Positions 1-56,525 of a DNA stretch of 56,525 bases are shown piece after piece. Below the pieces are notes generated by a model. That model ran no database searches. It saw only the letters and a list, made by a program, of their open reading frames with translations, and was not told the origin of the DNA. Numbering within the stretch: position 1 is the stretch's first letter; each line of letters opens with the position of its first letter. A program made the translations under genes and the position numbers. Source of the stretch: an uncultured bacterium (GTDB taxonomy: Bacteria > Hydrothermota > Hydrothermia > WGAB01); assembly GCA_964422065.1 (NCBI GenBank), contig CAYQZW010000003.1, positions 1-56,525 on the forward strand, in the 5' to 3' direction.

Positions 1-1146
1 CTGGAGGTTTTTGAAGATCTCGGCACCCTGCAGGACGTCCACCTGGTCAGGCGGAAGCCCTTGGTTTTCAAACTCTTTTCGCCGGTCCATCTGGACCTCG
101 ATGTCGGCCCCCAGGATCCAGCGGAGGGTGCGGTCTGAGAGTTTTCCAGAGAGGACCGAGCGGAGCCCGCCCGCATTCCGGTTGAGGTCGATGATGTGCC
201 CGGGGATGGCGATCAGGCCGCTCCGTTTGACCCCGTAAACCGTCACTTTGAGACGGCGGCCTTCGCCCAGCCGGGAATCCACCGTCACCCCACCCTGGAT
301 CTGTCGGATCTGCTTGCCGGTTCCCCGTTTCTTGATGAAGGAACGGGCGGTTTCTGGGAGGCTGTCGGCGGTGGCCTTGTCTAAGGTGCTGGGGTTCAGG
401 GCGTAAGGAGAATCGTAGGCGTTGAAGATGGCCGTGACCTGAGTCCGGGCCGACGCCTGGGAACGGACCACGAGGTTGAAGTTTCTGGCGTCCAATGACG
501 CGTGTTCCCGGAAACCGTCGGTGGTGGTTCGGCTGACCCCCAGCACGTAAGAGGTCCGGCCGAGGGTTCCCAGCGCAGAGCCCTGGAATTTCTGGAGACC
601 GAAGGAGCCGAGGATTGCCAAGGGCTCAAACTGAATCGGGACAGGGGGTGCCGTCCGGGTCTCCAAGTCCAGGACCCCGCCGGCTGCGTTGCCGTATAGG
701 GCAGAACTTGGGCCCTTGATGACCTCAATGCGACGGACCCAGGCCAGGTTGATGTTGTTCAGTTGGGCGGTGCCGTCCGGCATGGTCAGCGGAATGCCGT
801 CCAGCATGAGCCGGAGGCCCCGAACCCCGAACGGCGCACGTGCGCCGATCCCCCGGACCACAATCCGGTCGCCTTGGGACGGGTTATTCCGGTTGAAGAC
901 CACCAGGCCCGGGACCGAGCGGAGGACTTCCTCCAGGGAGAGGGTGGGTTGGCCCTGCCGGACCTCTTTCGGGCCCAGGAGGTCTGCAGACCACGGAAGG
1001 GTCAACAACGGTTCTGCCAGACGGGGCGCGGTCACGATAATCGGAGGGAGTTCGTACATCGGATAGGTCTGGCTGGTATCCGGCTCCTGGCCAGCGGCCA
1101 TGGACGTCCCCACCACCCACACCCCCAGGATCCACCAGCGCCTCAT
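1..1146 (-). CDS. TonB-dependent outer-membrane receptor, YncD-like (N-terminal part; runs off the left edge)
   Basis: Not in the ORF track; translated by hand from ATG 1146 (SD AAGGAGG upstream). Signal peptide MRRWWILGVWVVG, TonB-box-like PIIVTAPR, plug motifs LEEVLRSVPGL, IVVRGIGARAPFGVRGLRLMLDGIPLTMPDG and RIEVIKGPSSALYGNAAGGV. Frame stays open to base 1. Confidence 0.9.
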   Translation of the reverse strand, partial: MRRWWILGVWVVGTSMAAGQEPDTSQTYPMYELPPIIVTAPRLAEPLLTLPWSADLLGPKEVRQGQPTLSLEEVLRSVPGLVVFNRNNPSQGDRIVVRGIGARAPFGVRGLRLMLDGIPLTMPDGTAQLNNINLAWVRRIEVIKGPSSALYGNAAGGVLDLETRTAPPVPIQFEPLAILGSFGLQKFQGSALGTLGRTSYVLGVSRTTTDGFREHASLDARNFNLVVRSQASARTQVTAIFNAYDSPYALNPSTLDKATADSLPETARSFIKKRGTGKQIRQIQGGVTVDSRLGEGRRLKVTVYGVKRSGLIAIPGHIIDLNRNAGGLRSVLSGKLSDRTLRWILGADIEVQMDRRKEFENQGLPPDQVDVLQGAEIFKNLQ

Positions 1147-1768
1147 GGATGACCTCCTTGTTAAGCCCGTGTCCCCAAAAACGGCCCTCAAAAGCCTATC
1201 TAAGGCCTGTGTATTGGAGGAATATCCTGAGGCGCAGACCCAACCTCATCAGGGTTTGATGTTCAAGCAAACCATGTTGAGTCTTGCAGACCCCCATTCC
1301 ACCGTTTATGATACAGGAAAACTTGCCGCACGGGGATGAAAAGGGGATGCCCAGCGAGCAATGACATAAGGTCCAAACACATCGATTTTTAGGGTGGGTT
1401 CCGAGTTCCTGAGCGTGTGTGGCACAGGGCTTGAACGCGGCCAGTCCTGGTCCCGGCCTCTGCGCGCCCTGAAGGTCCGGCAATAGAACCCGAATCCCTG
1501 GCCCCGCGATTCGGGTCCCAACTTGAGCAGGGAGAACAGGTAGAGCCAGCCCCTTTTGTCTGTCTGCAGTACGAAAAGTCAAACTTTCCGTACACTCTGC
1601 AGTACGAATAGTCCAGAGGGCACTGTTTCGCCCTTCTTGAGCCGATTTCCGGCCCCCATTCTCCTGCCCCTTTCCCCGGCCCAGGGCCTCTGGCCCCTGT
1701 CCCAAACCCCCCCAACGCTCACTGTTTCCTTTACACCGTCAGGTCGCTCGTGTATAAATAGCACCGTG

Positions 1769-3244
1769 ATGAGCCAGAGACAGCCTGAAGAATACGAAGT
1801 CCGGAAGAAGAAGCGCGAAGAACTCCAGGCCTTGGGGATCGAGCCCTACGCCTATCGGTTTGAGGTCACGCACCACGCCCGGGAGATCAGAGAGCGCTAT
1901 CCGGAATTTGAGGGAAAAACCGTTCGAATTGCGGGGCGAATCATGGCCAAGCGGGTCTTCGGCAACCTCATCTTCTCCCACCTCCGCGACGAGAGCGGCG
2001 AGATCCAGATCGCCTTCGAGAAGAAGACTACCGCCTCCCCGGTCCCTGAAATGGCGAGCACCAAGTTCGTCAAGAAGTATGTGGACCTGGGGGACATCCT
2101 GGGCGTTGAAGGCGAGGTCTTTCAAACCAAGACCGGAGAAATCACGGTCCGGGTCCAATCCTTTGTGTTGTTGGCCAAAGGGCTACGGGCATTGCCCGAG
2201 AAATGGCACGGCTTACAGGACCCGGAGATCCGATACCGCCAGCGCTATCTGGACATGATCGCCAACCCGGACGTGCGGGATCGGCTCAAGACCGCTTCCG
2301 CGATCCTCCAAAAGATCCGATCCTTCTTCTTGGATCACGGCTTCCACGAGATCGACACCCCGATCCTTCAGCCGATCTATGGAGGCGCGTTCGCCCGCCC
2401 GTTTGAGACCTTTTCCCATGCCCTGAATACCCGCCTCTACCTCCGGATCTCCGACGAACTCTACCTCAAGCGCCTCTTGGTGGGAGGCCTCGAACGCGTC
2501 TTTGAGTTCTCCCGTGACTTCCGCAACGAGGGCATTGACCGCCTACACTACCCCGAGTTCACCATCCTGGAGGCCTACGCCGCATACTGGGACTACATGG
2601 ACATGCTTGACCTCGTGGAGGAACTCCTGCATGCCCTGGCCGTCCACGTCTGGGGCTCCCCAAAGGGAACCTACCGAGACCAGCCCCTGGATTTCTCTCG
2701 TCCGTTTGCAAGGATCGATTTTATCGAGAGTCTGAGTGAGCGCCTGGGGGCGAACCCCCTGGACCTGCCAGAGGACGACCTCCGCGAACTCGCCCGCCAA
2801 CACGACGTCAACCCCAACCACCCTCGACACAAGATCATTGACAAACTCTTTGACCAACTTGTCGGGGAGACCCTGTTCCAGCCGACGTTCGTCCTGGATC
2901 ATCCCCTGCTCCTCTCGCCCCTGGCCAAGCGCCATCGCACCAAACCCCACCGCGTGGAACGCTTTGAACTCTATGTGGCCGGGATGGAACTCGTCAACGC
3001 CTTCTCGGAATTGAACGATCCTGTAGACCAGCGCCAGCGGTTTGAGGAACAACTCCAACTCCGCGCCAGTGGCGACCTGGAAGTCCCCTTAGAGATTGAC
3101 GAGGATTTCCTGACAGCCTTGGAATACGGGATGCCGCCCGCCGGCGGGATCGGAATCGGCATGGAACGCCTGTTGATGATCCTCCTGGACCAGCCGACCA
3201 TCCGCGATGTCATCCCCTTCCCTCAACTTCGGCCAAAAACCTGA
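1769..3244 (+). CDS. lysS: Lysine--tRNA ligase (class II)
   Basis: OB-fold anticodon domain, LPEKWHGL, RYRQRYLD, GGAFARPF, FRNEGID, LEYGMPPAGGIGIGMERL, IRDVIPFP. Start ATG 1769 or in-frame GTG 1766. Confidence 0.97.
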   Translation: MSQRQPEEYEVRKKKREELQALGIEPYAYRFEVTHHAREIRERYPEFEGKTVRIAGRIMAKRVFGNLIFSHLRDESGEIQIAFEKKTTASPVPEMASTKFVKKYVDLGDILGVEGEVFQTKTGEITVRVQSFVLLAKGLRALPEKWHGLQDPEIRYRQRYLDMIANPDVRDRLKTASAILQKIRSFFLDHGFHEIDTPILQPIYGGAFARPFETFSHALNTRLYLRISDELYLKRLLVGGLERVFEFSRDFRNEGIDRLHYPEFTILEAYAAYWDYMDMLDLVEELLHALAVHVWGSPKGTYRDQPLDFSRPFARIDFIESLSERLGANPLDLPEDDLRELARQHDVNPNHPRHKIIDKLFDQLVGETLFQPTFVLDHPLLLSPLAKRHRTKPHRVERFELYVAGMELVNAFSELNDPVDQRQRFEEQLQLRASGDLEVPLEIDEDFLTALEYGMPPAGGIGIGMERLLMILLDQPTIRDVIPFPQLRPKT

Positions 3245-3268
3245 GCCCTTGCGCTCGGGCCCCTGACC

Positions 3269-4483
3269 ATGAACAAAACCGAACTCTTCCTGGCCCGTCG
3301 TTTTCTGATCCATAGCCGGAAGGGGACCCTGCCCATCCTGGTCCTGTTCTCTATCCTCGGGGTCCTCCTGGGCACCGGGACCATGCTTGTGGTGAACGGC
3401 GTTATGTCCGGCTTCCACCACGAACTCAAGGCCCGAATCCTGGGGATGACCCCGCATGTGATCGTGCGGAAGTTCTTTGATGCCCCGATCTCCGACTGGT
3501 CCCCCTTGGTCCGGGAGATCCAGAAAATGCCCGAAGTCAAGGCCGCCGGGCCCTATCTCCTGACCAAGGTGATGGTCCGGACCCGGGAATATGTGGACGG
3601 CGCTGTGGTTCGGGGGGTCCCGGAAGACGGTGGAGTGAAGGGGCCAGACCTCCAGAAGGCTGTGGTGATGGGGGAGTTTGACCTGAGGCCCGGCCATGTA
3701 CTCCTGGGCTCCGCCCTCGCATCCCAACTCCGCGTCACCCCGGGCGATACCATCGAACTCCTTTCCCCGGCCTCCGCCGTCCAGACCCCGCTGGGAACCC
3801 TCCTGGAGCCCAAACAGGTCATCGTCTCCGGGATCTTTGACGCCGGACTTTACGACTACAATGCTACCCTTATCCTCGGGAACCTGCGGGATGTTCAGGA
3901 CCTCATCGATTGGCAATCCTCCATCCTGGGGATCGAGGTGGACCTCCAAGACCCCTATCGTGCCAAGGCGTTTGCCCAGAACCTGGAACAAAAACTCGGC
4001 TACCCCTTCCAGGTGCTCTCCTGGACCGACCTCAATCGGAGCCTCTTTGCTGCCCTGAGCCTGGAAAAACTGGCGATGTTCCTGGTGCTCATCCTGATGG
4101 TGGTCATCGCATCGTTCTCCATCATCGCGACCCTGACAATCATGGTGACCCAAAAGACCCGGGAGATTGGCATTCTCCGATCGTTGGGGTTCTCCCGGAC
4201 CCAGATCCTCCGGATCTTCCTCTGGGTAGGGATCGTGATTGGGGTCTTTGGCATTTTCCTCGGGCTTTTGGTGGGCTATGGAGTGGCGGCTTTTATCCAG
4301 TATTCTGGCCTGGTCCGCTTGCCTCCGGAGGTCTACTTCATTGATTACCTGCCGGTCCTGATCCGAGCCCGGGATGTCGTCCTGATCGTGGTCTCTGCCC
4401 TGATTGTTGTGGTCGTGGCTTCCCTGCTGCCGGCCCGCCGGGCCGCCAATCTCCATCCCGTGGAGGCGATTCGGTATGAGTGA
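3269..4483 (+). CDS. lolE: Lipoprotein-releasing ABC transporter permease (LolC/E family)
   Basis: ELFLARRFL, VNGVMSGF, periplasmic domain, KTREIGILRSLG, VYFIDYLP, PARRAANLHPVEAIRYE; follows lysS. Confidence 0.92.
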   Translation: MNKTELFLARRFLIHSRKGTLPILVLFSILGVLLGTGTMLVVNGVMSGFHHELKARILGMTPHVIVRKFFDAPISDWSPLVREIQKMPEVKAAGPYLLTKVMVRTREYVDGAVVRGVPEDGGVKGPDLQKAVVMGEFDLRPGHVLLGSALASQLRVTPGDTIELLSPASAVQTPLGTLLEPKQVIVSGIFDAGLYDYNATLILGNLRDVQDLIDWQSSILGIEVDLQDPYRAKAFAQNLEQKLGYPFQVLSWTDLNRSLFAALSLEKLAMFLVLILMVVIASFSIIATLTIMVTQKTREIGILRSLGFSRTQILRIFLWVGIVIGVFGIFLGLLVGYGVAAFIQYSGLVRLPPEVYFIDYLPVLIRARDVVLIVVSALIVVVVASLLPARRAANLHPVEAIRYE

Positions 4484-5171
4484 GACCGTGGTCCTCAGGG
4501 CGCGCAACATCGTGCGGGAGTTTCCAAGCGGCAACGAGATCCTCCGGGTCCTCAAAGGGGTGTCCCTGGATCTCCATGCAGGGGAGATCGTGGGGATCTT
4601 CGGCCCATCTGGCGCAGGCAAAAGTACCCTGCTCCATATCCTGGGGACTCTGGACCGGCCCACCCAGGGGGAACTCTGGATCCTGGGACAAGACCCGTTT
4701 CGCCTTGGAGACCCCGAACTTTCGCGGTTCCGGAGTCAAACCATCGGCTTTGTCTTCCAGTTCCATCACCTCTTTACAGAACTCACCGCCCTGGAGAACG
4801 TGATGTTACCGATGATGCTGCGGGGCCTCCCGGACGCCCGGGCCCGGGCCGAGGCCCTCCTGGAGGAGGTCGGGCTCCAGGATCGGATGCATCACCGACC
4901 CACAGAACTCTCGGGGGGCGAGAGCCAGCGGGTCACCGTCGCGCGCGCCCTGGCGAACGAGCCCCCGATCCTCCTGGCCGACGAGCCCACGGGCAACTTG
5001 GATTCGGCCAACGAGGAACGCCTCCTGGACCTATTTCAGGCCCTCAATGAACGCCATGGAACCGCCATTCTCATCGTGAGCCATAACCGGCGGATCCAAT
5101 CCTTTTGTCATCGAGCCCTCTACCTCAAAGACGGAGTGTTGAGCCATGAACCTGAGAATCGTACCCCTTGA
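4476..5171 (+). CDS. lolD: Lipoprotein-releasing ABC transporter ATP-binding protein
   Basis: Walker A GPSGAGKST, FVFQFHHL, LSGGESQRV, ADEPTGNLD; overlaps the lolE stop. Confidence 0.92.
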   Translation: MSETVVLRARNIVREFPSGNEILRVLKGVSLDLHAGEIVGIFGPSGAGKSTLLHILGTLDRPTQGELWILGQDPFRLGDPELSRFRSQTIGFVFQFHHLFTELTALENVMLPMMLRGLPDARARAEALLEEVGLQDRMHHRPTELSGGESQRVTVARALANEPPILLADEPTGNLDSANEERLLDLFQALNERHGTAILIVSHNRRIQSFCHRALYLKDGVLSHEPENRTP

Positions 5172-6069
5172 AGAAGCGAAGGACGAGTATCGGACAGCAT
5201 TGCGACGCGCCAATAACGCCACGGTGTTCCACACCGTGGAATGGCTGGAATGCATCCACCAGGCCTTGAATGGCCGGGTTTATATCGGGTTTGCAGAGGA
5301 CTTCGCAATCCCCCTCTTCGTCAAAGGCAAACCCCCGTTTCGCCGGGTCTTCTCTCTGCCGTATGACACTTACGGCGGCCCGTTGGTCCGACGAAACCAG
5401 ACCGTCTCCATCGACGCCCTGTATGCCCCCTTGGATTGGGTACGGATCGTGGATTACCGAACGGTCGTGTCTGAGGCCAAGCGATTCCGGGCCCTCCAGT
5501 GGGTGACCCACGTGATCTATCTCCGCGGCGGAATGGGGGAGGTCCAGGATCGCTATACCGGCTCCCTCAAAAAGGCCCTCAAACAAGCCAAGCGCCGGGG
5601 CCTTGACCTGGAGACCCTCCGGGATCCCAGCGAACTCCGCGTGTTCTATCAACTCTACCTTCAGACCGCCAAACGCAACAAGTTGCCGGTCTACCCCTAC
5701 CGACTGTTTCGGGAGATCTTTGAGCGGATGGTGCCAAAGGGGTATGCCACCTTTTACCTCGCGCGCCACGAGTTGGAGGCCGTGGCCGGCCTTCTGGTCT
5801 TAAAAGACCACAACATGGCCCTGGCCTGGGTGGATGGCTATAAGGAAGAGGCGCTGCCCCTGCGCCCGATGAACGCCCTGATCGACAAGTCGATCCGGGA
5901 CGCCGCCCGGCTCCGACTGAACGTCTATAACCTGGGCAGTACCCCGACGAACCGGCCGGGCATCGTGAAGTTCAAGGAGAGTTTTGGAGCGGTGACGTAC
6001 CACTTCACGGTCTTTGAACACCTGCCGGTCCACCAGGCCCTGGCGCGGTGGATCTTGCGGAAGGGCTAA
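5146..6069 (+). CDS. FemAB-like GNAT-fold acyl/aminoacyl-transferase
   Basis: TVFHTVEWL, SLPYDTYGG, KKALKQAKRRGL and the C-terminal G..KFKESFGA motif typical of FemAB/BioF2-like GNATs. Confidence 0.75.
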   Translation: MNLRIVPLEEAKDEYRTALRRANNATVFHTVEWLECIHQALNGRVYIGFAEDFAIPLFVKGKPPFRRVFSLPYDTYGGPLVRRNQTVSIDALYAPLDWVRIVDYRTVVSEAKRFRALQWVTHVIYLRGGMGEVQDRYTGSLKKALKQAKRRGLDLETLRDPSELRVFYQLYLQTAKRNKLPVYPYRLFREIFERMVPKGYATFYLARHELEAVAGLLVLKDHNMALAWVDGYKEEALPLRPMNALIDKSIRDAARLRLNVYNLGSTPTNRPGIVKFKESFGAVTYHFTVFEHLPVHQALARWILRKG

Positions 6070-6074
6070 AGCCC

Positions 6075-6533
6075 TCAGGCGCCTTGGGACCGGAGTCGTT
6101 CCAGGGCCTTTTGCAACACGGCCCGCTCTGTCTTGTAGGAGAGCCGTGCCAGGGCCTCTTCGGCGGGCAACCAGAGGACTTCATCCACCTCAAAGTCGTG
6201 CCGGGAAGGGTCCCCGCCCGTGCAGACCATGAGGTAGAAGTACACGATTTTGTGATGTCGGACCTTCTGGCCCGAGTCGTCTGGCCAGACGAACCAATAG
6301 TCAATTTTGTCAATCAGACCTTGAGGTTGGACTTCCAGGCCGGTCTCTTCCCGGACCTCGCGGACGGCGGCCTGTTCCGGGGACTCCCCTTTTTCAATCA
6401 GGCCCTTGGGCAGTGCGAAGCGGTCGCCCACCCGAATCACTGCGATCTCCAGCCCGGTCGGCCCTTTCCGATAAACGACACCTCCGGCCGAGAACTCCAG
6501 GACCGTAGGGATCTTCTTTTTCGGCCCAGCCAT
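6075..6533 (-). CDS. NUDIX hydrolase (Ap4A hydrolase/MutT-like)
   Basis: FSAGGVV and Nudix box PKGLIEKGESPEQAAVREVREETG. Start placed at ATG 6533. Confidence 0.9.
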   Translation of the reverse strand: MAGPKKKIPTVLEFSAGGVVYRKGPTGLEIAVIRVGDRFALPKGLIEKGESPEQAAVREVREETGLEVQPQGLIDKIDYWFVWPDDSGQKVRHHKIVYFYLMVCTGGDPSRHDFEVDEVLWLPAEEALARLSYKTERAVLQKALERLRSQGA

Positions 6534-6595
6534 CCCCAAAATTCTATGGCTCAACAGGCGCCCCGGTGTCCCCCGGGCCAGCGGTCTCCTGTTCC

Positions 6596-6624
6596 TTGAC
6601 TCCCCGGAGGAAGGCCCGTAAAAC
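6596..6624 (+). promoter_or_regulatory. Sigma70-like promoter of umuDC (probably leaderless)
   Basis: TTGACT-17 nt-TAAAAC, then 7 nt to ATG 6632. Confidence 0.55.
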
Positions 6625-6631
6625 ACTGGGG

Positions 6632-7033
6632 ATGCCACGAGGTACGAAACCTGAAGACAGCCTGCGGTTCATGGGATTTGCGTCGCCCGCAGAGGACTTT
6701 GCGGAGCGGCCGTTAGACCTTCATCGCCTGCTGGTTCCTCGTCCCTCCGCAACCTTCTTTTTTCGGGCGGAGGGCAGTGGATTGGAGCCTTCTGGGATCC
6801 ATGCGGGCGACCTCCTGGTCGTGGATCGGTCAGTTCGGCCCCGGACCGGCGATATCGTGATCGCCGTTGTGGACGGTGAGTTCGTGGTTCGACGACTGAG
6901 ACGACGCGGCAAGACCGTGTTCCTGGAAACGGACGACCCCAGCATCAAGCCCATCCGACGGTCCGTGGGGGAGGAAGGCCTGGAGATCTGGGGAGTGGTC
7001 CTCCATGTCATCCACTCGTTCCGGAAGACATAA
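6632..7033 (+). CDS. umuD: UmuD-family (S24) Pol V subunit with substituted catalytic dyad; alternative start ATG 6671
   Basis: GFASPAEDF, PSATFFFRAEG, GDLLVVDRS, GDIVIAVVDGEF, WGVVLHVIH; directly upstream of umuC. Confidence 0.9.
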   Translation: MPRGTKPEDSLRFMGFASPAEDFAERPLDLHRLLVPRPSATFFFRAEGSGLEPSGIHAGDLLVVDRSVRPRTGDIVIAVVDGEFVVRRLRRRGKTVFLETDDPSIKPIRRSVGEEGLEIWGVVLHVIHSFRKT

Positions 7034-8321
7034 ATTCGTTCTTATTGACGCCGACAACTTCTATGCCTCGTGTGAGCGGGTGTTTCAGCCGCATCTCCGG
7101 GGCAAGCCGGTCGTGGTCCTTTCCAACAACGACGGCTGCGTGATCGCACGGTCTGCAGAAGCCAAGGCCCTCGGAATCCCCATGGGTGCCCCGGCCCACC
7201 TCTATGAGCCGGTCTTCCAGAAATACGGCGTGGTCACCCTTTCCTCCAACTTCACCCTCTATGCCGACATGTCCCATCGGATGTTTGACGTCATCCGCCA
7301 GTTCACACCCTGGATGGAGATCTATTCCATCGACGAGGTCTTCCTGTGGGTGGATTCGGCAGAATGGAAGAGCGGGAAAGCCCTGGGCCGGGCGATTCGG
7401 CAAACCATCCGGCAGTGGATTGGTATCCCCGTAACCGTGGGGCTCGCCCGAACAAAGACCCTGACCAAGGTCGCGGTCGAGGAAGCCAAGCAGAACCCCA
7501 GATGGAAAGGTGTGCTGGATCTGGAAGAAGAGGAGGGGGTTCGGGAGGCCCTGCTCCGGACGTTGCCCGTGGAGGAGGTCTGGGGGATCGGGCCCCGGCT
7601 CGCCCGGTTCCTGAGGGCCCAGGGGATCGAGACGGCCCACGACCTGCTCCAGCGCCCTCAGGCGTGGGTCGAGAAGCACCTCACGGTCCAGGGCCTCCGC
7701 CTCTGGCTCGAACTGGCCGGGACCCCGTGTTACCCCTTGATCACGGCCCCGCCCCTCCACAAGAGTCTCCGGACCTCCCGCACCTTCCCGCGAGATCTCT
7801 TTGAATTTGAGAAACTCCGGGAGGCCGTGGCGACCTTTGTTGCACGTACTGCCGAGAAACTGCGGGCCGAAAAGGCCGTCGCCGGCCGGGTTGGGGTCTT
7901 CATCATGACCAACCCCCACAAGCCCGAGGCCCCTCAATACCGCGCGGAGGAGTTTCGGAAACTCCCACAACCCACAGACTCCACCCTCGTCCTCCAGGAG
8001 GTGGCCCTGGAACTTCTGGAAGAACTCTACCGGCCCGGATACGGCTACAAACGGGCCGGCGTGGTGCTGGCCGACCTTTATCCGCGATCGGAATACCCCC
8101 GTTCCCTGTTCCCCTTGCCCTATGATGAAGCCAAACACCGCCAGTTAATGAAGGCCATGGACCTCCTGAACTGGCATTACGGGCAAGACACGTTGCGGCT
8201 GGCCGCTTCAGGCTTGGAACACACCTGGCGGATGCGCCAGCGCCATCGATCGCCCCGATTCACCACCCACTGGGACGAAATCCCGATTGCAAGCACCCGT
8301 GTTCCTGCCCATCGTACATAA
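7005..8321 (+). CDS. umuC: Y-family DNA polymerase V catalytic subunit
   Basis: LIDADNFYASCE, VVLSNNDGCVIARS, YSIDE, VWGIG, YKRAGV and C-terminal WRMRQRHRSPRFTT (DUF4113-like). Confidence 0.95.
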   Translation: MSSTRSGRHKFVLIDADNFYASCERVFQPHLRGKPVVVLSNNDGCVIARSAEAKALGIPMGAPAHLYEPVFQKYGVVTLSSNFTLYADMSHRMFDVIRQFTPWMEIYSIDEVFLWVDSAEWKSGKALGRAIRQTIRQWIGIPVTVGLARTKTLTKVAVEEAKQNPRWKGVLDLEEEEGVREALLRTLPVEEVWGIGPRLARFLRAQGIETAHDLLQRPQAWVEKHLTVQGLRLWLELAGTPCYPLITAPPLHKSLRTSRTFPRDLFEFEKLREAVATFVARTAEKLRAEKAVAGRVGVFIMTNPHKPEAPQYRAEEFRKLPQPTDSTLVLQEVALELLEELYRPGYGYKRAGVVLADLYPRSEYPRSLFPLPYDEAKHRQLMKAMDLLNWHYGQDTLRLAASGLEHTWRMRQRHRSPRFTTHWDEIPIASTRVPAHRT

Positions 8322-8367
8322 CGCCAATCTTTCATTGGGATCCATGGGGCGAGGAGAGTCGAGGCAA

Positions 8368-9876
8368 TCACGGGGAAGAAAGGTTTTTCTCCCTGCCCCA
8401 GAGGCGTTGGAGTTCAGGGATTTGGGCGATCGTGCCGAGTCCCACGAAGACCCCAACAAAGATCCCGCCAGAGACCAGAAGGTCATAGAGGGGGTGCTCG
8501 AGATGAAACGCCACCAGGGGAACCGCAGCAGCCAGGGTCACGCCGATCAAGCGTCCTCCCCATCCCACCATCGTTTGAGGCATCGGGAACTCGCGGGCCA
8601 GCGCGCCAGTTAGGAGCAGGGCCTGCGCGGTGCTCGCGAGGGAAGTTGCTAAGGCCAGGGCCGGGAACCCCAGGACCGGCGCGAGGCTCAGGGCGATAAC
8701 CAGGTTGACGCCGGCGCCGAGGGCAAACGCGAAGTTCGGCACCCGGATCTCTTTCCGGGCAAAGAAGACGTTCAACAAGACGCGGGAGAGTGCAAACGGG
8801 ACGATATTCAGTGCATAAAAGAGCAGGGCCTGCGCGGTATAAAAGACATCGGGTCCCCCAAAGGCGCCTCGTCGGTACAGCACCGCCACGATCGGCTCCG
8901 CCCGGAGCATCAGGAAGACGGTCGTTGGGAACGTCAAGAACAGTGCCCCACGAACCGCCGACCAGAGTTCTTCTCGTAGGGCTTCTGGAGCATCCACCTG
9001 CCGGCTGATCTCAGGCAACGAGACAGCAGAGACCCCAACGCCGAAGAGGGCAATCGGCAGGTGCATCAACCGAAAGGCATAGTTGAGGTACGAGATTGCA
9101 CCCTCCCGAAGGAAGGAGGCGATCAGGGTGTTCACGAAGAGAGTAAACCGGGTTAGGGCAGTATTGAAGACGACTGGAACGAAGAGTTTCTGGATACTTC
9201 GTAGCCCTGGGTGTTGGGGATCCGGTCGTGCCCAACGGATCCCGGTCTTGCGGACCGCCGGGACCTGGGCCAGGATCTGGAGGAGCCCGCCGACCAGGAC
9301 ACCGATCCCCACGAAAAACAGCGCGACGTGCGGGGTAACCTTTTGCCAGGCGGCAAGGCCGATGAACAACAGGACGCCGAGGTTGAAAAAGGCGGGGGCC
9401 AGTGCCGGCAAAAAGAAGATCCGAAAGGCGTTCAAAACCCCCATCAGCAGTGCCGAAATGCCGACCAGGATGAGGTAAGGGAAGAGGAGACGGGTCATCT
9501 GGACCGTGAATTCGAACTTGACCGGGATACTTCGGAACCCGTATGCGGTCAGGGTTACCCACACCGGCGCCAGCAGGATGCCCAATAGGGCCATCAGGGC
9601 CCCGAGGATCAGGATCCCCCAGAAGACAGTGGAGAAGAGACGCTCGGGACGCTCTCTGCGCTCAACCGATTGAACAAACACCGGGACAAACGCCGTCTGG
9701 ATCGCATTCTCCGCCAGAAGATCGCGGAGATAGTTCGGAATCCGGAAGGCGACATAGAAGACATCGGAAAACCGGCCAGCGCCGAGCAAGAAGGCGATCC
9801 CCGCCTCACGGAGGAGCCCCAGGACGCGGCTAATCAGGGTGGCGGAAGCGAAGGAAAAGACCGAACGATACCGCAC
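8368..9876 (-). CDS. murJ: Lipid II flippase MurJ/MviN
   Basis: SRVLGLLRE, AFRIPNYLRDLLAE, YAFRLMHLPIALFG; many TM helices. Confidence 0.93.
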   Translation of the reverse strand: MRYRSVFSFASATLISRVLGLLREAGIAFLLGAGRFSDVFYVAFRIPNYLRDLLAENAIQTAFVPVFVQSVERRERPERLFSTVFWGILILGALMALLGILLAPVWVTLTAYGFRSIPVKFEFTVQMTRLLFPYLILVGISALLMGVLNAFRIFFLPALAPAFFNLGVLLFIGLAAWQKVTPHVALFFVGIGVLVGGLLQILAQVPAVRKTGIRWARPDPQHPGLRSIQKLFVPVVFNTALTRFTLFVNTLIASFLREGAISYLNYAFRLMHLPIALFGVGVSAVSLPEISRQVDAPEALREELWSAVRGALFLTFPTTVFLMLRAEPIVAVLYRRGAFGGPDVFYTAQALLFYALNIVPFALSRVLLNVFFARKEIRVPNFAFALGAGVNLVIALSLAPVLGFPALALATSLASTAQALLLTGALAREFPMPQTMVGWGGRLIGVTLAAAVPLVAFHLEHPLYDLLVSGGIFVGVFVGLGTIAQIPELQRLWGREKNLSSP

Positions 9877-9883
9877 AACCTAA

Positions 9884-9912
9884 AAGATACGCAACCCCCC
9901 AAAAGATGTCAA
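9884..9912 (-). promoter_or_regulatory. Sigma70-like promoter of murJ (leaderless)
   Basis: Minus strand TTGACA-17-TATCTT-7 nt-GTG; no SD. Confidence 0.65.
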
Positions 9913-10012
9913 ATTAAGGTGCGCTGAACTCCGAGGGAAGAGAGAGGACGACCTTTTGGAATACCGCCTCTCGTCGGGATGCTTCAGATATGCAAGATCC
10001 CCACTCCGTGGC

Positions 10013-10043
10013 GGAAAATCCACCACCCGGTGGTGGATTTTCC
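10013..10043. repeat. Perfect 15-bp inverted repeat with a 1-nt spacer
   Basis: GGAAAATCCACCACC-C-GGTGGTGGATTTTCC read directly. Confidence 0.9.
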
Positions 10044-10289
10044 ATATCCGTTCGGAGGCCGAGGATTATGCTCTGGCTCGAGGTTTCCTTCTCTCATGCC
10101 TGACCCCAGACCCCCGGACGAATGGCAGTGTTTTTCCCGAAGGTATTGTCCGGCCTTGCATGAACGGGCATCATAAACTATGATTTCCTCAAGAGGTCAT
10201 CGGGCTCGGAAAATCCGAATTCTGGGCATTGCCGACCGTCAGGGACAAGCTCGGATGCCCGATGCTCCGAAGAGACAGGAGGTCTTTCA

Positions 10290-12665
10290 ATGCACAGGCT
10301 GAGTCCGATCCGGGCCCTCTTCGGGACCCTTGGCCTTTGGCTACTCACGGAAGTTGGCCTGGCCGGGACATGGATCCAGCATACCAAGGCCCAGTTCCAG
10401 ACCGGGACCCTGTCTCAGGTCCAGGCCACCTGGCCCAGTGGTGAAGACGACGGCTTCCTCCGCCTGGCCCTCCCCGTCGTGAACGGGACCTTTGACGAGC
10501 AGGACAATCCCCTGGAGGGCTGGACCGATGAGAGTGAGGGGGACGGGACCCGCGTGATCGAGGCCGTCTCCGCTGGGGGCCGTCCCCATGTCCTCCACCT
10601 CTATGCGACTTACGGCACCGTGACCACCCGAGCACGGGTCTCTCAGACCTTTACCCATGGCCTGGACTTCCTCCGCCGCTTCAACGTCGAAGTCTATCCC
10701 ATCAGTTCCGAGATCTTCCACAACGGTTACATCGTGTTCCATGTCTTTGCTTATGACACAAACGATAACAGCCTGATCCAGGGCGGTTGGATCCCTTACC
10801 TCTTGAGTGGGGACTGGACTCCTACCACCCACGACTGGCGTCCTCAGACCGTTGCAGACCGCTGGAACATTTATCGATTCGACTTGAAGGATGACATCAT
10901 CGAGCGCCTTCAGCCGGGCTATACCTGGTCGGACGTTGCCAAGGTTAAGATCCTATTCTCCGTTGAAGCCACTGCTCTGGGATCAAGCTACGGTGCCTAT
11001 TTTGATGCGGTCTGGGCGGCACCCTTTATAGACGACAATTTCAACGACAACGCGGTGGATTCCACGAAATGGCGTGTCTACGAGAATATCTACCATGTGT
11101 CCGAGCAGGGCCAGCAGGTCCGATTCTGGGGCTATGACGCGAGCGATACCCTCTATTCGTCCATCGACCGTGAACGGGACACCGTCCAAAACGCCTCTTG
11201 TGAAGCCGCGGCACGGATGCGCCCGCGTTATATGGAAAATGAAGAGGGTCAGGAATTTGAAATCGGCTTCTATAGCCCTGTGTCCGGGAAACTCCTGATC
11301 CTCCGAGCCCATCAGATGCCGAACAATGGCGGCTTCTATTACGTTGCAGCTTACGATGGTATATCTTGGAGTTCCAGCCAGATCGGAACCTATACGCTCC
11401 TCTCCTCGAACAAGTTCTACACCTGGCGAATCCTTTATGACGCCCCGACTCAGTGGTTTGAGGCTTGGGTAGATGGCCGGATGGTCGGACGCATCGAGAA
11501 CTTCGTCATGGATACCTACTACCCATACATCGCCGCCACCGACGCGGACAACGATCCCAACGATTCCTTAGATTGCCAGGTGGACGACGTCATGTTCTTT
11601 GATTTCAGTCAGGGTGCCTGGAACGCCCGGAACCCAGAGAACGGCGAGTATATCACTGCTCCACAGGACCGGGGGCATCCGGCCGATTTTCGGCGGCTGC
11701 GCTGGGCCGGCACAACACCGCCGGGCACCGAAATCAAGATGCAATTCCGGAGCGGCTGGACCCAGGCCGAACTCGAGGCCTCTCCCTGGTACGGCCCACA
11801 GGGCCCGAACACGTTTTACACCACTCCAGGCCAAACGATTTACCCTTTCCACGACGGACATCGGTGGTTCCAGGTCCGGGTCTTGTTCAGCACCACCGAT
11901 TCGACCCAGACGCCGACCCTCGACTCTCTGATCGTCGAATACGACTCTATGGCAGTGATTCAGGCCGACAGCGGCTGGGCTTCCTTGGGCCCAGGTGTAA
12001 CCGCGGTGGTCCACTATGACGACATGGACAGGCGGAGCCTGGTCGCAGTCTTCTCTAACCCTATTGCCCTTGCAGACGAACCAGCGTCCTTCATGTCTTC
12101 TGTGCATAACACTCCCCCTACGGGGATCATCGGCGGCATCGAACGGTGGTGGCGACTGGATTTTGCTGGCTCGTTCGACAGCGTGGCACTAACCTTTTTC
12201 TACCAGAACGACGATGTACCCCCTGGGCTTGGGGAAGAGACCCTCGGACTCTGGCACAGGAGTTCGCTATCCCAGCCATGGAGTTATCTCGACCCTGTGG
12301 GTCGGGATACCGCAGAGAACTGGGTCCGGATCACTGGTGTAATGGACCTGGGGGATTGGACATTGGGACCCTCTACCGCCACGGGGGTGTCCGAACCGTC
12401 CATCCCTTCCCTCGATGCTCCACATGTCCGGGTCACCCGGCAGGCCATGAATATAGAATTCACACTGGCGACTAAAGATCGAGTTCGAGTCATTCTTTAC
12501 GATGTCACCGGGCGGCACATTGCTACCCTCTTAGACCAGCAGTTCAGGCCCGGGTTCCACCGCATAACCCTTCAAAACCCTGTACGTCACCAAGCAGGCG
12601 TCTTCTTCTTGCGAATTCATGTGAGGGGTGTAACTCGCTTCATCAAATTCGTGCAATTTCCATAG
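10290..12665 (+). CDS. Secreted multidomain beta-rich protein with T9SS/FlgD-type C-terminal domain
   Basis: SD AGGAGG, signal peptide, Trp/Tyr/Asp-rich beta domains, TGVSE linker, then ILYDVTGRHIATL...GVFFLRI. Confidence 0.8.
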   Translation: MHRLSPIRALFGTLGLWLLTEVGLAGTWIQHTKAQFQTGTLSQVQATWPSGEDDGFLRLALPVVNGTFDEQDNPLEGWTDESEGDGTRVIEAVSAGGRPHVLHLYATYGTVTTRARVSQTFTHGLDFLRRFNVEVYPISSEIFHNGYIVFHVFAYDTNDNSLIQGGWIPYLLSGDWTPTTHDWRPQTVADRWNIYRFDLKDDIIERLQPGYTWSDVAKVKILFSVEATALGSSYGAYFDAVWAAPFIDDNFNDNAVDSTKWRVYENIYHVSEQGQQVRFWGYDASDTLYSSIDRERDTVQNASCEAAARMRPRYMENEEGQEFEIGFYSPVSGKLLILRAHQMPNNGGFYYVAAYDGISWSSSQIGTYTLLSSNKFYTWRILYDAPTQWFEAWVDGRMVGRIENFVMDTYYPYIAATDADNDPNDSLDCQVDDVMFFDFSQGAWNARNPENGEYITAPQDRGHPADFRRLRWAGTTPPGTEIKMQFRSGWTQAELEASPWYGPQGPNTFYTTPGQTIYPFHDGHRWFQVRVLFSTTDSTQTPTLDSLIVEYDSMAVIQADSGWASLGPGVTAVVHYDDMDRRSLVAVFSNPIALADEPASFMSSVHNTPPTGIIGGIERWWRLDFAGSFDSVALTFFYQNDDVPPGLGEETLGLWHRSSLSQPWSYLDPVGRDTAENWVRITGVMDLGDWTLGPSTATGVSEPSIPSLDAPHVRVTRQAMNIEFTLATKDRVRVILYDVTGRHIATLLDQQFRPGFHRITLQNPVRHQAGVFFLRIHVRGVTRFIKFVQFP

Positions 12666-12850
12666 GCTGAGCACAGGCAAAGGCTTGTTCGGTAGGTTGT
12701 ACGGGATCTCCAAGCCTACAGAGTGACTTGAGTTTGCGGTTCTGCCTCAAGAGGGGGCTTTCCCACTGATCAGCTTCTCAAGTCCCAGGTGAAGACCTGG
12801 AAAAGAGGACAGGAGCCGTGTAGAATACGGCTCACAGGCAGATTGGGAGT

Positions 12851-14845
12851 TTGCAGATAATGGTGACCCTGGCGATGACCTATACTCTCTGGCTTGCGGT
12901 CACGGTCTCGAGCGTGACCCTTACCCCGTATCGTGACCGTGTGACCGGAGAGGACCTTTCCGGGAACGCCCAGATCACAGAGCTTGGCCGGCAGATCGCA
13001 CAGCCCATGCTCGTCCAGGCCTGGGAGGGAGGCCAACCGGCGCCGGGTGCCGCCGTTGAGGTCCTGACTGCCTTCCGGGATACCCTGATCCGGCTGACCC
13101 TTCGTGCAGATGCCGAAGGGATTGTGCGGTATCGTCCACCCGCCTTCCAGCATACCGGCCAGGGACACGTGGTCTTTCGTGCCGATGATTCCGTCCTCCA
13201 ATACACCTTCCATGTGGTCCCGCGGAACTGGTTCTACATCCTTTTGTTCCAAATTCTGGGTGGATTTGCGATCTTTTTCTTCGGCTTAGATCGGTCGGGC
13301 AAGGGGATGATGCGGCTCTCGGGAGGCCGGATCCGGCGTTATCTCTTCAACCTTACCAAGAATCCGGTCCTCGGGCTTGGTGCGGGGTTCCTGGCCACCG
13401 TCATGCTCCAATCCTCAACTGCTACAACGGTCATGCTGATCTCTTTTGTCACTGCAGGGCTCATCAGTCTACAAAGTGCAATTGCGGCAGCCCTTGGGGC
13501 CGGCGTCGGAACGACGTTGACCGTGCAAATCATTGCGTTACGGATCTTTGATCTCGCGCTGATCTTGCTCCTTTTCGGCTACCTCCTGGAGCGGGTTAAA
13601 GGGAACACCAGGAACTTCGGGCGTGTCCTCTTTGGTTTCGGCTTGATCTTTTTGGGGATCAAACTCATGGCCACGGGTGCCTCCTCGATGTCCCTTTACC
13701 CTTGGTTCCAATCCGGGCTCCATGCCCTCCAAGGCAACATCCCCGCCCTGCTCTTCCTTTCGTTTTTCTTCACGGCCCTGGTCCACTCCAGCGCGGCGAC
13801 GATCGGGGTCGTCCTTTCCTTGGCCTTCTCGCAATTAGTGCAGCCCATGGACGCTTTTGTGATGGTGTTAGGGGCCAATTTGGGAACTTCCATGACGGCC
13901 CTTTTGGCTTCATTGCCGGCCGAGCGGGTAGCCAAGCGTCTGGCGCTGATGAACACCCTGACCAAACTCGTTGGAGTGGGGGTCTTCCTGGCCTTGCTCC
14001 ACCCGATCACGCGCCTGATGGATCTCCTCTCACACGATCTCGCACGAGAAGTTGCGAACTTCCACACCTTTTTCAACCTTGTGGTCGCCGTGGCGTTCTT
14101 CCCGATTTTGCCGGTCCTGGAACGCCTCTCCAACCTGATCCTGCCCCGCCGAGAAGAGGGCCCAGGCGAACAATTGGTCCCAGAACTCCTGGCCGATCCT
14201 GACCTGGCGCTCTCCTTTACCCACCGACGGGTCATCCAGATGGGGGACCGGGTCTATTGGATGCTTCGGGAATGTATCCAGCCATTCCTGCAGAGAAACC
14301 CCGCTCAAATCTATCGGATCGTAGCGGAAGATGACAATGTGGATCGATTCGAAGAAGAGATTACCCCCTTCCTCACCCGGTTGATGGAGGAGGAGTTGAC
14401 CCAGGACCTGATTCAACGAATCAAGGCCTTACTGTTCACCGTGGACGAGCTGGAGCACATTGGCGACGTCATTTCCAAGTCCATCATGCGATATGCCGAG
14501 CGAATGTATAAGGACGGACTGGAGTTCTCCGAGGAGGGAAAGCAAGAGATCCAGCAGTTCCACCAGGAGGTTCTCTTGACCATGGAGCATGCGCTGGCGG
14601 CATTGACAACCTTTGAGCGGGGACACGCCAAGCAGGCGGCGATGCGGAAAGACGTCGTGAACACCCTAGAACGAGAGTTCCACATGATGCACCTGGACCG
14701 GCTGGCACGGGGGACCAAGGAGACGATCCTGACCTCGACGATCCACTTAGACCTGATCAGTGACCTTGAACGAATTAACTTTCATGCCGCCTCCATCGGC
14801 CTAACCATTCTCGAACAACTCTGGCCTGAAAAGCGGGCATCGTAG
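12851..14845 (+). CDS. Na+/Pi cotransporter (NptA/YjbB family) with PhoU-like C-terminus and extra N-terminal Ig-like domain
   Basis: LQSSTATT and VHSSAATI repeats, GANLGTS, NFHTFFN, ELEHIGD, DLERINFHA. True start may be ATG 12860 or 12875. Confidence 0.88.
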   Translation: MQIMVTLAMTYTLWLAVTVSSVTLTPYRDRVTGEDLSGNAQITELGRQIAQPMLVQAWEGGQPAPGAAVEVLTAFRDTLIRLTLRADAEGIVRYRPPAFQHTGQGHVVFRADDSVLQYTFHVVPRNWFYILLFQILGGFAIFFFGLDRSGKGMMRLSGGRIRRYLFNLTKNPVLGLGAGFLATVMLQSSTATTVMLISFVTAGLISLQSAIAAALGAGVGTTLTVQIIALRIFDLALILLLFGYLLERVKGNTRNFGRVLFGFGLIFLGIKLMATGASSMSLYPWFQSGLHALQGNIPALLFLSFFFTALVHSSAATIGVVLSLAFSQLVQPMDAFVMVLGANLGTSMTALLASLPAERVAKRLALMNTLTKLVGVGVFLALLHPITRLMDLLSHDLAREVANFHTFFNLVVAVAFFPILPVLERLSNLILPRREEGPGEQLVPELLADPDLALSFTHRRVIQMGDRVYWMLRECIQPFLQRNPAQIYRIVAEDDNVDRFEEEITPFLTRLMEEELTQDLIQRIKALLFTVDELEHIGDVISKSIMRYAERMYKDGLEFSEEGKQEIQQFHQEVLLTMEHALAALTTFERGHAKQAAMRKDVVNTLEREFHMMHLDRLARGTKETILTSTIHLDLISDLERINFHAASIGLTILEQLWPEKRAS

Positions 14846-14862
14846 GCCAGGGGCCGACCCTA

Positions 14863-15819
14863 TCAAGACGATGGACCCTTCGGAGCCGAATTTCCCGTGG
14901 CGTTTGATCTTCGAGTGAGACTCCGCAGGAGCCATGCCGGCACCCCGAGGACAAGGTCCATAAGGGTCGCATTCAGGCGAGTTAAGATTGCGATGATCGG
15001 CGCGAGACCCGGGGCTGTGACCCCTTGAAGGAGGTAGGTCAACAGTCCTTCCCGGACCCCCAATCCACTCGGAGCAAAGGGGGAGACCATCCCCAGGAGC
15101 CAGGACGCAGAGAATGCGGCCGCCAATGCCAGGTAATCCACGGTGATTCCAAAACCCCGGATGAAGAGCAGGTGCCCTAAAATGCGGAGCAACCAAAGCC
15201 CCAAGAGGGCCAAAAACCAGAGCACGAGTTGGGGATAGCCCCACCGGATTTCAATCTCGGTGTCACTGGTCTTCCGCAGGAGCCACTGAATCACCCGCGG
15301 ATTCAGAACCAAGGCCACCATAAGGATCAAACTTCCAAGGAACCACCCAGGCGGAAGGTGGACGGTTTCCTGGAAGCCGATGGCCAGCGCTGGGAAGGTC
15401 ATGACGGCCAAAGTGACCCCAGCCAGGAGATCGAGGATCGTGTGGATGCCGACGGTTGAGAGGACGATGCCGCGCCGGGCTTCAGGCACCAGGGCCACAA
15501 GTCCTACGAACATCCAAACTTTGCCGGGCACATAGCGGCCCAGTCGAGAGAGGATGAAGGCCGTAATGGCGCGTTGCCATGCAACTGGTGCACCCGTGGC
15601 TCGCAAGATCTCCCGCCACACAAGGGCGGACGAGAAATTTGCCACCGAGAGTACTACTACCCCGAACACCACAAACCCCGGCAAAAAGTGCCAGGGATAC
15701 GCCCGTAATGCGTCCAGATTGGTGAGGATTTTGCTGAAGACGTACGCAAAGAGGAGCCCGACCAGCACAAAGCCGAGGATGCGAAAGACGGGTTTTCTTT
15801 TCAACGAAGAGATGTCCAT
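14863..15819 (-). CDS. Lysylphosphatidylglycerol-synthase TM (YbhN/flippase-like) membrane protein
   Basis: SRLGRYVPGKVW and APSGLGVREG motifs; multiple TM helices. Confidence 0.8.
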   Translation of the reverse strand: MDISSLKRKPVFRILGFVLVGLLFAYVFSKILTNLDALRAYPWHFLPGFVVFGVVVLSVANFSSALVWREILRATGAPVAWQRAITAFILSRLGRYVPGKVWMFVGLVALVPEARRGIVLSTVGIHTILDLLAGVTLAVMTFPALAIGFQETVHLPPGWFLGSLILMVALVLNPRVIQWLLRKTSDTEIEIRWGYPQLVLWFLALLGLWLLRILGHLLFIRGFGITVDYLALAAAFSASWLLGMVSPFAPSGLGVREGLLTYLLQGVTAPGLAPIIAILTRLNATLMDLVLGVPAWLLRSLTRRSNATGNSAPKGPSS

Positions 15820-15862
15820 CGCGCAGGAACCGAGACAACGACTTGGTCGAAGGGATCAGACC

Positions 15863-16720
15863 TCAATATCGTTCGACGGGGTAGCGCCAATCTTTGTCCA
15901 GACACATGTTGGAAATCCGAGTAATGGTCGGAGGACGGCGTTTGTGTTCGTTTTTCAGAACCCGGCGATAGATATCCAGTACAGCCTCTTCTGAGATGCC
16001 CAGCGTTCTCACGGTCTCCCGCACCGAGAGTTCCAGATCGACCAAACAATAGAGTACCCGATCAATCTCCGCATAGGTATGTCCCAATTCCTGTTCGTCG
16101 GTTTGCCCCTTCCAGAGCCCGGCGGAGGGCTTTTTCCGGACCATATCCGCGGGTAGCCCGAGGTGCTCCGCCAGTTGCCAGACCTGGGTCTTATAGAGAT
16201 CGCCGATGGGATAAATATCCGCCCCCAGATCCCCATATTTCGTCCCATAGCCCAAGAGCAACTCGGTCTTGTTGGACGTCCCGATCACCAGGAGCCCTTC
16301 CAAATTGGCATACATGTAGTTCAAAATCATCCGGATCCGAGGCTTGACATTGGCCATGGCATACATCTTTTGGAACTCTGTAAAAGAACCGTCTGGAAGG
16401 TATTGCTCAAAGACGGCGACCAGGTCGTTGATTTCGATCAGGCGGTATCGAATCCCATGTTCCTGGACCAGGCGGAGTGCGTCGCGTTTATCCGATTCCG
16501 GAGAGACTCCTTCTTCGGGCATGATAAGGACCTGGAGCCGGTCGCCCAGTGCCCGTTGCGACAATAACGTCACCAAAGAGGAGTCAATGCCGCCGGAGAG
16601 GGCGACCAAACCGCCCTTGGCGCCGACCTTTTCGACCCGTGTACGGATCGAACGTACGATGATGTCGGCGATCAGGTCCAGTTCATCTTTCGGGAGTTCC
16701 AGGTGAATTCGGGGCTTCAT
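15863..16720 (-). CDS. nadE: NAD+ synthetase (synthetase subunit)
   Basis: ALSGGIDSS, NVKPRIRM, GTSNKTE, GYGTKYGD, LYKTQV, PSAGLWKGQTDE; SD GGAGG. Confidence 0.95.
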   Translation of the reverse strand: MKPRIHLELPKDELDLIADIIVRSIRTRVEKVGAKGGLVALSGGIDSSLVTLLSQRALGDRLQVLIMPEEGVSPESDKRDALRLVQEHGIRYRLIEINDLVAVFEQYLPDGSFTEFQKMYAMANVKPRIRMILNYMYANLEGLLVIGTSNKTELLLGYGTKYGDLGADIYPIGDLYKTQVWQLAEHLGLPADMVRKKPSAGLWKGQTDEQELGHTYAEIDRVLYCLVDLELSVRETVRTLGISEEAVLDIYRRVLKNEHKRRPPTITRISNMCLDKDWRYPVERY

Positions 16721-17558
16721 GGTTCCTCCGGTTCATCTCTTCGTACGCCCTCAGGAGGTCCTCCAAGATCTCTTTTCGGACCTCCCGGACGCGGATATCC
16801 CGGCGACGAAGCAGATAAGACTCCTCGAGGTCAAGGGTGACGACCGCGAGTTCCTCTTCGAGAAGTTTCGCGCGGTACACGAGTTCGCCGCGGGCCGAGA
16901 ACGCCATACTCCCACCCCAATACGTGACACCGTCCTGAACCCCCGCCTGGTTGACGAACACTGCAGGCAACAGGTTGTCATAGACCCGGACCCGAAGATA
17001 GTCTTCCCAGATCTCCACTTTGTGGAGAGAGTAGGGGGATGCAGACAGGACCACGAGGAGTTCTGCGCCACGGAACGTCATGGCACGGGCCGGCTCCGGA
17101 AACCAAAGGTCTTCGCAGATCAGGATGCCGAGCCGGGCAAACGGGGTCTCAAAGACGGGCAGTTGGTATCCCGGTGAGAAGTACCGCTTTTCATCAAAAA
17201 GCCGGTAATTCACCAATTGGACTTTGCGGTAGATGCCGTGGATTCTGCCCTGGCCGATGAGGGCGGCGGCGTTGTGAAAAAAGCCCAGGGGGTTCTTTTC
17301 AACAAAGCCTACCACGACCCACGCCCGCAGGTCCTCCGTTGCCTCTCGGATCCGATCCAAAGCCTCCAGGTTTTGGGCCACCTTATCCAGATAGATGTCT
17401 CCGGAGCCGAAGCCGAGGGTCGCCAGTTCTGGAGTCACAGCAAGATCTACGCCGGCCTCCTCGGCTTTACGCAGGAAGTCCAGGATCTTCTCGGTATTCC
17501 CCTGGACATCTCCGAGCCGAGTTTCAATTTGTAACAGGCCAATTTGGATTTTCCGCAT
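16683..17558 (-). CDS. Carbon-nitrogen hydrolase; probable glutaminase subunit of NAD synthetase
   Basis: E-K-C triad (TPEL, YRK, ICEDLW) and NYRLFDEKRYF motif; overlaps nadE. Confidence 0.88.
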   Translation of the reverse strand: MRKIQIGLLQIETRLGDVQGNTEKILDFLRKAEEAGVDLAVTPELATLGFGSGDIYLDKVAQNLEALDRIREATEDLRAWVVVGFVEKNPLGFFHNAAALIGQGRIHGIYRKVQLVNYRLFDEKRYFSPGYQLPVFETPFARLGILICEDLWFPEPARAMTFRGAELLVVLSASPYSLHKVEIWEDYLRVRVYDNLLPAVFVNQAGVQDGVTYWGGSMAFSARGELVYRAKLLEEELAVVTLDLEESYLLRRRDIRVREVRKEILEDLLRAYEEMNRRNHEAPNSPGTPER

Positions 17559-17648
17559 AGGAATTTGGAGTTTAAGGGTTCCCTCGGGATGGGTCAAGGA
17601 ACAAGGGGTGGAAGTGCTTGGAAACTCTGGGGTTCCGGAGGCTTTGGG

Positions 17649-18788
17649 TTATTTTAAACGGAGGGAGAGGGCGTAGATCCGGTCCTTCCACGAGACCCCA
17701 CTCTTCAGGGCAACACGGTAAACAGAGTACCAAAGGGTCAAGAGCCCGAAGAGGAAGGTCAGATGGACAAGAAGTGCCGGCCAGCGTCGGTACCCCAATC
17801 TGCGGTCGACCAGGGCACGCATGGCGATGAGCGAGAGGATGGCCAGGCCAGAGAGGAGACGAGAGCCCCAGTTGAGGATGTAGAAGGCGATCGGGCCAAA
17901 AAGGACCAGGCTGGCCAGGATCGTGATCAGGGCGCTCACGCCCAGACGGTATCGGAACGCACCGAACGCAGACTTGGTGAAACCGTCCCAGGTCTCACGA
18001 ATCCCCTGATAGAACCGGACAGAGGCAATTTCCGGAGCATCCACCAGAAGGATCCGTTTCCCGTGGCTTTTGGCAAGTGCGGCGAGCCGTAGATCCTCAA
18101 CGATTTCATCTGGGATTGCACGGTGCCCTCCAATCTCCCAGTATGCGGCGCGGTGGAACAGGAGGAACGGGCCCAGGGCCCCGGCCAGCCGCGGACGGCG
18201 GAGTTCATAGAGCCAACGCAACGGCAGGAACATGAGGAAAGTCGTGGTCATTAACGGCCAGGTTAGGGCTTCAAGGGGGTGCCGGACCTCCAGGCCCGGC
18301 AGGATCGAGAAGAGATCAGGCTGATACGTTTCGAGCCAGGCCAGGGTTTGTCTCAGGGCGTTCGGCTGGAGCCGGACATCGGCATCTAAGAACAGCAGGT
18401 ATTCGCCGCGTGCTGCTTCGGCGAGTTGAGCACAGGCATGGGTCTTTCCAGCCCAACCGGGTGGCAAAGGGACGGTCGGCAACAGCCGGACACGAGGGTC
18501 CTTCCGCTGGATCTTCCGGACGACCTCGGCGGTCTGGTCTGTGGAGTGGTCGTCATAAACCAAGACCTCGAGATTTGGATAGTCCTGGCTGAGGATGGTC
18601 TCCAGACAGGCCCCGATATTGCGTTCCTCGTTGCGGGCAGGGATCAGGATCGAGAGTAGGGGAAAGGTGGTGGGGTCCTGGAGGCCTTCCCGTAGTTGCC
18701 GCAGGAACCGGAGGTTGTCCAAAAAGATCACCCACAGCACGCCGTACGCAAACAGGACGAAGCCATAGATGATGGTGAAGACGTCCAC
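17649..18788 (-). CDS. Membrane glycosyltransferase family 2 (CrtQ/HpnB-like)
   Basis: LIPARNEE, DDHSTDQT, LPPGWAGK, LFLDAD, VEDLRLA; N- and C-terminal TM helices; SD AAGGAGG. Confidence 0.85.
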   Translation of the reverse strand: MDVFTIIYGFVLFAYGVLWVIFLDNLRFLRQLREGLQDPTTFPLLSILIPARNEERNIGACLETILSQDYPNLEVLVYDDHSTDQTAEVVRKIQRKDPRVRLLPTVPLPPGWAGKTHACAQLAEAARGEYLLFLDADVRLQPNALRQTLAWLETYQPDLFSILPGLEVRHPLEALTWPLMTTTFLMFLPLRWLYELRRPRLAGALGPFLLFHRAAYWEIGGHRAIPDEIVEDLRLAALAKSHGKRILLVDAPEIASVRFYQGIRETWDGFTKSAFGAFRYRLGVSALITILASLVLFGPIAFYILNWGSRLLSGLAILSLIAMRALVDRRLGYRRWPALLVHLTFLFGLLTLWYSVYRVALKSGVSWKDRIYALSLRLK

Positions 18789-18845
18789 ATCGGCCTCCTT
18801 CGGATCTCTGAATTATCCACGACCCTGCCAAAAGTCTACAGGGCC

Positions 18846-21800
18846 TTAGCGGGTGAGCACAAGGGGATATGTTTTCCGGAGGTCAGGCGTCTCCAGGTGG
18901 ATGAAATACAGGCCAGAGGCGGGTTTTGGAGTCACGATCCCGGGCCAGGTCCAGGTGTACCAGCCTGCAGGGAGAGGGGCTTTCACCAAGGTAGCGATTC
19001 GGCGGCCAGTGGCATCGTAGACCACGAGGTTTACACGCTGGGAACGGGCGAGGGCCAGGGAAAGGATCGCGGAGGAGCGGGTGGGGTTGGGGAATGGCGG
19101 CAAGAAGAGGGTCATCGCCGGATTCTCGATGGTTGAGAGGGCGGTCGGGCGGGGGGCGATCAGGACCAGGGCACTGGTGTTCCCCGGGTCATGAGCGTGC
19201 ATGGGCCAGGTGGCAAGCGCTGGCGACTGACTGCCCGGGAGGGTGAAGACGATGAGGCGGTCAGTCCCCAACACCACAATCTCCAGGGTACCGTCTCCGT
19301 CCAGGTCCACAACCGCGGGGGTGGTCTTCAGTTCATCGGCCAGAAATAGGGGCAGACCAGGGATTGGGGTGCCGTCGGGTTGCCAGCCATAGAGGAGGCC
19401 TTCCCGGTAGGCGCAGAACACTTCATCCGTGCCGTCAGCGTTGATGTCTATGGCCAGTGGCTGGGAAAAGATCTGGCCCAGCGGGCTGTTGAAGAGGAAA
19501 GTTTGAGCAACAGTGCCATCGGCATTGAATGCGATGACTCCAGAGTCATCGTTGATCAGGACTTCGGGGGCGCCGTCGCCATCGACATCCCCGAGGCTGG
19601 GTTGGTTGTAGATGGCGGGGTTCCCAGAGAGGGACACAGGCCAGCCGGGCAAGACTGTGCCAGTGGCACTCACGGCATAGAGTTCGTGCGAGTCGCTGCG
19701 GACAAAGACGATTTCCAGCCCTGGTACTGAGGGATCGAGGTCACCCACGGCGATCCCGCCTTGAGCCCGGGCGTTCAGGGAGAGGGGGAAGCCCGGTTTG
19801 AGGTTCCCCTGAGGGTCGAAGGCCACGAGGGTTTGGTTCGGGTCGTTGCTGGCGCAGATCAGTTCCAGGGAGCCGTCCTCGTCAATGTCTGCGAGTGCGA
19901 GGTATCCGCTGTTGAAGCCCCCGGTGCCGGCGTTGGCAAAAAAGCCGTCCGATCCCGGCAAATAGGGCGAGCCATCGCCGTGCCAGGCGTAGATTTTGCC
20001 CCGGATGTGGTGGACAAAGACTTCGGGCGCGCCATCGCCATCCAGGTCCCCGACCAAAGGTGGGGCGTAGGAGCCGCGTCCCGGGCCGGGCGAGTAATCC
20101 ACGGGCCATCCGGTCACAGGAGTTCCATCTGCTTCAAAGGCATAGACGCGGTTGGGAGTGGTATCCCCTCGGAACGGTGCGGCAACGAGTTCCAGGAGGC
20201 CATCGCCATCCAGGTCACCCGCGGCGACGGTATTCCACATCTCGCCATCTACAGACACGGGCCAGCCGTCTGCCAGGGTGCCATCCGCGTGATAGAGATA
20301 AATCTGGCCGTTGGCCGTGCCGAACGCGATTTCCAGGCCTGGCGATGAGGGGTCAAAGTCCGCCACGGTCGGGTGATGGCTCTCGCCGCCCATGCCATAG
20401 AGTTGCGGCCAGCCTGGTGCGGCGGGGAGTCCTGCATAGGTCACCAGGCTCTCTGAAGGTGGAGAACTGTTGCCTAAGGTATCCACCGCGACGACCCAAT
20501 AGATGAGGGGTTGGCCGACAGGCGCGGTTAAGTCCTCGTATAACGTCAGAGGGAGGGGCATAGGGGTTAAACGCTCAACCGGTCCAGTATCCCCGATTCG
20601 ACGGAAAACCAAAAAGCCCCGATGGGATGATGCTCGCTGCCAAGTCAACCGAAGTCCCGGCCACCGGGGTGTCGCTTGGAGGGTTGTAGCCGGAGGCACC
20701 TCCGCGTTCCACAGCACCAGGGTATCGACGAGCCCTCGGGTTTCTTCGAAGAACCAAGTTTCATACGTCTGCGAGAGGTGGTTGGGATCTACACGCAAGC
20801 GTAAGGGGGCGTCTGTGGTATCGAGGTAGCCCTCGCCAGGGGCCAGCGTGATCAAGGGGCCATATAGCGTATCCAGGGCCTCGAGCATGCCCGGGCCCGG
20901 ACGGATGCGGATCCGGATGGATCGAGCCTCGTCGGTCCCGATGTTCCACAGATCCGGCCAGAGTTCAAGGGTGTCGCCACGAAGTCGGTGAACGAACCGG
21001 ACGGCCCGAAGGCGTGGGGCATGCACCTCGAAGAAAAGGGTGTCTACAGGGGTGTGGGGAGTGGTAAGGGGGGGTGGTGGGCCGGTCTCTGACTCACCGG
21101 AATAAAGCAAAAGGGGATAAACGCCCGGTGAAACCCCAAGGCTGACCCGGATCGGGATGGAGAACATGGTCGTCGTAGAGCCCGGGGGCAATACTACGAA
21201 CCTGGGGGCCATGGGCACTGTTCGGAAACCCGAGTCCGGGAACACCCAGCGGACCCAGACCCCGGTGCCTGGCACAGCGCCTTCGTTGGTGATCTGGACA
21301 CGGAGGAAGCCGTATTCACCGATGTCGACCCGGCCATCGCCGTCCCCGGCCCGTACGTCATTGAACCCGAGCAGGGTGAAGCGGGGTGCGAAGGGACCGG
21401 GAACAACCGAGAGGGTATCCACGATCGGCACCGCGTTCCGGTCTTGAACAGAAAGGAAGAGAAGGCCAGGGGTCTGGGGATGCATCGACAACACTGCGGT
21501 ACCGTTCAAATCCGTTTGGGCAGAGACGTAAACCTCACCCGGTTTCACGGCTACAACGCGGGCTCCGGGAATGGGAGAGCCTGTGCCGGCGTCCAAGACC
21601 TGGATGGAGAACGTCTGGGGGCCAACCTGCAGGGTATCCGGATGTTGGCTCACGAGTGTGCGGAGGGAGTCGGTCCAGACGGGAAGAGCGGGATCCCCTA
21701 AAAGCGTCTTGGACAAATAGATATAGCGGACGAGGGAGAGATAGGCCGTGTAGGGCCAGAACTGGGTCTGGGCATAGAAGGCATCGCCCTGGGTGGGTGT

Positions 21801-23450
21801 TCCCCGGATCGAATCGAAGAGGGCCTGATAAGAAGCGATATTGAAGGAGACCTCAATATCGGGAAAATCGAGGCGCGTGACGGTTAGGATACCTGCGGCT
21901 CCTCGATCTTCTGCCCGGAGCCAGGACTCCATGATGGCATGTAGGTCCCAGCCGCCCACATCACAGGCCACGATGTTGAGGAAAGGAAACCGACCGGTAT
22001 TGGCAAGTAATGGGACTTCTGCGTAGCCGAACCAGACCGAGGGGTGCATGTTGACCATGAAGAAGTGGTAGAAGGCGTGGGCGTTCATGTAGAGTTGTCC
22101 GACGCCCTGGTCTAATGTGGCGAGGAACTCGGCGAGGGTATTTTGCGTGGAGTCGGTTTCATACATCCGCAGGATTTCGAGTGATGCAGGCCAGGCGTTG
22201 GAGATGACTTGCTCGGTGTAAAGGGCGCCTTCATAAGCTCCCCAGAGGTCGGTCCCCAGGGCCAGAGCGCGGCGAGGGTAGCCCGGGTCTGCTGGGGATG
22301 TGGCATAGGCCATGGCCTTCTGGACAAACGCCCAGGCCTGGTCCGGGGTATGGACTGGGATTCGTCCGATATAGAGTTCGGGTAAGGCGTCTACAGAATC
22401 TTCTACCTCGCCATAGATGTGGTCGCCGTCCCTGTCCCAAGTGCCGTCCAGGCAAGCAAAATACAGATCAGACGGCGGGAATTGGTCGGACGGAGAGCCC
22501 CAATAGGGGTTCTGGAAGAAAGTCCGGACCGGCGAAAGTGGGGCGTCAGCAGCAAGCAAAACCCACTGGACACCCCAGGCAACATAAGCTTCCCGGAGGA
22601 AGTTTCGGACCCGCTCTGCACGATCTGCTCCTGGATAGTGCGATTCAATCCAAGAAAAGGTAAAGACTGCGGCTGGCCGGCCGAAGATCGTGTGCCACTC
22701 GGCATAGGCAAGGAAAGGGGTGAGAAGCGTGGTGTCGGTGAGAATGAGAAGCGGATAGGGACCGGAGGCTGGAGAGGGCGTAGGATTGACTGGAGGTGGG
22801 AAAAGGAGGTCGGGGGACGGCTCGACCAGGGTCACGGGAGGTCTGGCGAAGAGTTCCTGCTCCGGATTGATTACAAGGCGCTGGAGCCGGTTCAGAAATG
22901 TTGCCCAGGCTCCAGGGTCTGCTTGAAGGGGATGGAGACCCGGCTCGGTAGGGGCGGTCTCGATTTCCAGTTCGAGGTCGGTGATCAAAAAGAGGCGATG
23001 GGCTTGAGTGTCGTAAATGAATGGCGAAACAAGGGCTCCGACCAGGGAATAGCCCCCAATTGTGCCGGTTTGAAATCCTCGGACAGGATTGTCCTGACGC
23101 AAGACCTTCGGATCTGAGGTGCGGGGGAGGTCGTCTGTATAGGACGCTATGCCCGGGGGAGGTGTCCAGTGGACTCGAGGAAGGATGCCTTCGCCAAGTG
23201 GAACAAGGTCCAGAATCTTAGCTGAGACCTGGATCGCTCTTTGGCCGTAAGGGAGGAGGAGGTGGATCGTGGTTGTCGGGAGATCGGGTGCACCGGGGAC
23301 ATCTAAAGCCGGCCAGTTGGAGTTCGTGGCCACACGTAGGGTTTCTTGGCGGACCTGAACCGTGACAGACTGAGGATGGACCTGCAGGGGAACCCTAAGT
23401 GTACCCCACCCCACCCCCACACACAAGCCGAGCACCCACCAGCGCCCCAT
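18846..23450 (-). CDS. Secreted C25 (gingipain-like) cysteine peptidase with Ig/FnIII-like region, FG-GAP repeats and T9SS-type CTD
   Basis: Propeptide motif PGAPDLP, SDLYFACLDG, YIGRIP, His in MNAHA, Cys in IVACD, LLGDPALP, repeated GDLDGDG..E/GWP, PFPNP...VYDATGRRIATL...SGLYFI. Confidence 0.85.
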   Translation of the reverse strand: MGRWWVLGLCVGVGWGTLRVPLQVHPQSVTVQVRQETLRVATNSNWPALDVPGAPDLPTTTIHLLLPYGQRAIQVSAKILDLVPLGEGILPRVHWTPPPGIASYTDDLPRTSDPKVLRQDNPVRGFQTGTIGGYSLVGALVSPFIYDTQAHRLFLITDLELEIETAPTEPGLHPLQADPGAWATFLNRLQRLVINPEQELFARPPVTLVEPSPDLLFPPPVNPTPSPASGPYPLLILTDTTLLTPFLAYAEWHTIFGRPAAVFTFSWIESHYPGADRAERVRNFLREAYVAWGVQWVLLAADAPLSPVRTFFQNPYWGSPSDQFPPSDLYFACLDGTWDRDGDHIYGEVEDSVDALPELYIGRIPVHTPDQAWAFVQKAMAYATSPADPGYPRRALALGTDLWGAYEGALYTEQVISNAWPASLEILRMYETDSTQNTLAEFLATLDQGVGQLYMNAHAFYHFFMVNMHPSVWFGYAEVPLLANTGRFPFLNIVACDVGGWDLHAIMESWLRAEDRGAAGILTVTRLDFPDIEVSFNIASYQALFDSIRGTPTQGDAFYAQTQFWPYTAYLSLVRYIYLSKTLLGDPALPVWTDSLRTLVSQHPDTLQVGPQTFSIQVLDAGTGSPIPGARVVAVKPGEVYVSAQTDLNGTAVLSMHPQTPGLLFLSVQDRNAVPIVDTLSVVPGPFAPRFTLLGFNDVRAGDGDGRVDIGEYGFLRVQITNEGAVPGTGVWVRWVFPDSGFRTVPMAPRFVVLPPGSTTTMFSIPIRVSLGVSPGVYPLLLYSGESETGPPPPLTTPHTPVDTLFFEVHAPRLRAVRFVHRLRGDTLELWPDLWNIGTDEARSIRIRIRPGPGMLEALDTLYGPLITLAPGEGYLDTTDAPLRLRVDPNHLSQTYETWFFEETRGLVDTLVLWNAEVPPATTLQATPRWPGLRLTWQRASSHRGFLVFRRIGDTGPVERLTPMPLPLTLYEDLTAPVGQPLIYWVVAVDTLGNSSPPSESLVTYAGLPAAPGWPQLYGMGGESHHPTVADFDPSSPGLEIAFGTANGQIYLYHADGTLADGWPVSVDGEMWNTVAAGDLDGDGLLELVAAPFRGDTTPNRVYAFEADGTPVTGWPVDYSPGPGRGSYAPPLVGDLDGDGAPEVFVHHIRGKIYAWHGDGSPYLPGSDGFFANAGTGGFNSGYLALADIDEDGSLELICASNDPNQTLVAFDPQGNLKPGFPLSLNARAQGGIAVGDLDPSVPGLEIVFVRSDSHELYAVSATGTVLPGWPVSLSGNPAIYNQPSLGDVDGDGAPEVLINDDSGVIAFNADGTVAQTFLFNSPLGQIFSQPLAIDINADGTDEVFCAYREGLLYGWQPDGTPIPGLPLFLADELKTTPAVVDLDGDGTLEIVVLGTDRLIVFTLPGSQSPALATWPMHAHDPGNTSALVLIAPRPTALSTIENPAMTLFLPPFPNPTRSSAILSLALARSQRVNLVVYDATGRRIATLVKAPLPAGWYTWTWPGIVTPKPASGLYFIHLETPDLRKTYPLVLTR

Positions 23451-23453
23451 GGG

Positions 23454-23777
23454 CTATGCCCCTGGGGTCTGGATCTCCTCGATCAAGAGTTCCGTCATGC
23501 GCTGGCGATGGCCTTTCTTGCGACGATACTTTTTTCGGCGTTTGTACTTAAAGACAATGATTTTCGGCAGTTTTTGCTCACCCAGGACTTTGGCTTTCAC
23601 GGTCGCCCCTTCAACGAAGGGGGTCCCCACGAACACTTGGTCCTCATCGCGGACATACAGCACCCGATCCAAGGTCAACTCTTCACCCTCTTGGGCGTGC
23701 AGTCTGGGAACCAAGATCTTTTCACCCTCTTCGGCGCGGATTTGATACCCCTGGACTTCAAGGTATGCGTATTTCAT
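23454..23777 (-). CDS. rplU: 50S ribosomal protein L21
   Basis: GTPFVEGATV, KIIVFKYKRRKKYRRKKGHRQ. Confidence 0.96.
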   Translation of the reverse strand: MKYAYLEVQGYQIRAEEGEKILVPRLHAQEGEELTLDRVLYVRDEDQVFVGTPFVEGATVKAKVLGEQKLPKIIVFKYKRRKKYRRKKGHRQRMTELLIEEIQTPGA

Positions 23778-23780
23778 GGC

Positions 23781-24131
23781 TTACTCTCCTGTTGGACTCG
23801 GTTGCTGGGGCGGGGCCTGGGGAGGTGTTACGGGGGGCAAGTTCAGGCCACCAGCCTGCTGACGAACGACCTTCTCGATCGCGGAACTGGTCTGCCGTGC
23901 CGGGGAGTGCAGGAAGGAAAGCGTCAGGGAGAGGATCAAGAAGAGGGCACCCAATACCGCCGTGAGTTTGGTAAAGAAGGTCGGGGCACCACGGACACCC
24001 AGGATGGATTCCATGCTGGACGTCCCCCCAAAGGTGGCGGATAAGCCGCCGCCCCGAGGCTGCTGGATCAGGATCGCCCCGATCATCACGATCACCACAA
24101 AGAGATACAGGATCAAAAGCGCTGCAATCAT
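23781..24131 (-). CDS. secG: Preprotein translocase subunit SecG
   Basis: ILIQQPRGGGLSATFGG, FFTKLTAVL; follows tpiA. Confidence 0.92.
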   Translation of the reverse strand: MIAALLILYLFVVIVMIGAILIQQPRGGGLSATFGGTSSMESILGVRGAPTFFTKLTAVLGALFLILSLTLSFLHSPARQTSSAIEKVVRQQAGGLNLPPVTPPQAPPQQPSPTGE

Positions 24132-24146
24132 GGGATTTCCGCTCCT

Positions 24147-24908
24147 TTAGGGGCCTGCAAAAGCGGCGTTGATTATATGGGCGAAGGATTGGGATTGCAA
24201 GGAAGCGCCACCCACCAGGGCGCCGTCGATATCGGGCATTCGTGTGAGATCGGTGACATTTTCCGGCTTCACACTCCCGCCGTACAGGATCGAGACTTCT
24301 GCTGCGTCGGCGCCCCACTCTTTCAGAACATCCCGGATAAAGGCGTGGACCGCCTGAGCGGTCTCTGGTGTCGCAGTTTTTCCCGTTCCAATCGCCCAGA
24401 CGGGCTCATAGGCCAGAACGACCTTGGACATCTCCTCGGGCTTTACGAGTTTCAGGGCGTTCAGAAGTTGGGTTTGGACTACCGACTCGGTCTCCCCTCG
24501 CTCCCGTTCTTCCAGTCTCTCACCAACGCATAGGACTGGAGTCATGCCATGGTCCAGCACCGCACGGACTTTTTGCGCGATGAAGTCATCGGTTTCGCCA
24601 AACAGATGCCGGCGTTCCGAGTGTCCAACGATGACGAAATCCACCCCGAGGTCTTTCAACATGGTGACGGAAATCTCACCGGTAAATGCCCCTTTCGGTT
24701 CAGGATGGCAATTTTGAGCACCAAGAAGCATCGACGAGCCTTCTTTGAGGGACTGGAGTGCAGCAAGGGCGGTAAACGGAGGCGCCACTCCCCAGAGATA
24801 TGGACCGGTGTAGTCTTTGAGAAGGTCCAGCAGTTCCCGGACTGTGACCTCTGCCTCGGTCACAGTCTTATGCATTTTCCAGTTGCCCAGAATCAGGCAG
24901 CGCCTCAT
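24147..24908 (-). CDS. tpiA: Triosephosphate isomerase
   Basis: [34 protein letters not shown]. Confidence 0.98.
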
Positions 24909-25927
24909 GACTTGCTCGGAGATTCGGCCTTCTCTTCTGGGGCCAACGCTTCCTTGATCTTCATCTCGATCTTGTTCCGGAGATCTGCATCCTCCTCCAG
25001 GAGCCGGCGCACTTTCTCGAGGCCCTGTCCCAGTTGCTGGCCTGCAAAGGAATACCAGGAACCGGACTTCTGAATAATCCCCAGTTGTAGACCCAGATCG
25101 ATCAGTTCCCCTTCTCGGGAGATCCCTTTGCCGTAAATGATGTCGAACTCGGCTTCGCGGAACGGTGGGGCGAGTTTGTTCTTGACGATCTTGACTCGCA
25201 CGCGGTTCCCCACCGCCTGGTCACCGCTCTTGAGGGTGGCGATCCGTCGGATATCCAGTCGGACCGAGGCGTGGAACTTGAGGGCCAGCCCTCCCGGTGT
25301 GGTCTCCGGGCTCCCGAACATGACCCCTATCTTGTGCCGGACCTGGTTGATGAAGATCGCGCACGTCTTGGACTTTGACAGGACTCCGACGAGTTTCCGC
25401 ATGGCTTTAGCCATGAGTCGAGCCTGAAGCCCTACTTGTGTATCCGACATCTCACCGGTGATCTCCGCCTGGGGTACGAGTGCTGCGACCGAGTCTACCA
25501 CGATAAGATCCACCGCACCGCTCCGAACCAAGGTTTCGGCGATATCCATGGCCTGTTCCCCGGACTCCGGCTGGGAGATCAGGAGGTTATCGAGGTCTAC
25601 GCCCAGGGCGCGGGCATAATTCGGATCCAGGGCATGTTCTGCGTCGATGAAGGCAGCAATGCCGCCTTGTTTCTGGGCTTCTGCGATCGCATGGAGGGCC
25701 AGGGTCGTCTTCCCTGAGGCCTCGGGGCCATAGATTTCGACGATCCGGCCGCGTGGATAGCCGCCGACCCCCAAGGCCAGATCCAAGGCGATCGAACCGG
25801 TCGGGATGACCGGCACCCGGATCGCCGTTTTTGCACCCAGGCGCATGATCGCGCCTTTGCCGTGTTGCTTCTCGATTTGCTTTAACGCAATCTCGAGACT
25901 TTTGAGCCGATCATCTGCTGGCATCAT
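24905..25927 (-). CDS. recA: Recombinase A
   Basis: [42 protein letters not shown]. Confidence 0.98.
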
Positions 25928-26493
25928 CCCACCTCTCGATCAATTTTTGGGGGGGTCACCCCAACCTGTCCTTGATACTTCCCTTTGCGGTCCCCGTAGC
26001 TCACCCGGCACACCTCATCTGCCTCGAGGAAGATCACTTGAGCGATCCCCTCGTTCGCATAAATCTTCGCCGGTAACGGGGTGGTATTCGAAATCTCAAT
26101 CGTCAAATGCCCCTCCCATTCGGGCTCTAATGGCGTGATATTGACCACAATCCCACACCGCGCATAGGTCGATTTCCCTAAACAGATCCCCATGACCCCA
26201 CGGGGAATCCGAAAGTACTCGACGCTGCGCGCCAAACAGAAGGAGTTCGGCGGAATCACACAGACCTCGCCCTTGAAGTCGACCAGGCTCTTGGGATCGA
26301 AGTTCTTGGGGTCCACCACCGAACTAAAAACGTCGGTAAAGATCTTGAATTCATCGGCAATGCGGATGTCGTAGCCATAAGAAGAGAGTCCATAGGAGAT
26401 TTTGCCCTCTCGGACGAGCCGGGGTTCAAAGGGCTCGATCATGCGGTATTTCCGCGCCATTTCTTCAATCCAACGATCGTTCTTGAGTCCCAT
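25924..26493 (-). CDS. dcd: dCTP deaminase
   Basis: [42 protein letters not shown]. Start ATG 26493. Confidence 0.95.
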
Positions 26494-26500
26494 AGCGGGA

Positions 26501-26529
26501 ATTTTAGGGGACGTCAGAAAGGGATGCAA
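26501..26529 (-). promoter_or_regulatory. Sigma70-like promoter of the dcd-recA-tpiA-secG-rplU operon (leaderless)
   Basis: Minus strand TTGCAT-17-TAAAAT-7 nt-ATG. Confidence 0.65.
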
Positions 26530-26774
26530 TAAGGAGAGATCTGTGAAGAGGCAACTTCCTGCAACGGACAACCCATTCGGGGGGACGTTCCCTAAAAGGG
26601 GCCCCTGAAAACCGTCCACAATTGAACATGTCCACAATTGTCGAAGTGCGGAGGGGATTGAGGACAGGCAGGGGTTGAGACGAGAACCGTTTAAAGGGTG
26701 TCGAGTGCCGATGCAAACCCCTTGATCACTGCTTTCGCCTCTCGCCCAGGACCTATACAGGGTATCCCTCCCCG

Positions 26775-26804
26775 TGCAACCTTATCCCGGGGTCGTGCGT
26801 TATA
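26775..26804 (+). promoter_or_regulatory. ECF-type promoter, probably autoregulatory
   Basis: TGCAACC...CGTTATA with AAC-N17-CGT spacing, directly upstream of an ECF sigma gene. Confidence 0.6.
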
Positions 26805-26879
26805 ACTTTATGAAGGACGGCGAGGTGCCGGCCGAGACAAAAGTGACGGTACGCCACCAAAATCCCATGGGTGCGGGTG

Positions 26880-27389
26880 ATGACACTGAAGGAATTTGAA
26901 GGGCTCTATCGCGAGCATGCGGCCGCAATCTTTACGTATCTCTTGCGGACGATGGGGAGCCAAGAAGATGCCATGGAACTCACACAGGAGACCTTTTTTC
27001 GACTTTGGAAACATCGGAAACGACTGGAAACCGAGGGTCATCTCCGGGCATGGCTCTATAAGGTTGCCTCAAACCTGGCCATCAGTGTGTTACGAAAAAG
27101 ACGCCACCAGGTCTTTATGGAGGATTTGCCTGCGGAGCAGTTCACATACGACGACCCCCATTTTGAGGGTGAGCCTGGGGTTCTCAACGGCCGTTGGCAG
27201 AGACTCCTGGAGCAACTTCCTCCAGGTCAACGGGCGATCCTCTGGCTTCGGATCGTCGAGGGGATGACACATGAAGAGATTGCGCAGACTTTACAGATCT
27301 CGGTCGGAACCTCAAAGTCCCAGTACCACCGGGCCTTGGCCCGGCTCCGGAAATTACTGAAGCATCCAAAACCCGAATCGCGGAGGTGA
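26880..27389 (+). CDS. ECF RNA polymerase sigma factor
   Basis: Region 2 DAMELTQETFFRLW / AWLYKVASN; region 4 EEIAQTLQISVGTSKSQYHRA. Start at 26871, 26877 or 26880. Confidence 0.93.
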   Translation: MTLKEFEGLYREHAAAIFTYLLRTMGSQEDAMELTQETFFRLWKHRKRLETEGHLRAWLYKVASNLAISVLRKRRHQVFMEDLPAEQFTYDDPHFEGEPGVLNGRWQRLLEQLPPGQRAILWLRIVEGMTHEEIAQTLQISVGTSKSQYHRALARLRKLLKHPKPESRR

Positions 27390-27829
27390 GAACCGTGGAA
27401 CCGTTCCAATATAGGGAGGAAAACGGGAAGGCGCCCCGTCTCCCTGATGCTCTGGAGGCTCCGCCTCCAGAGGTCTGGACGGGTCTGGTGCAGCGGATTC
27501 GCCGGCACGAACGCTGGCGGCGGATCCGGCAGGGTGGATTGGTGGGGGGTATAGTTGCGGTCCTGGTCTATGGCATCGTCACCTTCGGACCTTGGTCCAA
27601 TCGAGGGGCCTCCCCGACCCCTGAGACGCAGACGTGGGTCGAAGCAGAACCCGGTGTGCGGATCTCGGACCTCCAACACGACCGACGTGCGGTCCAAACT
27701 GCCCTCCACGAACTGGAACTCATGCAAAAGCGATTCCCGCACAACACGATCATCCAATCCCGGTGGGCATCGATCCAGAAAAAAGCACAGGCGTGGACAC
27801 GGTTAACTTCGGCTGGGGTGTGGAGGTGA
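27386..27829 (+). CDS. Putative single-pass anti-sigma factor
   Basis: Overlaps the sigma stop (GTGA, SD GGAGG); PPPEVW motif followed by one TM helix. Confidence 0.6.
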   Translation: MRTVEPFQYREENGKAPRLPDALEAPPPEVWTGLVQRIRRHERWRRIRQGGLVGGIVAVLVYGIVTFGPWSNRGASPTPETQTWVEAEPGVRISDLQHDRRAVQTALHELELMQKRFPHNTIIQSRWASIQKKAQAWTRLTSAGVWR

Positions 27830-27834
27830 GGGCA

Positions 27835-28566
27835 ATGGCATTCTGGAGCCTCTGGCTTTCAGTTCTTCTCGCAACGCCTCCCCGTCTGGTCATCAACGGC
27901 AAGGGGCTCATCCTCGAGATTCATGGGGCACCGAACCGTACGGTACCTGTGGTTGTCCAAGGTGACCTCCCCCTGACGAACGCTGGGCCTCAAGAGTTCC
28001 GTCTCGTGGTCGAACGGGCCCAGGGGACCCTGGAGACCCCGGAATCCCTCGAAGTCTTGCTTCAAGGGGTCGGGAACGGCATCTCATTGCAAAACCTTGC
28101 AGGCCGAGTAGTGGTTCAAACGGATTACTCCCAGATTCGAATTTTGGACTTCAAAGGGACTGTGACGGTTGGGGGTCGAGGAAATCAGGTCGCCATGATC
28201 CGTGGCCAGGGGATCATTGAAGGCCGAGATGAGTTTGGGGACCTTTCGATCCAGGAGTGTTCGGGGATCGTGGATCTTACCGGCCGGCTCTCCTCGATCG
28301 AAGTCGAGTCTTTCGAGGGACTGATGCGTGTGGCCCTGAACGGCTGGCTCCAGGTGCGCCATGCCCGCGGATCCTTTGAGCTCAACAGCGACTACCTCCA
28401 TGCAGTCCTGGAAGACCTGGAGGGATTGCTCCGCGCCACGGCCAAGACCGGCTCCCTCCGTCTGTACAACATCCGGGGCCAGGGGGTGGTCCGAAGCCAA
28501 GGCACTGTGGTCATCCCAAAGGATGTCCATGGGGTTCGCGTGATTTATGTCAAGGAAGGGAGGTGA
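27835..28566 (+). CDS. Exported beta-strand-repeat protein (DUF4097/adhesin-like)
   Basis: Signal peptide; repeated G.V.V..G.I units; lies in the ECF operon. Confidence 0.65.
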   Translation: MAFWSLWLSVLLATPPRLVINGKGLILEIHGAPNRTVPVVVQGDLPLTNAGPQEFRLVVERAQGTLETPESLEVLLQGVGNGISLQNLAGRVVVQTDYSQIRILDFKGTVTVGGRGNQVAMIRGQGIIEGRDEFGDLSIQECSGIVDLTGRLSSIEVESFEGLMRVALNGWLQVRHARGSFELNSDYLHAVLEDLEGLLRATAKTGSLRLYNIRGQGVVRSQGTVVIPKDVHGVRVIYVKEGR

Positions 28567-28572
28567 CGAACC

Positions 28573-29967
28573 ATGAGACGCCATACACTTTCGGTTGTGT
28601 TGCTTTTGGCCGTTGTGACCGCAGTTTGGGCGGTCCCCGCAGAAGAACAGACCATTCGCATCGCAGAAAAAGTCCAGAAAGGGGTGGTCACCCTCGAGGT
28701 CTTCCCGAAGAAGGTCATCAAAAAGAAGGTCCGGGTGTGGCCGGAAGAAGAGGGGCCATGGGAGGAGTACAAAGAGTTCCCGTGGGGAGAGTGGTTCAAA
28801 GAGTTCCAGAAACGGTTCCGCATCGAGATCCCCGGCTTTCAGGGGCCGATGTATGGAACCGGGTTTGTTTTCCAAAAGACGGACGACGGCTACTATGTGG
28901 TTACCGCCGCTCACGTGGTAGCAGACGCCAAAGAGATCGAGGTGACCCTACCCGATGGGACCCTTCTGAACGATGATGCAGTGGAAGTGGTAGGCGTAGA
29001 CCGACCGACAGACGTTGCGGTTTTGAAGATTCGGACAGATGTGCCCCTTGCGGTCCTCCCCGTGGGAGATTCGGACGAGCTTCGGGTAGGCCAGTGGGTC
29101 TTGGCGGTTGGAACACCGTTTGGATATGCCCGATCGGTCTCCTTTGGGATCGTCAGCGCGCTCCATCGATCCGGGGTCCGGATCCCTGGGGGGCCAGAGT
29201 ATCAAGATTTCATCCAGACGGATGCCGCAGTAAATCCCGGCAACTCTGGAGGCCCTCTGGTGAATATGAAAGGGGAGGTCATCGGGATGGTGACTGCGAT
29301 GAGTTCGCGGTCTGGCGGTTCCTCCGGCGTCGGATTTGCGATCCCCGCGAATACGGTTCGCTGGGTCGCGGAGTCCCTGATCCGGGAGGGTCGTGTGGTC
29401 CGCGGCTACCTGGGCGTGTACATCCAGGACATGACACCGGACCTCGCTGAAGGACTGGGCTTAAAGGAGGCACGGGGGGTGTTGGTCACTGAGGTCATTG
29501 CCGGAAGTCCGGCGGACGAAGCGGGTCTCGAAGACGGTGACGTCATTCTGGAAGTCAATGGACAAAAGGTCTGGAATAGTGGCGATCTCCGGCTCCGGAT
29601 TGCCCAAATCCAGCCCGGCAAAACAGCCAGGATCGTGATCTTCCGGGATGGCAAGAAGAAAACTGTCACCGTGACCATAGGAGAGCGACCGGAGTCAGAG
29701 GCAGCGGTGAGCCGTAAGGCTCGAAACTGGGGAATGACCCTTCAGGAAGAGGAGGGGAAGGTTTATGTGGAGGATGTGGTGCCAGGGAGTCCAGCAGATG
29801 AGGCGGGGATTGAGGAGGGGGATGAACTCCTCAAGATCGGGACCGTTAAGATCCGGGGCCTGGACGATGTCCAACGGGCGATCGAGAAGTACCAAGACAG
29901 CCAACGTCCCGTCTTGGTCATTGTACGTCGAGACGAAAGAAAGCGCTTCCTCACCCTGCGGCCTTGA
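28573..29967 (+). CDS. degP: HtrA/DegP-family serine protease with two PDZ domains
   Basis: Triad TAAHVV, DVAVLK, GNSGG; IQTDAAVNP; two GSPADEAG PDZ motifs. Confidence 0.93.
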   Translation: MRRHTLSVVLLLAVVTAVWAVPAEEQTIRIAEKVQKGVVTLEVFPKKVIKKKVRVWPEEEGPWEEYKEFPWGEWFKEFQKRFRIEIPGFQGPMYGTGFVFQKTDDGYYVVTAAHVVADAKEIEVTLPDGTLLNDDAVEVVGVDRPTDVAVLKIRTDVPLAVLPVGDSDELRVGQWVLAVGTPFGYARSVSFGIVSALHRSGVRIPGGPEYQDFIQTDAAVNPGNSGGPLVNMKGEVIGMVTAMSSRSGGSSGVGFAIPANTVRWVAESLIREGRVVRGYLGVYIQDMTPDLAEGLGLKEARGVLVTEVIAGSPADEAGLEDGDVILEVNGQKVWNSGDLRLRIAQIQPGKTARIVIFRDGKKKTVTVTIGERPESEAAVSRKARNWGMTLQEEEGKVYVEDVVPGSPADEAGIEEGDELLKIGTVKIRGLDDVQRAIEKYQDSQRPVLVIVRRDERKRFLTLRP

Positions 29968-30006
29968 GAATGGGATCCGAGGGCTCGCCGTCCCCCAAAA
30001 AAAGGA

Positions 30007-30041
30007 GGGGGTGGTGGATGCGGTTTTCTTCCACCACCCCC
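30007..30041. terminator. Stem-loop between convergent genes (probable terminator)
   Basis: 12-bp perfect stem GGGGGTGGTGGA/TCCACCACCCCC with an 11-nt loop. Confidence 0.65.
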
Positions 30042-30072
30042 GTTGTTGACGTACCTCTACGTTGGCGGAGAT

Positions 30073-31011
30073 TTACCGGATCTTGAGGACGCGGATTTGT
30101 TGAGAGCCGACCCGGAGGAAATACACACCCGGCCCTACCGGCCGTTGCTGGCGGTCGAGCCCTTGCCAAAAGATTTGCGTTTCCCGGCCAGTCGTCCGAG
30201 TTTGCCAGATCAAGCGGCCTGCAGCATCAAAGATCTGGATCGGTGTAGGAGTTTCAGGGAGATTTCGGATGGTCAGAACCCGATCGAAGGGGATGGGGGT
30301 GACCTGAACCTTTGGCAATGCTAAAGACGGCTCGGTTTCGGCGACCCCATAGGGGACATCTCGGACAATCAGGGCGTCGAATTTGGTCTCCGGTGGACCG
30401 GCGAAAGAAGCTGCATAGACCCCGAACATCCCGAAGGTCGAGTGGTTGTCGATAATGGGTGAACCCGGGAGCAGGATGTTGTCGAAATACACGCTGATGG
30501 AATCCCCGAAGGCATTGATTGCAAAGTGGTGCCAGCCGCTTGTGACCGGAAGCCCTCCGGGGACATCCGCGTCGTACCAAACCTGAAGCACGGTGGGCAT
30601 GAAGTCCGGAGGGGCATGGTAACTCAGCCGGAGCCGACGATCACTATCGAAATCCGCTGCGAAGATATAGAAGCCGCTGTCCACGGGATTGATACGGAAC
30701 GCGATACCGTTATAGGGCCCACTTCCACTGGGGGTGACAACTGTGTAGATCCAGGCCTCGATGGAGTAATTCGTCAGGGCAGGATCCCCGGCCACCTGTA
30801 GGGCGTAAGCGTCGCCGTAGACTTTTCCGATCCAGCCGTCACCTTCTGGTGTCGTGGAATCATTTTCCACCGCCAGAGTATCCAGGAGTCCGTAAGCGCT
30901 AAAGTACCCCTGCCAGGTTAACTGGGGGGTACCATTCGTGAAATGTTCCTCGTAGAGAACCTGTGCCTGAAGTGCCCCCACGAGGAAGACACTTACCAGT
31001 AAACCTCTCAT
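30073..31011 (-). CDS. Secreted lectin-fold (DUF1080/ConA-like) protein with T9SS/FlgD-type CTD
   Basis: Signal peptide, NYSIEAWI...GIAFR...WHHFAI, YGVAE linker, IFDAAGRLI...WQGLD...GVYFLRV; SD AGGAGG. Confidence 0.7.
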   Translation of the reverse strand: MRGLLVSVFLVGALQAQVLYEEHFTNGTPQLTWQGYFSAYGLLDTLAVENDSTTPEGDGWIGKVYGDAYALQVAGDPALTNYSIEAWIYTVVTPSGSGPYNGIAFRINPVDSGFYIFAADFDSDRRLRLSYHAPPDFMPTVLQVWYDADVPGGLPVTSGWHHFAINAFGDSISVYFDNILLPGSPIIDNHSTFGMFGVYAASFAGPPETKFDALIVRDVPYGVAETEPSLALPKVQVTPIPFDRVLTIRNLPETPTPIQIFDAAGRLIWQTRTTGRETQIFWQGLDRQQRPVGPGVYFLRVGSQQIRVLKIR

Positions 31012-31077
31012 GCGCGACCTCCTTTTGTTGACCCCACACGTAAATTATAACCGAGCGGGTCCGGAATAGCCCGGACT

Positions 31078-32592
31078 TTATGGGCGGGAAAAAATGACCG
31101 CCTTGGTTGCGCCAGTGCCCTCTAAAGAACGGACTTGGACGATATATATCCCAGGGCTCGCCGGGAGTGGGGAGAGGGCGAACGCCTGGGAAGGGCTTTG
31201 GGAATAAGGGCGAAACGTCCAGTGACGAATCCGCTGTCCGGAGAGGTTATACAGCGTGACCTCCACCGGATCGGAGAACGATGTGGTTGTCAGGTGGAGC
31301 CAGGGGACGCCGTTCTGGTACAGGAGGGTAAACTGTAGAGGTTGGGCGGGAGGAAGAATCGTTGTTGGCTCCTGGGCGCGGACCTGGGCCAGAGGGGCTT
31401 TGGCAAAATATAGATTCATGTTGCCGTCCCGGCCGTCAGTCCAGACCGCATAGACGTACTGGCTGTCGGCAACGATCATGTGATAATCCCCCATGAAGTT
31501 GGTGTTGTCCTGGAAGTAGTAGCCCAGAAAGGTCGTATCGGTGATCCGGGCGGTGAGGTCCCAGGTCTGGCCAAAGTCCGAAGAGTAGCGGTACCAGACA
31601 GACCACTGGCTACTCAATTGGGTGGGCCAGTCCGGGGTGCTGTAGTAGAACAGGTGCAGACCGCCATAGGGATCAAACGTCACCCAAGATTTACACTGGC
31701 CGCCGGGCATGGTGTGGTTGAGCACCCAGGGGCCTTCCCAGGTTGTTCCGCCATCCAGGCTCCGCATGCCGAGGATATCCCAGGAGCCGTAGCGGTCATC
31801 CACCCAGGAGACAAAGAGGGTGTCGCCGTAAACCGCCAGGGAGACAATCGGGGCGCGATCGCCGATCCCTCCATCATACTGCACGTTACCGATCCAAACG
31901 GGGTAAAGCCAGGAAAAGCCGCCGTTATCCGATCGGGTGAAGTAGAGTCCGGAGCCCCAGGCCACGTACACCATGTACAGGGTCCCGGTATTTCGGTTGA
32001 TGTTCAATGCCACCAGGCCGGTATGGTTCGGATCCACGGTCTGGACGGTGAAGGTGCGGCCGTAGTCGTCTGATCGTGCGAATCGGATCCCCTCTTCGGC
32101 ACTATAGAACTCCTGCCAAGCCACATAGACGTTGTTGCCGTCCACGACCATCCAGGGCTTATCTACCCAGCCCCCGGTCGTTGTGTCCGAAACGTTCGTA
32201 GTCTCGGACCAGGTGATCCCGCCGTCTCGAGACAAATAATGCCGGATCAAATCCACACTGAACTGAACGAGCATGTGAACATGGCCAGAATCGTCTACAG
32301 CAATCACTGGATCTGTGTGCCAGGTGATGCCAGGAGTCGGGTCCTGGAAGTTGTAATGAAGTTCGAAGGAATCGCCATTGCTGATAGACCGGGCGAAGGG
32401 GATCATCGGATAAATCGACCGTTCGGCGATGTTGCAGACCACATAGATCGAATCGCGCCAGACCGCGAATGAGGATTCCCCCTGGTTGACCGTGAGATTG
32501 GGCGGATCCTCACTGACCCGGACGTTGGGAGTGAAGGGCGGATCCGCCAAAAGGGGGACCGCCAGGACAAAGAAGACCACGACCCGTTTCAT
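31078..32592 (-). CDS. Secreted BNR/Asp-box (sialidase-like) beta-propeller protein with T9SS-type CTD
   Basis: Asp boxes SRDGGITW, SDDYGRTF, SDNGGFSW, SLDGGTTW, SSDFGQTW; FMGDY, WTDGR; LYNLSGQRI...GIYIVQV. Confidence 0.8.
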   Translation of the reverse strand: MKRVVVFFVLAVPLLADPPFTPNVRVSEDPPNLTVNQGESSFAVWRDSIYVVCNIAERSIYPMIPFARSISNGDSFELHYNFQDPTPGITWHTDPVIAVDDSGHVHMLVQFSVDLIRHYLSRDGGITWSETTNVSDTTTGGWVDKPWMVVDGNNVYVAWQEFYSAEEGIRFARSDDYGRTFTVQTVDPNHTGLVALNINRNTGTLYMVYVAWGSGLYFTRSDNGGFSWLYPVWIGNVQYDGGIGDRAPIVSLAVYGDTLFVSWVDDRYGSWDILGMRSLDGGTTWEGPWVLNHTMPGGQCKSWVTFDPYGGLHLFYYSTPDWPTQLSSQWSVWYRYSSDFGQTWDLTARITDTTFLGYYFQDNTNFMGDYHMIVADSQYVYAVWTDGRDGNMNLYFAKAPLAQVRAQEPTTILPPAQPLQFTLLYQNGVPWLHLTTTSFSDPVEVTLYNLSGQRIRHWTFRPYSQSPSQAFALSPLPASPGIYIVQVRSLEGTGATKAVIFSRP

Positions 32593-33086
32593 GACTTCGA
32601 TGGGACGAGCGAAATGGACCGGATCTTCCATTCAAAAGGCCCCGCCATAGGGTTGGAGAAGATCAGGATGAGGTCGGCGTTGCCGAACATCGAGAGCGCA
32701 TGAGGGAAGTTGGAGCCGAAGACTTTTTTTGCCGCACGCAAAGGGATCTCGATGGTAGACCATGTGGTGTCAAGCAACACGGTCTGGTCTATGGTGTAAT
32801 AATCCTGGCCGCCTTGGATCTGGAAGAAGATGCCGATCCGGAGATGAATGCCGGACTTCAGCCCCTGGAACTCCAGTTGGAGGGTCTGGGTGGTGTCCAG
32901 CGTAGGTACAGAGTCGATTGTGGTCCAGACCAACGCCTCTGCAGGTTTCTGGGGTTGGGCCGTAACCTGCACGGTACTGTCTTCCAAGGTCTGGAAGGCG
33001 GTAGGCCGATGCATCCGGCTGTGGAAGGTCAGTGCCCCCGCATTCCACTGGATGACGCCGATGAGGAGACTGAGTAAAACTTGCAT
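32589..33086 (-). CDS. Exported CIA30/CBM-like beta-sandwich protein
   Basis: SD AAGGAGG, N-terminal hydrophobic segment, WSTIEIPL and GPFEWKIRSI motifs; ATGA overlap with the BNR gene. Confidence 0.55.
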   Translation of the reverse strand: MQVLLSLLIGVIQWNAGALTFHSRMHRPTAFQTLEDSTVQVTAQPQKPAEALVWTTIDSVPTLDTTQTLQLEFQGLKSGIHLRIGIFFQIQGGQDYYTIDQTVLLDTTWSTIEIPLRAAKKVFGSNFPHALSMFGNADLILIFSNPMAGPFEWKIRSISLVPSKS

Positions 33087-33468
33087 AGAATCAAACCTCC
33101 TTGGTCTTGGCTCTAATGGTACGCTTTTCCCGCGCCCATCGCAATTTGAAGAAACCAAAAAAGTCGGGGTTTTTGGGGAGATTGCAGAGGATGAGAGGAC
33201 CCTTAAGCAAAAGGAACACACGACAGGCAAGTACCTCTCCCTCTTGCATTTTGTTGAGTTCGGCTTCCAGGGTCCTTAAAATCATAGCGGTTTTCTAAAG
33301 ACTATGGACACAAGAGGTTATCGGTCATGCATCGCGATGCCTGCGAGAACATAGGCACATTTCCTCCTCGCGGATCCTTTGTCCGCCCATCCATCCGGAG
33401 GCACGAGGAGAGCCTTCCCAGGACCGCTCCCTACAGGGTTTCCCCGTTGGGGATTCACGGAGTTGTCC

Positions 33469-36400
33469 ATGGTTGTTGACCGGGTTTTCGAGGCGATAGA
33501 AGCCCTGGAAAAGGTCCAAGAACCGGATCGGATCACCCAGGAACTCGTGAAGTGGACCCAAGTGCTTTTAGAGGCTCCGCTGGTCGCATTGTACGAAGTG
33601 AACGACCAGGCACAGTGGGTCCGCCGGGCCTTTGCACCGTCAACGTCCGGGGTCCTCTTGCCTCGCCGGTTCTCCCTGGATGTCCCACCCGACCTACCCG
33701 AACAAGCAGATCGCATCTTCGTCTATGCCCCACCGATCTATGAAGAACCCCCGGCCCAGGTCTTGGCTCAAGGCCTGGGGCTCCCCGCCCTTTGTGCCTA
33801 TCCCCTGGCCATCGAGGACCAACTCCGTTGGCTGTGGATCATTTCCCTTCCAGACCTGGGTACCGATGAAACCCCCGGAGTCCTGGACCAGGTCTCAAAA
33901 GTCGTCCGTACGCTGTCCATCCCATTCCTCAAGTTTTGGATAGACCAGGTGGCACGACAGCGTCGTCAGTGGGCCGACCATGTGTTGCTCCATGCCGCCA
34001 GCCTCTTCCAGGCGATGGACGAAGGGTCAATCGGGCAGCGGCTTGTAGCGGCTGTTCAGGATGCGGCCGGAGTGGATGCAGTCTTTTTCCTCCGACTCCA
34101 AGAGCCCGGCCGGCTTTTCGCCGTCCAGGCTGCCACGGGCGTCAGCGAGACCTTTCAACGACTTTATAAGGTCTCCGCTCAGGAGATCCAGAAGATCGAG
34201 GCCTCTGTCCGTGGCCGGTTCTTTTACGTGGAAGACCTCCAGGCCGAGCCCGTGGGTAGCCCAAGATTGCTCCAGCAGGAAGACTTGAGGAGCCTCTTTG
34301 CGGGAATCCTAAAGACCGGCAATCGGGCGGTCGGGGTCCTGGCCATCGCATCCAAAGGTGAACCCCGGGCCTTCCCCGAGGCGGGTAAGCAAGCCTTGAT
34401 GATGTGGACCCTCCTGGGGTCAACCTTGCTAAACCACCTCACCGAACTCCAGCATCACCGGACCCAGATCGTGGCGATGGAGTCTGTGTTCCGGATCACG
34501 AGTACCCTTTTACAGGTCCACGAATTCTCCACGTTTGTTGAGAACGTGCTGCCGATGATTGCAGAAACCCTGTACGCCCACCGCATATCGTTAATCCGAG
34601 AAGAAGAAGGGCGCAGATTCCGGGTGTACCACTATGATCGGAAAACCATGGACTTTCAGGAGCATGTCCTGAACCGTCCCCAATTTATGTCCTGGCTGGA
34701 TACCGATGAAGAGGAGTTTGTGGTCCTTTCGACCGGCGAGACTAAGGGGACGGCCTATTTCAAAAAACTCCTGGACTATGGCCAGGATGTCTGGTACCTC
34801 TGGATTGAAGGGATCCCGGAGCCTATGGACTTCGGGCTCCGCCAAGACCTCTGCGAAGGGATCGCCTGGCAGGTCGCCTTGGGACTCCTCCAGGTCATCC
34901 ACGCGGAGCAGGAGCGTCGGCGACGAGAGGAACTGCAGTTCCTATATGACCTCTCGTTGCAAGCCACATCGTCCCTCAACCTCCATGAGACCCTCCCCCA
35001 GGTGCTTCAGCAAATCCGGGAACGGTTTGCGGCCGACCATGTGAGCCTGTTCTGGCTGGACCCAGAAACCCAGCGCCTGGTGCCCATGGGCATCGCCGGA
35101 CGATCCATTGAAACCCCAGACGCCCGGCACGGCATCCCGGTTGGGAGTGGGGTCATCGGACAGGTTGCCAAGACCGGTGAACCCCGAATTGTAGATTCTC
35201 TCCAGCAGGAGACCGATGAGTTTCCCCTCCTTAGAGGGACCCAATCCAAACTCTGTCTCCCTCTCCAAGCGCGAGGCGAGATCGTGGGTGTCCTGAATCT
35301 GGAGAGCGACGAGCCCCGCCATTTCTCAGACGAGATGCTCCGAACCCTGGGTCCCCTGGCCCTCTTCCTGGGAGCATTCCTCGAGAATACACGCCTCTTC
35401 CAAGAAGCCGTCGAAACCCTGAAGAAACTCCAGACAACGCGCAACAAGTTGATGGAATCCTCGAAATTGGCGGCCATCGGCAATCTGGCCGCCGGTGTCG
35501 CCCATGAGATCAGCAACCCGTTGATGATCATCCAGGGCTATACGGAGTTCCACCTAAACGATCCGGACATTCCAGAAGCCCTTCGCCGCGACCTCCAACG
35601 GATTCAGGAAGCCACCCAGCGTGCCTCCAATATCATCCGCTCCCTCCTGGAATACGCCCGCAGTACACAGGAACAAACCGTGGAGATCGTGGACCTCAAC
35701 CACCAGATCCTGAAGACCGTAGACATCGTTCGTAAAGCCTTCAGCAAAGAAAATGTGGAGTTGGTCCTGGATCTGGATCCGAAACTCCCGTATACCCGGG
35801 CCAACAAAGGCGAAATCAACCAGATCATCATGAACCTCCTGACCAACGCCCGGGATGCCATTGTCGAGTCGGGCCAAAAAGGCATCATCACGATCCGAAC
35901 CTATCCGCACCGAGATCATCTGGTCTTGGAGATCCAGGATACTGGACCCGGCATTCCGGAGCACTTGCTCCAGGAGATCTTCGATCCCTTCTTTACGACC
36001 AAACCTCCCGGTAAAGGAACCGGGCTGGGGCTGGCCATTGTTCAGCGATTGGTAGAGAAGATGAACGGGACGATCCATGTCGAGAGTGCTGTAGGCCAGG
36101 GCACACTTTTCCGGATCTCTTTGCCTTCGGTGCGTGTCGAGGCAGCAGAGGCCCCGAGTGCCGTCATGACCTCCCCAGAAGCAATACCCCATCGGCCCGC
36201 ACAGCGGGTCCTCGTGATCGACGATGAACCGGACATCGTAGACCTGCTTCGGAACATTTTGGAGACCCTGGGACAACACCCAGTCGTAACCAGTAATCCC
36301 ACGGAGGGGCTGGAACTCGCACTCACCGAACCCTTTGATCTCATTTTGTTGGACGTCAAGATGCCCGTCCTCTCCGGCATTGACATCTATGAACGACTGA

Positions 36401-36582
36401 AACAGGAGCGGCCCGACAGTGCCCGGCGGGTGGTCTTTATCACCGGGGATGTGGGCCGGGAAGAGGTCCGGAAATTCCTGGAAGACGAACGGGTGGAGTA
36501 CTTGATCAAGCCGATCTCCATCCAGGACATTCAGAACGTCTTGGAGCATGCCTACAAAGCGGCGCGGCGCAGCCGAAGGTAG
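33469..36582 (+). CDS. Cytoplasmic multi-GAF hybrid histidine kinase with receiver domain
   Basis: GAF motifs; H-box [37 protein letters not shown]; REC IDDEP, LLDVKMP, LIKP. Confidence 0.92.
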
Positions 36583-37246
36583 CCGGGTCCTGGTCGTCAT
36601 CCCGGCCTTCAACGAAGCGGCACATCTGCCTCGCCTTTTGGAACGGATCCGCAGGGTCCACCCCCTGGAAGATGTGCTCGTGATTGATGACGGCTCCACG
36701 GACGGCACCGGGGAGGTCGCACGGCGGGCAGGAGCGCAGGTGCTCAAAAACCCACAAAATCTCGGCAAAGGGGCCTCCCTATATCGGGGGTTCCAATGGG
36801 CGTTGCAACACGGCTACGACGGGGTCATCACGATGGACGGCGACCTCCAGCACCCGCCCGAACTCATCCCCTCCTTCCTGGACAAGGCCCGTGCAGGGTA
36901 CGACCTCGTCATCGGCTCCCGGTTCCACGATTTCGGAGATATGCCCTGGGATCGGTACTTCAGCAACCGTGCCACAACCCTGGTCCTCTCCCTCCTGACC
37001 CATACCCGACTTCAGGATACTCAGAGTGGCTATCGGTACCTTTCTGCGCGGTTTTTAAAGGGCTTTGAACCTTCAACCCATCGGTTTGATTTTGAGTCGG
37101 AGGTCCTCTATCGGGCCGCACTCCAGGGCTTTAAAATCGGCTATGTTCCTATGGAGACCGTGTACGGACAGGAGCAGAGTTCCATTCATAAGGTGTGGGA
37201 TACGGTGCGTTTCATTCTCCTGGCCATCCGATTGCTATGGCGTTGA
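36548..37246 (+). CDS. Glycosyltransferase family 2 (polyprenol-phosphate glycosyltransferase-like)
   Basis: IPAFNE, DDGSTDGT, NLGKG, MDGDLQH, IGSR, DTQSGYR. Confidence 0.88.
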   Translation: MPTKRRGAAEGSRVLVVIPAFNEAAHLPRLLERIRRVHPLEDVLVIDDGSTDGTGEVARRAGAQVLKNPQNLGKGASLYRGFQWALQHGYDGVITMDGDLQHPPELIPSFLDKARAGYDLVIGSRFHDFGDMPWDRYFSNRATTLVLSLLTHTRLQDTQSGYRYLSARFLKGFEPSTHRFDFESEVLYRAALQGFKIGYVPMETVYGQEQSSIHKVWDTVRFILLAIRLLWR

Positions 37247-37980
37247 TCCTGTTGACGAACGACGACGGCTATCAAGCCCTGGGCCTGAAGGTCCTGGAGG
37301 AGGGCCTTCAAGACCTCGGGGAAGTCTGGGTGGTGGCGCCCCACAAGGAGCGGTCAGGGGCCAGCCATTCCATTACGTTGCATCAACCGCTTCGGGTGAT
37401 CCAGCAAAGGCCACGGTTTTTCTCGGTTTCCGGGACACCGGTGGACTGTGTGATGTTGGCGGTCCATGCCTTGCTTCCCAAGCCGCCCGATGTCGTGATC
37501 TCTGGCATCAATGCGGGGTACAACGTGGGGGAAGACGTCTTCTATTCTGGCACGGTCGCCGGTGCTCGAGAGGCTGCACTGCTGGGCATCTCTGCGCTGG
37601 CCGTCTCCGTCGGCAAGGATCGCAGCGAGGAGACCCCGGATGAGTACGCAAAGGCTTTGCCCTATATTCGGCAGTTGCTGCCGATCCTGCTCTCTTCCCC
37701 GACCCCCCTCTTGTTGAACCTGAACCTTCCACCGGGACCGGCTTCTGCCCTCCGCGGCCTCCGCGTGACCCGGCTGGGCAATCGTTGTTATGACAACCCT
37801 GTAGAACCCTTGGGGCCCGAGACGTATCTCATTGCGGGAGAGGTCCGCTGGACCCAAACCGAGGGTACAGACCTGGAAGCCCTTTCCCAGGGCTACGCCT
37901 CGGTGACCCCCTTAGACATTGATCTAACCGATGAAGACGGATTGGACTACCTCCGACGATCCCTATCGGACACTCCGTGA
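37237..37980 (+). CDS. surE: 5'/3'-nucleotidase SurE
   Basis: LLTNDDG, VVAP, SGASHSIT, GTPVDCV, SGINAG, YSGTVAGA, SVTPL. Confidence 0.95.
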   Translation: MALILLTNDDGYQALGLKVLEEGLQDLGEVWVVAPHKERSGASHSITLHQPLRVIQQRPRFFSVSGTPVDCVMLAVHALLPKPPDVVISGINAGYNVGEDVFYSGTVAGAREAALLGISALAVSVGKDRSEETPDEYAKALPYIRQLLPILLSSPTPLLLNLNLPPGPASALRGLRVTRLGNRCYDNPVEPLGPETYLIAGEVRWTQTEGTDLEALSQGYASVTPLDIDLTDEDGLDYLRRSLSDTP

Positions 37981-38611
37981 ACGGATGGTGGAAACCCAGA
38001 TCATTGCCCGTGGGATCACCCATCCCCGGGTGATTGAGGCCATGCGAAGGGTGCCACGCCATCTCTTTGTTCCGGAACCCTACCGGAGCCAGGCGTATGC
38101 CGATATGCCACTGCCCATCGGCTATGGCCAGACGATCTCCCAGCCCTTCATGGTCGCCGCCATGACGGCCAACCTGGACCCCCAGGAGACCGACCGGGTC
38201 CTGGAAATCGGGACCGGATCGGGATACCAAACAGCGATCCTGGCAGAATTGGTGGACACCGTGTTTACTATTGAGGTGATTCCTGAACTTCAGGAACGGG
38301 CCAGGGAAGTGTTGGAAGCCCTGGGCTATACCAACGTCCGGTACCGGGTCGGGGATGGGTCCCGCGGATGGCCCGAAGAGGCCCCGTATGACAAAATCCT
38401 GGTTGCCGCGGCCTCTCCCTCCATTCCACCGCCCCTCGTGGACCAGTTAAAGGTCGGCGGCATCATGGTCTTGCCAGTCGGCGACCGATGGGGTCAAGAC
38501 CTCGTCAAGGTGACCAAAGTCTCGGAAACCGAGGCCGAGCACCAGGTGCTGTTTCCCTGTGCCTTTGTTCCCTTGAAGGGGGCGTATGGGTTCCCGGACG
38601 AACCGGCTTAG
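37931..38611 (+). CDS. pcm: Protein-L-isoaspartate O-methyltransferase
   Basis: VPRHLFV, GQTISQP, VLEIGTGSGYQ, APYDKI, FVPL; conserved surE-pcm order. Confidence 0.95.
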   Translation: MKTDWTTSDDPYRTLRERMVETQIIARGITHPRVIEAMRRVPRHLFVPEPYRSQAYADMPLPIGYGQTISQPFMVAAMTANLDPQETDRVLEIGTGSGYQTAILAELVDTVFTIEVIPELQERAREVLEALGYTNVRYRVGDGSRGWPEEAPYDKILVAAASPSIPPPLVDQLKVGGIMVLPVGDRWGQDLVKVTKVSETEAEHQVLFPCAFVPLKGAYGFPDEPA

Positions 38612-39612
38612 GCCAGCCCAAAGAACCGAAGGATCACCCCCAGCAAGAGGCCACCGACGAACAGCAGGCCGAACCGCCGATTGTGGACAAAGGCATATGC
38701 GACGTACCACAACGGCCAGGACTCCGGAGGGTAGTCCGGAGGGGGTGCTTTGGGTTTTTCCTGGCCGAAGATTTTCCAGGCCTCTCGGAACTCACGCCAC
38801 GCCAGCACGACCAGGAGGGTCGGCCAAGGCAGGACCTTGAGGACGACGAGCAGGCCCACCCCCAGGTACATCGCCAGCATCAAGCCTCTGGCCCAGCGTC
38901 GGGCTCGGTCTTTCCCAAGCAGGATGGGCAAGGTCCGGATCCCCCGCTTCCGGTCATCTTCAAACTTGTCAATGTGTTTCCCGAAAAGCACGCTGGTCGG
39001 ACCGAGGGCATAGACCAGGCCCGCCCAGAAGACTTCCCATCGCCAGTGTCCGGTGATCACGAAATAGGAGCCGGCGACCATCAGCGGGCCCCAAACCACG
39101 ATCACCAGGGGTTCCCCGAGGGCGATCCGCTTGGAAAAGGAATAGCCCAGAATGGCAGCCAGACCCAAGGCGGCGAGGGCGAACACCAACGGACCCCGGA
39201 CCCACGTGAGATAGGCGCCGATCGCTGCAGCAAGCGCCAAGGTCACCGCCGCATATCGGAGCAATGCCCGTTCTGTGAGCAGACCCGCAACCAGGGGCTG
39301 AGGGCCGTATTGCGCCCGGAAATAGTTGGCTTCATCGAGCCCGAGTTTGTAGTCAAAGAGGTCGTTGAATAGATTGCTGGCGCCATGAGCCAGGATGAGC
39401 CCAAGCGCGGTCAGGAGATAGAGCCCGAGATGGAATTGGCCGTGATACGCGGCAAACAGGCCACCGATGGTGGCCGAGACAAAAGTCATCACGAATACAG
39501 CCGCACGGGTGCTGATCAGCCATCGCGTCAAGAGATCAAACCTTCGCCATTCCTGGGGACTTACGCGGGGAATGACCCGCAGCGCAGCGATCCACATCCG
39601 AACCATGGTCAT
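38608..39612 (-). CDS. UbiA-family prenyltransferase (MenA-like)
   Basis: NLFNDLFDYKLGLD, LGEPLV, IDKFEDDRKRGIRTLP; TM helices. Confidence 0.8.
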   Translation of the reverse strand: MTMVRMWIAALRVIPRVSPQEWRRFDLLTRWLISTRAAVFVMTFVSATIGGLFAAYHGQFHLGLYLLTALGLILAHGASNLFNDLFDYKLGLDEANYFRAQYGPQPLVAGLLTERALLRYAAVTLALAAAIGAYLTWVRGPLVFALAALGLAAILGYSFSKRIALGEPLVIVVWGPLMVAGSYFVITGHWRWEVFWAGLVYALGPTSVLFGKHIDKFEDDRKRGIRTLPILLGKDRARRWARGLMLAMYLGVGLLVVLKVLPWPTLLVVLAWREFREAWKIFGQEKPKAPPPDYPPESWPLWYVAYAFVHNRRFGLLFVGGLLLGVILRFFGLA

Positions 39613-39630
39613 CTCTCCTTTCTGTGCTTG

Positions 39631-40836
39631 CTACGCGCCAAACTTCTTCAGGCGGCGGGCGTTGGCCAGGATGAGCGGCATCAGTTCGACCGCCCGAAGG
39701 ATGCCCAGTGAACCTTTGCGACATTCGGCTTCCGAGAATCCGACGACCCGATCCTGGCCGGAGTATCTGGAGTGGATCAGCAGAGGCACCGGATGCCAGG
39801 AGTGGCTTTTGAGCAGTGTGGGCGTGGAGTGGTCACCGGTTACGACCAGGACATCCGGCTCTAATGCCAGGATCTCCGGAAGCCGGCGATCGGCCTCCTC
39901 CAGGCGTTCCACCTTTTTCTCAAAGTCTCCATCCTCGCCCGCCTTGTCCGGGTCTTTGAAGTGGATGTAAAAGAAATCGTACCGCTCGTATTCCTGCTGT
40001 AAGAGGCGCAATTCGTCCTCAAAGGTCTGAAGGTCCATGGGGGTGTCCATCCCGAGGATGCGGGTGATACCCCGATACATCGGATACGTGGCCAAGGCCA
40101 AGGCACGGAGCCGATATCGTTCTGGAAAGGGCTGGATTTGAGGGATGGACGAAAAGCCTCGGAGCAGGATCCCATTGGCCCGGGGCTCGTCGCTCAGGAC
40201 CTCCCGCGCACGTTTCAAGAACTTTTTGACGACCCGAGCGGTAAACCGGGACGGGAAATCCCCGCCCTCGGGCTCCACCGGGAACAGCCCCTCTTTCTGG
40301 GGGTCGGTATCCGGCAACCGATCCCCCAGTCCTTCGCCCCGGAAAATGACGACGAACCGGTGTTCTTTGCCGGGCTTCAGGATCACCTGGACCCCTTCGA
40401 CCGAGGTGATCTCGGCCTGAAGTTTTTGGACCAAACGGGCACACTCTTCAGAGGAGATGCGGCCAGCCCGCCGATCCACGACCCGGCCTTCCTCGTCAAA
40501 CGTTGCGAAGTTGCCCCGAGCGGCCACATCGCCGTTCTCCAGGGTCAGGCCGATCCCATAGGCCTCCAGAACCCCACGGCCGATTTGGTATCGTTCCGGA
40601 TCGTAGCCGAACAGGGCCAGGTGGGCCGGCCCCGAGCCAGGGGTGATGCCTGGCCGGACCGGGATGCTCAGCCCGACCGCACTTTCGGCGGCAAGCCGGT
40701 CTAAGTTCGGAGTACGTGCGGCCTCCAGTTCCGTCTGGTTCCCGTGCTCAGGATGGGGGACCCCGCCCAGGCCATCCAGGACCCATAACACGATTTTTGT
40801 CCGCTCTTCTTTCAACAAACCCCGGATGATATTCAC
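39631..40836 (-). CDS. apgM: 2,3-bisphosphoglycerate-independent phosphoglycerate mutase (ApgM type)
   Basis: LDGLG, TELEAARTPNLD, PGSGPAHLALFGYDP, DRRAGRI, TGDHSTP, HSWHPVP. Confidence 0.92.
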   Translation of the reverse strand: MNIIRGLLKEERTKIVLWVLDGLGGVPHPEHGNQTELEAARTPNLDRLAAESAVGLSIPVRPGITPGSGPAHLALFGYDPERYQIGRGVLEAYGIGLTLENGDVAARGNFATFDEEGRVVDRRAGRISSEECARLVQKLQAEITSVEGVQVILKPGKEHRFVVIFRGEGLGDRLPDTDPQKEGLFPVEPEGGDFPSRFTARVVKKFLKRAREVLSDEPRANGILLRGFSSIPQIQPFPERYRLRALALATYPMYRGITRILGMDTPMDLQTFEDELRLLQQEYERYDFFYIHFKDPDKAGEDGDFEKKVERLEEADRRLPEILALEPDVLVVTGDHSTPTLLKSHSWHPVPLLIHSRYSGQDRVVGFSEAECRKGSLGILRAVELMPLILANARRLKKFGA

Positions 40837-40952
40837 GGCAAGCCTCCCCTTTTCAGGCCTAAATTATAACACCCCTTGCCTTTGGAACTGCCGTGATCAC
40901 AATTCTCAGATCTCCATTGTCTTTTTTCGGGGGGCGGCGTATATTTACCCCG

Positions 40953-42038
40953 ATGCGAACCGGGACTGCCGACCTCCCGTTGCATACCGGCAAAGCCCCT
41001 CGGTGGCTCTTTGACCGGATGGTACGCCTGGCCGGGGCCATCCTGGAGGCCATCGTCATGGACCTCGGGGAACAGGAGGTCTTGCGCCGCCTCCAGGACC
41101 CTTTCTGGTTTCAGGCCTTTGGGGCCCTCCTGGGCTTTGATTGGCATTCCTCGGGCCTCACGACCACCACCACCGGTGCGATTAAAGAGGCCCTGAAACA
41201 ACGAGACCTTGGCATCTATGTCGCCGGAGGGAAAGGCGCAACCTCCCGGAAGACCCCGGACCAGATCCAACAGATCGCCGAACGGATCGGCTTGGACCCC
41301 CATCCTCTCATCTATGCCAGCCGCATGTCTGCGAAGGTGGATTCCGCTGCTCTTCAAGACGGCTACCAGATTTATCACCACGTTTTCGTGTTTACCCGAC
41401 AGGGCCACTGGGTGGTGATCCAGCAGGGCATGAACCCCCTCAAGCGTTACGCCCGCCGGTATCACTGGTCAGATGATCGGCTGATCTCTTTCGTGGTGGA
41501 ACCCCATGCCGGGATCGCTGCTCAACGTCGCGAGCCACAAGTCCTGGATCTCACGGCCCGGCAAAGCCAGGAGACCCAGCACGTCATGGTTGAGTTGGCG
41601 AAGGAAGGGCCGGATCGTGTCCTCCGGGATCTTGAAACACTCCGGTCGGTCCGGCTCCCCCGTCGTCATGCCTTATGGCTTCAAGACATCCGGCCGGAGC
41701 ATCTCCGGAAGATCCTCTTAAAGACCTATGAGCGTGCACCCCAGACGTTTGAAGAGATGTTAGGTCTTCGGGGTGTGGGCCCCAAAACACTTCGGGCACT
41801 CGCACTGGTTTCGGACATCATTTACGGCGCCAAACCCTCTTACCAAGATCCTGCCGTGTATGCCTTTGCCCATGGAGGCAAGGACGGCTATCCGTATCCC
41901 GTGAGTCGGCGGGTCTATGACCGTTCTATTGACGTCGTCGAGCGGGCCATCCGGCTCGCAAAGTTAGGGAACCGGGAGAAACTCCAGGCTCTAAGAAAGT
42001 TAGGGCAACTCTTTACGGACGAGGAGGTTTTAAAATGA
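40953..42038 (+). CDS. DUF763 family protein
   Basis: ADLPLHTGKAPRWL, DPFWFQ, DWHSSG, AKVDSAALQDGY, ARRYHW, HhH-like GVGPKTLRAL, AHGGKDGYPYPV. Confidence 0.88.
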   Translation: MRTGTADLPLHTGKAPRWLFDRMVRLAGAILEAIVMDLGEQEVLRRLQDPFWFQAFGALLGFDWHSSGLTTTTTGAIKEALKQRDLGIYVAGGKGATSRKTPDQIQQIAERIGLDPHPLIYASRMSAKVDSAALQDGYQIYHHVFVFTRQGHWVVIQQGMNPLKRYARRYHWSDDRLISFVVEPHAGIAAQRREPQVLDLTARQSQETQHVMVELAKEGPDRVLRDLETLRSVRLPRRHALWLQDIRPEHLRKILLKTYERAPQTFEEMLGLRGVGPKTLRALALVSDIIYGAKPSYQDPAVYAFAHGGKDGYPYPVSRRVYDRSIDVVERAIRLAKLGNREKLQALRKLGQLFTDEEVLK

Positions 42039-44932
42039 GACGATGGATATGGCTCGGGGTTTTGTGGGGATGGCTGGGCGTGGGGGGCGCAGAAACCATC
42101 CTGAAGACCCTCCCCTGCCCGGGCCCGGACGATGGCTACTATGCCTGGGGCCTGACCTTTGTCAATGGGCACCTGTATGTGGCCGATGATCTGTGGGGCC
42201 GAGTTTACGTTGTGGACACCACCGATGGCACGGTTCTGGACTCGTTCCCCGGACCCAACGATTCGAACCACGGCCTCGCCTTTGATGGGACGTACCTGTG
42301 GTACGCTTCGTATCGCTGGACTTCGCCCTACATCTACAAACTGACCCTGAACGGCCAGAAAGTAGACTCCATCCATGTTTTGGATTTCGCGGCCGGAGAC
42401 TATATCGGGGGCTTGACCTGGGACGGTCAGTATCTCTGGGTCTCGATTTATTATCCCAACGACCCGCTCAATCTTTACCGGGTGGATGTCACGACCCATC
42501 AGGCGGTAGACACGCTGCCCGCACAGGGTACACAGCCCTACGGGCTGGCCTGGGACGGCCAAGCCCTCTGGAACGTCATGGACGACAACGATGGCGACCC
42601 GGAACGGGTCTGGAAACTCGATCCTCAGACCGGCGATACCCTCCTCTCTTTTCCGGTCCCGACGACGCGACCCCGTGACCTCACCTGGGACGGAGAGGCG
42701 CTCTGGCTGATCGCAGAGACAGAAAACGGCCCCGGCATGACCCTCTATCGCATTGACCCCTATGGCACGGGCTATCCGGAAATTTTCGTGCCGCTCACCC
42801 AATACAACTTCGGGACCGTCCCAGTGGGCGATTCCGGTGTCTGGAACCTCCAGGTCTTGAACAATGGCACCGCCCCGCTGGTGATCGACAGCCTGCCCAG
42901 CACTCATCCTGCCTTCCATGCCGGCACTTCCTTCCCTGTCACCATTGCCCCGGGCAACATGGATCTCCTTCCCGTGGTCTTTGCCCCGCCCTCACCAGGC
43001 CCTTATCAGGCCACCTTAACGCTCTATTCCAACGATCCGGTGCAACCGACCATCCCCTTGACCGTGGAAGGCACAGGTGTGTTCCAGGGACCGGAGATCG
43101 AACTTCCGGATACCGTACATGACTATGGGAGTGTGCGTGCCCGTGCGCTGACCCGGTGGTGGCTCCGGGTGGTCAACCTCGGAAGCGAGCCTCTAATCCT
43201 GGACTCCGCGTTGGTGGAGGTTCCGGTAACCGATTGCCAGGGAACTTTTTACATTGAGCCGTATGAATTTCCGATCACAGTCTGGCCCATGGACACGGCC
43301 CGGATCCCGGTCTGGTTCTGGGCGCCGGATACCGGCAATGCCAGTGCAGCGGTGGAAATCTTTTCCAACGATCCCGATGAGCCCGTACGATGGGTGTACC
43401 TGGAGGGGAGCGGAGACCCCACGCCGGTCCCTGAAGGCGGCTTCTTCTGGCTCCATGTCGTCCAGGGTGAGATCTGGGAACACATCCGGTCTCTGAAGAC
43501 GATTCAAGACCTCAATGGGGACAGTATCCCGGAAGTCCTGGCGGTTTCTGAAAACGACACCCTTTACTGCCTGAACGGCAACGCGTATTTGACGGGCGAC
43601 GTCCTGTGGAAGTTTCCGACCCCCCCGCCCTATGTGGAACGGGGCATGATTGTGATCCCGGATGTGGACGGGGATGGGGTCCAGGACATCGCCCTGGCCA
43701 CCGTCTGGGGTGGGCGACAGGTCCGGGTCATCTCCGGGAAGACCGGGACCCTCATCTGGCAATACGACACCCACGAGTACGGCGAAGGCGGCTGGGTCTA
43801 TGAGGTCGCAAAATTTGTGGATCTCACCGGCGATGGCATCCCGGAGATCCTGGCCGGCGCGGGGGATGACGCTTATGGCACCGGACCAAAGCGTGGGTAT
43901 TGCTTTAATGGCGCAACCGGCACAAAGATCTGGGAAGCCCCGGCCGGCTATGCCGTGCTGGGGATCCGGGCGATCGGCGATGTGAACGGGGATGGCGTCC
44001 CCGAGGTGGCGATGGCAACCGCGGATGGCTCCCCCTCCTCGTACAACGTGATCCTGGTGGACGGCGCCACAGGCTCCCAGATCTGGCAGCAGTCCCTGGC
44101 ATCTTATGGGGCGGGCTGGACCGTGGTCCCGGTCGGGGATGTCAATGACGACGGTACCCCGGACCTTGCTGCCGGTACCCATGGCTATGTCGTGATCCTG
44201 AACGGCGCCAACGGCTCGGTGCTCCATGCGGTCAACGTCGGGAGCATTGTGGTGGAACTCGTGCCGATGGAAGACATGAACGGCGATGGCACCCCGGAAC
44301 TGTTGCCCGCCGGTACTGTACCCGCACTTTACAACGTGAACCCCAGAACGGGCACGTTCAACTGGGTGGCCACAACCCCGGATATGGTGTTCTCCGTGGC
44401 CCCGATTGAAGACATCACCGGAGACGGGGTGCAGGATCTCATTGTCGGAACCGGGTACACGACGAATCGGCTCCAGGTGGTCTCCGGGTCGTCCGGAACC
44501 CCGATCTGGGAGATCCCGATGTCCGGCCCCGTGGAGGTGGTCTACGGCATCCCCTCCATTGATGGCAATTCGACGATGGATGTTCTGGCAGGCACGCGGA
44601 ACGGGATGATCGCCGCTTATTCCAACGGTGCGGGGTATGACGTGGAGGAACAGGTACAGGTCGGCTCCCCTGCCCGGCTCCAGGTCTGGCCGACCGTGAC
44701 CCCTGGCGTCCTCAAGGTCCGCTGGATCCAACCCCGGCCCGGCACCTACAGGATTCAGGTGTATGACGTGTCAGGACGACAACTTCTGAGCGAGGTTTGG
44801 CGTGTGACGGAACGGGAACGGGAGGAGTATACCCTGGATCTCCGGAAACTCAAACAAGGGGTTTACTTTCTCGGATTGTCCAATGGACCACGGCGCGTTT
44901 CCATGGTCCGGTTTTTGAAGGTCGCGCCTTAG
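42035..44932 (+). CDS. Secreted protein: GL(T/A)WDG propeller + two ASH/choice-of-anchor-D domains + FG-GAP/PQQ-like propeller + T9SS-type CTD
   Basis: GLAFDGTYLW/GLTWDGQYLW repeats; two SNDP motifs; about seven DxxGDGxP(E/D) repeats; YDVEE linker; VYDVSGRQL...GVYFL. Confidence 0.8.
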   Translation: MRRWIWLGVLWGWLGVGGAETILKTLPCPGPDDGYYAWGLTFVNGHLYVADDLWGRVYVVDTTDGTVLDSFPGPNDSNHGLAFDGTYLWYASYRWTSPYIYKLTLNGQKVDSIHVLDFAAGDYIGGLTWDGQYLWVSIYYPNDPLNLYRVDVTTHQAVDTLPAQGTQPYGLAWDGQALWNVMDDNDGDPERVWKLDPQTGDTLLSFPVPTTRPRDLTWDGEALWLIAETENGPGMTLYRIDPYGTGYPEIFVPLTQYNFGTVPVGDSGVWNLQVLNNGTAPLVIDSLPSTHPAFHAGTSFPVTIAPGNMDLLPVVFAPPSPGPYQATLTLYSNDPVQPTIPLTVEGTGVFQGPEIELPDTVHDYGSVRARALTRWWLRVVNLGSEPLILDSALVEVPVTDCQGTFYIEPYEFPITVWPMDTARIPVWFWAPDTGNASAAVEIFSNDPDEPVRWVYLEGSGDPTPVPEGGFFWLHVVQGEIWEHIRSLKTIQDLNGDSIPEVLAVSENDTLYCLNGNAYLTGDVLWKFPTPPPYVERGMIVIPDVDGDGVQDIALATVWGGRQVRVISGKTGTLIWQYDTHEYGEGGWVYEVAKFVDLTGDGIPEILAGAGDDAYGTGPKRGYCFNGATGTKIWEAPAGYAVLGIRAIGDVNGDGVPEVAMATADGSPSSYNVILVDGATGSQIWQQSLASYGAGWTVVPVGDVNDDGTPDLAAGTHGYVVILNGANGSVLHAVNVGSIVVELVPMEDMNGDGTPELLPAGTVPALYNVNPRTGTFNWVATTPDMVFSVAPIEDITGDGVQDLIVGTGYTTNRLQVVSGSSGTPIWEIPMSGPVEVVYGIPSIDGNSTMDVLAGTRNGMIAAYSNGAGYDVEEQVQVGSPARLQVWPTVTPGVLKVRWIQPRPGTYRIQVYDVSGRQLLSEVWRVTEREREEYTLDLRKLKQGVYFLGLSNGPRRVSMVRFLKVAP

Positions 44933-44997
44933 GGTTTCGGTGGACGGAAGCCATCCCCACCCCCTCCTGTCGTGGGGGACCTGTTGAATGAAGCCGG

Positions 44998-45498
44998 TTA
45001 GATAAAGACGATCTGGGCCCCTTCGGTCATCTCAATGAACTCACTGGCGGTGACGATATCGTCGACCACCTCCAGGAAGTCGTCTTTGGTTAAGCCCATC
45101 ATGTCCACGGTCATTTTGCAGGCATAGAGTTTGGCGCCTGCGTCATGGAGCATTTCCAGCATTTCCCGGACCGGGGGAACTTCCAGTTCCTTCATCTTCT
45201 TCTTCATGAGGGCAGTGGCGATTTCGGTCATCCCGGGCAGGACACCCAGGATTTGAGGGATGCCCATGTCAATGGGAAAGCCCATCATGCCGGTTTTCAT
45301 ACTGGCGTTCCCCACCGGCGGGAGTTTGAGGTGGTCGACCCGTTTCTTGTTGATGAGGTCCAGACCCCAGAAGGTGAAGAAGAGGATGACTTCTACGCCC
45401 TCGCCGAGGGCGGCCCAGCCCATGATCAGGGCGGGATACGCCATATCCAGGTTCCCTTTGGAACAGATGAATGCGATTTTCCGGGTTTCTTCGGCCAT
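44998..45498 (-). CDS. DsrE/DrsE_2-family sulfur carrier protein
   Basis: AYPALI, FFTFWGL, LYACKMTVDMMG; SD AAGGAGG. Confidence 0.88.
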   Translation of the reverse strand: MAEETRKIAFICSKGNLDMAYPALIMGWAALGEGVEVILFFTFWGLDLINKKRVDHLKLPPVGNASMKTGMMGFPIDMGIPQILGVLPGMTEIATALMKKKMKELEVPPVREMLEMLHDAGAKLYACKMTVDMMGLTKDDFLEVVDDIVTASEFIEMTEGAQIVFI

Positions 45499-45589
45499 GG
45501 CAACCTCCTTCTTTGGCCTTCCAGTCTGCGGCCGGGGAAGCCGGCGTGACGGATCCTCGCTGGGCCGGCCGCTGACGGTAAGCCATGTC

Positions 45590-45904
45590 TTAGATGCACC
45601 CTTCGGGCTTCGGGACACCGGCGATCCGCGCCACCTTTTTGCCCGGGCCCTTGGGGAAGAGTTGGAACAACTCCTTGGTTGGCACCCCGGCCCCCTTGCT
45701 GATCTGCCGAAGGGTCGGCGATGTGCCCTTCTCCTTGTAGTAGTTGCGGACGAAATGGATGATCTCCCAGTGACGATCCGTCAACGCAATGCCCATCTCC
45801 TCCGCGATCGCCTGGGCAATCTCCGGTGTCCAATCGTCTGGATTGACGAGATACCCCTCGTCATTTACTTCGACTTCTTTGCTGGCAATGACTTTCGTCG
45901 GCAT
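45590..45904 (-). CDS. tusE: TusE/DsrC-family sulfur relay protein (single-Cys TusE type)
   Basis: EGYL...DW, LTDRHW, LFPKGP, C-terminus AGVPKPEGCI. Confidence 0.9.
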   Translation of the reverse strand: MPTKVIASKEVEVNDEGYLVNPDDWTPEIAQAIAEEMGIALTDRHWEIIHFVRNYYKEKGTSPTLRQISKGAGVPTKELFQLFPKGPGKKVARIAGVPKPEGCI

Positions 45905-45908
45905 GGTT

Positions 45909-46652
45909 TCACCTCCTTGAATTTTTGGCGTTGCCATTTTTTCGGCGGATTTCCCCACGCCCCAACGAAATCAAACGCAAGGATTGCATGGTGATCACGA
46001 GCCCCCGCCGGACATGGGGGTCCCGCAATAGTCTCAAAATGGTCCGCGTGGACACATCAATCTCCTCAGGATGCTCACTAACTTCACGGAAGGTCTCTGT
46101 GAACTCCTGCAGGAGATACAGGACATCCGGCTGGGTCAATTCCTTGATGGTTTCCAAGATGATGACGATGTTGTCGGCCAGGAGGCGGACGTCTTCCGGT
46201 GTAAAGTGGGTGATGATGTTGTCGGCGATGCGGATCGCTTCCTTGAAGAACGCAAAGTAGCCTTTCCGTTCCAGGTCGTCCAGTTGTTTCATCAGGGTGA
46301 GGAAGGCGTCCCGAGCCAAGGGACTGGCATCGCGCAGGAAGTCCTGCAGGCTCTCAATCTGATCAATCAGTTGTTCAAAGTTCTTGAGGTTCCGGAGTAA
46401 TCGCTTGCCAAAATGCAGGATGTCTTCCAGTTGGACATGTCGCTGGACCTCATCCAGTTGTTCCAGCAGGAGGAGGTAGACATCGTTGATGATGGGGATG
46501 AGGTCGGCCTTCAGTTCCTCCCGTTCCTGGTGGCGGCGCCGTTCTTCGCGGACGTACTCGGTGACCTCGGCGAGTTGTTTGGAGAGGTCGTCCAGTTGGG
46601 TCTGGAGCGCCTTCAGTTGCTCCTCAACGGTAGGGGAGGTGGCGGGTTCCAT
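45909..46652 (-). CDS. DUF1641-domain coiled-coil protein
   Basis: Helical; LERKGYF and C-terminal LRLLRDPHVRRGL; usual neighbour of sqr. Confidence 0.8.
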   Translation of the reverse strand: MEPATSPTVEEQLKALQTQLDDLSKQLAEVTEYVREERRRHQEREELKADLIPIINDVYLLLLEQLDEVQRHVQLEDILHFGKRLLRNLKNFEQLIDQIESLQDFLRDASPLARDAFLTLMKQLDDLERKGYFAFFKEAIRIADNIITHFTPEDVRLLADNIVIILETIKELTQPDVLYLLQEFTETFREVSEHPEEIDVSTRTILRLLRDPHVRRGLVITMQSLRLISLGRGEIRRKNGNAKNSRR

Positions 46653-46663
46653 GATGCACCTCC

Positions 46664-47896
46664 TCAGTACCACTTACCGGCCATGGTCAACTGCGCGGTA
46701 ATCGGCATGTGTTTGCCTTTGAGCAGGATGTTCCAATACATCCACCGGAACAGCATCTTGCCCCAGTGGTTCATCCGGGTCTCCTGGAGCAGGGAGAACG
46801 GCCCGATGGCCGGCAAGGGGAATTTGCCGGGCAGGGGCTCCACTTCGTAGTTGAAGTCAATGAGGATGCCCTTGCCAAACCCCGATTCAATGTAGCAGTT
46901 CGCGTGTCCATCAAAGGTGGGCTTGAGGTCTAAGCCGTCTATGTACCGCAGGAAATTGGGAACAAAGACGTCCACCATGAAGTGGGCCACAGAGCCCGCC
47001 TTGGAGGTGGGGACATCCGTGGCGTCTCCCAGGACAAAGATGTTGTCAAACTCCTTGGCCTTCAGGGTATGCCGGTCCGTCGGCACGAAGTTGAGGTCGT
47101 CTCCAATCCCCGAGCGTTCAATGGCATCGCTCCCCATGTGGATCGGGATGGTGACCAGGAGGTCATACGGCACTTCCTGCTCGTCGTATGAGATGATGAC
47201 CTTTTTCTCCGGATCCACACGCTCAATGAGGAAGTCCGGCACGAGTTGGATTCCCTTTTCTTCCAGCATGTTGCCGAGGATTTCCGAGGCCTTGGGCTTG
47301 GTGAACGCGCCGGGTAGGGGGGTCACATAGACGAGTTCCACCTTATCCCGGATCCCCTCTTCGTGGAAGTACCAATCGGCGAGGAAGATGAACTCCAGGG
47401 GCGCTACCGGGCATTTGATCGGCATGTCTACGACATTCACGACCAACCGGCCGCCCTGCCACTCCCGGAGTTTTTTCCTCAGCGCGACAGCCCCTTCAAT
47501 GGTGTAGAAGTCAAAGACAGACTTCCGCCATTCTTTGTCTACGAGTCCTGGGGTCTCGTCAGGCCGGGGGTGGGCGCCGGTCGCGATGATGAGGTAGTCG
47601 TAGGGCAAATACTGGCGGTCTGCCTTGATCCGGACACGGTTCTTGTCGGGCTCAATGGCCTCGATCTCGGAGAGGATGAACTTCACCCGAGAGGGGAGGT
47701 AGTCCCTCCTGGGCTTGATCACGTCGTTCTTGCTATAGATGCCAAACGGAATAAAGAGAAAGCCGGGCTGGTAATAGTGGGTAGGGTTGGCATCTACAAC
47801 CGTGATCTCCCACTCCTCGGGCTCCAATTCCCGAACCAGTCGGTTCGCGACGGTTGTCCCTGCTGTGCCTGCACCTAAGATCACAAGCCGTTTCAT
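46664..47896 (-). CDS. sqr: Sulfide:quinone oxidoreductase (type III-like)
   Basis: GAGTAG, HYYQPG, IKCPVAP, GDATDVPTSKAGS, FDGHANCYIE. Confidence 0.88.
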   Translation of the reverse strand: MKRLVILGAGTAGTTVANRLVRELEPEEWEITVVDANPTHYYQPGFLFIPFGIYSKNDVIKPRRDYLPSRVKFILSEIEAIEPDKNRVRIKADRQYLPYDYLIIATGAHPRPDETPGLVDKEWRKSVFDFYTIEGAVALRKKLREWQGGRLVVNVVDMPIKCPVAPLEFIFLADWYFHEEGIRDKVELVYVTPLPGAFTKPKASEILGNMLEEKGIQLVPDFLIERVDPEKKVIISYDEQEVPYDLLVTIPIHMGSDAIERSGIGDDLNFVPTDRHTLKAKEFDNIFVLGDATDVPTSKAGSVAHFMVDVFVPNFLRYIDGLDLKPTFDGHANCYIESGFGKGILIDFNYEVEPLPGKFPLPAIGPFSLLQETRMNHWGKMLFRWMYWNILLKGKHMPITAQLTMAGKWY

Positions 47897-48166
47897 GGTT
47901 CTTCACCTCTTCTTGATGTTTGGAGCCCGGGGCAGACATAAGCCGATCTGGGAACATCCAAGGTGCCCCGGGAAGACTGAAAGCCTGGAATTGAGGAAGT
48001 TTCTCTTTCATCGCAATATTCTGAGACATCAAAATTTTAAAGTTTTCGGTAAAGTTTTTCAATTGTTTTGATACTTGTCAAATTTTTGGCTTCCCTGGAT
48101 TCGACAACACGCACCTTGTAAGATTTGGGCTCTACCACGCCCAAAATGACCAAAAGGAGGTTTTTC

Positions 48167-49369
48167 ATGAGCAGAACACAAGAGATCATTGCGTGGACAG
48201 AAAAGTGGTCAGCCCGGAACTATGAGCCCCTCCCCGTGGTGATCGAACGGGGCGAAGGCGTTTGGGTTTATGATGTAGATGGGCGGCGGTACCTGGATAT
48301 GCTCTCGGCCTATTCCGCGTTGAACCAGGGCCACCGCCACCCCCGAATTCTCCAAGCATTAAAAGAACAAGCCGATCGCGTGACGTTGACCTCCCGCGCG
48401 TTTCACAACGACAAGATGGGCGAATTTCTGGGCAAACTCTGCCAAATCGCCGGCTATGAGAAGGCGTTGCCGATGAACACCGGGGCAGAGGCGGTGGAGA
48501 CTGCGATCAAGGCGGCCCGAAAATGGGGTTACCTCAAGAAGGGCGTGCCCGAGAACCAGGCCGAGATCATCGTGGCCGAGAACAACTTCCACGGCCGGAC
48601 CGTGACCATCATCAGTTTCTCGACGGAAGCCCAGTACCGGTACGGCTTCGGCCCGTTTACCCCTGGCTTCAAAATCATCCCGTTTAACGATCCCGAGGCT
48701 CTGGAAGAGGCCATCACCGAGAACACCGTGGCCTTCCTGGTCGAGCCGATCCAGGGGGAGGGGGGCGTGATTGTGCCCGATGAGGGCTACCTCCGCCAAA
48801 TCCGGGAAATCACCCGGAAACATCATGTCCTTCTGGTCCTGGACGAGATCCAGACCGGTTTGGGTCGGACCGGCAAACTCTTTGCTTTCCAGCATGAGGA
48901 TGCCCGGCCGGACATTTTGATCCTGGGCAAGGCGCTGGGGGGCGGCGTCTATCCGGTCTCGGCCATCCTGGCGGACGACGAGATCATGGAGGTGTTTACC
49001 CCCGGCGATCACGGTTCGACCTTTGGCGGGAACCCCCTGGCTGCCGCCGTGGGGATCGCCAGCCTGGAAGTGATCCTTGAGGAGGATCTGCCGGGCCGCG
49101 CCGCGGAACTCGGCGCTTACTTCATGGATCAACTCCGACAAATCCAGAGCCCCGCGATCCAGGAGGTCCGAGGGAAGGGGCTCTTAATCGGTGTAGAGAT
49201 CAAGCCAGAATATGGCACCGCCCGACCCTACTGCGAACGACTCTTAGAGGAGGGGATTCTGGCCAAGGACACCCACCATCAGGTGGTCCGTTTCGCGCCT
49301 CCTTTGGTCATCACACGGGAGGAGATTGACTGGGCACTGGAGCGGATCCGGAAGGTCTTTCAGGTTTGA
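48167..49369 (+). CDS. rocD: Ornithine--oxo-acid aminotransferase
   Basis: NYEPLPVV, SAYSALNQGH, PMNTGAEAVETA, EPIQGEGG, DEIQTGLGRTG, ILGKAL, HGSTFGGNPL; SD AGGAGG. Confidence 0.95.
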   Translation: MSRTQEIIAWTEKWSARNYEPLPVVIERGEGVWVYDVDGRRYLDMLSAYSALNQGHRHPRILQALKEQADRVTLTSRAFHNDKMGEFLGKLCQIAGYEKALPMNTGAEAVETAIKAARKWGYLKKGVPENQAEIIVAENNFHGRTVTIISFSTEAQYRYGFGPFTPGFKIIPFNDPEALEEAITENTVAFLVEPIQGEGGVIVPDEGYLRQIREITRKHHVLLVLDEIQTGLGRTGKLFAFQHEDARPDILILGKALGGGVYPVSAILADDEIMEVFTPGDHGSTFGGNPLAAAVGIASLEVILEEDLPGRAAELGAYFMDQLRQIQSPAIQEVRGKGLLIGVEIKPEYGTARPYCERLLEEGILAKDTHHQVVRFAPPLVITREEIDWALERIRKVFQV

Positions 49370-49725
49370 GGGACAGCGGATTTCTCAAGGGACTGTCCCA
49401 TCCAGTGGACAAGAGAAAGGTGGAGGGCGACCCGGATCGGAAAGAGCGGGTCCTGAGCACGGGCACTGGCTAAAAGGTAGGCCCCCCTCCCATGTGTGGG
49501 GTTAGGGATGGGGTGAGAAAGAGGGACCATCCCCATCGTTTGGATTGTCCGCCCCAACGAGTGCAGGTCGCCCTCCGTGTCTCTGGGAATGACCGATGTT
49601 GCCCGTGCCAAGTCATCATTGAAATCATCGCCATCGACCCTCTTAGAGGCCTCCCAGAATTCTCTCGCTACGTAAGTCATTGTCCCCCAGAGCGTTGGGA
49701 TCCATACGCGAGACTCCGAATGTCC

Positions 49726-49762
49726 TTGCTTGAGGCTCCAATCGGAGTTAAAATTGAGCCTC
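49726..49762 (+). promoter_or_regulatory. Sigma70-like promoter with overlapping inverted repeat (candidate RHH operator)
   Basis: TTGCTT-17-TAAAAT; GAGGCTC (49732-38) / GAGCCTC (49756-62). Confidence 0.55.
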
Positions 49763-49788
49763 GTTTGGGTGTGTTGTAAGGAGAGACG

Positions 49789-50001
49789 ATGGAACGCGTG
49801 ACGTTGAAAATCCCGAAGCCCTTGTATGAGCAACTCAAGGAAATCATCAAGGGGACTGGATTCTCCAGTGTCACCGAGTTTGTGGTGTATGTGCTTCGGG
49901 ATGTGGTGGCACTGGGCAAGATGGCGGAGGAGGGGGGATTGAGCGAGGAAGAAAAAGAGCAGTTGCGGAAACGGCTAAGGAGTTTGGGGTATCTGAAATA
50001 A
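49789..50001 (+). CDS. CopG/ribbon-helix-helix transcriptional regulator
   Basis: VTLKIPKPLYE...TGFSSVTEFVVYVLR...RLRSLGYL; SD AAGGAG. Confidence 0.85.
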   Translation: MERVTLKIPKPLYEQLKEIIKGTGFSSVTEFVVYVLRDVVALGKMAEEGGLSEEEKEQLRKRLRSLGYLK

Positions 50002-51392
50002 TGAGTCCCTACCGATGGCTGAAGCGGGTGATCCTATTCGGGGGACTGGGCATCTTCGTCTTTACGCTCCTCAGTCCGCCGATCTTCGGTCTTACCGTGA
50101 CCGCCCAACGGGCTTTGGGCGTCTTCTTCCTGACGGTTTCATTTTGGATCACAGGAGATCCTTTACCTCCTGCCGTCACGGGGCTCATGGTTCTGGCATT
50201 AGTCCCCTTGCTGGACATCCTGCCTGCCACCGAGACCTTTGCGTTGTTTGGGAACCGTGCGGTCTTTTTTATCCTTGGGGCGTTCATTCTGGCCGCGGGG
50301 TTGATGAAATCGGGGTTGGCCCGTCGTGTCAGTCTGCAGCTCCTCCATGCCTTTCAGGGGTCCGTTTTTCGGCTTGTCTCAGGAATTTTCCTAACCGCGA
50401 ACTTGTTAGCCTATCTCATGCCGGCCCACGCAGCCGCCGCCCTCCTCTTCCCGGTGGTCTTGCGGATCGCCCATGACCTGCGGCTGCCCAAGGAACACCG
50501 ACGTTTTGAAGCCCTCCTCTTCCTCGCCATGGCCTGGGGGAGTGGCATCGGCGGCATTGCCACACCGCTGGGGGGCGCCCGGGCACCCCTCGCAATCGGC
50601 ATGCTTCAGGAAGAGTTTGGCATCTCCATACAGTTCTTCCAATGGACCTTCATGGCCTGGCCCCTCTCGATCTTCTTGACCCTCTTCGGCCTGGCGTATC
50701 TCTATCTTCTGACCCGAGGGTTTCAGGGGAAGGTGGACCTCTATCGGATCCGAGAAGACCTTTCTCTGGATCGCTCACCCTGGAAGCCAGAGGAACAGAA
50801 AATCGCAGTGGTCTTTGGATTAGCTCTTGTGGCTTGGATCTTTCTTAATCACAAGGTGGATATGGCGGTCGTTGCAGTGATTGCTGCAGTCCTGCTCTTC
50901 ATCCTCCGAGTCCTGACCTGGCGCGATGTCGAGAACTACGTAAACTGGGGGGTCATTTTGATGTACGGAGGCGCCATTGTCCTCGGCAAGACGCTGGTAG
51001 CTTCCGGAGGCGCTGCATGGTTGGCCGATCGTGTCATCCTGCCTCTGGCCCATACGCCCTGGCAAACCTTTGCCATCTTTGCGGCACTGGCCCTCATCCT
51101 GACCGAAGCCATGAGCAATGTGGCGACCGTGGCCTTCCTGTTGCCGATCCTCTATGGAATCGTTCAACCCTTGGGCGTGTCCCCATTTTTGGCGACCCTC
51201 ACCGTGACACTCCCCGCTGGCCTGGCGTTCATGCTCCCTGTCGGCGCTCCCCCCAATGCGATCGCCTTTTCCTCTGGACGATACAGCGTCGCCTTTGGGG
51301 TCAAACGCGGATGGCCCTTGACGATTGTGGCCTTCTTGGGCTTGTTGGTGATTGCCCGCTTCCTCTGGCCGGCCCTGGGGGTCCGCTTCTAA
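50001..51392 (+). CDS. SLC13/DASS sodium:anion symporter
   Basis: IGGIATPLGGAR, VNWGVILMYGG, TEAMSN, AFMLPVGAPPNAI. Confidence 0.9.
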   Translation: MSPYRWLKRVILFGGLGIFVFTLLSPPIFGLTVTAQRALGVFFLTVSFWITGDPLPPAVTGLMVLALVPLLDILPATETFALFGNRAVFFILGAFILAAGLMKSGLARRVSLQLLHAFQGSVFRLVSGIFLTANLLAYLMPAHAAAALLFPVVLRIAHDLRLPKEHRRFEALLFLAMAWGSGIGGIATPLGGARAPLAIGMLQEEFGISIQFFQWTFMAWPLSIFLTLFGLAYLYLLTRGFQGKVDLYRIREDLSLDRSPWKPEEQKIAVVFGLALVAWIFLNHKVDMAVVAVIAAVLLFILRVLTWRDVENYVNWGVILMYGGAIVLGKTLVASGGAAWLADRVILPLAHTPWQTFAIFAALALILTEAMSNVATVAFLLPILYGIVQPLGVSPFLATLTVTLPAGLAFMLPVGAPPNAIAFSSGRYSVAFGVKRGWPLTIVAFLGLLVIARFLWPALGVRF

Positions 51393-52360
51393 AGGAATGT
51401 CTCTACGAACTGCTCCAACATCTTCTTTTCGCCGAGCACGATGAGCACATCGCCGGGCTGAAACACTAAGGTCGGATCGGGATTGATCATCATCTCCCCT
51501 GCCCGTTTTAATGCCACAACAACCACATTGGCACGTTTGCGAAGGTCCAGTTCCTGGAGACTATGTCCCTGGATCGGTGACCCAGGACGCACGGTGTACT
51601 CCCGCATCTCCAGTTCCAGGTTCTTTTTGATCAGGGCAAGGTCTACAAAGTCCATCAACGCAGGATTCACAAGGTGTAGGGCGATCCGATAGCCTGAGAC
51701 CCGATAGGGAGCGATGACTTCGCTTGCGCCTGCCCGATAGAGTTTTCGTTCGGCTTCTTCGGTCAGGGCTCGAGCCACGATGATCAGGTCAGGATTGAGG
51801 AGACGGGCAGTCATGACCAGGTACAGGTTATCGGCGTCTGAAGGCAACAGGGCAGCCAGACCCTTGGCATGTTGGATACCCGCGGCGCGGAGGATCTCTT
51901 CGTCGGTCGCATCCCCGATCACGAAGGAGTACTTCTTTTCCTTGAGGACTTCGGTCTGCCCGGGATCGCGGTCGATGACCACGAAAGGGACCCGTTCCAT
52001 TTGAAGCCGCTCGGCGGCCGCACTGCCCATGCGGCCATGCCCACAGATGATGTAATGTCCACGTAACCGTTTCACGGCCCGAATGGACCTCCTTCCCAGG
52101 AGTTCTCCCAGTTTAAGTTCCAGGGCCCATCGTGCGACCTGAGAGAGCCCATAGGTGACAATCCCCAGGCCAAAGAGGATGAGGAAAAGCGTAAAGACCC
52201 GACCCGGTGGCGAAAGGGGGTGAACCTCGCCAAACCCCACCGTCGTGACCGTGATCACGGTCTGATACAACGCGTCCAGGAGTGAGAACTGCTCGATGAG
52301 GTGGTACCCAACTGTGCCGGTAAAGAGGAGGAGAAACAGGGCCGCCAGCGTAATCCGCAA
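51389..52360 (-). CDS. Two-TM potassium channel with TrkA-N/RCK domains
   Basis: Selectivity filter TTVGFG, ICGHGRMG, GDATDE, TrkA-C domain. Confidence 0.9.
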   Translation of the reverse strand: MRITLAALFLLLFTGTVGYHLIEQFSLLDALYQTVITVTTVGFGEVHPLSPPGRVFTLFLILFGLGIVTYGLSQVARWALELKLGELLGRRSIRAVKRLRGHYIICGHGRMGSAAAERLQMERVPFVVIDRDPGQTEVLKEKKYSFVIGDATDEEILRAAGIQHAKGLAALLPSDADNLYLVMTARLLNPDLIIVARALTEEAERKLYRAGASEVIAPYRVSGYRIALHLVNPALMDFVDLALIKKNLELEMREYTVRPGSPIQGHSLQELDLRKRANVVVVALKRAGEMMINPDPTLVFQPGDVLIVLGEKKMLEQFVETFL

Positions 52361-52372
52361 GGTCGCTTCTCA

Positions 52373-54346
52373 CTATGGCTGAGAGGTTTTTTCGCCCAAG
52401 ATGACGAACTCGACCCGGCGGTTCTTGGCGCGGTTTTCGGGCGAGTCGTTGGGCACGATCGGCTTGCTCTCGCCGTAACCTTTCGCAATCAGGCGGTCGG
52501 GTTCAATCCCATGGTCAATCAGGTATTGCCGGACTGCCTCGGCGCGTTTTTGCGAGAGTTTTAAGTTAAATGCCTCCGACCCGATATCGTCCGTATGCCC
52601 CTGAATCTCCACGATGACATTGGGGTTCTCCTTGAGGAGTTCGACGATTTGGTCCAGGACCGGATAGGACTCGGGCTTCAGTGTGGCCTTCCCGGATTCG
52701 AAGTAGATGTTCTGGAACCGGAGGGTCATCCCCTTCTTCAAGAGCCCGAAATCTACGATGGTAGGCTGTCCCTTCTCGATGACGATAGGCTTGCCCTGCG
52801 GGATGTAGCCCTCGGCCTCGACCCGGACCGCATAGGTGCCCACCGGGAGATCGACGCGAAAGACGCCGGTCGTGGAATCTGTCCAAATAGGTTCTATGTC
52901 GGAGTTCAGGAAGGTGATTTTCGCATACAGAGGGGCCTGGGTCTTTTGGTCAAAGACACGGCCCGTGAAGGTCCCTTTGGGAGTCTCTTTCGGCTGTTCT
53001 CGGGTGAGAAAGATGTCTTTGACCGTAGGCTGGCCCTCCGTGACGACAATAGAGGTCAAGAACGGCTTGTACCCTTGGAGTTTCACCTTGAGAGTGTAAA
53101 GGCCCGCAGGCAAGGAATCGAAGAAATACTGACCAGTAGAGGGATCTGACCACGCGGTGTATGTCTTCTTCCCTTGGACCAAGACCAGTTCGACGGAGAG
53201 GGGCATGTTCGTCATGCCATCTACGACGATCCCGCCCAAGCTTCCATAGGCCAGCGGTGCCGGTTGTTCCTCTTCGGGTTGTTCCTTTTGAACCACCAGA
53301 GTTTCAGGGGGAGGAGGAGCCACGGGGGGCTGTTCGGAGGGCTGAGGTTGAGAGGGAGGCTGGACCTTGGGCGCCTCTGGAGCCCAAGAAAAAGCATACG
53401 TGAAACCGAACCCTACGCCGTAGTCGGGCTTGTACGGGAAGAAGAGGCTGGGCTCATGCCCAAGACCGGGGAGGAGATGGGTGAAGAAGAGGTGGATGTT
53501 GAATTGGGAGCCGGGGTAGGGACCCGACTCGAGTCCCAAGGTCGCGACTCCCCACCCTTCTCCGTATCGTTGTTGGGTGGTGGAGCGGGTAAATCGTTCG
53601 GTATAGTCCTCGAAGAACAGGCGGGCGCGGGGCAAGCGGATCTCCAGTCCTGCCCCAAAAGCGAAGGTCTGGGCCTCTCCACTCAGCCGGGATCGGGTCC
53701 ATCCGGCGTTGAGGTGGAGTCCCATGACTGGGGCAGGGCGAAGCGTGAGGGCGAAGGTTACACCAAGGGCGGCGTTCTGACTTGCAAAACGCCGAAAATA
53801 GCCTCCCTTGTACATCCACGCAATTGCTGCGGTATCGAGATCGGTGGAATCCCGGAACGATTTGGGGCCCAGTGGGATCCACATTTGGGGGATGACGGCC
53901 AGGGTGATGGCTTGTTTCCAAGGCAAACTTGCCTTCAGGGTCAGGGCCACATCCCCCAACCCCAAAGCCATCCGGGGCTTCGTGGAACGGGGGAGGAAGG
54001 TCGTGTCCTGTTGCACATACAAAATGTTCTGGTCAGGATAAAAGATGTCGGTTGCGAATTGTAGGTCTGCGCCCAGTTCCACAAATCGGCTCAAGGAGAG
54101 CCCGATTCCGGTGTGCGCGTCCAGAGCCGCAGCAAAATCGGTCCCTGTCCGGATCTCCGTTTCACTCGCCCGGAGTTTGCCCTCGACGGGAAGTTTTGAA
54201 AGGTAGCTCTGGAGATCGAGTAACGTCAAGTGCAAAACTTGAGGTCCGCGGGTATCTGCGGTGAAGACGCGATAAAGGCTCCCGACGGAATACGGCCCGG
54301 GGAAGCCCAGAAGCCAAGTCATGACACTTGTCCAGATCAAACCCAT
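52373..54346 (-). CDS. OmpA-family protein: barrel-like N-domain, Pro-rich linker, two carboxypeptidase-regulatory-like domains, OmpA_C
   Basis: IYFESGKA, EIQGHTD, NLKLSQKRA, GYGESKP, NRRVE; two G.V.D..T..PL repeats. Confidence 0.85.
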   Translation of the reverse strand: MGLIWTSVMTWLLGFPGPYSVGSLYRVFTADTRGPQVLHLTLLDLQSYLSKLPVEGKLRASETEIRTGTDFAAALDAHTGIGLSLSRFVELGADLQFATDIFYPDQNILYVQQDTTFLPRSTKPRMALGLGDVALTLKASLPWKQAITLAVIPQMWIPLGPKSFRDSTDLDTAAIAWMYKGGYFRRFASQNAALGVTFALTLRPAPVMGLHLNAGWTRSRLSGEAQTFAFGAGLEIRLPRARLFFEDYTERFTRSTTQQRYGEGWGVATLGLESGPYPGSQFNIHLFFTHLLPGLGHEPSLFFPYKPDYGVGFGFTYAFSWAPEAPKVQPPSQPQPSEQPPVAPPPPETLVVQKEQPEEEQPAPLAYGSLGGIVVDGMTNMPLSVELVLVQGKKTYTAWSDPSTGQYFFDSLPAGLYTLKVKLQGYKPFLTSIVVTEGQPTVKDIFLTREQPKETPKGTFTGRVFDQKTQAPLYAKITFLNSDIEPIWTDSTTGVFRVDLPVGTYAVRVEAEGYIPQGKPIVIEKGQPTIVDFGLLKKGMTLRFQNIYFESGKATLKPESYPVLDQIVELLKENPNVIVEIQGHTDDIGSEAFNLKLSQKRAEAVRQYLIDHGIEPDRLIAKGYGESKPIVPNDSPENRAKNRRVEFVILGEKTSQP

Positions 54347-54357
54347 GGAAACCCTCC

Positions 54358-55167
54358 TTACGGCTGATGATCCAGAGCACTTTGTGAGGTCCCCTCCTGA
54401 GCCTGGAGTTTCTTAAACGGCCAGATGCGATACTTCAAGCCCAAGATTTTGGCTTTTCGGATTAGAGACGGTGAGGCATTGGAATCTTCGATGATTTCGT
54501 AGATGAGGGGCGTCGCCTGGTCCGGATCGTTTTGAAGGAGGTAGTACTCCGCAAGGTAGTATTTGGCCTGCCAAGCGGCCCGGGACTCGGGATATTCCCG
54601 GAGAAGGAGGTCGAGATAGAACTTTTCAGCCTCATACATCTTGAGGTTCCGATAAGTCACCGCAGCGATGAGCATTTTTTGGGCGAGTTTTTCTTTGGCC
54701 TGACGCAAAAGGGCCCGCGCCGTGTCCGCCAGAGGAGAGTCTGGATAACGTGCCAGAAAACGCCGAAACAATCGAATAGACTGTTCGGTGTCCGTCTGGT
54801 CCAGTTCCGGGGGCGGGCTCTTACGAAGATAGGCTTCGGCAATCCGGAGTTCCGCCTTCGGCACATACTCCATGGAAGGGAAATTGTCAATGAGAAATCG
54901 GTATTCGATGATCGCCTGGTCGTAGTCCTTTGCGTGGAAATAGGATTCTGCGAGATAGAATTGGGCATCGTCTGCCATCCCCGAGGTGGGGTATCGGTAG
55001 ATGAATCGTTGGAAGAGTTCGGCCGCGCGAGTGTACTTGCCCTGGCGGTAAAGCGCCTGGGCCTGCTCAAAGAGCGTGGTGGGGGAATCTGGGATGACCG
55101 TTTGCCGCTGGACGCAGGCAGTTAGGGCCAGAATGACTGAAAAAACCAGGAAATTTCGGAAGGCCAT
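54358..55167 (-). CDS. bamD: Outer membrane protein assembly lipoprotein BamD
   Basis: Lipobox LTAC, TPR repeats, ELDQTDT motif, RYPDS. Confidence 0.85.
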   Translation of the reverse strand: MAFRNFLVFSVILALTACVQRQTVIPDSPTTLFEQAQALYRQGKYTRAAELFQRFIYRYPTSGMADDAQFYLAESYFHAKDYDQAIIEYRFLIDNFPSMEYVPKAELRIAEAYLRKSPPPELDQTDTEQSIRLFRRFLARYPDSPLADTARALLRQAKEKLAQKMLIAAVTYRNLKMYEAEKFYLDLLLREYPESRAAWQAKYYLAEYYLLQNDPDQATPLIYEIIEDSNASPSLIRKAKILGLKYRIWPFKKLQAQEGTSQSALDHQP

Positions 55168-55393
55168 AGCCTTTCTATGGTATTGCACCGCTGAAGTTTC
55201 TGCAACTCTCAAGACTTCAGGCGATGGTTGACAACAGGGGTTGACATCGGCTACAATGAAATTTTCGAATAATGCCCTTGGGTGAGCAGGGTTAGGTGAT
55301 TTTGCTTGTGTTGTAAAGTCAAACATAAGAAGCCGTCCTATCGACGCTGGAGGGAAAATTGTTTCCCCTCACAAGCAAGGAGGTTCATTTTTT

Positions 55394-56525
55394 ATGTCCC
55401 CCAGTGTGATTGAGTGGATTGCCAAACGGCCGATTCGGACCCTCACCACATGGGGGCTCGGCATCCTCCTTGCCGTTGTCTTCCCTTTGGCTACTGCTGG
55501 GAGTTGGCTCCTTTACAAGACCTATACGTTGAACTGGCAGGTGGAGGACCTTGCCCAGCAATATGACCACATCCTCCAGCTCACGATCCTCCACGATGCC
55601 TTGGTCCAGGACTTAGTGCAAGGGCTCGGCTTTGGCGACTCTGCGGCACTCTCCCGAGTCCCAGTCCATCTTTCCCGTTTCGAGAAGGAGTTTGCGGGGC
55701 TGGGACAGACTGAGTACCGATCCACAGAGGCCATCCGCGCCCAAACGGAGTTAGCGCAGGCTTGGTGGGCCTTTAAAGAAAAGCTTTCCTCCAGAATGGC
55801 TGCCCCGGGTGGAGCCTCGGCAGCCCTCCAAACCCTTCTGGCCTCCTTAAACGAAGTGAACTTGCCGTTGCTGTCCTTAGACCGGACGATTTCTGATGAG
55901 GAGGAAATCATCCGGGCCCGTGCTCGGCGGTACCATAACCAACTGGTATGGGTCTCCTGGCTCCTGTGGGGAGTCTTTGGGGTTGGCTTGACAGGCTTGT
56001 TCTTGCTCCGCAGGCTCCACCGGACCTTGGTCCAACGGGAGGCCCTCCAATGGGCCATTCAAGAGGTTTCTCATGAGCAAGATCTTTCCGCCCTGCTCCA
56101 GCAGGTCTTGGAGCACGCGATGCAAATCCTGGAGGCAGATCGAGGGGCCATTTATCTCCTTCAACGACAAGGGAAAGGGCTCTTCGCGGCACAGTCGATA
56201 GGCCTTTCTGAACGCTACATTCAGGTGCTGATGAAGTACCAGGATCGGGTCCCGGGGAGCAGGGCGCTTCAGAAGAAACAAGCCGTGCAGATTGTGGATC
56301 TGTCGAAGGATCCGACCGTCCAGGATCTTCCCGAGTTCCACCAAGCCGTGAAAGAGGAGGGGATCCGGACGCTCTTGGTCATTCCGATTCAGTGGAATAG
56401 CGAGCCTATTGGAGCCCTAACCCTATATCGTAACCGCCCCAAGGCATTTAAAAATGATGAGGTGCAGTTGGGTGCAGCCTACAGCCAGCAGATCGCATGG
56501 CTCCTGGAGCGCGAGCAGCGGATCC
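55394..56525 (+). CDS. Membrane sensor with two TM helices, helical extracytoplasmic domain and GAF domain (runs off the right edge)
   Basis: Not in the ORF track; translated by hand from ATG 55394 (SD AAGGAGG): MSPSVIEWIAK...TM...TM...DLSALLQQVLEHAMQILEADRGAIYLL...GIRTLLVIPI...IGALTLY; open to the window end. Confidence 0.82.
   Translation, partial: MSPSVIEWIAKRPIRTLTTWGLGILLAVVFPLATAGSWLLYKTYTLNWQVEDLAQQYDHILQLTILHDALVQDLVQGLGFGDSAALSRVPVHLSRFEKEFAGLGQTEYRSTEAIRAQTELAQAWWAFKEKLSSRMAAPGGASAALQTLLASLNEVNLPLLSLDRTISDEEEIIRARARRYHNQLVWVSWLLWGVFGVGLTGLFLLRRLHRTLVQREALQWAIQEVSHEQDLSALLQQVLEHAMQILEADRGAIYLLQRQGKGLFAAQSIGLSERYIQVLMKYQDRVPGSRALQKKQAVQIVDLSKDPTVQDLPEFHQAVKEEGIRTLLVIPIQWNSEPIGALTLYRNRPKAFKNDEVQLGAAYSQQIAWLLEREQRI

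Follow-up and report, generated by a model that had tools for sequence, protein, structure and literature searches.

A umuDC operon whose UmuD-like protein lacks the catalytic dyad and the cleavage site of self-cleaving UmuD

The analysis of a 56,525-nucleotide stretch of DNA from an uncultured bacterium (contig CAYQZW010000003.1, positions 1-56,525, hereafter the window) revealed a umuDC operon in which the UmuD-like protein has lost both the Ser-Lys catalytic dyad and the Ala/Cys-Gly scissile bond of its E. coli counterpart. We propose, with a probability of roughly 60%, that this protein (P0001) is a non-catalytic UmuD, a Pol V-type translesion accessory subunit which would need, and be capable of, no proteolytic activation. 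In the textbook account, mutagenic DNA synthesis in bacteria has as its last safeguard the cleavage of UmuD, which RecA* triggers. umuDC is kept without this safeguard in one conserved natural lineage and in many metagenomic ones, which implies that Pol V can be licensed otherwise.

The umuD-like gene (133 codons and a stop) occupies positions 6632-7033 of the forward strand, with its coding part at 6632-7030. Its 133-residue product matched Pfam Peptidase_S24 (PF00717, E = 6e-20), passed the NCBIfam model of the 'Pol V autoproteolytic subunit' (NF007621; 123.8 bits against a cut-off of 110) and matched E. coli UmuD chains, with 8gmt_B at E = 6e-26 and also 1umu, 1i4v and 1ay9. E. coli UmuD belongs to MEROPS family S24. 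P0001 consists of the S24 domain only, with no DNA-binding N-terminal domain of the LexA type, and reached 57.6 bits with the LexA model TIGR00498, below its cut-off of 110.95. The AF2 model (pLDDT 87) had E. coli UmuD' (1ay9) as its best Foldseek match, with a TM score of 0.88 by target. The two proteins thus have the same fold; by eye, identity is about 45% over residues 13-131, and the GF(P/A)SPA arm motif and the operon order with umuC are common to both.

Residue equivalences were read from the ungapped HMMER alignment of P0001 with E. coli UmuD. Pairing of 'raeGSGLepsGI' with 'kasGDSMidgGI' places Gly50 (codon GGA, 6779-6781) at the nucleophile Ser60 and Ser49 at Asp59, and pairing of 'gefVVRRL' with 'gefTVKKL' places Arg87 (codon CGA, 6890-6892) at the general base Lys97; both codons were read directly. 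Residues F13-M14-G15-F16 are aligned with Q23-C24-G25-F26. A sequence-only reading of this DNA had reported the same two dyad replacements and a Met-Gly (Met14, ATG 6671-6673) at the former Cys24-Gly25 position, and the alignment bears out all three. With nucleophile, base and Ala/Cys-Gly site all gone, its view that the standard self-cleavage switch is lost is supported too. The relatives likewise lack the dyad (Gly50 is identical in loci L002 and L003 and in proteins P0003-P0005), and five of the six members of the 90% cluster have Leu-Gly at the cleavage site. Self-cleavage, the defining activation step of E. coli UmuD, is impossible by known chemistry in such a protein, and RecA*-stimulated conversion to UmuD' is not predicted for P0001. 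Since P0001 nevertheless passes NF007621, annotation pipelines will assign to proteins of this kind an activity of which they are incapable. Ser49, the adjacent serine of GSGL, was considered as a substitute nucleophile supporting cleavage and was rejected: it is Thr in five of six cluster members and D, N, A, G or E in other clades lacking the dyad, and Lys97 is gone too.

The dyad loss was traced among 41 related genomes. A same-genus genome (86% identity), G009 (63%) and G006, G035 and G023 (39-40%) all share it; besides the window's genus, three further genera of the class show it, and the gene lies immediately 5′ of an intact umuC every time. Close relatives therefore share the loss rather than keeping GDSM/VKxL, which favours the sequence-only reading. 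Against the same-genus locus L002 the whole gene has a pN/pS of 0.12 (the JC-corrected dN/dS is 0.05, with dS saturated), and is under strong purifying selection. For a check of the sequence itself we used contigs from two further runs in the same study; the window itself may stem from a third. Contigs of both runs are identical to the window over 6500-6681. One contig spans 6774-7046 and another 6796-7100, and both agree with the window at Arg87; codon 50 is reached by the former alone, which shows no difference there. Six variant places were found in these contigs, five of them synonymous and one giving I77V (codons read by hand). Sequencing error is thus unlikely as the source of the dyad loss.

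Comparison with L002 also located the start of the gene. Codons 1-14 (MPRGTKPEDSLRFM, 6632-6673), which form an N-terminal extension ending in Met14 at the former P1 position, have a coding-like pattern (pS 0.90, pN 0.19; 9.0 synonymous differences over 10.0 synonymous sites). The 36 nt upstream of ATG 6632 show the reverse (pS 0.10, pN 0.35), so that the gene reads as coding from ATG 6632 onward. It had been suggested that translation from 6671 might yield UmuD' directly, possibly as one of two alternative starts. Met14 is not conserved, however, codon 14 being CTC (Leu) in the same-genus genome and Leu again occurring in five of the six cluster members. Neither a direct UmuD' from 6671 nor a choice between two starts can therefore be the mechanism of this lineage, and Met14 seems to be just one among the many residues that a disused cleavage site tolerates. 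The extension was modelled at a pLDDT of 51-56, on which basis it is predicted to be flexible. It is followed by the conserved arm motif GFASPAEDFAERPLDL (residues 15-30, 6674-6721), in which G15, F16, S18, P19, A20, E25, P27, L28, D29 and L30 are invariant across ten non-catalytic homologues.

A putative promoter precedes ATG 6632, proposed from conservation with one sister genome only. It has a -35 hexamer TTGACT at 6596-6601 (TTGACA in the same-genus genome) and a -10 hexamer TAAAAC at 6619-6624, 7 nt before the ATG. At the -10 region the window and L002 share CCCGTAAAACA without change, and the arrangement TTGAC(T/A)-17 nt-TAAAAC-7 nt-ATG is common to both, while the spacer sequence differs. 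The combined pattern occurs exactly once in the window, with 0.26 occurrences expected at up to one mismatch. A sigma-70 promoter scan of 6000-8700 found none; the putative promoter went uncalled because its -10 hexamer ends in C and does not have the usual final T. No Shine-Dalgarno sequence is conserved before umuD (GGAGGAAGG in the window against GCGAACGGG in L002), and a search of 6480-6680 for inverted repeats of at least 7 nt gave none and hence no operator candidate. The shared promoter-to-ATG geometry and the coding-like codons 1-14 favour the leaderless-type start at 6632 to which the sequence-only reading had leaned. Translation would then proceed from ATG 6632, probably off a leaderless or nearly leaderless transcript, and the product would carry a short flexible extension of 14 residues ahead of the GF(A/P)SPA arm.

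The downstream umuC gene (438 codons and a stop; 7005-8321, coding 7005-8318, forward strand) shares its first 29 nt with the end of umuD, and loci L002-L006 have the same gene order. Its product (P0002) has full-length matches to IMS (123 bits), IMS_C and DUF4113, the last with 75.6 bits at residues 380-428, the UmuC-type C-terminal region. UmuC (NF002955) was its best NCBIfam match, yet with 355.9 bits against a cut-off of 431. The DADNFY and SIDE motifs are present, as had been noted, and D15, D110 and E111 are invariant in an alignment of 56 UmuC rows. In four genera UmuC is retained at 37-85% identity beside a non-catalytic UmuD. Both UmuC and the rest of the UmuD-like protein are thus kept under selection, in agreement with the earlier description of them as intact. 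A single Y-family polymerase, this UmuC, was found in the genome, which is 88% complete. The window also contains recA, the expected third component of the Pol V mutasome (reverse strand, ORF 24905-25927; PF00154, 457.6 bits at 25118-25903); its upstream ORF overlaps it, leaving no intergenic region of its own.

How the two proteins might fit together was modelled with one UmuC and two UmuD copies. The ipSAE was 0.83, against 0.00 for the best control; 58 of 80 solved complexes and 2 of 110 mismatched pairs attain this mark, the present model being a prediction from our own alignments that lies outside this calibration set. Runs shared at least 79% of contacts, with a partner pLDDT of at least 78. 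The modelled interface sets UmuC residues 418-423 and 426-434 against UmuD 42-51 and 77-87, so that the UmuC C-terminal tail (residues 416-438, 8250-8318) is predicted to lie over what was the active-site cleft in one of the UmuD copies. In one copy, residues 18-28 contact UmuC. Residues 1-17 were placed without confidence, and the model is therefore silent on whether the extension blocks the polymerase. Among the solved chains matched in the structure-chain search no UmuD-UmuC complex was found. The predicted contacts of tail and arm resemble those described for a published E. coli UmuD'C model (PMC11791011), in which the UmuC C-terminal carboxylate sits on UmuD' S36, T71 and K73, that is, on S60, T95 and K97 of the full-length protein. 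We infer that the UmuD dimer binds UmuC asymmetrically, as in current E. coli UmuD'2C models: one copy would hold the UmuC tail in the former protease cleft, and the second would lay its arm on the polymerase. Arg87 would keep the positive charge of Lys97 in the cleft, and Gly50 would remove the nucleophile. The carboxylate contacts described in that model (PMC11791011) may be the reason for the near-universal Lys to Arg change reported below.

If the RecA*-triggered cut is gone, mutagenic synthesis would be controlled by transcription and by RecA-dependent assembly of the mutasome via UmuC. The best reading is that damage control has moved away from UmuD, for example to an adjacent self-cleaving XRE-S24 repressor in sister families. 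In G009 and G006 a divergent gene encoding an HTH_3 domain and a catalytically intact ('live') S24 domain adjoins the umuDC with the non-catalytic UmuD, and G035 and G023 have the same arrangement by coordinates. This neighbouring, divergent repressor would be the sensing protease in two sister families; neither such a repressor beside umuDC nor a LexA was found in the window's genus, where one genome carries a 299-aa XRE-S24 gene away from umuDC. The window genome yielded a single S24 domain and no LexA, and searching it with the XRE-S24 proteins of G001 and G009 returned nothing or umuD itself; at 88% completeness, the assembly may have missed a LexA or an XRE-S24 gene. Three genomes of the same family that are 94-100% complete yielded no S24 domain. 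Local S24 repressors of umuDC are described in LexA-less bacteria, namely UmuDAb of Acinetobacter, the non-canonical LexA of Bacteroidetes and FddR of Francisella (PMC8565304, PMC13148647). The pairing in the sister families echoes these systems; in the parts of those papers used here their UmuD partners are not described as non-catalytic, and the window's genus differs in having no adjacent repressor. On a wider and more tentative reading, taken up again below, mutagenic translesion synthesis in this LexA-less lineage would be fully uncoupled from SOS-type proteolysis, and the sensing protease and the polymerase-binding subunit would be split into separate genes or domains, as in the sister lineages and in tandem fusions of a dead and a live copy.

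Several alternatives were weighed against a UmuD that works uncleaved. An uncleavable protein might act as a permanent brake, resembling full-length UmuD and holding UmuC, perhaps together with the replisome, in a non-mutagenic checkpoint or accurate-bypass mode. In E. coli full-length UmuD with UmuC serves a damage checkpoint, and UV mutagenesis is much reduced with UmuD S60A and with UmuD 8 S60A, in which 17 residues precede Gly25 (PMC3901139, PMC5342242). The 14-residue extension is, moreover, translated and somewhat constrained. A brake that is never released would make a catalytic UmuC pointless, yet its catalytic residues are invariant and the polymerase is maintained in all four genera; the old cleft has been remodelled; at the positions of the arm anchors T14, L17 and F18 of E. 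coli stand G4, P7 and E8 (counted back from Gly15, no alignment); and non-catalytic homologues tend to have shorter arms (median prediction 17 residues against 34 in live ones), which fits release better than restraint. We consider a brake unlikely. Two engineered E. coli proteins are precedents for the non-catalytic subunit proposed here. UmuD 3A (T14A L17A F18A) is non-cleavable and counts as a UmuD' mimic, and UmuD 18 (deletion of residues 1-17, leaving 7 before Gly25) stays uncleaved with free arms and supports low but detectable UV mutagenesis (PMC5342242). As described there, both have arms that are off the globular domain, and both behave in part as UmuD' does. They are laboratory constructs with the active site intact or carrying S60A, whereas the window protein comes from a conserved lineage in nature in which neither dyad residue has been kept. 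The uncleaved extension of 14 residues falls between the permissive (7) and non-permissive (17) lengths engineered in E. coli (PMC5342242); in E. coli UmuD itself 24 residues precede the cut.

The precedent invoked by the sequence-only reading, the phage P1 protein HumD, is naturally UmuD'-like and works without a cleavage step. It is apt in that HumD begins MGFPSP, a start mimicked by Met14-Gly15-Phe16; the direct-UmuD' mechanism drawn from it did not hold, Met14 not being conserved. HumD is encoded by a phage, has the Gly25 equivalent at its start and retains DS..IKR at the dyad positions, whereas the window protein is chromosomal, has kept an extension from a conserved start 13 codons upstream, has lost the dyad and scores 79.3 bits with the HumD model NF051876 against a cut-off of 120. 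A born-cleaved form confined to this genome, started also or instead at ATG 6671 and trimmed of Met to the exact UmuD' N-terminus, would agree with HumD, with metagenomic homologues of 109-117 aa (P0033, P0040, P0073) that begin MGFASP, and with the public gene call on this contig, which begins at Met14 (P0274, 120 aa). The Leu codon of the sister genome and of most cluster members, the coding signature from 6632, the absence of a Shine-Dalgarno before 6671 and the low HumD score make it improbable. The extension might otherwise be removed in trans, by a live S24 domain in a mixed dimer or by a housekeeping protease. A partner's active site can cut E. coli UmuD arms (PMC5342242), live repressors are encoded beside dead umuD in sister families, G009 keeps Ala-Gly, and in 20 of 24 tandem UmuD-UmuD fusions a degenerate arm-bearing copy is linked to a live one. 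Against this, the window genome (88% complete) has yielded no second S24 domain, and Met or Leu at P1 in this lineage and Thr in G006 are poor fits to an Ala/Cys-Gly site; we give trans cleavage very little weight. A decaying gene or an assembly error is hardly credible: catalytic residues are what decay would be expected to remove, and the genome is a metagenome bin, but the frame is open under a pN/pS of 0.12, the same changes are seen across several genomes and genera, independent contigs agree and the fold is predicted at a pLDDT of 87.

The case is less singular than the sequence-only reading implied. Both dyad residues are missing in 23 of 126 single-domain representatives, all 23 with Arg at the Lys97 position, and Arg stands there in 45 of 47 homologues lacking the Ser; these counts were drawn from matches ordered by their similarity to a dead query. 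Of the 80 top-ranking loci of species-representative genomes, one lacks both residues and two lack Lys only. Of the 148 live homologues 143 have Ala or Cys at P1; of the 68 dead ones, 26 do. In a homologue tree (112 columns, 249 rows) that is poorly resolved, with 129 of 239 forks open, at least three dyad losses are forced by well-supported branches, and parsimony gives 17. Judged from these alignments, UmuDs without the switch appear to be common in uncultured bacteria and to have arisen repeatedly. More tentatively, and with rather less than even confidence, they may make up a widespread class, evolved repeatedly, whose cleft now serves only for docking of the UmuC tail and in which Lys has become Arg, the nucleophile is lost and P1 is relaxed, giving Pol V without a proteolytic licence. 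A plasmid search with one dead homologue (P0098, 120 aa) returned only canonical plasmid umuD at about 40-47% identity. We found no description of natural dyad-less UmuD homologues in the open full-text literature; the supplementary alignments of PMC6511836, PMC12926913 and PMC11791011 may hold some. Such proteins offer natural test cases for what an uncleaved arm blocks, for why Lys97 changes to Arg so often, and for the proposal from modelling that the active site doubles as a socket for the UmuC tail. The length of that tail was also compared: 15 residues follow the TTxW motif in the window UmuC and 6-10 in most others. A link of longer tails with dead UmuDs was dropped as the picture was mixed, with 15, 13 and 40 residues in G000, G001 and G009, 9 in L004-L006, whose partner is dead, and 15-22 in four UmuCs with live partners.

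The umuD-like gene lies in an open frame of 133 codons at 6632-7033 (+) and is followed by a umuC frame of 438 codons at 7005-8321 (+), the two frames overlapping by 29 nt. The product of the first (P0001) is a UmuD-type member of the S24 family: it matches Pfam Peptidase_S24 (E 6e-20) and the NCBIfam model NF007621, 'translesion error-prone DNA polymerase V autoproteolytic subunit' (123.8 bits, cut-off 110); its closest solved relatives are E. coli UmuD chains (8gmt_B, E 6e-26), and the top fold match of its AlphaFold2 model (mean pLDDT 87) is UmuD' 1ay9 (TM 0.88 by target). The second product (P0002) is a UmuC-type Y-family polymerase with full Pfam IMS, IMS_C and DUF4113 matches and with catalytic D15, D110 and E111 invariant in a 56-row UmuC alignment; its top NCBIfam match is UmuC NF002955, but at 355.9 bits, under the cut-off of 431. 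At its end (8250-8318), 15 residues follow the conserved TTxW motif; there are 13 in the same-genus genome G001, 40 in G009 of another family, only 9 in the loci of a third family, 15-22 in four UmuCs whose UmuD partners keep the catalytic dyad, and 6-10 in most other UmuCs examined. The surrounding genes are of housekeeping type (ABC ATPase, FemAB/GNAT-like, divergent NUDIX, murJ) and DNA upstream of umuD can be aligned with that of G001, which indicates a chromosomal operon with no recognisable mobile element. A 791-aa ORF at 10290-12665 shows no obvious family on reading and may encode a secreted or surface protein.

Alignment of P0001 to E. coli UmuD with HMMER, ungapped in the relevant stretches, places Gly50 at the Ser60 position (GSGL vs GDSM), Arg87 at the Lys97 position (VVRRL vs TVKKL) and Met14-Gly15 at Cys24-Gly25. 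The replacements claimed in the sequence-only reading are thereby borne out, and P0001 differs from UmuD in lacking two defining features, the catalytic dyad and the scissile bond. Two other runs of a single study gave contigs that match the window wherever they cover it, codon 14 included (codon 87 is covered by both sets, codon 50 by one), with six differing places, five synonymous and one I77V as judged from codon reading; a third run of that study may be the window's own source.

The same Gly and Arg are present in the G001 gene (86% identity). Comparison of the two genes gave pN 0.081 against pS 0.666 (pN/pS 0.12) and a corrected dN/dS of 0.05, though dS is saturated. The co-loss of both residues, which had been proposed as a check in related genomes, was also found in G009 (63% identity; GSGLE / VVRRF) and in three genomes of the third family, G006, G035 and G023 (39-40% identity; EEDFE / FVIGRI). 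In all five relatives the dead umuD is directly upstream of an intact umuC, the UmuC proteins being 37-85% identical to P0002. Gene decay is ruled out by the pN/pS ratio and by this recurrence beside intact polymerase genes.

Two starts had been suggested, at 6632 or at 6671, and the comparison with G001 supports the former. Over codons 1-14 synonymous differences occupy 9.0 of 10.0 sites and non-synonymous ones 6.0 of 32.0 (pS 0.90, pN 0.19); the preceding 36 nt, when translated in that frame, show the opposite pattern (pS 0.10, pN 0.35), and farther upstream the alignment requires 1-nt gaps. Codon 14 is ATG in the window vs CTC (Leu) in G001, so the cleavage-site Met is not conserved, and in the 90%-identity cluster five of six members have Leu at this position, the window alone having ATG. 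Taken together, these data place the start of coding at ATG 6632. The public gene call for the contig (P0274, 120 aa) begins at Met14, 13 codons downstream, which we regard as a gene-caller choice. The window and G001 have in common TTGAC(T/A), a 17-nt spacer of differing sequence, TAAAAC, 7 nt and the ATG, a putative promoter whose spacing fits the leaderless geometry suggested earlier for 6632; the GGAGG of the window is not conserved in G001. A consensus scanner called no sigma-70 promoter here, as the putative -10 element ends in C.

The literature on E. coli Pol V (PMC11791011, PMC12926913) describes an AlphaFold model in which one UmuD' binds the C-terminus of UmuC, whose carboxylate is near S36, T71 and K73 of that UmuD'; in full-length numbering these are S60, T95 and K97, which make up the protease site. 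The other UmuD' inserts its arm into the palm/little-finger cleft, close to where the polymerase catalyses synthesis. The complex that we predicted for UmuC and two copies of P0001 using custom alignments scored 0.83 (best control 0.00), a value that 58 of 80 solved complexes attained, as did 2 of 110 mismatched pairs, with contact agreement between runs of at least 79% and partner pLDDT of at least 78. No UmuD-UmuC complex was present among the solved chains searched, and memorisation of a deposited structure is therefore an unlikely reason for the score. UmuC residues 418-434 are predicted to lie against one P0001 copy at its residues 42-51 and 77-87, Gly50 and Arg87 included, while the other copy is predicted with confidence to touch UmuC through residues 18-28; residues 1-17 were not placed. 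UmuC 109, beside catalytic D110/E111, is also a confident contact, the output not specifying which copy it meets. An Arg at the Lys97 position would keep the charge that binds the tail and end catalysis, and a UmuC tail seated in the old protease site would explain the bias from Lys to Arg.

P0001 probably works like UmuD' or HumD of phage P1. HumD itself keeps DS..IKR at the dyad region, unlike P0001, which lacks a HumD-type start and does not reach the cut-off of the HumD model. Alternatively, an uncleavable P0001 would act as a permanent brake, holding UmuC in a non-mutagenic mode. Laboratory constructs described in PMC5342242 bear on both readings: the non-cleavable UmuD 3A (T14A L17A F18A) is regarded as mimicking UmuD'; UmuD 18 keeps seven residues in front of Gly25, is not cleaved, holds its arms free and supports UV mutagenesis at a low but detectable level; UmuD 8 S60A, with 17 such residues, acts as uncleaved UmuD. 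The 14-residue extension of P0001 falls between the last two and may or may not be permissive, on which the brake reading builds; we consider a brake the less likely.

Damage sensing may sit elsewhere. The window genome (88% complete) contains one S24 domain, that of P0001, one Y-family polymerase and recA; three genomes of the same family, 94-100% complete, yielded no S24 domain. A 237-aa ORF upstream of recA runs with its end into the recA start (24905-26637, -), so that recA seemingly has no promoter region of its own. In G009 (L003:1988-2650, +) and G006 (L004:783-1400, -) a divergent gene for an HTH_3 + S24 repressor (205-220 aa) that retains both Ser and Lys adjoins the dead umuD-umuC, and the same arrangement was judged from coordinates in G035 (C13:3838-4209) and G023 (C24:402-776). 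Intergenic DNA of the G006 and G035 loci contains TTATCCA-N3-4-TGGATTAA palindromes, a candidate operator. In these sister families the self-cleaving sensor would be placed in a local repressor, UmuD being left as a plain subunit, an arrangement akin to those of UmuDAb, the Bacteroidetes regulators and FddR (PMC8565304, PMC13148647). In the window's genus the gene beside umuDC is NUDIX, not HTH-S24. Contig 19 of G001 (L108:1982-2881) encodes, among unconserved ORFs, a 299-aa HTH (XRE) + S24 protein, possibly a prophage repressor, that keeps Ser (DDSM) and seems to have Arg in the Lys column (FLRRV); searches of the window genome yielded no counterpart, though at 88% completeness such a gene could be unassembled there.

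A dead UmuD is of moderate interest from the window alone and of greater interest as a recurrent class. No natural UmuD without the dyad was described in the largely open-access full texts searched, and an earlier description may exist. A word-indexed search (query plus 120 matches) gave 55/121 sequences with Ser and Lys, 19 with Ser but Arg and 47 without Ser, 45 of which have Arg at the Lys column; many of the 19 begin 1-3 residues before the Gly, as HumD does. An exhaustive HMMER search gave, among its best 150 representatives at 50% identity, 126 single-domain proteins: 99 Ser/Lys, 3 Ser only, 1 Lys only and 23 with neither, all 23 with Arg. Both sets were ranked by similarity to a dead query and overstate prevalence. 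At the best 80 species-representative genome loci (umuC within the fetched stretch at 67), 77 have Ser/Lys, two lack Lys alone and one, in a Prochlorococcaceae bin, has neither; this gene (L029:4001-4354) reads GDAM / VLRR, with no umuC match in its 8.3-kb locus.

A FastTree phylogeny of 249 rows was built after the trait columns had been taken out; the seven rows that group with the window are all dead (support 94). Well-supported branches call for at least three changes to account for the dead state, parsimony for 17, and the tree is poorly resolved (129 of 239 forks open). The residue before the Gly is Ala or Cys in 26/68 dead vs 143/148 live forms, and the median predicted length before it is 17 vs 34 residues (27 vs 37 for representatives only); with uncertain predicted starts and related rows, the significance of both differences is overstated. 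The arm motif GF(A/P)SPA..(F/Y).E.PLDL is invariant among dead forms. Tandem UmuD-UmuD fusions of 220-290 aa account for 24 of the best 150 representatives (P0123-P0129, P0131, P0132, P0134, P0136, P0137, P0140, P0145, P0147, P0153, P0163, P0165, P0168, P0177, P0187, P0198, P0230, P0246). Their C-terminal copy has Ser/Lys in 23/24, and the N-terminal copy bears the (A/C/T)-G-F arm and lacks Ser and/or Lys in 21/24; such a fusion has the look of an asymmetric UmuD dimer joined covalently.
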